DNA of 36,459 nucleotides, from positions 1 to 36,459 of the IMG/VR virus record IMGVR_UViG_3300020379_000405; one strand, written 5' to 3'. The translations under genes were made by a program, and so were the position numbers. Below are positions 1-36,459 of the stretch, piece by piece. Each line of letters begins with the position of its first letter. The stretch's first letter is position 1. A model generated the notes under the pieces. It was not told the DNA's origin. It saw nothing but the letters and a program-made list of their open reading frames with translations, and made no database searches. This stretch comes from a virus. Lineage: Duplodnaviria > Caudoviricetes.

Positions 1-230
1 CAAACAGGTGAAGCGCCGCCATTAAACGTAACAAAACAAATAATGTCTGCCCTCGATGCAGTAGTCGTCAACGTAGGAGCCGTACCGCCAGCCCACTTAA
101 CGTTAGTTGTAGCACCACTAACTTGGAACACACCAGCCCGTGACCCAGAACCATCTTGGCTCAAAATAAGAGTCAAAGCTGTGCCTGCTTGCAAACCAGA
201 ATCCGCTGGCAAAGCAAACGTCACAGTCGC
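1..230. repeat. Terminal overlap, left copy (matches 36230-36459 at 225/230)
   Basis: Direct comparison shows differences only at 15, 57, 66, 114 and 153. Positions 154-230 (77 bp) are identical to the last 77 bp of the window. Confidence 0.97.
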
Positions 231-653
231 AGCATTCAAAGTATGCGACTGAGTGTTGCCGTTAGCCTCATCAATCGCAGGAGTCGCACCAGTATTACCA
301 CCGGCATACACAGTCTCGGAATAATCCTTATGCGTAACCGCCGACATCACCTGATCCCCACCAGTAACAGCTCCCCCAAGAGTCACAGCAGGCAACGTAG
401 AAGACCATGACGAACTACCAGCACCCGTACCTTGCAACAAAGTACCGCTAGTAGCGTTTGAGTTTGTAAACCCAAGTTTTGTTTCCAAAGCAACAATCGC
501 TTTAGAAAGATTCGTATGCAATAAATCATGCTCAACATTTGTTGCATCTAAATCAGTAGACGAAGCAGGTACCTCAGGAAACTGAACTGTTCCACCGGGT
601 GTACCACTAGTAACATCAAGCGCTGTTGGATATACTGTATCTGGGATTGCCAT
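1..653 (-). CDS. Tail fibre-like structural protein, 5' part (228 aa in total; continues across the junction to the stop at 36196)
   Basis: ATG at 653 preceded by TAGGAG. The frame MAIPDTVYPTALDVTSG...TVTFALPADSG is open to the window edge and joins ORF 36196..36453. It is Gly/Thr/Ser rich, and the C-terminal TLILSQDGSGSR...VKWAGGTAPTLTTTASRADII domain is typical of phage fibre proteins. The 5' part is missing from the ORF track. Confidence 0.75.
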   Translation of the reverse strand, partial: MAIPDTVYPTALDVTSGTPGGTVQFPEVPASSTDLDATNVEHDLLHTNLSKAIVALETKLGFTNSNATSGTLLQGTGAGSSSWSSTLPAVTLGGAVTGGDQVMSAVTHKDYSETVYAGGNTGATPAIDEANGNTQSHTLNAATVTFALPADSGLQAGTALTLILSQDGSGSRAGVFQVSGATTNVKWAGGTAPTLTTTASRADIICFVTFNGGASPV

Positions 654-662
654 TAGTTACTC

Positions 663-1106
663 CTACGGGGTTAAGTCAAGCGTAAAGATACCGCTTGGAT
701 TCCAAGTAATTTTAAATGTTCCTGCCGTAGTAGAGAAATTTCCACCAAAGTCAACAGCCCCAATCAACGGTTTGTTCGTAAGATCATCGTCATAAATCAC
801 TGCATAACGAGCATCAGTAATTGTACTTGAAGCCCACTCAACGTCCGCTGCATCCCAAGTGATAGTTCCACCACTCGTAGCAAACGTGATAGAAGTCAAA
901 GACTTCCCACCCGCAGTGTACCCAGTACCAGACACCTCGTTATTTACATCAGACTTAACAGAATGAGTGCTGTAATTCGGTGTGTACGATGCTGTCGTCA
1001 ACATAACTTTAAAACGATCAGCAGTCGTATCATTAAAATCAATATTAAAGTTCGCTGTCTGCTCTAGGTTGTATTCCATAGGCAGGCAGTAAAGGCCACT
1101 AGCCAT
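663..1106 (-). CDS. Virion structural protein (147 aa)
   Basis: GGAGG RBS. FKVMLTTASYTP...EVSGTGYTAGG...DAADVEW...ARYAVIY is a recurrent phage head/tail accessory family pattern. Lies downstream of the capsid gene. Confidence 0.7.
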   Translation of the reverse strand: MASGLYCLPMEYNLEQTANFNIDFNDTTADRFKVMLTTASYTPNYSTHSVKSDVNNEVSGTGYTAGGKSLTSITFATSGGTITWDAADVEWASSTITDARYAVIYDDDLTNKPLIGAVDFGGNFSTTAGTFKITWNPSGIFTLDLTP

Positions 1107-1173
1107 GTTTAGTTCCTCCGGTACCGGTTATAGGTTTAGGCCGAATCGTTACATCACCGTTTGGTTTTTGCAT
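1099..1173 (-). CDS. Possible 24-aa micro-ORF (MQKPNGDVTIRPKPITGTGGTKHG)
   Basis: Fills the gap exactly and overlaps both neighbours; no family recognised. Confidence 0.3.
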   Translation of the reverse strand: MQKPNGDVTIRPKPITGTGGTKHG

Positions 1174-1255
1174 TCTTTTTCTTTTTCCTTGCAGCAGCAG
1201 CGGCCTTTTTACCTTTAGCTGTATAGGGGTACTTTTTTCCGTTTACGTTAGGCAT
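1154..1255 (-). CDS. Small basic protein, 33 aa (MPNVNGKKYPYTAKGKKAAAAARKKKKNAKTKR)
   Basis: Translated by hand. Lys/Ala-rich, resembling small basic peptides of aquatic phages. An extended -10 lies 7 nt upstream, suggesting a leaderless start. Confidence 0.7.
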   Translation of the reverse strand: MPNVNGKKYPYTAKGKKAAAAARKKKKNAKTKR

Positions 1256-1262
1256 AAATAAA

Positions 1263-1271
1263 ACATTAGCA
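1263..1271 (-). promoter_or_regulatory. Extended -10 (TGcTAATGT), candidate leaderless promoter
   Basis: Minus strand reads TG-C-TAATGT-TTTATTT-ATG(1255); no SD present. Confidence 0.5.
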
Positions 1272-1319
1272 GAAAAGAGCAGGAGGGCCGGGGAAAGGGG
1301 GAAAACCCAGCCCCCCTGC
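1271..1319 (-). terminator. Intrinsic terminator after the capsid gene
   Basis: Minus strand has a GC stem GCAGGGGGGCTGGG...CCCGGCCCTCCTGC followed by TCTTTTCT, 16 nt after the capsid stop. Confidence 0.65.
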
Positions 1320-1335
1320 GACTCTGTGGCGTTAA

Positions 1336-2280
1336 CTAGGAGTTATCGCCAATGCTGGAAATGCTTTCCACACGTTGCAGTGATTCCTCACGGAATCGAC
1401 CGTAACCAACGAGGTGGTACCAGCCAACTGGGTTGAACCGGCGCAGGCTGTCGGTCACAGGACCAACAACAATGCTTGGCTCAGGTCCAAATCCGGGGGC
1501 ACGAGAGAATGCTTTAGCAATTCCCTGTCGTCCACAGATAAGTGTCTGGTATGCATCAAAGTTTGAAGCACCGCCGTCAGCGATTAGACCTGCACGAGGG
1601 TTTTCAATGTACATAACGCCATTGAAAGTACCGATTGAACCTGCCCGAATAGCTTGGCCGTCCTGTTGTACTTGGTATTGGATAACGTCAGTCACCGTTG
1701 TGTCGCTACGAAGATCGTAGGAAACGTCTGGGTGAATGATTCCCATGTAGTTGCCGTTTTCCCAGCCCGGAGCGTTACGGCTACGAAGCTGTGCGACAGC
1801 TTTACGACCATCAGCAGCAGTGTATTCATCGCCTGTAGTCAAAGCGGCACGGTTAGCAGCACCACCGCTGTAGTCTACGTTAGTGCCACCGTTTGCAACA
1901 TCTGACACAATCTTGTCGAGTGAGTCAGCCATGTTGTAACCAATAATGTTGGCTGCATCTGCGTCAACATTAAGGAATGAGGTGCCACGTACCTTAGCAG
2001 TAGTGATTACAGCGTTGCCGTATTCTGCAAGAGTTACGGTAACTGCACTGTCTGTTAAAGCTACAGCAGTTACATCACTAGCTTCAGTGAGTGCTGATGT
2101 CGCTTGTGACATGTCAGCATAAAATGTGAATTGTACGCCAGAACCGTTATGGCTCTGGTTAGTTGAACGAACGTCCGCAACCATTTCAAATAATGGCTGT
2201 GAACGAAGGGCAAAGAACGCTGTCTGGTCAAACGCAGTTTTTACTGAGTCGCCTAGCGTAGAAGTGGTTGTATAAGCCAC
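1336..2280 (-). CDS. Major capsid protein, N4-gp56/T7-like family
   Basis: 314 aa with family-typical LTE, VTVTLAEYGN, IIHPDVSYDLR, IGTFNGV and D.LRRF.PVGWY motifs. Follows the scaffold-like gene. Confidence 0.9.
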   Translation of the reverse strand: MAYTTTSTLGDSVKTAFDQTAFFALRSQPLFEMVADVRSTNQSHNGSGVQFTFYADMSQATSALTEASDVTAVALTDSAVTVTLAEYGNAVITTAKVRGTSFLNVDADAANIIGYNMADSLDKIVSDVANGGTNVDYSGGAANRAALTTGDEYTAADGRKAVAQLRSRNAPGWENGNYMGIIHPDVSYDLRSDTTVTDVIQYQVQQDGQAIRAGSIGTFNGVMYIENPRAGLIADGGASNFDAYQTLICGRQGIAKAFSRAPGFGPEPSIVVGPVTDSLRRFNPVGWYHLVGYGRFREESLQRVESISSIGDNS

Positions 2281-2318
2281 GGATAATCCTTCGGTGAGGA
2301 CTCCGATGCTTCAGTAAC

Positions 2319-2801
2319 TTAGGCTGTTGCCCCCCAATGAACTCCTTCGCTTTCCATTAAAGCTCGTAATTCATCTGGGTTTTTAGTGGCCTTAATGCGA
2401 GCATCAAGGTCAGGTGGTGCAACCGGATCTCCACCTTCACCAGCGGAATAAATTCGTTCTTCTGCTTTTAAAACGTCAGGCATAATTGAATCAGATTGCT
2501 GTACTGGAGGAGCATTATCGCTAACAAACCCTGCTGCTTCCGCTTCTGCGCGAATAGCAGATGGGTCTAACTCCCCATCGTAACCTTTAACAAAATACTT
2601 GACACGAGCATCATCAGGATCAAGTCCTGCTGAACGGAACGTATCCCGACGTTCATAACCAGAAATCCGGTTTTCAGCTTCTGAAGCACGAGCTTCAGCT
2701 TCTTTCAACCGTGTTTCTAAATCACGACGCCAGTTTGGCTTCGATTCGGATGAACTGGCAGAACCACTGTCACTGTAATCAGCGGAGTCATTTTCTGTCA
2801 T
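2319..2801 (-). CDS. Capsid scaffolding protein (putative)
   Basis: 160 aa, acidic, with an N-terminal coiled coil; immediately upstream of the capsid gene; AGGTGA RBS. Confidence 0.7.
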   Translation of the reverse strand: MTENDSADYSDSGSASSSESKPNWRRDLETRLKEAEARASEAENRISGYERRDTFRSAGLDPDDARVKYFVKGYDGELDPSAIRAEAEAAGFVSDNAPPVQQSDSIMPDVLKAEERIYSAGEGGDPVAPPDLDARIKATKNPDELRALMESEGVHWGATA

Positions 2802-2854
2802 ATGTCACTCACCTGTTGTACGCATCCTCAGCGGTGGAACTTTGGATGGAAAAT

Positions 2855-2903
2855 TGTTTAGAGTTAGCTCGCCTCGCAAGGGCCAACTGCTAAACAGAAT
2901 TAT
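2855..2903 (-). promoter_or_regulatory. TATAAT -10 followed by a 5'-leader hairpin for the scaffold-capsid transcript
   Basis: Minus strand TATAAT (2903-2898), then TGTTTAG-CAGTTGGC-CCTTGCGAGG-CGAGCTAACT-CTAAACA. A G-U pair favours the minus strand. Confidence 0.5.
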
Positions 2904-2924
2904 AAATAACAGAGTTAACTAATG

Positions 2925-4409
2925 TCAAGTACTGGCACCATAACCAGCAGCACCTGTCCCAGATATCAACATACCTGATTGACCACTTGATTCAGCTATC
3001 CGTTCTTCACGTCGGCGTCTAACCTTGTTAGCTGCTATAGGATCTAACCCAAATTCGCCAGCAGCAAGATCAGATGCACTAATTTCATCTTGTTCACCTA
3101 AAGCTTGATCAATTATTCCTGCTTGTGGGCTTAAACGTTGTTGTATTTCACGTCGCTGTATACCTTCGCGTTGCAAAGCTGTAGCAGTTTCTCTATCAAA
3201 ACCTGTTGTCCCAAGAACATTCATAGCAGTAGCTGATAAACCAGCAGCTTCAAATGCACGGCGTTCTTCTATAAGATTTGTGGCTAATTCTGGATCAAGA
3301 TAATAAGCAACAAGATCAGGTTCATCGATACCATACAACCGTTTTAATTCTTCTTTAGTTGCAGGATCAGCACCTTTAGTCGCTAATTCAGCCAAAGTAA
3401 CTCGTTCTCCAAACTCATTTGGTGACACATCTTGGCCTATAAGGTTAGCGAAGTCCATTCTGTCGTCATAAAAACGTGCTGGAAGGCCATGAGTACGCAG
3501 CAACATAGCGTATTCGTCTTCATTCGCCATGTATTCGGCTTCTGTTATAGACCCAAACCCGTTATCTCGCCGTATCCCCATACCGGGGAATCGTGTTTTG
3601 TATTCGTCTGTTTGACGTATTTCAAGAGCAATAGCTTCTTCAGACAAACCGTCAACCATGAATTGTTTTAATTTGCTTACAACGCTTGTTGATAAACCAA
3701 AGGCACCAACAAGTCTCATAAGGATAGCTGTTGCTCCTTCTACACCAGACGCAGCTAGTTGAGCATTCCGTTCAGCATCGGTAAGCATGTTTGTGCGTTC
3801 AATAGATTTTGCACTACCTACCCCATCATCATCAGAAAATGCAGGGTTTTCTTCCCAAACAACTGTCCCATCAATTAACTTTCGAGGCTGCCATAATTGA
3901 ACCCCGTCGCTATTTTCTGGGTTATCATCTGGTTCGTTTGCAAGTGACCTAACGTAACCCTCATTGCCACCAGACGAAAAGAACCCAGACTCTCTGCTGT
4001 AACCACCCGGTAAATTACCTAAATAATCTCGTACATTGTCATTAAAAAACGATGTATCAATGTTAGCTAAATCTCCACCTGTATAAGTACCGGCTTCAAT
4101 GTCCTCTTTTAAAAGATCTAAACCTTGTAAACCTTCAAACCGTGCAGCGAACTTACCGTAATCCTCCATTGTCATAGCTGTCGGAGCAGCAGGAACAGTA
4201 GTATCTACATTTTGCTCATTAGTTGTTGAATCTTCGTTTTCATTGTCGCCATCATTAAGCGAATCTGTCGAAGTATCTTCTTCATCTTCTTTACCTTCAT
4301 CTTTTGTATCATCAACTGGGACTTGTGTTGGTTCCGTACGCAACCAACGATTAGTCGTCTTCCTAGTAAATTGTGCAAAAGGCTCTACAAACGTATCTGT
4401 AAACTCCAT
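2925..4409 (-). CDS. Putative internal virion/ejection protein (494 aa)
   Basis: Acidic low-complexity N-terminus and helical C-half; part of the coupled block between portal and scaffold. Function inferred from position. Confidence 0.55.
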   Translation of the reverse strand: MEFTDTFVEPFAQFTRKTTNRWLRTEPTQVPVDDTKDEGKEDEEDTSTDSLNDGDNENEDSTTNEQNVDTTVPAAPTAMTMEDYGKFAARFEGLQGLDLLKEDIEAGTYTGGDLANIDTSFFNDNVRDYLGNLPGGYSRESGFFSSGGNEGYVRSLANEPDDNPENSDGVQLWQPRKLIDGTVVWEENPAFSDDDGVGSAKSIERTNMLTDAERNAQLAASGVEGATAILMRLVGAFGLSTSVVSKLKQFMVDGLSEEAIALEIRQTDEYKTRFPGMGIRRDNGFGSITEAEYMANEDEYAMLLRTHGLPARFYDDRMDFANLIGQDVSPNEFGERVTLAELATKGADPATKEELKRLYGIDEPDLVAYYLDPELATNLIEERRAFEAAGLSATAMNVLGTTGFDRETATALQREGIQRREIQQRLSPQAGIIDQALGEQDEISASDLAAGEFGLDPIAANKVRRRREERIAESSGQSGMLISGTGAAGYGAST

Positions 4410-6499
4410 CAGACCCTAATCCCAAAACTATTTAGAACCGTATCAACAGTCGAATACGCTTCATCACGAGCATTAACACTAGTATCCCACTCAGGCGTAG
4501 CACGCACATAACGCTCAAACTCGCCACGAGTCATAGGCCGACCAAGCCCATCACCAGAAACCATAGTGTCAGTCAAAGCACTAAACATTTTGCTGTCACC
4601 ACCAAGAAAATCAACAGGTCTGCCAAGCAAATTAGAAGCAACATTGCCATAAGAAGCAAAATAAGCACTAGGCGTATAGCCCTGATCTATTAAAGAAGCA
4701 ATCGCAGGGTTCATATCTTTAGAACTGCTAGCAAACCCAGCATTTATACCTTCGTACGTTGCTTTTCCTAAATAAATATCTTGTGCAAACTGATCTAATG
4801 ACGTGTCATCTAACTTCAACATGTAAGTAGCAGCATTAGACTGCAACTTTTGACGAATAGCACCAAACGTTCCTGAACCTTTGACAGCATTTGGGTCAAA
4901 AGCAAGATTCACATTTATTAAAAACTCGTTTTTCATTTCAAAATCAGTCATGTTTAATTGTTTAGCGTTATACGCCATACCCATAACTGCGTTTTTAACT
5001 TTGACTTGGTTTGTGTCAATGCCAATACGTTCTGCTTCAAGAATCAAACTGTCGTATGTGTCATCTAACAATTCCAACATATCTGGTTTCATATTTAACC
5101 AACCCTCACTCGGGTCATAGTTAGGAAACCAATCGTCTGTTCCCCCAGCCCTAAACCAATCACTTTGGAATTGACGTGCAGCAGGCCCATTTTCTGCAAA
5201 CCATTTTGTTTGTTGGAACAAACTCCATATCACATCAGGGTTTTCTTCTTGATCGTCAATAATCCATTGAATAACATTTTTTGTTACCCCGTTTTTAGTG
5301 ACCTCTAAATCATCATTTTGAAGAAAAAACTGTACTGACCCAAAGTTTTCACTGATGTAATCCATCGCAGCGTCAGTAAGTTGGCTTCCTTTATTTTGGT
5401 TAACAACACCAGTGCCTGTACCGCTACCGTCATCGTTGTTCTGCCCATCAAGGTCAAGAGCAGGGTCAGGATCAGGGGCAATAATAGGTTCACCCTGTCT
5501 TTGTTGCATCCTAAACTGCTGCCGTTGAGCTTCCGAATCTATATTAAGCGCAGTTTGATCAACTATTTCTTCTTCTGTTTCGACAACAGTGTCAAGACCT
5601 TCACGAATACGTTCTGACTCTGTTAACCCTTCAGCCCCAGAAACTAAATCATCACGATCTAACTGACCCGGCAAAGGTTCTGTGCGTATCTCTTTGTCTA
5701 TCGCAACAGGACCTTCGTCAATCCCACGTTTAATTAACTGTAAAGCAGGAGGTCCCTCTTTAATATCACCTTTAGAATTTTTAATAGCACTATTTATACG
5801 TTCACTTATTTCACTTTTTGCAGTGTCAGACAAAACTTCATATATCGAAGCTGGTTGTATACCTTCAGAAACAATCTTAGTTAACGTATCCCCAAAGTTT
5901 TTTAACTCAATAGCTTCTGAAACTATAGTCAAAGCATTATTTTTTTCTTTTTCAACCTCAGCAACAGTATCTTTTAAACGTTGTTGAAGCTGGTTGACAT
6001 CCATTGTCGTGCTAAGAGGTTGCCAAAAAATGTTTGGCCCCATCCCTAATTCTTCAGCACGATTATCGATCCAAGTTCTCCACTCTTGGGGTGTAAGAGC
6101 TTTACCTTCTGTTACCGCAGTATCACGCCGATGTCTTTTAATATCTTTATCAAGAGTCGCTGCTTGTTTTTTAAATGCATTAGCAGCGTTAACAATAGCT
6201 TGTGCTCTTTCTTCAATCGTATAAGTAACTGTTTCTATACTGCCTGCTGCTCCACCTCCGAAACCACCTTGATCTTTGATGTTTGTACCAACAACATCTA
6301 AGAATCTGCTAGAAGCAAACTCACGCCCAGTTCTATCTTTTTGCAACTCGTCTAAACGTTTTATACGGCTTTCTACGTCTTCGAGAATACGGTCTTTAAC
6401 ATTCCAGAAAGCAAGATCTAAAGCATTGTTCTCACTTTTTTTTGAAGAAAAAGCTTTAACACCTTTTTTAAACTCTTTAAACGTGTCGAGTATATTCAT
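4409..6499 (-). CDS. Putative internal virion/ejection protein (696 aa)
   Basis: Long helical ORF with 1-nt stop/start overlaps on both sides; no catalytic motif recognised. Confidence 0.55.
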   Translation of the reverse strand: MNILDTFKEFKKGVKAFSSKKSENNALDLAFWNVKDRILEDVESRIKRLDELQKDRTGREFASSRFLDVVGTNIKDQGGFGGGAAGSIETVTYTIEERAQAIVNAANAFKKQAATLDKDIKRHRRDTAVTEGKALTPQEWRTWIDNRAEELGMGPNIFWQPLSTTMDVNQLQQRLKDTVAEVEKEKNNALTIVSEAIELKNFGDTLTKIVSEGIQPASIYEVLSDTAKSEISERINSAIKNSKGDIKEGPPALQLIKRGIDEGPVAIDKEIRTEPLPGQLDRDDLVSGAEGLTESERIREGLDTVVETEEEIVDQTALNIDSEAQRQQFRMQQRQGEPIIAPDPDPALDLDGQNNDDGSGTGTGVVNQNKGSQLTDAAMDYISENFGSVQFFLQNDDLEVTKNGVTKNVIQWIIDDQEENPDVIWSLFQQTKWFAENGPAARQFQSDWFRAGGTDDWFPNYDPSEGWLNMKPDMLELLDDTYDSLILEAERIGIDTNQVKVKNAVMGMAYNAKQLNMTDFEMKNEFLINVNLAFDPNAVKGSGTFGAIRQKLQSNAATYMLKLDDTSLDQFAQDIYLGKATYEGINAGFASSSKDMNPAIASLIDQGYTPSAYFASYGNVASNLLGRPVDFLGGDSKMFSALTDTMVSGDGLGRPMTRGEFERYVRATPEWDTSVNARDEAYSTVDTVLNSFGIRV

Positions 6500-7347
6500 T
6501 ATTTTAATCCTAAAGCATTTTTAACATTCTGAGCAGAATTGTAAGCCTTAACACCAGCAGCACGTTCAGAGTCCAACCCAGAAACAATCGCACCTACCTC
6601 AGACCCAATATTCATTTTTTGATCTGTCGGCAATGCATGGACAGCGGCAACAACAGCTTGCATTTGTTCGTTACTTAAACCACGTTGCAAATGCGTACTA
6701 GCTGCTTGCTCCGCCATTGCAATAATTGTGTTACGTGAATACTGAGGTGCCTTTTTACTTTTAGTAATTTCATTAAATTTCTTTTGTAAAGCTTCAGGAT
6801 CTGTGCTTTTTAACAAAGCATCGATAGTAGGTGCTCTACCTAAACCAGCACCTCCAGCTTGGGCAAATGCATTTGCGTCACGAACTGCGGCCAACATGCC
6901 GTTAGCTACATTTTCGTATTCATAAATTTCCGAAAAGTCTTCTTCGGGAACAATAAAATCGTTAAAAAACAAACCTTCAGCAATTTGTTCCCATGTTCCG
7001 TCATCGTTTTTAAATGCATTCATCATTTGGTCAAACGCATCTTTACCCGTAACAGCTACCTTGACATCAATAGCTACTTCACCTTTACGCCCTTCAATAG
7101 GTGTATCGGTAACTTCAATAAACATTTCTGATGGATCTGTCGGATCACCAACAATCGGGTATGCCCCAGAACCAACTATATTTTGAACTTCTATCGGAGA
7201 TAAATCGCCTACTCTTCGACCATATCTTGTAGCGTCTTTGGTGCCGATTACATAGCTGTCTGCTATGCCGGGACGTGTAGGATCACTTATTGAAATCCCT
7301 CGTTGTTGTCCTGCCTGCAATATTTCAGGTGATGGGGTAGAACTCAA
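6499..7347 (-). CDS. Putative internal virion protein (282 aa)
   Basis: Overlaps the 1827-aa gene by 4 nt and the 696-aa gene by 1 nt; AGGAG RBS. Confidence 0.5.
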   Translation of the reverse strand: MSSTPSPEILQAGQQRGISISDPTRPGIADSYVIGTKDATRYGRRVGDLSPIEVQNIVGSGAYPIVGDPTDPSEMFIEVTDTPIEGRKGEVAIDVKVAVTGKDAFDQMMNAFKNDDGTWEQIAEGLFFNDFIVPEEDFSEIYEYENVANGMLAAVRDANAFAQAGGAGLGRAPTIDALLKSTDPEALQKKFNEITKSKKAPQYSRNTIIAMAEQAASTHLQRGLSNEQMQAVVAAVHALPTDQKMNIGSEVGAIVSGLDSERAAGVKAYNSAQNVKNALGLK

Positions 7348-10300
7348 ACGTCTGCTCCTTGTGTCGCTAAATAGCTAGAAGGCCATGAGACACGACTTAT
7401 ACTGTCGTCATTGTCAAAGTAACGACTAAAGATAGCTGCAAAAGATGGTTTAGAACTTATCTCTAACCTAAATTGTAACCACAGTTGTTTTAAGTCTGCA
7501 TTGATTTTATGACTTAACCCAGCATGATCTGGATTGTTACTAGCATTTTCTCGTCGTTCTAACTCTTCGGAAATTAAATCCCTTGTTTTTATATATTCTT
7601 CAATAAACGGATACTCAACTCGTTTACCAAACAAATCTGGATTCTCAACTACATTTCTAAAAGAATGAACAACTTCAGATATCTCGGCTGCACTTCTAAC
7701 CGTGTCAAATGTTTCTTTCCATCTAGGGTTTACAGCCGCTATTTCTTCAACAATCCGATTTTTTAATTTTTGCAAATCAGTATTTGATTTAGCATTCAAA
7801 TTAACACTTAACCCATTTAAACCACGACGAGTCAACTCAGCGTTAATAACCTGCATTTGATCGTTGTACTCATGAAACCCTGCTGCTTCACTTGCACGAG
7901 TATAAATTTCAGAAGGCTCTAATCGAACTCTGCGTCCTTCATTTATTTCTTTAATTTGAACTGCTCGGTTATATTCAAAACCTGATTGCAAATCCCCAAC
8001 TTTACCGACAATAAAATCGCCTATCTCTTCGTTATTATCTGCAAAGTCTTTAGTTTCTTGATAAAGCTTTTCACCTTCTAATGTTGCTGCTGCAACACCT
8101 CGGGCATCTGTTGCACGACCTAAAATCCCGTACATTTCAGGGTGTTTTGCAAACAACCATTCAGTAGCTGCTTCGTTACCAGCCCTTGCTACTTCACGGT
8201 TAAACCCGTTAATAATTTTTTTATACGGAGATTGTGCAACAAATCGAAGTGGCAAAGCTAAATTGCCTAACATTTGGATTATTAAAATTTGTCTTGCGCG
8301 AGTTTCGATTTCGTTTTCAAATGCTGCTTTTTCAGCTTCTGTTTCTACCGCAATACCAGCTTCGTAATACTCTGCCATTACATCTGCCGTGATACGTGCA
8401 ACAACTTTTTGTCGTTGAGCAGTATTAAACAAAGCACTAGTAGCTGTTTTAGTCCACGTAGGTTGCAGTTGTTTTATTGCACGTTCTAAAAACGATTGGC
8501 CTTCTGTAGGGCCATAAGGAAGCAACACTTCAAACGCTTCAGCAAGTTCTGGGACTTTTAAAAGTGTTTCACTTGCTGGTATAGCCATAAGCGGACCAAA
8601 TCCCGGTAAACCAGCGCTAATCATCGAAACAGATCCAAAGTTAAAATCTATTTCGTTGTCTCCTAAAGCAGAAAGATTGCCAAACAATTTGATCCCTGCA
8701 ATATCCGCACTCATCCATGATTCTGGTAGCCGTAAAACAAATATTGGGTCACCGTTTTCATCTTTGGCGTCCATTATTTGTACCGCTTGACGGAAGTTAC
8801 GTGTTCCACTAGCCACAAAAGCAGGATTGCGAACTGCTAGTCCTGTCCATCGTGTTATAACTTCTTGCCATGCACCATAAAACGGCATGATGTTGGCAAA
8901 CATTTCTTCAAACTTTGAACGTTCTGCTAAATCATACAAAAGGTTGCGTGTTTCTTTAAGAGCTACGTTTCGTGATGCAGTTTCTATTTTTTTAATGTCA
9001 GATTCTTTAAGTTTGAATCGTCCATTATTTTCAAAAGATGCTAAACGGTTTGCCATTTCTCTTGAATAAGCGCTTCTAAATACAAGACTTCGAGTCAAAA
9101 TATCTGTCGGCATTGTTCCAATGTTTTGGAACATAGAATCCAGTTGTCCACCAATTCTTTCTAACAAACGACCTTGTTTAGCAGCATCTTCAAATTTAGA
9201 GTCACCTATTACTTTCCCAAAATCAGGTTCGTTTAATGCATCTCTGACATTGTTGATATCGCCTTCGTATTTGCGATCAACAATCGGTTGGATATCTCTA
9301 TCCCAGTTAACTTCTCGTCCTTCAACAATTTGTTTACGAACATCTGCAAAATCTGGGTGGTTAGGTACTAAAGAATTAAACTCATCTCTCATAATCTGCA
9401 ACACATCGTTGTAATCAGAAAGATCTGTTTGATCAAAATAGTGCGGCATAGCATCTCGTAAAACAGCGCCATCTCCTGATTGAAGCCACGCAACTAATTC
9501 GTCATTTGTTTTGTCTTGCCACATCAAACGTTGAAAATCTTGATAAGCGTTTACTACCGTTGGATCGGTAGAAGGCACAAACTGTCTATTCACAGTATCG
9601 TTGTAAGCCTGTACAAACCCTTCACGTTGCTTAGGGCCAGCCGCTCCATCAAATTGTCGTGGTTCACGCAACTGTCGTTGTGTTCTCTGGTTAGCTTGCG
9701 AAGCAGAATCCCATAACGCACGGTTAGAGTTATCAGCAGAAATAGCGTTTCTATAAATAGCTATTTGTTGTGGCGTATTCCCAAAATGATTTGCATACGA
9801 AACACCGCCAATATGAGCGCCCCCAAGCCCAGCATCAGTCAAGATTTTGCCTGCTTTATCAAAATTGCTATACAGTTCAATGTTTTCTTCGCGCATCCCA
9901 TTTACTTTTGCTAACTGTTGTTCATCTAACAGCTTCGCTTGTGTTTCTAAAAGATCAGAAGCAACTCTTAAATCTTTAATTTTTTGATTAGCAGCAGCTA
10001 ACTCTGTGGGATTAGTTACATCAGCTACGCTGGCTCTAATAGTTTTAATTTCATCATTTAACTGTGAACGTGCTACAGACCGAAGTTGCAAACCTATTGC
10101 ACTTCCAGTTTCTATCTGAGCTAACCGTTGTAACGAACTTCGTGCCATGACGTTGTACAAAGCGCCAATAGCTAACCCAAGTGGGCCTGCAATTACACCT
10201 GCACCTACGCCTACAACAGCGCTGCGAGTGTTAATTCGTTTTCTGCCGTAGTTTTCGTAGATGCTTTTGCGAACTAAACTTGTTGCAGCTTCGTCACCTT

Positions 10301-12827
10301 TTTTAGCTACGAACTCTTCAATCAAGTCGTAATAATTTATAGGTTGGTTAGCTTCGATAAGTTGGTTTAAGTCTCTTTTAATTTGGTTTAAAGCGTCGTC
10401 TACATTGCCATGATTTTTTTCAAGACGTTTTTTTCCATACCCAGACAAATCTTTTGTTTTAATTTTGCCTTTTGCAAGTTGTTCAAATTCAGCTACGCCT
10501 TTTTTGTAACCAAATATTTTAGCGTTACGAAGTTCATCTAATTCTGTGTAACCAAGATCATCAAGCATTCGTTTTTGAATATCAGGTCCAAGATCTATAC
10601 CATTTTTTCTAAACCAATTAGCACGCAAATCACTCATGCCACCCATAACTGACTTCAACGTATCCATTGTTCCCAAATGAGCGGCTGATCGAGCATACTC
10701 ATCGATCAACACACGCATCGGCCATGCAGGTCTAAGAAGCACAGATTTTTTCCAAACAGACGTAAACCCATTTATTGCAGCAGAAGTAACAGATAAACCT
10801 CTCCCCGCATATTCTCGAAATATCGATTTATCTGTAAACGCTTGTTTGTAAAGATCGTACCTAGGTACCAACGTTGCAGCTTCAAGTTGTGACGTAGTAA
10901 TTGGCATATACCGTGCAACAGTTTCTCCACCTTCTGCCGCTGTGGTTATACGTATTCCTTTATTTCCATAAATTCGAGCGTTACGTGCTTTGTTTTTTAA
11001 CTCTGAATCTCCAGCTTTCCACTGCCGTTGAAGTATTTGGATAAGTTCATCTTTATCCACGCCTTCCATACGATCAGCAAATTTTTTTACCATCTTTTCG
11101 TTAATTTCATCAACAGTCGAATTAAATATTCGACTTAACTCATTAGAGTCATTTGTGGCAGTCCATGATCCTAATTTGCGGTCAACAAATGCATCATCTA
11201 TACCATCGATACCTATACGTGACGCATCACGCAACATTCGTTGAAACGCAGTAAAACTTTGATCTGCGTCATCCCAAATAATCATTCCTTGCGGAACTTT
11301 TTCTACGATCGCTCGCACAATACGTGTTTGTGCAATACCACCTAACAAAGGAAGTTTTTCAACAAACGTTCTTGCTGCTAAACCTGCTTCATTAAATGCC
11401 CCTATTTTTGGTAACGCTTCCATAGAACTTTGATGGTTTTGAATGAGTACTTGGTCTGTAGCAGCATCAACAAGAGCTTCGTTATCGTTTAAAGCGTCAT
11501 AACGTGCATTTAATTCATCCGCAGTCACAGGGCCACGGTCAACATCTTTACGAGTAGCTAATGCACGTAACCGTTCTTCTTTAATAGATAACGCAGCGCC
11601 AAACGGTAATTCTGGGTTTTGGCTTTGTAATTTATTTTCTAACCGTCGTTGCTCATGGTTCAAAAAATTTCTAGCAGTGTCATCACCAGTTGCTACAAAC
11701 TCACCATCAGCTACACGTTGGTTAACTTCATCTAACTGATGATGTAACCCACCTTGCTGATGGCTCAAAGCCCACTTTTCCGCAGCTTCATGCATTTCAT
11801 CTAAAACTGTGTTATCGCCTCCGCTAACAGCAAGAGTTAAATATTTTTCTCTAGCTGCTTTATTTGGCAACGAAGCTAATGCGCGAGCTTGATCCGGCGT
11901 AAAACTTTTAGCGTTTACACCTAGTTTTCCGTTTCGTGCTTCAGACAAAATTCGTGCTGTTAAAACATCAACTGTGTCGTAATCATTTTCGGTAAATCCT
12001 TTACCTTTTTTATATGTTTCCGACCAATCTAAATCATCTGCAAAACGCAACTTTTCTAACGCTGCATCAAATTTTGCGTACGCACCTGATTGCCGGATAG
12101 CTTGATCCGCAGTCTGATACCCGATACCTAGTGTCTTTTTAGCAGTACTTTGTGCTAATTTTGAAACTTTTCCAACTTTGCCTACACCAAATAAAATATT
12201 CGATGGGTCTAAAACAATGTTTGAAAACGCATCAAACGTTCCAGACACCATGTTGTAATAAGAAGTGCCTTTAAATCGTTCTACTTCAGCAGGATCATCA
12301 AGGTCTATCCACCGTGACGCCATCGCTAATGCTTGGCCTGCACTTCGTGTTTCGGTAATGTTGTACGCTTGACGCCACTCATTAGGGTCGAACACAGAAA
12401 ACACGTCACCTATATCACCTTGACCTGTTAACGCATCAAACGAGTTCATTACTCCTCGTTGACCTACTCCTATAAGAGTTCCAATGTTTCGGTCAACACC
12501 GTATTTGTAAGCAAACTCCATTGCATCAAACACAGGATTTATAATATTTTTAGTTGGTTCTCGTATGGCTTCAGGAATTGCCCCAAAAAAATGTCCACCA
12601 GCCCCTTCTTCACCAAATAAGTGTTGGACTACCCCATCACCATCTGATGCCCCTAAAACATTATCTTCCCACGATCCCCACAAAGTCCCCCAAACACCAT
12701 CATATTCGTCATCGATACCAACAACTTCTTCTCCAATATCAACAACAAACTCTAAAGACTTTTTTGTTGCGTTTGCTACGCCTTTGCCTATACCCGCTAA
12801 AGTGCCCAGCCCCGGTATATCCACCAT
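7344..12827 (-). CDS. Large internal virion/DNA-ejection protein (1827 aa)
   Basis: Largest ORF, mostly helical. It has WKKSVLLRPAWPMR and a Gly-rich hydrophobic segment (AVVGVGAGVIAGPLGLAIGALY). Size and position match podovirus core proteins. Confidence 0.65.
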   Translation of the reverse strand: MVDIPGLGTLAGIGKGVANATKKSLEFVVDIGEEVVGIDDEYDGVWGTLWGSWEDNVLGASDGDGVVQHLFGEEGAGGHFFGAIPEAIREPTKNIINPVFDAMEFAYKYGVDRNIGTLIGVGQRGVMNSFDALTGQGDIGDVFSVFDPNEWRQAYNITETRSAGQALAMASRWIDLDDPAEVERFKGTSYYNMVSGTFDAFSNIVLDPSNILFGVGKVGKVSKLAQSTAKKTLGIGYQTADQAIRQSGAYAKFDAALEKLRFADDLDWSETYKKGKGFTENDYDTVDVLTARILSEARNGKLGVNAKSFTPDQARALASLPNKAAREKYLTLAVSGGDNTVLDEMHEAAEKWALSHQQGGLHHQLDEVNQRVADGEFVATGDDTARNFLNHEQRRLENKLQSQNPELPFGAALSIKEERLRALATRKDVDRGPVTADELNARYDALNDNEALVDAATDQVLIQNHQSSMEALPKIGAFNEAGLAARTFVEKLPLLGGIAQTRIVRAIVEKVPQGMIIWDDADQSFTAFQRMLRDASRIGIDGIDDAFVDRKLGSWTATNDSNELSRIFNSTVDEINEKMVKKFADRMEGVDKDELIQILQRQWKAGDSELKNKARNARIYGNKGIRITTAAEGGETVARYMPITTSQLEAATLVPRYDLYKQAFTDKSIFREYAGRGLSVTSAAINGFTSVWKKSVLLRPAWPMRVLIDEYARSAAHLGTMDTLKSVMGGMSDLRANWFRKNGIDLGPDIQKRMLDDLGYTELDELRNAKIFGYKKGVAEFEQLAKGKIKTKDLSGYGKKRLEKNHGNVDDALNQIKRDLNQLIEANQPINYYDLIEEFVAKKGDEAATSLVRKSIYENYGRKRINTRSAVVGVGAGVIAGPLGLAIGALYNVMARSSLQRLAQIETGSAIGLQLRSVARSQLNDEIKTIRASVADVTNPTELAAANQKIKDLRVASDLLETQAKLLDEQQLAKVNGMREENIELYSNFDKAGKILTDAGLGGAHIGGVSYANHFGNTPQQIAIYRNAISADNSNRALWDSASQANQRTQRQLREPRQFDGAAGPKQREGFVQAYNDTVNRQFVPSTDPTVVNAYQDFQRLMWQDKTNDELVAWLQSGDGAVLRDAMPHYFDQTDLSDYNDVLQIMRDEFNSLVPNHPDFADVRKQIVEGREVNWDRDIQPIVDRKYEGDINNVRDALNEPDFGKVIGDSKFEDAAKQGRLLERIGGQLDSMFQNIGTMPTDILTRSLVFRSAYSREMANRLASFENNGRFKLKESDIKKIETASRNVALKETRNLLYDLAERSKFEEMFANIMPFYGAWQEVITRWTGLAVRNPAFVASGTRNFRQAVQIMDAKDENGDPIFVLRLPESWMSADIAGIKLFGNLSALGDNEIDFNFGSVSMISAGLPGFGPLMAIPASETLLKVPELAEAFEVLLPYGPTEGQSFLERAIKQLQPTWTKTATSALFNTAQRQKVVARITADVMAEYYEAGIAVETEAEKAAFENEIETRARQILIIQMLGNLALPLRFVAQSPYKKIINGFNREVARAGNEAATEWLFAKHPEMYGILGRATDARGVAAATLEGEKLYQETKDFADNNEEIGDFIVGKVGDLQSGFEYNRAVQIKEINEGRRVRLEPSEIYTRASEAAGFHEYNDQMQVINAELTRRGLNGLSVNLNAKSNTDLQKLKNRIVEEIAAVNPRWKETFDTVRSAAEISEVVHSFRNVVENPDLFGKRVEYPFIEEYIKTRDLISEELERRENASNNPDHAGLSHKINADLKQLWLQFRLEISSKPSFAAIFSRYFDNDDSISRVSWPSSYLATQGADV

Positions 12828-12830
12828 AAA

Positions 12831-13184
12831 TTAAAAATCTTTCGTTGGTACCATAGAAATCATTTTGTTTATGATTTGACGGGTATCGTCACCTACATAA
12901 GGTGAATTAGCTAACGGCAAAAGAGTAGGCAAAATACGAGCAAGTTTTTCACTTGTTTGTGGTTCTGGAGCTTGCATCATTTGAGCACTAGGACTAGTAG
13001 TAACAGGTTCGACAGGACGTTCTGTCATACGAGTAGGCGACCCTAAATCACCCGGTCGCACTTGGGTAGGCGCAGGCATTTCGGGTAACGGTTGTTGTCG
13101 CTGCATTTCTTCTTGTTCAGTAGCAGCACCATATTGTTGCCCTGTAGCAGTCTGAATTTTTTGTCCTTTGCCTTTACGTGGCAT
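12831..13184 (-). CDS. Hypothetical virion-associated protein (117 aa, Pro/Gln-rich)
   Basis: TAATG-coupled to the portal gene; small gene directly after portal. Confidence 0.6.
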   Translation of the reverse strand: MPRKGKGQKIQTATGQQYGAATEQEEMQRQQPLPEMPAPTQVRPGDLGSPTRMTERPVEPVTTSPSAQMMQAPEPQTSEKLARILPTLLPLANSPYVGDDTRQIINKMISMVPTKDF

Positions 13185-14941
13185 TACAACGCCCCTAACA
13201 GTTGTGCTAACCCTGCTGAATCTTGTGGTTCTTCTGGAACTGGTGTTGACTCTGCCCCCATACCGGGTAATGCAAGTCCGGGTTGCGCTTCAGGTGACAT
13301 AGCTGGAACTTCTTCTGCTTGTCGTTCTTGCGCTTCTCGCTGAACTTGTTCTACCGCTTCAGCCAGTTCTTTCTTATCGTGAGCAACAAGATCCATAATT
13401 CTTGCTAAATCTGCTGGTGGGAGTATCCCTTCAGCAGCTTGATTTTGAACAGCAGAAAGCAAAGCAGCTTCAAGTTGTTCAGCAATTACTGTGTCATGCT
13501 CAAATTCTGGATCATCAATCAATGGGTCTATTGACATAAACGATCTCTTTGACATAGTGCCCATGCCAACACGTTGGCCTCCGCCAATAACAAGGTTGTT
13601 GATATCGGCTCCTGCCTGACTGTATGAGACAACGTTTTCAGTGGAGTCAAAGTTTTCGTTTGGTACATAGTCAACTTGACCTTTAACGTTTTTAGAGTTG
13701 ACATAAAAACTACGTGGACGACGCCCAGCATAAGTTTTTGCCATATCTACAGCTATACGGTTCTCTTCTTGCAAAGACCGAGCCATAATCCGTTGCGCTT
13801 CTTGAACTGTAAAGTCAACAGTCGCTGATAGCACAGCGTCTCCCCGGCGACCTGTACGAATATTTGATGTTGATTCGCCACCAAATTCTTGGGGAATACC
13901 AGCAGTTAAACGTTGTGCCCGTTCAAGCCTGTCAATCGCAGGGTTTGTCATATAACCGGGCTGCATTTGCATATCACGCAAATCGCCGCCACGCACAACA
14001 CCAACCTCACCAGTAAGCCCATCAGCAGGATTCACAATTTGTGGGGTTTCTCCGGCTCGGCCTACAAGCCAAGTATCAGGGAACACACCTTTTTGGACAG
14101 CAATAACTTCAAGAGCCATTAACCGGGCTTGCATTTGATACATGCCAAGAATGCCGTCGAACTGGCCTTGGGCGTTATCAAGACTTATGCGTTGTGCGAA
14201 CACAACAGGACACTGCCCTAAAGGATTTGGTACACGTTCTAACTCTAAAGCTATAAACGGGCTTGACTCGTTTACGACACCAAAACTTGCTGTTTGTATC
14301 GGGGAACGTGTGCCTATAAGGACTTGTTCATGCCCATCGACATACTCAATCATCTCAATAGGATGATCTTCGTTTACATCTGAATCATTCCCGAACTGGA
14401 CAGCAGCAGCAGGATACCGTTCCCGTAACCAACCAATCGAACGTTCGTAAGCAAAAATAACGTCACGAGGCCGCATATCGTCAACACCCAACATTTTTGC
14501 TGGGTACGCAGTTAATGGGTCACGTAAATGCCATTCTGGGCAACCTGTAACTGCATTAAATCTAATTTGTGTAACAGTTGTAGAATAACCAATCAAATGT
14601 CTTGCTCGTTTACCGAGTTGAAGATCCATTCTGCTGTTATCCCACCAACCAAACAAAGCTTTACGACGTTTAGCCGCATTATCTCGTGCTCGTTTTGTTG
14701 ATGCATCTGTAGGAGGGCAGTAAATGTCAGGACTTGTAGAAGCAATACGCATTGCTGTTTGGTCAAGTCCTTGTGCAAGAAGGTTCGCTACCGCAGATTG
14801 TTCATCAGCATCTATTTCTGGTAGCGGAACAACAATATCCCCGTTATAATAATCACGAACATTACGCATTTTTGCTTTAGCGTCATCGTTTATTCGTGAG
14901 CGTGTGCTATGTATATTAATAATCTCTTCGACGGTTTTCAC
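13184..14941 (-). CDS. Portal protein
   Basis: About 585 aa directly after the terminase, with RDYYNGD near the N-terminus and a Q/E/P-rich tail. Start moved to GTG 14941 behind GAGGTGA; the track start at 14998 overlaps terL. Confidence 0.8.
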   Translation of the reverse strand: MKTVEEIINIHSTRSRINDDAKAKMRNVRDYYNGDIVVPLPEIDADEQSAVANLLAQGLDQTAMRIASTSPDIYCPPTDASTKRARDNAAKRRKALFGWWDNSRMDLQLGKRARHLIGYSTTVTQIRFNAVTGCPEWHLRDPLTAYPAKMLGVDDMRPRDVIFAYERSIGWLRERYPAAAVQFGNDSDVNEDHPIEMIEYVDGHEQVLIGTRSPIQTASFGVVNESSPFIALELERVPNPLGQCPVVFAQRISLDNAQGQFDGILGMYQMQARLMALEVIAVQKGVFPDTWLVGRAGETPQIVNPADGLTGEVGVVRGGDLRDMQMQPGYMTNPAIDRLERAQRLTAGIPQEFGGESTSNIRTGRRGDAVLSATVDFTVQEAQRIMARSLQEENRIAVDMAKTYAGRRPRSFYVNSKNVKGQVDYVPNENFDSTENVVSYSQAGADINNLVIGGGQRVGMGTMSKRSFMSIDPLIDDPEFEHDTVIAEQLEAALLSAVQNQAAEGILPPADLARIMDLVAHDKKELAEAVEQVQREAQERQAEEVPAMSPEAQPGLALPGMGAESTPVPEEPQDSAGLAQLLGAL

Positions 14942-14948
14942 ACTCACC

Positions 14949-16871
14949 TCATGCGTTAGCTGACTCCGACATCCATGAAGGACGCCACTGTCGATCATTG
15001 ACTATAGTCGGAAGATAAAGTTTTTCTAAGTTATGCTCTAGGAACCATTGTGCCATAACACAGTCATCTGTGCGAGCGCCAGTTCCTTCAGGGTTCCAAC
15101 GGGTTACTTCGTTGACCAAAAGTAGCGAATGTGGCCGTGCTTCTGTGTTTTGGATACCCGGCAAACGCACTCGGCCAACACGCCATAACGGAGCGAGCAT
15201 TTGCACTCCATATTTCGGGTCGCCTTTATTTTTAGAATGCGTGTAATGCGGGACAAGTTGGACATTGCGTAATGCCGCCCATCGGCGGAAATGGTCGTAT
15301 TGAAGAATAAATTTTTGGGCAGCGTTAGCTTCAATTACCCAATGAGTAATCGGGTGACCCATGTCGTTACTGATTTGCCACCAATCTTCTGCAACACCAG
15401 TAAAACATTGACGTTCATGGTTCCAGTCCAAAAAGTCTGGAGCGTCCATTTTACGTCGATACGACTCTAACAGATACCTAAACTCTGTTTCACGGTTATA
15501 TGCCCAACACTGAATCGCCCAAAAGTTAGCAGGAGAAGGGTCTGCTGTAGCTACAACAAACATTTCTCCGCTTACATTTCGTGGTAATTCCCACAACCCA
15601 CGGTCATTGTCCCAACAACCCGGATGATGTACACCGTCTTTGCCTTCACCTCCGCTTACCCACAAAGGATCAACAAGAACATTTGAAGGGTTTACATCCG
15701 ATTGCTGGTACAAGACCTCAAATCTGTCAGGAGTTTGCGCCTTAATGTGGCGAAGTCGTCGCCACGGTAAACGTCGGGGGTAGAGCAAACATCCTTCGGG
15801 CCAAGGTTTCCCACTTGGCTTGTGGTTTTCAGCATCGCCGTCGCATAGTTCTTCATAATGCGCTTGATATTTGAGGTGCGTGTATTTACGCCACTCGTCT
15901 GGTGCGTCTTCGGGATCAAATTCTTCCAATTCGTAATCGTCAGGGGGTGCTACTTTATCCAACGCATAACGGTAAATATCGTCTGCCGACATGCGTTGTC
16001 CCTGTAAAACCAGCAAACCGCCGGGTTCTAGTCGGGTTTCTGCCACCTCATCCCACCAACGACGCATATCTTCCCGTGCTTCTGCGGAACGCATTTTGCG
16101 TGGGTCGTATACGTCATCCCATATGACCAAATCGAAACGGCCTCCAAGAAAACCAGAGTCCATTCCGAAAGCCGACCATGTGGGTTCTTTTTGGCTTAAA
16201 GGTGTGTCATCCTTTTGTAACACAGTAAAAGCTTCTGCGCGCCATATTTCAGAAGAATCTGGTTTAAACATTCCGAAATCTTCTTGCAGCGTGGCCTCAG
16301 CGTCAACCGCCAAGTTCAAACGAACATCGTTTAACTCGGCCCTAACCGGATGCGCTCGATCAAACTCGGCGCGCAACCTGCGGCAATACCATTCGGCCAA
16401 ACGCTGCGTAGAAGATCCGATCATGCCACGAATAGCACGATTCCGTATGGTTGCCCATGCGGGTAACACTTTAGCAAAAAATGTGGACTTTCCCGTACCC
16501 GGAGGCGCATTAATTACTGCATACTCTTCGTACTCAGTGTCCATTAACCCCATTATTCGTTCCGTAGCTTCTATTTGCCACGGCTGCAAAATAATCCCAA
16601 AATACCGTTTCGCAAAAACTTCGATACTGTCATAAGCAGCTTGCGCTTCAGGACATAACTGCTCATAACTAGGAACTTCAGGAGTAGCGTCACCACCCAA
16701 AATTTCTAAAGCAGCAACATAATTTCTTGGAGCCTTACCATTTTCTGCATCTCTGCACGCATGATAAGAAATTCCTGTGTCTTTAGAAGCGCCATAAAGA
16801 CTATGGCCGCCACGTCGAAGAGCTAAATACTCAGTCCACTTGTCTACTGTCGTTGCTTTGCCGGATGGCAT
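14949..16871 (-). CDS. terL: Terminase large subunit with N-terminal HTH-like extension
   Basis: Motifs: LQPWQ, Walker A APPGTGKST, Walker B LVIWDD, coupling motif QGQR, LYQQ, nuclease ADP and TDDCVMA. Confidence 0.92.
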   Translation of the reverse strand: MPSGKATTVDKWTEYLALRRGGHSLYGASKDTGISYHACRDAENGKAPRNYVAALEILGGDATPEVPSYEQLCPEAQAAYDSIEVFAKRYFGIILQPWQIEATERIMGLMDTEYEEYAVINAPPGTGKSTFFAKVLPAWATIRNRAIRGMIGSSTQRLAEWYCRRLRAEFDRAHPVRAELNDVRLNLAVDAEATLQEDFGMFKPDSSEIWRAEAFTVLQKDDTPLSQKEPTWSAFGMDSGFLGGRFDLVIWDDVYDPRKMRSAEAREDMRRWWDEVAETRLEPGGLLVLQGQRMSADDIYRYALDKVAPPDDYELEEFDPEDAPDEWRKYTHLKYQAHYEELCDGDAENHKPSGKPWPEGCLLYPRRLPWRRLRHIKAQTPDRFEVLYQQSDVNPSNVLVDPLWVSGGEGKDGVHHPGCWDNDRGLWELPRNVSGEMFVVATADPSPANFWAIQCWAYNRETEFRYLLESYRRKMDAPDFLDWNHERQCFTGVAEDWWQISNDMGHPITHWVIEANAAQKFILQYDHFRRWAALRNVQLVPHYTHSKNKGDPKYGVQMLAPLWRVGRVRLPGIQNTEARPHSLLLVNEVTRWNPEGTGARTDDCVMAQWFLEHNLEKLYLPTIVNDRQWRPSWMSESANA

Positions 16872-16880
16872 AATGTCCCC

Positions 16881-17159
16881 TTACTGACACGATTCGCAAA
16901 TATCAGGATTTTCTAAATCGCATTCGATTACTTCGTCGTCGTCGAAAGGATCTAACATAGGTTGCTCACCCATAAGCTCAGGGTGGTCTTCAAAAATTTC
17001 CATAAGGGTACGTGGCTCCATAGGCTCTTCTATCCATTCAGCGTATTCATAACAAAAACAATCGTTAGCGCAGTCAGGACATTTCTCACAAGCGCAGTCG
17101 TAATGGTAAAAATGACAAACGCATTCTTCCCCTTCACAGTCGCAACCGTAAATAACCAC
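16881..17159 (-). CDS. Cys-rich acidic small protein (92 aa)
   Basis: Ten Cys in the first 36 residues; ends CDLENPDICESCQ; fits the operon spacing. Confidence 0.6.
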   Translation of the reverse strand: MVIYGCDCEGEECVCHFYHYDCACEKCPDCANDCFCYEYAEWIEEPMEPRTLMEIFEDHPELMGEQPMLDPFDDDEVIECDLENPDICESCQ

Positions 17160-17162
17160 GGC

Positions 17163-17447
17163 TTACCACTTAGATTTGTTTGCCCAATAAGCGGCAGACA
17201 TTTTCCCCTTGGCTATGTTTTTTGCATGACGAGCTTTAAACGACTTCCTACGAGCCTTTTCTTTAGCAGTCTTAGGATTTTTACCTGCACCACTTACACC
17301 CTGTTGCCCATAACGAATCGTTTTAATTTGATTGCCTTCTTTAGCAACAACGACATGCGATTTAGTCGGATGATTCGGAGTTCGCTTAGGTTTATTAAAC
17401 CCAGACACCCCCGCACGTTTTAACCGAGGATCTTTTTTAGCAGGCAT
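17163..17447 (-). CDS. Small basic phage protein (94 aa)
   Basis: KSHVVVAK...KTIRYGQQG...RRKSFKARH...SAAYWA.K.KW, a family common in aquatic phages (DUF5754/DUF6321-like, from memory). Confidence 0.75.
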   Translation of the reverse strand: MPAKKDPRLKRAGVSGFNKPKRTPNHPTKSHVVVAKEGNQIKTIRYGQQGVSGAGKNPKTAKEKARRKSFKARHAKNIAKGKMSAAYWANKSKW

Positions 17448-17701
17448 TACTTCTTTCCTCTCGCTTGCTTAGAAGCCTTTTTAGCAGCAGAAGTGTTTTT
17501 AACAAACTGTTTCCCCGCTTTAGAACCCTTTTTCTTTTTACGATTAGTCGCAGCTTTCTGCGCAGGAGTCAACTTTTTCCAAGCAGCATCAGGCAAATAA
17601 CGAGTAGTACCACCCTTACGTTTCGCAGGCTTCCCATCAGAAGTACGCCACTTCTGGTCAGTCCACCTATCCAAATTACGTTGCGATTCAGCTTTAGCCA
17701 T
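17447..17701 (-). CDS. Small basic protein (84 aa), second half of a DUF5872-like family
   Basis: SQRNLDRWTDQKWRT...RYLPDAAWKKLT...GKQFVKNT. Confidence 0.75.
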   Translation of the reverse strand: MAKAESQRNLDRWTDQKWRTSDGKPAKRKGGTTRYLPDAAWKKLTPAQKAATNRKKKKGSKAGKQFVKNTSAAKKASKQARGKK

Positions 17702-17889
17702 CAGTTCTTATACCCTCCACCCTTAGCCTTATACTGTTTAGCAAGCATTTGAGCCTTACGAGCAGACCACTGACCCGGCTTACCACCCTTACCACCAGCC
17801 TTAATCTGATTAAACAAACGCTTACGCATAGCAGGCTTCGTATAATTACCAGCCGAATTCACAGTAGATTTCTTCTTTTTAACTGCCAT
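17701..17889 (-). CDS. Small basic protein (62 aa), first half of a DUF5872-like family
   Basis: YTKPAMRKRLFNQIKAGGKGGKPGQWSARKAQMLAKQYKAKGGGYK; start taken at ATG 17889. Confidence 0.75.
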   Translation of the reverse strand: MAVKKKKSTVNSAGNYTKPAMRKRLFNQIKAGGKGGKPGQWSARKAQMLAKQYKAKGGGYKN

Positions 17890-17894
17890 CTCTA

Positions 17895-18170
17895 TTAATC
17901 GCACTCCAACGCTATTCGTGACTGCTCAAAAACCGACCACTGTGCTTCAGTCCAGCTTCTAACACTCGGCTCATTCAAAGACTCTAACAAAGCTACACAA
18001 GCTTCTTCAGTAACCGGAGCAGTAGGCACCGGATCACTATTAGGCCAAAACGCCCAAACACCAATAATCGCAGCAATAACCGCACCAGCAATAGCCTTAA
18101 CGTTCTTAAGAATATGCTCTATAGAATCCCGCCAAACATCAGAACGTTCAGCGATATCTTCAATAGTCAT
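17895..18170 (-). CDS. Single-pass membrane protein (91 aa)
   Basis: Hydrophobic AIAGAVIAAIIGVWAFW segment; ATGA overlap with the upstream gene. Confidence 0.65.
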   Translation of the reverse strand: MTIEDIAERSDVWRDSIEHILKNVKAIAGAVIAAIIGVWAFWPNSDPVPTAPVTEEACVALLESLNEPSVRSWTEAQWSVFEQSRIALECD

Positions 18171-18421
18171 CTCTCAGCCCGATTCCTAGACCTATTACCA
18201 GCACGCAGCTTGCCCCCCTTCCCCCTCACCATATCTTGATTAGCTTTCACCGTTCCTTCTTTCTTAGCCTTATACCTAGCACGCCCATGCTCCGCCCGAT
18301 CCTTCTTCTGCTCAGGACGAGCATTAAACGCCTTATCATAGGCAGCCTTCTTAGCTCGTGCCTTAGCGTTTTTTCTATAAAAAGAAGCAGATCTTTTTGG
18401 ATTAGGCACAGTACGAGACAC
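18167..18421 (-). CDS. Small basic protein (84 aa), first gene of the late arm
   Basis: Arg/Lys-rich and ends NRSRNRAER. Start reassigned to GTG 18421, 6 nt after TATCAT. Confidence 0.65.
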   Translation of the reverse strand: MSRTVPNPKRSASFYRKNAKARAKKAAYDKAFNARPEQKKDRAEHGRARYKAKKEGTVKANQDMVRGKGGKLRAGNRSRNRAER

Positions 18422-18427
18422 GCCGCC

Positions 18428-18437
18428 ATGATACAGT
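18428..18437. promoter_or_regulatory. Overlapping divergent -10 boxes: TATCAT (minus, 18433-18428) and TACAGT (plus, 18432-18437)
   Basis: Both fit TANNNT. The minus box is spaced for a leaderless GTG. The plus box precedes the folding region at 18462. Confidence 0.45.
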
Positions 18438-18461
18438 ACAACCGCACTCGCCGCTAACAAC

Positions 18462-18593
18462 GGTTCGATCGCCCGTCAGAGGGGCTTCTGACTCTATGTC
18501 CAGACACGACGGCCCAACCACACGGGGGGCATAGAGCGACCAGCACAGCAAGGCTCGGTCAAGGCAAGAGAGGCCTCAACACTCGGAGGAACC
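18462..18593 (+). ncRNA. Candidate structured small RNA (multibranch)
   Basis: GGTTC/GAACC closure with arms GTCAGAG/TTCTGAC, CTCTATGTCC/GGGCATAGAG and GACC-AGC/GCT-GGTC. G-U pairs lie on the plus strand. Confidence 0.45.
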
Positions 18594-18600
18594 AAGGACA

Positions 18601-18817
18601 TAACCACCCAACCCCACAACAAACGAACCAAACTCCCCAAAACACCGATAATCACTATGTATACATACCCCCATCTCGGCACATACCCCCATTCCCACAC
18701 GGTTTACTACAGAATCTACGGCTAACACCTGTACCCCACAAAAAACACCCCCCGTACCCTTAAAACCACACAAAACAGTCGCCCATTCACTATCACACAG
18801 ACTTACTCTGTACCCCC
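18601..18817. other. G-depleted C/A-rich tract with iterated TACCC; candidate terminus/packaging region
   Basis: About 16 G in 217 nt by hand count. TACCC at 18684, 18732, 18755 and 18811. Composition switches abruptly to TGTTGTTGTTTGGG at 18818. Confidence 0.5.
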
Positions 18818-18828
18818 TGTTGTTGTTT

Positions 18829-19610
18829 GGGCGTCACCCACGGTAGGGCTGTGGGTCGGGCTACTCGTGAATCAAGCCCCGACGAAGAGAAAGGGATGTC
18901 GTGTCTTGACCGCAAGGGCGAGTATCCCTGACGCTTTCGCCGTCTCGGCGACCACGGAGTGATCCGTGGACGATCACGTTCGTATCATTCGTGGGTTGTG
19001 CTGATTGTGTGATCAGCGCCTACCCAGAGATTTGATTGGCTCATATAAAGGAGCGTCTGTCGTAAAACGAGAAAGGGAAAGGGCCTCGTTTTACAAACCC
19101 ACAATAACCCGACGAGGAGCCAAGACAAATCTCCTCAACTTCCTTCGCAAGTGGGCAACTTGTCGTCGGGCCTTTTACAAACTAGCACCTATTCGCACAA
19201 CTCCAGCTATGCCGATCCGAGAACATATAATCGGAATCGACATAGCCGAAGCAATGCTCACCCCTTCGTAGTCCTCAACTTATTAAGCGATCAAACGAAG
19301 GGGCACTCCCCCAGTCAAGTGACAGACCCTTCTTGCAACACGAATCTCCGCACGTCGGGCCAAACAATGCCAACCAGCATCCACTATCAGACCACCCCCT
19401 CGTGGGTGCGGAGACTGCCGACCCGTCCTATATCTCTTTTATTGTGTCGTTGCCTTACGGTTCGTGTTGCTTTTATGTTACAAAACAAAGGGCAAGGGCG
19501 TTTTGTAACATAAAACCAGAGAGGGCGAAACCAAGAGCGTGTTTCGGACACTTGACAGGGGGAGTTCCGGCGCTTCTTCGTAAAAGACCCGAAGGCAAGT
19601 CGGTCATCGG
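18829..19610. ncRNA. Candidate large multi-domain structured RNA or ssDNA element upstream of the first early gene
   Basis: More than 15 stems, including a 16-bp perfect stem and a long-range 19305-19321/19549-19565 pairing. No ORF with a credible product. Confidence 0.5.
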
Positions 19611-19633
19611 GCATAAACCAAAGGATGAGACTA

Positions 19634-20758
19634 ATGGAATCCAACATTGAGCGTATCAAAGCAAAGCGAGCAATGTCAGCAGCACGGCGAGAGCAAGAAG
19701 CCGCACATCTTAAAGAATGGACTGAAGCCTTTAACGGGATCGAGCTTGGAGGTGATGTGACCGCTAGTTTTCAGCCCTCAGATCCAGAGGCGACAGACAA
19801 CGCAGCGGCTACAGACGCTAGAGCTAACACGTTTCTCGCTAAATACGTTGACATCTTTGCAGACGTTGACACCAAGCGGCCAGTTATCGAACCCGCACAC
19901 CCCGCTTTAATCCGGCAGTACATGGCGGTCGAAGTCAACCTAGGTATCTCGAAGTTTGAGGATAGTACGGACCGGTGGCTACCCGGCGCTCGTTCACTAC
20001 TTAACTCAGCACCCACTCAGGAAACCTTGGTGCAACTGGCGCATCGGTACAACTCGCATATCTTCGGCGTCTCCCAGTATCTCGATAGGGATGTCAAGGC
20101 GGAACTGAAGCGTACCGGACGTTGGAAAGATGCGCTCTATCCCGAAGCTGACAATAGCCGAGTGGTACTGCCCTTCTGGAATGGCATCGATTCGTACTAC
20201 GGCACCACGGGTGGATTGACAATCGCACCTTATGAGAAGTCTAACCAGACTAACGGGTGGCGTTATATGAATTGTTCTTACCCCAACGGCGACAACAGCG
20301 TAACATCCACAATCTTCCTCTTCGGTCCAGCACCTAAGGGGTACGAGGCGCTTGGGGCAACTCCTCAGCAGCGTCGCTGGCAACCCACGCTTTACGCAGT
20401 AAGGCAGGTCACCTCCGAAACTCAGACATTCAATGAGTACTTTGTCGGCGGTATGGAAGCGTTACTCGCTCTAATGGCTGACGATAAAAGCGGGTCGGCT
20501 ACTTGGGAGGCAGACAGAGATGCTCGCAAACTGCAACAGGAGAAAGCAGCTTGGCAGGCAGCAGGTGTTGATGTCAGCAGTCTGCAAGAAACCCCAGAGA
20601 TCGCAGCACAAAAAGCGTTAGCAAAGGTCAACGCATCTCTCACACTGGCTGACTTAACGGCAGAGGAAGCTGAAGCCTTAGTAAGCATCGACGCAGAATT
20701 CGCAGAAAGGGAGGCTGAAATCGATAGGCGGATAGCCCTAAATCAACTAGATAGCTAG
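19634..20758 (+). CDS. Orphan first early protein (~374 aa)
   Basis: Long ORF with its own terminator. AAGGA SD favours ATG 19634 (track start 19625). Helical, charged N- and C-termini flank an aromatic-rich core; no motif recognised. Confidence 0.8.
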   Translation: MESNIERIKAKRAMSAARREQEAAHLKEWTEAFNGIELGGDVTASFQPSDPEATDNAAATDARANTFLAKYVDIFADVDTKRPVIEPAHPALIRQYMAVEVNLGISKFEDSTDRWLPGARSLLNSAPTQETLVQLAHRYNSHIFGVSQYLDRDVKAELKRTGRWKDALYPEADNSRVVLPFWNGIDSYYGTTGGLTIAPYEKSNQTNGWRYMNCSYPNGDNSVTSTIFLFGPAPKGYEALGATPQQRRWQPTLYAVRQVTSETQTFNEYFVGGMEALLALMADDKSGSATWEADRDARKLQQEKAAWQAAGVDVSSLQETPEIAAQKALAKVNASLTLADLTAEEAEALVSIDAEFAEREAEIDRRIALNQLDS

Positions 20759-20763
20759 CACAG

Positions 20764-20806
20764 AGGGGAGCGGTCGGTCCATTAGGGCTGGTCGCTCCCC
20801 TTTTTT
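20764..20806 (+). terminator. Intrinsic terminator
   Basis: AGGGGAGCGGTCGGTCC-atta-GGGCTGGTCGCTCCCCT followed by a T run, 5 nt after the stop. Confidence 0.85.
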
Positions 20807-20835
20807 GGCGCAAGCTTCCAAAGGTTCTACCCACC

Positions 20836-20981
20836 TCCAGCGTAACGCCGCTGGACCACTTGCAACGTAACGCCGTTGCATCACTAAAACATTCCCGCTC
20901 CGCTCGGGATCGAGAACGATCTCGATACATCGTCGGGGTTTCGCCCCCGAACGACGAGCAGCGTAGCGCCGCTGCACCACT
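20836..20981. repeat. Three copies of the hairpin motif CARCG-TARCGC-CGYTG-NA-YCACT
   Basis: Copies at 20836-20860, 20861-20885 and 20958-20981, with compensatory stem changes. Confidence 0.85.
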
Positions 20982-21052
20982 TACAAAATCCCAAACCCGG
21001 GGATTTTGGGAGGGTCACTATCAGATTCTGTAATACGACCTTAGGAGGTCAA

Positions 21053-21520
21053 ATGAAAAAGATAAAGATAACATTAGCAATAGTTACAGCCTTGTTTGCT
21101 GGCTATCTGATTAGTTTTTCGTTTCCAAACGAGGAACCTGCAAATGTAGAAACACGTCGTGTAATTGACGGTGACACGTTCGTAGCTGATATCGATGGGA
21201 TCATCGAGACTGTTCGGCTTATTGGTATCGATGCGCCTGAATTGGGTACATGTTATTCGGTTCAGTCGTCAGAGTTACTCGCTAGGTTGATGTTCCGTGA
21301 TGACATCTGGCTTGCGTATGGTCCAGAGAAGCGTGATCCGTATGGGCGTCTGCTTGCGTATGCGTTCCATGAGGATGGTACGTTTGTGAATTTAGAAATG
21401 GCTAAACGTGGTGCCGCAGAGGTAATGACGATTAGTCCGAATAGCGAGTATGCCAGTTTGATTGGTGAGGCTCGTGATGAAGCAGCTATCGCAAAACGTG
21501 GTGGCTGGAGCAACTGTTAG
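21053..21520 (+). CDS. Thermonuclease (SNase family) with N-terminal signal/membrane anchor
   Basis: Motifs RVIDGDT, VRLIGIDAPE, DPYGRLLAY and VNLEM; AGGAGG SD. Confidence 0.92.
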   Translation: MKKIKITLAIVTALFAGYLISFSFPNEEPANVETRRVIDGDTFVADIDGIIETVRLIGIDAPELGTCYSVQSSELLARLMFRDDIWLAYGPEKRDPYGRLLAYAFHEDGTFVNLEMAKRGAAEVMTISPNSEYASLIGEARDEAAIAKRGGWSNC

Positions 21521-21529
21521 AAAGGGGAC

Positions 21530-21682
21530 ATGATGTCCAAAAGCGTACTTAACAATTCTACGTGGAAAACACTTCCACTCAACCGTATTGGCTCAACGGC
21601 ACAAGTTGACCGGTGGGACAAAATGGTTCAGACCTTAGCTGTCGAACGTCGGCAACAATGGAAAACAAAAAGAAGTATCTAG
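21530..21682 (+). CDS. Hypothetical protein, 50 aa (MMSKSVLNNSTWKTLPL...)
   Basis: Translated by hand; GAAAGGGG RBS; fills the gap between the nuclease and SSB genes. Confidence 0.6.
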   Translation: MMSKSVLNNSTWKTLPLNRIGSTAQVDRWDKMVQTLAVERRQQWKTKRSI

Positions 21683-21694
21683 GAGGTACTTACA

Positions 21695-22012
21695 ATGGAA
21701 AATGCAACAATCACAATTTGTGGCAACTATGGAAAAGATCCTGAACTGCGTTACGGCGCTGCTTCTGGTAAACCTTTCCTTAATATGCCTGTAGCTGTTA
21801 CTTCAGGTACAAAAGAAAAGCCTAAGACTAGCTGGTTTGATGTGAAGTTCTTTGAGGAGCAAGCATGTCAAATGGCGGAGTTACCGAAAGGTACTCGTGT
21901 AATTATTACAGGCAATCTTCGTCAAGATACATATGAAGATGCTGATGGCAAAACGCAATACCGGACCGTTGTGTACGCACAGGAAGCTGGTTTGAGCTTG
22001 CGTTGGAGCTAA
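21695..22012 (+). CDS. ssb: Single-stranded DNA-binding protein, no acidic tail
   Basis: ITICGNYGKDPELRY...TSWFDVKFF...KGTRVIITGNLRQDTYE; ends LSLRWS. Confidence 0.88.
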   Translation: MENATITICGNYGKDPELRYGAASGKPFLNMPVAVTSGTKEKPKTSWFDVKFFEEQACQMAELPKGTRVIITGNLRQDTYEDADGKTQYRTVVYAQEAGLSLRWS

Positions 22013-22018
22013 AGGTTT

Positions 22019-22099
22019 AGAGTCGGCAGACTGTCCTACGTGTGATACGTGTTGCCTACCAACAGGTAGGTGGACTGACCGTAGGGATCTGCCGACTCT
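22019..22099 (+). promoter_or_regulatory. Long intergenic stem-loop (RNase III-type processing or attenuator candidate)
   Basis: AGAGTCGGCAGA/TCTGCCGACTCT 12-bp perfect stem with inner CCTACG/CGTAGG and CCTACC/GGTAGG; no U-tail. Confidence 0.55.
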
Positions 22100-22175
22100 T
22101 CGCCCCCACTTAGTTGGGTTTTACACCATTCAGTAATAAAACCATTCCGTAATAAAACCAAAGGAGATAATTGTT

Positions 22176-22430
22176 ATGAAGAAACTTACTAGTGCAGAAG
22201 CTATTCTGCGTCATCTCGAAACTGTGCGTGCTAACCGCCTGTCTTCGATTATGTCTACCGATACGTTGTTGGATGAGTTGATTAAACATATTGAGCATGA
22301 TCTGGAAGAGATGCTTGATGATATGTACCGTGAGTCGCAGGAGCGTGCTCGTCAGATTGAGATACAGCTTGATGATGCGTACGGTGATACCGACAAGTTC
22401 GGTGATGTGATTGCTGGAGGTAGTTTCTGA
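22176..22430 (+). CDS. Hypothetical protein (84 aa)
   Basis: AAGGAG RBS; coupled to the next gene. Confidence 0.7.
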   Translation: MKKLTSAEAILRHLETVRANRLSSIMSTDTLLDELIKHIEHDLEEMLDDMYRESQERARQIEIQLDDAYGDTDKFGDVIAGGSF

Positions 22431-22630
22431 TGGCGGCTAAGTGTAAGGGGAAGCCGTCTGCTAATCAGTATGGTAATGGTTGCCGGTGTGATGATTGTCG
22501 TGCTGCTTGGCGTGTGCATCAGGAGGAGCAGCGTGTGACTGCTCGTAAGAAGTCTGTTAGTCGTGATCGTCCTGTTGTTTATGCTGATGCTTTTACTCGT
22601 GAGGAAATCTTGCGTGCGAGAGGGATGTAA
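22430..22630 (+). CDS. Small Zn-binding-type protein (Y..GCRC..CR motif)
   Basis: QYGNGCRCDDCRAAW, a motif frequent in actinophage small proteins; GGAGG RBS. Confidence 0.7.
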   Translation: MAAKCKGKPSANQYGNGCRCDDCRAAWRVHQEEQRVTARKKSVSRDRPVVYADAFTREEILRARGM

Positions 22631-22962
22631 TGAATCTTTGGTTGGTTATTTGGTCGATACTTGATTTCGCTGCGATCAACCACGAGCCACCTAATCCTGA
22701 AGTTGCACCGATTGTGTGTGAATACTTTGCGGATGATTGTGTGGATGCGTTGGGGATAGCGTGGTGTGAGTCGTTACATAATCCACGGGCGTATAACGGT
22801 GCGGATCATGGCTTGTTTCAGATTAATAAGTACTTTTGGTATGAAGTTTTTAAAGATAAGTGGGCTGACAGGTTTGATGTTGAACAGTCCACTCGCTTTG
22901 CGTTCTACATTGTGGAACATACCGAGTTGAAGTGGCTGCTTTGGACTTGTGGTCGCTACTAG
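22630..22962 (+). CDS. Lysozyme-like/lytic transglycosylase domain protein
   Basis: IAWCES (catalytic Glu), NPRAYN, GLFQIN, C-terminal W..W.C; hydrophobic N-terminus. Confidence 0.8.
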   Translation: MNLWLVIWSILDFAAINHEPPNPEVAPIVCEYFADDCVDALGIAWCESLHNPRAYNGADHGLFQINKYFWYEVFKDKWADRFDVEQSTRFAFYIVEHTELKWLLWTCGRY

Positions 22963-22991
22963 AACGTGACTCTTCGGATGCTTAATCCCGC

Positions 22992-23037
22992 ATAAACACT
23001 GGCTCAAAGGAGTTATTGTGTTTATTGTTGGTACAAT
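22992..23037 (+). promoter_or_regulatory. Hairpin (22992-23025) followed by extended -10 TGGTACAAT (23029-23037)
   Basis: ATAAACAC/GTGTTTAT and TGGCTC/GAGTTA stems, then TGnTACAAT. Confidence 0.6.
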
Positions 23038-23058
23038 ATACTGAAGGGTCGCAAGAAA

Positions 23059-23124
23059 GGGAGAGGGGATGTGCTCGTACGGGTAACCAGAGCAACGATT
23101 AGGACGTAGAGCATCCTCTCTCCT
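23059..23124 (+). ncRNA. Leader RNA motif, copy 1
   Basis: 28-nt core identical to 24416-24443, enclosed by a ~13-bp stem; upstream of the RBS of ORF 23150. Confidence 0.65.
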
Positions 23125-23149
23125 GAAGATCTCAAATGAAAGGGAAACC

Positions 23150-23401
23150 ATGAGAAAAATAACAGTTAATACAACTGTTCAAAATGAAGTATGTGAAGAA
23201 CGACGCTCATTAGAGTTTGACAATGTTCGTTCTGCATCTGTGTTTATGAATACAGACGAAGTTGTTTGGACATCTAATGATCGTTTTACTTCATGGAGTA
23301 TGGGTCTTGGAACATTGGTTATCCATGACATCACCGAAGAACAAATGCTTGCACTTGTAAAAAGCATTACAACTGAGTTAGATAAACCAAAAGGAGAATA
23401 A
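23150..23401 (+). CDS. Hypothetical protein (83 aa)
   Basis: GAAAGGG RBS; TAATG-coupled to DUF932. Confidence 0.7.
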   Translation: MRKITVNTTVQNEVCEERRSLEFDNVRSASVFMNTDEVVWTSNDRFTSWSMGLGTLVIHDITEEQMLALVKSITTELDKPKGE

Positions 23402-24405
23402 TGTCACATCGAATGACAGGGCTTGATGCTCAACATGCTTTGTACGCAAAGACACCTTGGCATCGGCTAGGCAACGTCGGACCTATCGACTGGGAGAAAG
23501 CTCGTGATGCTTTTGACTGGTGCGAAGTGGTGCGACATCCAATACATATTGAGCATGATGAGATAGGAGTTATTCTTGAAGGCAGAAATGTCTTAAAGAT
23601 GGTCAACTATCCACATGCTTATGCCGAAGTAAGTGACCGGTATCAAATAGTTCAGCATCGTTTTATGGCTGATGACTTAACTGGAATGCTCATTGATACT
23701 GGACTTGTAGAAACTATTGAATCAGTTGGTACCTATGACAATGGTGCTGTTGGTTATGTGTCTCTAAAGTTCAAGGATGACATAGTTATTCCGGGTTGGT
23801 CGAAGGTCGAGTCGATATTTAATATCGGTAATGGACATGACCGTAAGGTTCCGTTGATCGCTACTCAATCAGCTACTGCTGTTGTGTGTTCTAATACGTT
23901 TAAGTGGAACATCTTGGATAAGGAAGCTGTCTTCAAGTTTAAGAAGATGGGTGATCCGCAAGGGATGATGCACGAAGCTGTTGAACAGTTGTGTGCAGGC
24001 TATGAACGTCACACAGAATACGCTGCACAAATTGAGCGGATGGCTAATCAAGAGTTTGTTGATGAGGAATGGGATCAGTTAGTTGAGACTCTTATTGGTA
24101 CTGGACCAGAAGAACCGTGGTGGAATAGCAATACCCAATCACATCAGGGTTATCACAATCAGCTAACTCGTTGGCGACATCTGAAAACAGATTTGAACCA
24201 CAGATTTCGTCGTGACGAAGATATAGCTGGTGTGCGTAACACTAGATGGGGTGCACTCATGGCTGTTCAAGCATGGGAGCAGAAAGATAAAGCAGTTAAA
24301 GGTGTTAAGAGCAGCCTTGAACGTACTCGTAGGCATCAAGCCAACGTGATGTTTGGGAAGCTACCGATGACTGAGAAGGCTGCCAAGATTCTGGTAGCTA
24401 ACTAA
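23401..24405 (+). CDS. DUF932 family protein (phage/plasmid LGT_TIGR03299-like)
   Basis: TPWHRLG, VSDRYQIVQH, ESVG, NGHD, VVCSNT and TRWGALMAV are the family motifs, in order. Confidence 0.85.
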   Translation: MSHRMTGLDAQHALYAKTPWHRLGNVGPIDWEKARDAFDWCEVVRHPIHIEHDEIGVILEGRNVLKMVNYPHAYAEVSDRYQIVQHRFMADDLTGMLIDTGLVETIESVGTYDNGAVGYVSLKFKDDIVIPGWSKVESIFNIGNGHDRKVPLIATQSATAVVCSNTFKWNILDKEAVFKFKKMGDPQGMMHEAVEQLCAGYERHTEYAAQIERMANQEFVDEEWDQLVETLIGTGPEEPWWNSNTQSHQGYHNQLTRWRHLKTDLNHRFRRDEDIAGVRNTRWGALMAVQAWEQKDKAVKGVKSSLERTRRHQANVMFGKLPMTEKAAKILVAN

Positions 24406-24409
24406 ATCT

Positions 24410-24474
24410 GAGGGAGGATGTGCTCGTACGGGTAACCAGAGCAGGGCTTTGTATCCCTTCATGCATCCTCCCTC
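24410..24474 (+). ncRNA. Leader RNA motif, copy 2
   Basis: Same 28-nt core; closing stem GAGGGAGGATG/CATCCTCCCTC; upstream of the AAGGAG RBS of ORF 24505. Confidence 0.65.
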
Positions 24475-24504
24475 TTCAGTTCTTACAAATAAAGGAGAAA
24501 AGAA

Positions 24505-24774
24505 ATGAGTATAGAAGCAACAGTAAACATAGATACACGGGAGCTAGCTGACGATGGAACTTTCTGTGACATCGTTGGTGACATCGCTGCTGATGTAATC
24601 CGTGACAGCGGCGAGGTAGAACACATCGTCACTAGCACAATAGAAAACGATATTGGTTACCACATCTCAACGTATCTGGAAGACAACCCAGTGCTTGACC
24701 CTGATGATGATGCTTTCATTAACGCTGTAGCTAAAGCCATGTTAAATATGGCTCGTAGCTATGTCGGAGAGTAG
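24505..24774 (+). CDS. Acidic hypothetical protein (89 aa)
   Basis: AAAGGAG RBS; Asp/Glu-rich. Confidence 0.7.
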   Translation: MSIEATVNIDTRELADDGTFCDIVGDIAADVIRDSGEVEHIVTSTIENDIGYHISTYLEDNPVLDPDDDAFINAVAKAMLNMARSYVGE

Positions 24775-25135
24775 CGGTAAGCAGCAGCGTGATATTGGGA
24801 TGGCACGAGTAGTTACGGCTGCTCGTCCATCCCAGAAAGCTGCTGCCAAACATGCGATAGCTAAGGTGTGTCGTACGACAGCGCCACATAACTCGTGGAC
24901 TACTGATGAAGTTCATGCTGTGTTAGAAGAAATGAATGTCAAGTTAGATAATGCACGGTTGCTTGGTCCGTTGATGAAGCAAGCACAGAAGGCTGGTTTG
25001 ATTGAGCCTGTTGTGTGTGATGGATGTCAACGTCAAGAGACTCGGTTGTCTCGACGTAAGAAACGTCATGCTGGTCCGCAGTATCTGTGGCGTACCACAC
25101 CTGATTATTACTACGAGTATTGGAAAGAGGATTAA
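24761..25135 (+). CDS. Putative winged-helix DNA-binding protein (124 aa)
   Basis: WTTDEV...RLLGPLMKQAQKAGLI...SRR..RH....LWR pattern of a common phage family, with an inserted CxxC. Confidence 0.55.
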   Translation: MSESSGKQQRDIGMARVVTAARPSQKAAAKHAIAKVCRTTAPHNSWTTDEVHAVLEEMNVKLDNARLLGPLMKQAQKAGLIEPVVCDGCQRQETRLSRRKKRHAGPQYLWRTTPDYYYEYWKED

Positions 25136-25272
25136 TGAAAAAGGTAAATGGTATTTGGGAAATCTGGGTAGGCAACGAGTGTTGTTGGATTACTGATGAT
25201 GGTCAAGCTCATTATGATTTGAAGTCTGCCGAGAAACGTAAGCAAGAATTGGAGAGAAGAAATGTATCTTAG
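25135..25272 (+). CDS. Hypothetical protein, 45 aa (MKKVNGIWEIWVGNECC...)
   Basis: Translated by hand; TAATG overlap and GAGG RBS. Confidence 0.6.
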   Translation: MKKVNGIWEIWVGNECCWITDDGQAHYDLKSAEKRKQELERRNVS

Positions 25273-25399
25273 TGATGACCCACCCGACGATCCTTATGCA
25301 GATTTGAGTGAAGAAGAATATGAAGAAATGCTCGAAGCTAGAGAGGCTGCTGAATCAGCTTATTGGGATCGCCGCGTTGATGAAGCCCGAGGAAATTGA
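25262..25399 (+). CDS. Acidic hypothetical protein, 45 aa (MYLSDDPPDDPYADLSEEEYEEML...)
   Basis: Translated by hand; GGAG upstream; fills the gap. Confidence 0.6.
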   Translation: MYLSDDPPDDPYADLSEEEYEEMLEAREAAESAYWDRRVDEARGN

Positions 25400-25425
25400 T
25401 AAACTCGGGTTAGAAATGGAGAGCA

Positions 25426-26220
25426 ATGCAATACGAAAAGGGTCCAGCACAAAGCGTGCTGGAAGATTATATACGTCGTCCTGATAATAAACCAACAGCG
25501 GACGGATCGTTCTTAAGGGTATCTAGTATCACGACGTGTGATCGGAAACAGATATTCGATGGGATGGGTGTACCTCGTATAGAGGCTGGCGAAAATGCGA
25601 TCAATGGTTTTGTTGCTAGAGAAGTTGGCAACACTATGCATGAGCATATCCAAGCAGCGTTTAAAGAAATGGTGCCGGGTTTTAAGTGCGAGGTGCCTGT
25701 AAGTATGCCTGAGTCGATGACTTCTGGTCATGCTGATGGTGTTTATAACGACACTGTTTTAGAAATAAAAACAATGCGTAATTATGGGTTTAGGAAAGCC
25801 CGTAATGAAGGACCTAAAGAAGAGCATTTGTTTCAAGCATGTGCTTATGCGTTAGGTCTAGGTCTTAGCGACATACATCTTATCTATATGTGTACTGATG
25901 CTACGCCTAGCCGTTGGAAAGATAGTGCTCGTGCTGGCGACATGGTTGAGTGGCATTACAACATCCATGATTCTATTGATGAAAGTGGCACTTCTATTTT
26001 GGTAGCTACTACTTACTTCTTAGAACAACACGCTCAAATGGCTAAAAACTATTTGACTACTGGTCTGATACCTGAAGGGTTGAGGTCGTGGTGGAATACA
26101 GAAGTCCCGTGGGAATGTAATTACTGTCCTCACTACGACATCTGTGAACAGTATGGAGACATAGATATTTTAGATGTTATCGATTTAGTAATAAAGGAGA
26201 CTGATGAGTCAGTTAAATAA
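25426..26220 (+). CDS. Cas4/AddB-like PD-(D/E)XK exonuclease with Fe-S cysteines
   Basis: N-terminal SS...C.RK, GNTMHE, GHADG, LEIKT, QACAY, C-terminal CNYCPHYDIC. Confidence 0.88.
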   Translation: MQYEKGPAQSVLEDYIRRPDNKPTADGSFLRVSSITTCDRKQIFDGMGVPRIEAGENAINGFVAREVGNTMHEHIQAAFKEMVPGFKCEVPVSMPESMTSGHADGVYNDTVLEIKTMRNYGFRKARNEGPKEEHLFQACAYALGLGLSDIHLIYMCTDATPSRWKDSARAGDMVEWHYNIHDSIDESGTSILVATTYFLEQHAQMAKNYLTTGLIPEGLRSWWNTEVPWECNYCPHYDICEQYGDIDILDVIDLVIKETDESVK

Positions 26221-26626
26221 ATTAGCAACACCGTTCTCGGACAGGTTCATTGAAACCAAACCCGGAAAATTTGCGGCATCGTATGTGCCGCACGGTATCG
26301 TGTCCCAATTCCTTCTAGGGATCTTAGGACCATATGATTTTGCTATTGATACTCTTGTTAGGGATGCTGATGGTACTCTTACTGGTTGCCTCTGCACTCT
26401 TACTGTTGAGATTGATGGACGAACTACCTCGATACAAGAGGTTGGTGAGTGCGAAAATCCGAACAACTGGAAGACAGACGGAGCAAGACTAAAAGCTTGT
26501 GCTTCGGATGGCATTAAAAGATGTGCAATGAGGTTGGGCTTAGGTCTACATCTCTGGCATAAACAAGATGGGAACTATGTTCTCGCAGACATTCTCGAAA
26601 AGAGAGAAGGAGAAAGCAATGAGTAA
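26204..26626 (+). CDS. Sak/Rad52-like single-strand annealing protein
   Basis: SYVPHGIV...LKACASDGIKRCAMRLGLGLHLW; lies between the exonuclease and SSB genes. Confidence 0.82.
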   Translation: MSQLNKLATPFSDRFIETKPGKFAASYVPHGIVSQFLLGILGPYDFAIDTLVRDADGTLTGCLCTLTVEIDGRTTSIQEVGECENPNNWKTDGARLKACASDGIKRCAMRLGLGLHLWHKQDGNYVLADILEKREGESNE

Positions 26627-27011
26627 TATATCCATAGCAGGTAACGTTGGTGCAGACTTGACGTTACGTTACGCACAATCAGGCAATGCGTTTGTCACTG
26701 TCCCTGTAGCTGTTACTACTGGCAGAGACGACAAGAAAGAAACACATTGGTTTGATGTGAAATGTTTCGGTGATCTTGCGGAGCGTATGGCTGAGGTTCC
26801 TAAAGGCAGTCGTGTCATGTTTATTGGCAGGATGAAACAAGATAACTGGGAAAGCAAAGAAGGTGAGAAGCGCAGCAAACTTTGTCTTTACGCAGACGAA
26901 GGTGGCCCTTCATATCGTTGGCATCCTAAAGGTGGTGCGAGTGATACAGTCACTAAAGCAGCAGTAGAAACTGTTCAAGCAGCATTCGATCCCGGTGAGG
27001 AACCTTTCTAA
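26619..27011 (+). CDS. ssb: Single-stranded DNA-binding protein with acidic tail
   Basis: Start at ATG 26619 (AAGGAG RBS). ISIAGNVGADLTLRY...THWFDVKCFG...; ends DPGEEPF. Confidence 0.9.
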   Translation: MSNISIAGNVGADLTLRYAQSGNAFVTVPVAVTTGRDDKKETHWFDVKCFGDLAERMAEVPKGSRVMFIGRMKQDNWESKEGEKRSKLCLYADEGGPSYRWHPKGGASDTVTKAAVETVQAAFDPGEEPF

Positions 27012-27286
27012 TGGAAGAAGAAAAAAGCGTTATCGTCCCAGTATTAAGCGACAACCTTACCATCATGTCTTTTCTAGTACCTAAAGACTTTGCTATGGAT
27101 GTCGAGTTACATGCGTCACGTTTAGTTGATGCGTTTGAACGTCATCCTGCTGGCAGTGACGGTATGGACCCTAACAATAAAATGATGCAGGCTCTCTCGT
27201 TTATGTTCCAGTCAGCTTTAGAAGCTTACATGGAAATGACAGAAGACGACTGGGAAAATCATCCCCCTGAGATTACTGAATTGTGA
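27011..27286 (+). CDS. Hypothetical protein (91 aa)
   Basis: TAATG-coupled; acidic. Confidence 0.7.
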   Translation: MEEEKSVIVPVLSDNLTIMSFLVPKDFAMDVELHASRLVDAFERHPAGSDGMDPNNKMMQALSFMFQSALEAYMEMTEDDWENHPPEITEL

Positions 27287-27672
27287 GTAAAGCTAAACAG
27301 AAGGGGACCGCTTGGGAAACTGAGTGTGTTAGATATCTTGAAAGCTATACAAAGCATGAGTTTATGAGACTCCCGCTTGTAGGCACAAAAGATGTCGGAG
27401 ATATTCGATGCCTCGACCTTCCTGAATTTGTATTTGAATGTAAAAACAGGAAGGATGCTCTGTCTTCTTTGTCCCAGATAATGAAGGAGACAGAGCAAGA
27501 GCGCATCAATGCAGACGCCAAGTTCGGTGCTGCATTAGTTAAACGTCGGAACTTTGGGACCGGCGGAGCCTACGTAGTCATGGAGATGCACACTTTTGCA
27601 CAGTTAATAAAGGAGAGAATAGATGGGCAAAGTAATAAAAATGACAACCAAACGAGCACCAGTTTTTACTGA
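27283..27672 (+). CDS. Holliday-junction resolvase (Hjc-like PD-(D/E)XK)
   Basis: SKAKQKGTAWE...YL, DVGDI, VFECKN, LVKRR; GTGA overlap. Confidence 0.82.
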   Translation: MSKAKQKGTAWETECVRYLESYTKHEFMRLPLVGTKDVGDIRCLDLPEFVFECKNRKDALSSLSQIMKETEQERINADAKFGAALVKRRNFGTGGAYVVMEMHTFAQLIKERIDGQSNKNDNQTSTSFY

Positions 27673-28018
27673 TATGACTGACATGCTCAACCAATGGTGG
27701 AAAGAACAAACTAAAAAACCGTTGGCTAAACCAATGAAGATCCGTCATGTCGTTGAAACTGCTCATGCGGCAGGGTGGTCACTCGATGAATGTTACGCAG
27801 CTTTAGGTATTACTTGGTCGTTTACTGAAGCAGCTTTTGAAACAGCTTTACGTCGAATAGTAGATGAGCAAGTGGAAAACCAACGCCCAGTCAGTAACAT
27901 AGCTGACGTTGCAGTGACTAAGGCTGCGCTAGAATCAGAAAAGAAAGAGTCTCTGTCTAAAGAAGAAAACATTCAGAGACTAAGAAAGTTAAAGGAACAA
28001 CTTAGATCTAAGGGCTAG
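27623..28018 (+). CDS. Hypothetical protein (131 aa)
   Basis: AAGGAG RBS; helical with a charged C-terminus. Confidence 0.7.
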   Translation: MGKVIKMTTKRAPVFTDMTDMLNQWWKEQTKKPLAKPMKIRHVVETAHAAGWSLDECYAALGITWSFTEAAFETALRRIVDEQVENQRPVSNIADVAVTKAALESEKKESLSKEENIQRLRKLKEQLRSKG

Positions 28019-28099
28019 CCGGATGATTACCGGTGATGGGATGTGGGGGTGTTTACTCTCCTTTCTACCTCACCATCCCGCCCTAATTCTCACACAGCG

Positions 28100-28108
28100 T
28101 GGTAAAAT
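28100..28108 (+). promoter_or_regulatory. Extended -10 TGGTAAAAT
   Basis: TGnTAAAAT 28 nt upstream of ATG 28137, preceded by a GGGATG.../...CATCCC stem (28038-28079). Same TGGTA.AAT form as at 23029. Confidence 0.55.
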
Positions 28109-28136
28109 AAAGGGACATCGTGATTGGAGAAAAGCG

Positions 28137-28307
28137 ATGAACGTTAAAGTCGAAAAAGTAGTTGCAAGAATCGGGGCAGGTCTTAGTGTTCCCGGTTATG
28201 CAGTGATCTGTGACAGTTATATGCGTGAGTGGTATCGAAGCAAAGAAGAAGCTCAACGTATGGCTGAAATTTTTAAAGACGAAGCGTCTAACCCTGAAGA
28301 TTATTGA
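28137..28307 (+). CDS. Hypothetical protein (56 aa)
   Basis: Start reassigned to ATG 28137 behind GGAG; the track start at 28023 runs through the hairpin and promoter. Confidence 0.6.
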   Translation: MNVKVEKVVARIGAGLSVPGYAVICDSYMREWYRSKEEAQRMAEIFKDEASNPEDY

Positions 28308-28468
28308 TGAAAGTCAACAACGGACATATTCGTTGGGAAAAAAAAGACTTCAAAAAGCATGGGACTATCGCTAAATATTTGATCGGTGAATGCCGATGCA
28401 AGAAATGTAAGGCACGTATCCTTGCGAAAGACGATAAGAACCTGTCGCCTTCTAAATTCTTTTATTAA
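28307..28468 (+). CDS. Small Zn-binding-type protein, 53 aa (HGT...Y..G.CRC..C)
   Basis: Translated by hand: MKVNNGHIRWEKKDFKKHGTIAKYLIGECRCKKCKARIL...FFY. TGATG-coupled; its stop overlaps the stop of the convergent gene. Confidence 0.7.
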   Translation: MKVNNGHIRWEKKDFKKHGTIAKYLIGECRCKKCKARILAKDDKNLSPSKFFY

Positions 28469-29220
28469 ACAACTTCAGGACGTATCGGTGTATCGGTTAG
28501 CCTCTCCCTGCAATAAGAGCGACAGCGTTGGCATTGATAGGACTGGTAAGTCATTGTCCGGGTACGCCTCTTACCTCTCTTTTGCAGCTTATTGTTGCCG
28601 CAAGTCGGACATGCATGTGAAGTTGCGTCGATCACGTTTCTATTGGGATGATTTGTAGCCCACGGACGTAGCCGTTCATAGACATCTACTAAAAGATCTA
28701 CGTCTTGTTTGGCGTATTTCTTCATGGTTGCCCATGCTTTAACGTCACCTTGCATACAGCCTGCCCATGTTTGGAACCCTCCTGTGGTTTCTTTTCCCCC
28801 GAGTCCAAGGTGTTCTCCAAGGTGCCCAAGTCTATTGCTATTAAATTTAAAGTAACGACGAGCTAGTTTTAAAGTATCGACAGTTTGGTAATGACTAGTC
28901 GGCCCGAAGTTGTGGTAGACGAATCGTGCGTTAGCTTTTTTAATATCGAATGCGTCTGAGTTGTGGCCTATAACTATGTCTGCTTCATCGAGGAGTTTCC
29001 ATAGTTTGTAAGCAACATCGAAATCATTCTCTGGGTCTTCTTCATACAGGTCAAAGTCGTTGAGGGAAACAACGTGTGTTTTTTTGTCGCCTTCCCATTT
29101 GTATGAAAAGCACAGCATGTACCACTCGTGTGCGTGGTCAATGACATCTTGCTGCCATTGCCCCCAAACGTAAGAAAGATTGGGTGCAGTTTCTATATCG
29201 AAGAAAAGTACTTTAGCCAT
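28465..29220 (-). CDS. DEDD/RNase H-like 3'-5' exonuclease (RNase_H_2 type) with C-terminal Zn ribbon
   Basis: FFDIET, GHNSDAFD, VDTL, YAKQDV; CPTCG...CQRC. Confidence 0.88.
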   Translation of the reverse strand: MAKVLFFDIETAPNLSYVWGQWQQDVIDHAHEWYMLCFSYKWEGDKKTHVVSLNDFDLYEEDPENDFDVAYKLWKLLDEADIVIGHNSDAFDIKKANARFVYHNFGPTSHYQTVDTLKLARRYFKFNSNRLGHLGEHLGLGGKETTGGFQTWAGCMQGDVKAWATMKKYAKQDVDLLVDVYERLRPWATNHPNRNVIDATSHACPTCGNNKLQKRGKRRTRTMTYQSYQCQRCRSYCRERLTDTPIRPEVV

Positions 29221-29228
29221 TTCCCCTC

Positions 29229-31127
29229 TTAACTAGGGACTGTCAGGAGCCTTACTAAAAGAGTACCTTCCCACCATGAACCGTCATCGGATAGTTGCTC
29301 TGGTTGCATAGCTAAACGTTCTATGGTCACATTTTCAGAGCGTGTACCTTCGATGTAAGTAACTGTTACACCTGATTCCATTCGTGTACGGAGACTGTTG
29401 AACACTGTTCCCGAGTCATATCTTGTTGGTGCACCGCTGTTTCTTGATGTCAAAACTTGTTCACGTAAAACAAGAGGAACAATAATTTCGTCTACTCGTT
29501 TAGGTGTAGCGACACATGTTGTTTGCCAGTCAGCAATGATTGGGCCAATGGTTGTGTCGTCAGTGTCTCGTGTCATTGTGATAACAAACTTGTAAGACAC
29601 AGAAGATTCTGCTGTAAATGTAAAGTTACTTGAAACACCCTGAGACAATGTGAGTGTGTCAGTAACGTTGTTATCATTTGTAGCCCCGAACTGTATGCCA
29701 CCTAAAAATGCTGCGACAGGGTTACCACGGTAACTGAATGTGTCGTGTCGGTAGTCAGCGCCGCTTTGTCGATAGTCAACTGGACCGAACGTGTATTGTG
29801 CCCGGTCTTGCCGGACTTGGACAGAACGCAACAGTTTCGGAACAACAGTTGACCACGAAACTTCACCAATGGTGAGTGTCCCAGTAGCAACTTTAACACC
29901 TGTTCCTGATTCTCCGTATACTCCGTCGCCTGTAGCAGCAAAGTATGTTTTGCCTGAAACTCTGGCTACAGAGTTAACGTTTCCTGTGCCGCCTGTTGAT
30001 ACTAAATCGCTAGCAAACGCAGGAACTAAAGTAGAAGTAAATTTAGTTAAATCAGCCCGATATAACTGTCCGCTCCCAGTGCCCCACCAAATAAATTTGT
30101 TATCAGCTTCTAAAGAAAATGCTTCTCCGCCCTCATCTATCACAGGGCCAATAGTTACTGCCCCAGATTGAGTGTCGATTAGAGCTGTACGAAACCCAGC
30201 GCTTGTAGCTATAACAAGTATCTCTCCGTATGCAAGGATCTCGTTTATTGATTCTCCATGCGGCATCTGACCACTGATAACTGGTGTCAGTAGTGTTCCG
30301 TCAGACGAATCAACGTCTATGTGATACACAGTGCCTGTATCGTCTGTGTTAGCGGCAGCATAAATACCTGAAGGGCCACCAGTAATTGACTGCCATTGTG
30401 TTTGAGCTAGCTGTGGTGTGTAGTCCAGTGAACCAGAAAACTTTTGGCCGTTAGCGTTTAATTCAAAGATGTTTGCGTCAGAAGCAGTAGCTCCTATCAA
30501 ACGACCTGCTGAAACTTCTATAATGTCGGCTTTCTGTGTGCCGCTTGTAGGCCACGTATCAACCGTTGTTGAGTTAATAGCGCATCTAGCTATCTTGTCG
30601 CTGTTACCGAACGCTACATAAACGTACGTGCCGTCTGAGTGGAAGTCAGTAATATCTCCTGACCGTGAAGGTGTTGACGTACTGAAATTGATTGAGTTGC
30701 TACCACTAATTGTAAACGAAGCGGTCGTAGCATCAGACACCCACGCAAGAACAGAACCATAAGCCATGTAAAGATAGGTGCCTATACGATGCACTTTCAG
30801 GTTTGTGCCTGTCTGGTTTAATTTCTCTTCGGTGATGGGGAGTAACGAGAGTTCGCCTTTCGTCCACGGGTTAACACCACTAGAAGACTTAAAACGCCTG
30901 CGATCACTGTCATCCAAATCAAAATGTTCTTGCCCCGCACCTAAACTCCAATCCGTTTGTGACCGAACCCATGCACCAGTCGTATCAAGCGTATTTTCGC
31001 CCGGTTCTTTACTATTATCTCGCTGCTCACGCAATGCAGGCACAGTTGTACGCGCATACTGAGTTGTGTCAACGAGATACGAGACACCATCTAATTCAAC
31101 TGGCAGCAATTCGGAATTAAAAGCCAT
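29229..31127 (-). CDS. Tail protein, probable nozzle/tube beta-propeller (632 aa)
   Basis: W.RSQTDWSLGAGQ and GVNPWTKGELSLL, followed by repeated beta-strand blades; follows an adaptor-sized gene. Confidence 0.65.
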   Translation of the reverse strand: MAFNSELLPVELDGVSYLVDTTQYARTTVPALREQRDNSKEPGENTLDTTGAWVRSQTDWSLGAGQEHFDLDDSDRRRFKSSSGVNPWTKGELSLLPITEEKLNQTGTNLKVHRIGTYLYMAYGSVLAWVSDATTASFTISGSNSINFSTSTPSRSGDITDFHSDGTYVYVAFGNSDKIARCAINSTTVDTWPTSGTQKADIIEVSAGRLIGATASDANIFELNANGQKFSGSLDYTPQLAQTQWQSITGGPSGIYAAANTDDTGTVYHIDVDSSDGTLLTPVISGQMPHGESINEILAYGEILVIATSAGFRTALIDTQSGAVTIGPVIDEGGEAFSLEADNKFIWWGTGSGQLYRADLTKFTSTLVPAFASDLVSTGGTGNVNSVARVSGKTYFAATGDGVYGESGTGVKVATGTLTIGEVSWSTVVPKLLRSVQVRQDRAQYTFGPVDYRQSGADYRHDTFSYRGNPVAAFLGGIQFGATNDNNVTDTLTLSQGVSSNFTFTAESSVSYKFVITMTRDTDDTTIGPIIADWQTTCVATPKRVDEIIVPLVLREQVLTSRNSGAPTRYDSGTVFNSLRTRMESGVTVTYIEGTRSENVTIERLAMQPEQLSDDGSWWEGTLLVRLLTVPS

Positions 31128-32035
31128 TAGTTTCCTATTGCGTTACGTTGCCAACTCGTTGGATACATCGCAGCTAAACGTGCTGCTTCAGAATTAACTC
31201 TTGCTTCTCTACGAACACGTAAATCTCTCAAAGACGCAGAAATAGCGCCCGGTGGAACTTCTTCTGCTCGACGATGCATACCTTGTGCATCTACAAACTC
31301 TCTACGAATAGGAGCAGTAGTCATTAAAAACAAAGCTGCACCCAAAGGCAACAAATCGTATGCTGTTGTTTGCAAACCAGTAGTTGACTTAGCGTCAGTC
31401 GTAGCAGTAATTAACGTAAGCGGCGACTTGTAGCTAACAGTTACTTTTTTACCGGGCCAAGCAGTGCCATGCAAAACAAGCGCTAAGCCGCTGCTAAACG
31501 CTGCTGTATCCCTATTTCTTTTAAGTGACCATGAGCGGATGTCAGGTTCACGAGCTTCAGCAGGTGTTGGGTCTGCGTAGGTTACCGAATAAATAGATTG
31601 AACGTTTTCGTTAGTTAAACCAGACAAATCGTAACCATCTTGGGTTGCGTTGTAGGTAAAACTTGTTGTGTTCATTTTAAACAACCCATTATCAGGGGTT
31701 GAAAGGTCACGTAGATCGTTATTTAATGCTTCCAATATGCGATGTGCAGGAAATTTAGGAGAAACCCGAACAACATCAGTAGCAGAATGAGTTTGAGGAG
31801 TAGAGCCACCGTAACCTCGCAAAACATAGATAGTTGTAGATGTAACTTGGGTTACATACATCAACTCGGTATTTATTTCAATAACAACACCTTTAACAAT
31901 CGACCCAGCAAGCCCTTGAACTACCAAAGAAGTACCAGTTGTTGTGGTTGGAGGTGTCGTCACTACATCTAGTTCTTCCACATAACCGGACAACAGCATG
32001 TCTCTTGTTTCGTCAATCCATCCTTGTGCAGTCAT
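31127..32035 (-). CDS. Tail adaptor/head-tail connector-like protein (302 aa)
   Basis: N-terminal helix, IEINTELMYV...RGYGGS..H insert, ALNN.L; position in the tail module. Confidence 0.55.
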   Translation of the reverse strand: MTAQGWIDETRDMLLSGYVEELDVVTTPPTTTTGTSLVVQGLAGSIVKGVVIEINTELMYVTQVTSTTIYVLRGYGGSTPQTHSATDVVRVSPKFPAHRILEALNNDLRDLSTPDNGLFKMNTTSFTYNATQDGYDLSGLTNENVQSIYSVTYADPTPAEAREPDIRSWSLKRNRDTAAFSSGLALVLHGTAWPGKKVTVSYKSPLTLITATTDAKSTTGLQTTAYDLLPLGAALFLMTTAPIRREFVDAQGMHRRAEEVPPGAISASLRDLRVRREARVNSEAARLAAMYPTSWQRNAIGN

Positions 32036-32445
32036 TAGGTGCTCCCAAGAACGTCATTTAGAGCACGTTCTTTACGATCTTTCTCTGTTTTTTGTCCTTG
32101 TAAAAGAGTCCCTGCTTTAATTTCGTATGGCGTTCGTGCTTCTGATTCAAGATTTGCAGAACCGTTAATCGTTGGAGGTTGCAATCCTTCAGATCTAAGC
32201 CTTTTGTAGGCTGCCATATCTTTTTCTTTTTCTTTTTCTTTAACTTTAGTTCCTGTCCAGTCAATGGTTTTCCCATCATGCAAACCTCTAGTAGGGGTAG
32301 CTGATGCAGAAATATGTACTTCACCAAAGTATTTGCGTACTACACCCTTACATGCATCACAAAAACCGTCATAAGTTTCATCGAACCCATGACGGATATC
32401 GTGTGACAATCCGCAATCAAGACAACGGTAAACGTACATTGGCAT
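32035..32445 (-). CDS. FmdB-family zinc-ribbon protein
   Basis: MPMYVYRCLDCG...CDACKG.VRKYF. Confidence 0.8.
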   Translation of the reverse strand: MPMYVYRCLDCGLSHDIRHGFDETYDGFCDACKGVVRKYFGEVHISASATPTRGLHDGKTIDWTGTKVKEKEKEKDMAAYKRLRSEGLQPPTINGSANLESEARTPYEIKAGTLLQGQKTEKDRKERALNDVLGST

Positions 32446-33296
32446 TAAACACCGGCTCCTACATCAATGGGGTATCCACTAGCTTTCAACAATGATATCT
32501 CAGTTGCTGTCAGATCTGTAGGTGGCAAGTGTCCACCATAAAGTGTGCGTGTGACAGTAGAAGCGTCTATAGGAAAAAAGTTTTGTACTGAACTGTTGTT
32601 AATAATAAAAAGATTTTCGGCTTTAAGTCTTGGCTTGTAATGCTGCATTAAAGCGTAAGCCGCAGGTGTAGGTTTATTTAATTCTAAAACAGGTGGCAAA
32701 GTGTTTTCGCTACCCGGATAAAAGGTGTACATCTGTTCAGCAGCTACAACAGAAGTAATAGCAATGTTGCTAGGTGTGACGTGAGCAGAAACGCTGACTG
32801 CTGGAACAGTTCCTGTTGCCGCAATAGTGGCAGGCAGCAGGTCTACTACCGCTGTACCACTGATTGTTGTGGTAGCCGCAATCGTTGAAACAGTTAGTAT
32901 TTGATCTGTTCGCAGAGTTGGAGTAGGTAACGCTGCTACAGCGCTAAGGTCTACTTCTTCAACGTCTACGTAGTTAGCGGTGACACCCGCACCTAAAGCT
33001 GTCGAAGTAACAATTCTTGGATCAACTGAAATATTTGCTTCGACGCTAGCAGCACCAGAAAAAGCGACAGTAGCAGTAACAGTATCGACTGTGGCTGCAA
33101 TTTCGACAATACCGTTTTGCGATTGACTATATTCGTAACCGTTTCTATACGCTAACCCCGGCTCACGGTACTGGACACTTACTTCGTCTAAAACCGTTGC
33201 GGTAGCAGCAATCGTCGCAGGAGTAACGACAAGAGGAGCGCTATAAGCAACTCCAGATGCCCTATATTGAACCCCTGTCTGACGATACTGCGTCAC
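32445..33296 (-). CDS. Ala/Thr/Val-rich structural protein (283 aa)
   Basis: GAGG RBS and GTG start; repeated PATIAAT and QYR motifs. Confidence 0.6.
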   Translation of the reverse strand: MTQYRQTGVQYRASGVAYSAPLVVTPATIAATATVLDEVSVQYREPGLAYRNGYEYSQSQNGIVEIAATVDTVTATVAFSGAASVEANISVDPRIVTSTALGAGVTANYVDVEEVDLSAVAALPTPTLRTDQILTVSTIAATTTISGTAVVDLLPATIAATGTVPAVSVSAHVTPSNIAITSVVAAEQMYTFYPGSENTLPPVLELNKPTPAAYALMQHYKPRLKAENLFIINNSSVQNFFPIDASTVTRTLYGGHLPPTDLTATEISLLKASGYPIDVGAGV

Positions 33297-33311
33297 CGTA
33301 TAACCTCATTT

Positions 33312-33515
33312 CTAACTAGTTACTGATGCCGTTTCAGGATCACCAACTTTACGAGCAGCAACACCTTTACCAATAGCTACAAGAGCAGCCACTCCTGCAA
33401 CTTTTAACGAGTCCATCCAGTCTGGACCGGGGACTGCCATAGCCGCTACCCATGCCTGAGCAAAAGTAGCGATAGCACGCTCTAAAGTATCTTTAATAAA
33501 ACGCTGGTTGAACAA
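33312..33515 (-). CDS. Holin, r1t-like
   Basis: F...FIKDTLERAIATFAQAWVA and two hydrophobic segments. Start TTG 33515 behind GGAG; overlaps the endolysin end. Confidence 0.8.
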   Translation of the reverse strand: MFNQRFIKDTLERAIATFAQAWVAAMAVPGPDWMDSLKVAGVAALVAIGKGVAARKVGDPETASVTS

Positions 33516-34305
33516 CTTCTTGTCTCCGTATCTGCATAGCTGCCCAAGTTTTAGGACCAACTATGCCATCTGCAACTAGCCCGTTGACTCGTTGCCATTG
33601 TTTTACTTTGGCGAGTGTACCACGCCCAAATATCCCGTCGGCTAAAGCTCCTACTACTCGTTGAATATGAACAACTGCTTGGCTGCGTGAACCTTTACGA
33701 AGTGTTCCGGGGAAAGGAACAAGCCCGTCCTCTGGTTCTTTAGGTAAAGTCATTACAGGAGTGTCTGTGACCATGCGCCGTTGAATCATTCCTCGAAGCT
33801 CACTCATTGAGAACGAGGGATCAACCTTGCGTGAAGTCCATTCTTTGTGACCTATCACAGCACAATTAGGGTTCCAGTTATGTCCGTCGCACAGAAAGGC
33901 GCACAACTCTACGAGTGCGTCCATCTGTGTGCCGGGTATATCTTCTCCTAATCCGTCATTAATAAGAGAAATTCCTATTAAACGAGCGTTAGCGCTAATC
34001 TTGCCGGGGCTAGTAGCGTCACCGGTAACAGGGTTGTTTTGTTGCATCCGTGTCAATACAGACTGTAAGCCTCGACCAGCATGGTTAGCTTTCACATTGT
34101 CAGCAGTCAACTTGACAATGGTGCCATCACGTTTAATGATGTAGTTGTATAAAGGTCCGGGCACTTTATTGACACCTCGAACACACATCGCTACCACGTT
34201 GTCGGGGTTGGCGTTGCGGTTTGAGGCTGTGTGGTGGACGACTATGCCAAATGGTTTTAGTGGCCGTCCAGTATTTACTTTGCCGGGGGCGTCAACAAGT
34301 TTCAT
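33493..34305 (-). CDS. Endolysin: N-acetylmuramoyl-L-alanine amidase plus PG_binding_1 domain
   Basis: IVVHHTA, ANHAG, IGHKEW..RKVDP; LRKGS...ADGIFG.GT...ADGIVGPKTW. Confidence 0.92.
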   Translation of the reverse strand: MKLVDAPGKVNTGRPLKPFGIVVHHTASNRNANPDNVVAMCVRGVNKVPGPLYNYIIKRDGTIVKLTADNVKANHAGRGLQSVLTRMQQNNPVTGDATSPGKISANARLIGISLINDGLGEDIPGTQMDALVELCAFLCDGHNWNPNCAVIGHKEWTSRKVDPSFSMSELRGMIQRRMVTDTPVMTLPKEPEDGLVPFPGTLRKGSRSQAVVHIQRVVGALADGIFGRGTLAKVKQWQRVNGLVADGIVGPKTWAAMQIRRQEVVQPAFY

Positions 34306-34306
34306 G

Positions 34307-34639
34307 TCAAAGCGCCGCTAAAATCTCGTCTTCTGTATAATGCTGAGATTCAAAAAACGCTCTTTTGTCAGCTTGCACAGACGCTTCATCAGCCCAAGTT
34401 GTTTCAAACTTTAGATGTAATGATTCGCCAGTTTCGCCCGAAATCATTTCTTCAATTAAATCAACATCAAAACCGAGTACTTGACCATCACCCGGATCAG
34501 AAGTTTCAATCACTTCGTATGCAATACCCATTAACAATGCATTATCTAAATTAGGTATTGCATTGTTAAGCGACAACCATCTTTGCATTTGTTCTTTAGT
34601 TAAAAGTTTTAACATACCTAAAGATGTGTAATAGGCCAT
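34307..34639 (-). CDS. Hypothetical protein (110 aa), possible fibre chaperone
   Basis: TAATG-coupled to the receptor-binding gene; acidic. Function inferred from position only. Confidence 0.55.
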   Translation of the reverse strand: MAYYTSLGMLKLLTKEQMQRWLSLNNAIPNLDNALLMGIAYEVIETSDPGDGQVLGFDVDLIEEMISGETGESLHLKFETTWADEASVQADKRAFFESQHYTEDEILAAL

Positions 34640-36186
34640 TAAACTTCTACCGCCGTTATTGACGCAGGCACATTAGAACCCCCATTTTGTTCTGGCGTTA
34701 ACGTATCAAGAGATGCCAAAGTATTGTTATAAGTAGAAAATCTTGACAAATTTGTAAACGAGAAGTTGCTGGTCACATCGCTTACTTTTGAGGAAATGTC
34801 AATGTAATCAAGCGTGTGCCCGTCAATCGAATACGTGCCAGTTCCGCTACCATCAGCAGGCAAAACAGCTACACCCCCCACAGCATATTCAAGGTTCCCC
34901 GTATGAAAACTCCAACATATATTGCCATCAGAATTTATTTTAAGTCCTGCTGACGCACCGTACCGGCTAGAACTAGCGTCAGCGGGCTCAACATCAATAG
35001 CTCTATACCATTGCGGCACTAATGAACTATTAAATTTAATTATACCTGCTCGGGCTACGTTATCTACGCTGTCGTGGTTTATGTTAAAGCCACCAGCAAA
35101 ATATAAATTACCGGAGCTATCTTCGGCGCCGTGGGTAAAGTAATTAAAACCGTTTCCGTCAAATTGGTAGGCTTTGTGAGATTGACTAACCGCTGAAGAG
35201 TTGTATTTGTGAACCAACGCTGGCGTTACTATAGATGTAGGGTCTTGGAATGCGCCTAAAGTATATGCGTTGTGTGATCCGTCAACGTACACCCCATAGT
35301 TGTAACCGCTTTTAACTGCACCATTAATATACGGCGATGCGTGGCTAAAGTTACTCCCATCCTCGTCAAACATAAGCAAATACGGAATAAAACGAGCGCC
35401 ACTATAATCGCTGTAATACGCATAACCAACACAAGCAAAACGTGCACTGCCGGAATCTATCCCAAAGTCAATAGCTTGGTTATTTGCGTTATAAATATTT
35501 GGACCAATACTAGGAATGTATTTACCGTATCTAGTTGGTGTACCAGTAAACCCGCCACTTGAATTAAGTTCTTGGCGAAACAGGCCTACAGCAGAATCCG
35601 TCGCTCCAGTAGGGTTGTTGTTTTTATAGTTGCTGTAAAGATATTCAGTGCCACTAATTGCATGAGTTTCTGCGCAAGCAACAGGTTGCAACGTCTGAGA
35701 TGAGTTGGAGTCTTCGTACACACAGTGGTCTGCGTTTATAGCACCAGTCGCATCATTTATGTCTACAAATATAGAGGGCAAATTTGTAGAAAAATTTGGT
35801 GAGTTACTGCCAAATTGACCGCCTGCTGGCATACCTGCTGCTATATAAAATTTGCCATTAGTTGTATTTTTGAAACCGCAACTTACAGGGTAGTTAGGGG
35901 TTATTACTTGCCCACTAGTTGGGCCTAAAGCTTTTGCCCACTGCAAAATACCAGTTTTATCAATAACCGCATTAAACGGGTAGGTAGAACTGGTAAGCGA
36001 ACCATCTGGTGACCCTTGGCCTTGCCACACTAAACCAATATTGTCGCTGCTATCAAGAGCCAAGCCATTGCCAACACCACTCGCATAATAATTAGTGTTG
36101 CTACTGAATATCCCAAACCAATGTTCGAGACCTCCACCACTACCTGAGGCACCTAACAAAGCTGCTTTAGATAAGCCTAACGGCAT
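34639..36186 (-). CDS. Putative receptor-binding protein, beta-propeller (515 aa)
   Basis: Short MPLG..KAALLGASGSGGG anchor. Repeated DSS.N.Y..G and K.NSS....W blades; rich in Ser, Gly, Asn and Tyr. Confidence 0.65.
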   Translation of the reverse strand: MPLGLSKAALLGASGSGGGLEHWFGIFSSNTNYYASGVGNGLALDSSDNIGLVWQGQGSPDGSLTSSTYPFNAVIDKTGILQWAKALGPTSGQVITPNYPVSCGFKNTTNGKFYIAAGMPAGGQFGSNSPNFSTNLPSIFVDINDATGAINADHCVYEDSNSSQTLQPVACAETHAISGTEYLYSNYKNNNPTGATDSAVGLFRQELNSSGGFTGTPTRYGKYIPSIGPNIYNANNQAIDFGIDSGSARFACVGYAYYSDYSGARFIPYLLMFDEDGSNFSHASPYINGAVKSGYNYGVYVDGSHNAYTLGAFQDPTSIVTPALVHKYNSSAVSQSHKAYQFDGNGFNYFTHGAEDSSGNLYFAGGFNINHDSVDNVARAGIIKFNSSLVPQWYRAIDVEPADASSSRYGASAGLKINSDGNICWSFHTGNLEYAVGGVAVLPADGSGTGTYSIDGHTLDYIDISSKVSDVTSNFSFTNLSRFSTYNNTLASLDTLTPEQNGGSNVPASITAVEV

Positions 36187-36195
36187 GTTTAATCC

Positions 36196-36459
36196 TTACT
36201 GGAAGTCTTGACCAGCTACAAACCCGTACCAAACAGGTGAAGCACCGCCATTAAACGTAACAAAACAAATAATGTCTGCCCTCGACGCAGTAGTTGTCAA
36301 CGTAGGAGCCGTACCGCCAGCCCACTTAACGTTAGTTGTAGCGCCACTAACTTGGAACACACCAGCCCGTGACCCAGAACCGTCTTGGCTCAAAATAAGA
36401 GTCAAAGCTGTGCCTGCTTGCAAACCAGAATCCGCTGGCAAAGCAAACGTCACAGTCGC
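36196..36459 (-). CDS. Tail fibre-like protein, 3' part (continuation of the gene starting at 653)
   Basis: The frame is open to the window edge and gives the same translation as 1-230; ends WYGFVAGQDFQ. Confidence 0.75.
   Translation of the reverse strand, partial: ATVTFALPADSGLQAGTALTLILSQDGSGSRAGVFQVSGATTNVKWAGGTAPTLTTTASRADIICFVTFNGGASPVWYGFVAGQDFQ
36230..36459. repeat. Terminal overlap, right copy
   Basis: Matches 1-230 at 225/230. Confidence 0.97.

Follow-up and report, generated by a model that had tools for sequence, protein, structure and literature searches.

A duplicated RNA motif of a marine phage is one of several exchangeable inserts within a constant intergenic stem

In the early mRNA of phage T7, RNase III stalks sit between the cistrons, just before the ribosome-binding site. 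Work on the minimal T7 R1.1 substrate has shown that E. coli RNase III needs a helix of at least 11 pairs and has no requirement for a loop (PMC1540722). In T4-type phages, intergenic structures of another kind are found in the variable early region, where the PeSL cassettes occur as repeated intergenic units and short homologies drive their shuffling (PMC2839356). Hammerhead ribozymes have also been described between phage genes (PMC3088659). In addition, phages are known to carry decoy RNAs, such as the pseudo-ToxI of PhiTE (PMC3475682) and the RNA anti-CRISPRs, or Racrs (PMC10651486). Furthermore, a survey from 2023 lists several candidates (DNAVirus_8685, 6736, 3712, 1886, 1654, 5655 and 5782) within 25 bp upstream of DUF932 genes, the first four of which are wholly marine and 47–83 nt long (PMC10690425).

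The DNA analysed here, referred to as the window, is a stretch of 36,459 nucleotides which, as indicated by a 230-nt repeat at its ends, constitutes a whole or near-whole phage genome. It encodes a major head protein, a terminase, an amidase endolysin and two single-stranded DNA-binding proteins (SSBs), together with a Rad52/Erf-like protein, a Cas4-like nuclease and a RusA-like resolvase. The duplicated motif discussed below lies in a block of small plus-strand genes (19625–28468) whose gene content suggests an early region. The labelled sequencing runs that contain window sequence are marine, seawater or estuary metagenomes. With regard to the host, the closest terminase relatives belong to Streptomyces phages (24%), and PRK07772, which bears an actinobacterial label, is the top subfamily model for both SSBs, behind the general SSB model; these faint signs may indicate a host among the Actinobacteria.

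The initial annotation had drawn attention to a 28-nt core repeated on either side of the 83-aa and DUF932 genes. Both copies (23067–23094 and 24416–24443) are confirmed with zero mismatches between them, no third copy with up to three mismatches is present in the window, and none of 100 shuffled sequences contains a match. The closing stems differ between the copies exactly as had been claimed, by one A-U to G-C and one G-U to A-U change, and the reported proximity to a ribosome-binding site is borne out, the Shine-Dalgarno beginning about 14 nt past the stem in copy 1 and about 16 nt past it in copy 2. Both 76-nt regions are more stable than all 200 of their shuffled versions (z -3.85 and -3.78). 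Their single-sequence minimum-energy folds differ from the three-way junction that had been proposed, which is 0.9 and 0.3 kcal/mol costlier. Contigs from two runs of another study (X4 and X5) span both hairpins, whose letters they match throughout. The features of the region are collected in Table 1.

Table 1. Features of the hairpin region, in positions of the window
Feature	Position	Strand	Remarks
Long hairpin with a conserved top, ahead of the 84-aa gene	22019..22099	+	z -6.48
Site-0 hairpin, 12-bp covarying closing stem and swappable interior	22966..23052	+	starts 3 nt past the stop of the upstream gene; z -5.17
Extended -10-like letters inside the site-0 hairpin	23029..23037	+	promoter role uncertain
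A-rich 6-nt linker from site 0 to site 1, conserved; proposed left homology arm for exchange	23053..23058	+	first noticed in protein-selected loci; also part of the stem search pattern
Site-1 hairpin, with module A copy 1 inside a purine/pyrimidine closing stem of 14 uninterrupted pairs	23059..23124	+	stem constant in relatives
Module A copy 1: top of P1, P2 (23073-23076/23090-23093), P3 (23095-23097/23105-23107); 3-nt junction	23067..23116	+	
13-nt loop, copy 1; proposed recognition element	23077..23089	+	same in 16/16 distinct instances
Conserved leader after the site-1 stem, with Shine-Dalgarno; proposed right homology arm	23125..23149	+	
83-aa ORF	23150..23401	+	optional in relatives; no family match, no usable Atlas match
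DUF932 gene	23401..24405	+	PF06067 E 1e-21; TIGR03299 103.5 bits, below the cut-off of 110.7
Site-2 hairpin with module A copy 2	24410..24474	+	4 nt past the DUF932 stop; optional in clade; closing stem of 13 pairs
13-nt loop, copy 2	24426..24438	+	
89-aa ORF downstream of site 2	24505..24774	+	without family match

Pattern and protein searches gathered 16 distinct instances of the motif, here called module A, in related marine phage contigs, seven of them at site 1 and nine at site 2. The consensus predicted independently over these instances by RNAalifold is a three-way junction, and in the named structure 97.8% of 319 cells are paired, compared with 41–53% in slid controls. Two-sided changes are found at 7 of the 20 pairs (two in P1, two in P2 and three in P3), a count for which the shuffle control yields no probability, as related sequences can beat shuffles; both of those in P2 come from locus L179 alone, where two pairs are switched around an unchanged loop. 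The third arm, P3, had been noted to differ between the two copies, and it proves to be different in every one of the 16 instances while its pairing is kept, with a total of 67 bp, whereas shuffled arms average 44.6 and none of 2000 shuffles reaches the observed figure (individually, one of the 16 is significant). Its loop ranges from 3 to about 15 nt, and the strand returning from P3 to P1 measures 4 nt in 13 of the 16. An invariant loop beside an arm that changes freely argues for selection on the loop rather than recent copying.

The inner arm, described earlier as the five pairs TGCTC/GAGCA, is better drawn as four (GCUC/GAGC), the U ahead of P2 pairing instead into the closing stem (U-G in 11 instances, C-G in two and U-A in one, with one unpaired and one gap). 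Within the loop, the two GG/CC pairs below GUAA never vary over the 16 instances, so that the GNRA hairpin suggested there is neither supported nor refuted. As regards the polarity of the structure, the first ten pairs contain 69 G-U against no A-C oppositions over 57 site-1 stems, and 225 against 3 at site 0, an excess which fixes the plus strand; RNA is a likelier molecule than single-stranded DNA. The expectation of novelty with respect to Rfam holds, the scan giving no gathering-level match in the window; a search of positions 22900–24600 with Rfam 15, down to an E-value of 10, returned a best hit of 13.7 bits (E 5.9) off the motif. Module A is thus supported as a selected plus-strand structure with paired changes that is absent from Rfam.

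Two other readings of the core were rejected. Of its parts, the P2 stem alone resembles a tRNA D stem; ARAGORN calls no tRNA gene in the window and the spread of P3 loop sizes does not suit a tRNA or tRNA-like element, whose cloverleaf has a T arm and a 7-nt anticodon loop. A small reading frame behind the purine run (Met-Cys-Ser-Tyr-Gly-stop) loses its ATG in 2 of the 16 instances, with a compensating stem change, and shows a frameshift in one, a residue change in three and synonymous changes in none.

The constant part of this arrangement is not module A itself, which is one insert within a purine/pyrimidine closing stem. This emerges from a comparison of the first site in 36 loci picked solely by their DUF932 protein, in which the same stem encloses unrelated interiors; site 1 and its flanks are present in all 35 of these loci having upstream DNA (34 recognised by pattern and L031 by eye). 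A search with the stem pattern yielded 33 viral and 102 metagenome loci, 22 of the latter with short flanks. After the removal of chance pattern matches (L005, L008, L146, L180 and L196) and of the window's own copies (L047 and L048, the latter standing in for the window in the stem, junction and site-0 tallies), 84 distinct contexts remain, with 57 distinct hairpins in 14 insert groups sorted by hand-picked motifs. These represent at least ten unrelated insert types, a count that allows for a possible distant kinship among groups G, H, M and N. The stem has at least 11 uninterrupted pairs in 52 of the 57 site-1 hairpins, in a tally that is partly circular, as some of the stem is prescribed by the search pattern, which favours such stems; L031, with just six closing pairs, carries a further, larger insert type. 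As 11 pairs is the minimum for RNase III, this length suggests that the stem itself has a job. An elaborate insert, on the other hand, appears to be dispensable, since in 10 of the 84 contexts (groups H and N) the stem is capped by no more than a small loop. In two of the nine groups with at least three site-1 members, a change affecting both sides of a pair is seen past the first 12 columns.

Over the 84 contexts, the type of insert is independent of the gene downstream, the same genes following many other inserts. At site 1 the gene behind module A belongs to one of at least two families, and still other genes follow it at site 2; DUF932 comes directly after the stem in 28 contexts, and in none of the seven site-1 contexts with module A. 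The 83-aa gene and others behind site 1 are often absent or replaced in relatives. An identical run of nine letters lies directly 3' of the stem in 71 of the 84 contexts.

Just upstream, the closing stem of the site-0 hairpin is known in 75 distinct versions, of which 72 have exactly 12 pairs and 74 have at least 11, and two-sided changes are seen at 10 of 28 pairs over 16 sequences. The extended -10 that had been placed ahead of copy 1 falls within this hairpin. Its letters are indeed there, while their reading as a promoter is uncertain, as no promoter-like site was called at 23029–23037. They are present in 59 of the 75 versions and absent from 16; the hexamer varies at its third letter only in all 59, as expected of a promoter, and the TG ahead of it is lost, with compensation, in 4. 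No -10 was seen at site 2. The site-0 segment may be both promoter and RNA structure, and its hairpin would form only in transcripts starting upstream.

Inserts are exchanged en bloc between phages with flanks that are 97–100% identical. Loci L001 and L004 contain different inserts although the 151 nt upstream are 100% identical and the 600 nt downstream 97.8% identical, and L189, which has module A, is 98.0% identical to L001 downstream; the three loci thus carry three different inserts and are 96.8–98.0% identical over the next 600 nt. L167 and L045 likewise differ in their inserts on near-identical flanks, one run has a short insert in place of the module at 23071–23120, and hairpins with different inserts stand in tandem in L126, L193, L195 and L124. 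Identical inserts are also found in distant phages. On a DUF932 tree of 55 rows, four of which are tandem pairs from two loci and whose gene may itself recombine, 30 changes of insert label are needed, the minimum being 12 and shuffled labels giving 39.6; module A needs five changes for its five rows, in five separate places. The contigs are metagenome assemblies and some exchanges may be chimeric joins, an explanation that could account for single cases but hardly for the whole pattern.

The unit found to be exchanged is thus the RNA insert. Loss or swapping of the enclosed cassette of the 83-aa and DUF932 genes through the direct repeats, which had been raised as a further possibility, is not supported: a DUF932 gene stands behind the first stem in 68 of the 84 contexts, and the remaining 16 break off within 306 nt, so that it is retained in all 68 informative contexts. 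A hint to the contrary comes from a loose contig end in run X15, where sequence of the upstream gene lies about 255 nt ahead of the 89-aa gene, which could be a cassette deletion. The hairpin after DUF932 is itself variable, being present at 20 of 51 distinct junctions, with module A in 10 of the 20, and absent from 31; this tally was made by eye, the script having flagged 17, one of them wrongly, and missed four.

A ribozyme occurs in the same neighbourhood. In four related loci, two of which (L158 and L188) are identical at this site, Pistol (RF02679) is detected at 58.7–63.6 bits against a cut-off of 34.5, ahead of a homologue of the window's 84-aa gene, a place where the window has a different conserved hairpin. 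This points to processing as a theme of the region. One RNA run, X18, contains two 151-nt pieces within DUF932 and none on the hairpins, and is uninformative with respect to hairpin expression.

The explanation preferred here, to which we would give slightly less than an even chance, is that the stem serves as a mount for swappable RNA payloads, likely released by RNase III, and that the loop of module A likely binds a host protein as a decoy. The hairpins would be transcribed within the early message, where a stem of 11–12 bp would make each insert fold independently of its surroundings; the stem would probably also be an RNase III or decay-blocking element and would likely let RNase III release the payload. 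Inserts would be moved by short-homology recombination in the constant flanks, and the phage seems equipped for such exchange, since the Rad52/Erf-like protein, which would act in annealing, and the Cas4-like nuclease are encoded alongside the two SSBs. Host diversity would keep numerous insert types in circulation. Protein-binding RNAs typically look like this, with an invariant loop exposed on a scaffold that varies, and the 13-nt loop of module A would likely occupy such a host protein. The many unrelated inserts, their stacking and their duplication fit diversifying payloads better than a single task in cis. The decoy part is weakened by the lack of a partner or host model, by the small-loop contexts, by the thin covariation in other inserts and by the origin of the P2 changes in L179 alone. 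No target for the 13-nt loop was found in the window or in the E. coli rRNAs. Mimicry of rRNA was sought in E. coli only, in a way that permuted mimics would escape: the module A model R1 gave a best E-value of 0.42 on rrnB, and 28 inserts compared with 16S, 23S, 5S and one tRNA on both strands gave longest exact matches at chance level, including one 12-nt antisense match among 56 tests, about as expected by number. In MAG G002, where no LSU rRNA was found, the search for host-RNA likeness with R1 returned a single match, the phage contig itself.

A serious contender, although on balance an unlikely one, is that the hairpins only punctuate the message in cis. The stem would then be an RNase III site, a barrier to 5' decay or a weak terminator, and the inserts would tune that job, some by binding a processing factor, with nothing acting in trans. 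Such a role would suit the location of all sites at gene junctions, 3–5 nt past a stop or 11–22 nt before a Shine-Dalgarno, as well as the shared downstream leader, the 11–12-bp stems, the sufficiency of small loops in some contexts and the Pistol at a neighbouring junction in four loci. There is also precedent, given that PeSL stem-loops with G and C tracts end transcription (PMC2839356) and that hammerheads between phage genes have been taken as processing signals (PMC3088659). Nevertheless, RNase III is indifferent to the loop, hence the insert should have a job that the stem cannot explain, and punctuation leaves the invariant 13-nt loop, the at least ten unrelated inserts and the tandem stacks unexplained. 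Furthermore, neither copy has a U tract or is called as a terminator, and site 2 is dispensable.

The reading of the stem as a mount can also be taken further, into an RNA arsenal, which we consider doubtful. It would consist of a double-stranded mount at several early-gene junctions, on which at least ten unrelated structured RNAs would be displayed and from which processing would release them, each decoying a different host defence or regulatory protein and swapped like anti-CRISPR genes in their hot spots; module A would be one of them, and the hairpin at 22019–22099, in the place of Pistol, may be a new ribozyme class.

That module A is itself a small self-cleaving ribozyme of a new kind, which could trade places with processing elements of the Pistol type, appears improbable. 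Its three-way junction, conserved core and free third arm have something of a ribozyme, and a true Pistol exists in the same clade and region. Yet no Rfam ribozyme matched it in a scan that does detect Pistol in relatives, its conservation resides in the apical loop facing away from the junction, whose strands vary, and in 51 scanned loci slots no Pistol lies inside the purine/pyrimidine stem.

It is likewise quite improbable that the elements act as DNA, be it as a repressor operator or as single-stranded hairpins that serve as priming signals or as a single-strand promoter. An invariant core, the two SSBs and annealing protein encoded, and the promoter-like restriction of the hexamer's variation to its third letter would all be compatible with this, and a single-strand promoter would suit the -10 letters in the site-0 stem. 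The paired changes in P1, P2 and P3 are unexpected for a double-stranded operator, and a plain DNA operator, to which the initial annotation held that a core conserved without its stems would point, is not supported. The G-U pairs without A-C on the plus strand also speak for RNA, though single-stranded DNA may carry G-T wobble, as do the position between stop and ribosome-binding site and the ribozyme close by.

Still less probable is a riboswitch or protein-sensing leader for the gene behind. The proposal of a new cis-regulatory RNA stands in so far as the structure is selected on the plus strand with paired changes in all three arms, and finds no support in so far as it meant a gene-specific regulator. 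Both copies are structured and lie 14–16 nt before a Shine-Dalgarno, as a leader of this kind would, but the insert is not linked to the next gene. Moreover, no terminator is called, and the Shine-Dalgarno is predicted to be mostly unpaired (mean pairing 0.19 and 0.24), which leaves no expression platform, while a closing stem predicted to be 98–99% paired leaves no evident switch. Finally, the view that the inserts are near-neutral passengers, alike through recent recombinational spread, can draw on the identical inserts in distant phages and the tolerated small loops, but has very little probability, since recent spread would have copied the third arm too, which differs in every instance next to a fixed loop, and since L179 shows a double compensation.

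With regard to its wider distribution, the exact 28-nt core is found at three loci in viral contigs, and relaxed patterns give 7 and 17 loci, of which five contigs are clade members and the others lack the closing stem. L222 and L224 have a paired P2 around a loop that is one letter off, L222 scoring 20.5 bits on part of the model. GTDB genomes gave one match, a phage contig in a Gammaproteobacteria bin, and the motif was not found in 50,697 GenBank phage records. With model R1, neither 164 source slots nor four whole virus records with other inserts added an instance to the 16 sequences already known, and a profile built on the Cas4-like alignment did not lead to any clade farther away. Neither the motif nor the layout was found described in the literature searched, of which subscription journals formed little part.

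Module A is thus a real, selected and uncatalogued RNA motif, one payload of a hairpin system with exchangeable inserts, with a putative function. The locus amounts to a natural library of aptamer or ribozyme candidates with built-in controls, as the flanks and the gene stay the same and the insert differs. It makes several questions testable: the role of intergenic RNA structures in the early messages of phages, whether pressure to diversify acts on RNA payloads as it does on anti-defence proteins, and the identity of the host proteins that marine phages target with RNA. Should the inserts merely tune processing, the RNA motif would still be new and the exchange of modules inside a hairpin still clear.

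Compared with the systems described above, the locus shares with PeSL the succession of a stop codon, -10-like letters, a G/C-tract stem-loop overlapping or following the -10, a Shine-Dalgarno and a start (PMC2839356), and has the repeated G/C-tract stem-loops between stop and Shine-Dalgarno in a variable early region that are typical of these cassettes. PeSL stem-loops, however, are described as terminators and their shuffled units are genes (PMC2839356), whereas here the exchanged unit is an RNA insert within the stem; no -35 consensus or U tract is seen, and DUF932 is kept in all 68 informative contexts. As in RNase III stalks, a helix of at least 11 pairs stands between cistrons, before the ribosome-binding site and with a free top, but the tops here are conserved families, exchanged en bloc and stacked. 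The stems are also rich in G-C, which can hinder E. coli RNase III at some positions (PMC1540722). The elements resemble hammerheads and Pistol in being intergenic and in a phage early region, and module A differs from these in having no ribozyme match or conserved junction core. A match to the freshwater-2 RNA (RF02980), at 29.7 bits against a cut-off of 49.9, covers the hairpin-less post-DUF932 junction and leader of one relative; it is driven by the ribosome-binding leader and does not extend to module A. The candidates of the 2023 survey, compared by listed position, habitat and length only, may overlap the hairpins described here (PMC10690425), and another report may also bear on novelty (PMC5737381). 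Concerning decoys, earlier phage examples were found singly, through their likeness to host RNA. Pseudo-ToxI and the Racrs copy a recognisable host RNA, whereas the searches for a host model of module A found none, and a common mount with many payloads is not described in the accessible parts of those reports (PMC3475682, PMC10651486). Like them, module A would be a non-coding phage RNA gained by recombination or duplication, and it is proposed, as they are, to occupy a host protein.

In four contig loci of related marine phages (L numbers in the table), a ribozyme of the self-cleaving Pistol family (RF02679) is found in the early region, immediately 5' of the homologue of the 84-aa gene of the window. 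The same position is held in the window by a long hairpin, whose conserved internal part is common to the window and the loci L148, L155 and L027. Across these four sequences, two-sided changes were observed at 5 of the 31 pairs, and a search of this hairpin against Rfam returned no match. It is a candidate ribozyme or a candidate additional module of the kind swapped into constant closing stems.

Structured elements and first reading frame of the early block
Feature	Location	Strand	Remark
Pistol ribozyme	L175:3887-3969	-	score above Rfam cut-off
Pistol ribozyme	L158:2795-2878	-	score above Rfam cut-off
Pistol ribozyme	L188:1025-1108	+	score above Rfam cut-off
Pistol ribozyme	L131:1454-1521	-	score above Rfam cut-off
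377-aa ORF	window 19625-20758	+	first in early block
Hairpin series	window 20762-20985	+	z -5.09 and -4.17
Long hairpin	window 22019-22099	+	z -6.48
Site-0 hairpin	window 22966-23052	+	

The junction 3' of the first SSB gene is a fourth cassette site. There, each of the genomes L012, L159, L160, L162 and L145 has between one and three further long hairpins, with one top family repeated in L012, L159 and L162. The insert found 5' of DUF932 in L031 is about 95 nt long and has only 6 closing pairs, with the usual flanks on either side. CCUCC often occurs in the loops of the hairpins that follow the DUF932 stop (site 2) in L019, L037, L119, L124, L135, L155, L163 and L173, as well as in those of Pistol and of group F, one of the insert groups upstream of DUF932 (site 1). 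This motif might base-pair with the Shine-Dalgarno sequence that follows, or it might mimic the 3' end of 16S rRNA.

The 377-aa ORF, which comes first in the early block, has no match in Pfam, PHROG, PADLOC or NCBIfam. The series 3' of it opens with a 19-bp terminator-like hairpin with a U tract, followed by two short twin hairpins spaced by 25 nt and a branched structure. Upstream, around 1.2 kb between the divergent arms (18460-19625) lacks a convincing gene, contains a hairpin near 19466-19520 and is likely an early promoter or origin region. A contig of the same phage clade, L221, lies inside a GTDB bacterial metagenome bin labelled Gammaproteobacteria, which is either a binning error or a hint at the host.

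With regard to the site-0 hairpin, at another early-gene junction, relatives carry it with at least two other interiors. In the window its -10-like letters sit in a loosely paired bubble, an arrangement that resembles a promoter-mimic RNA or a single-strand promoter.
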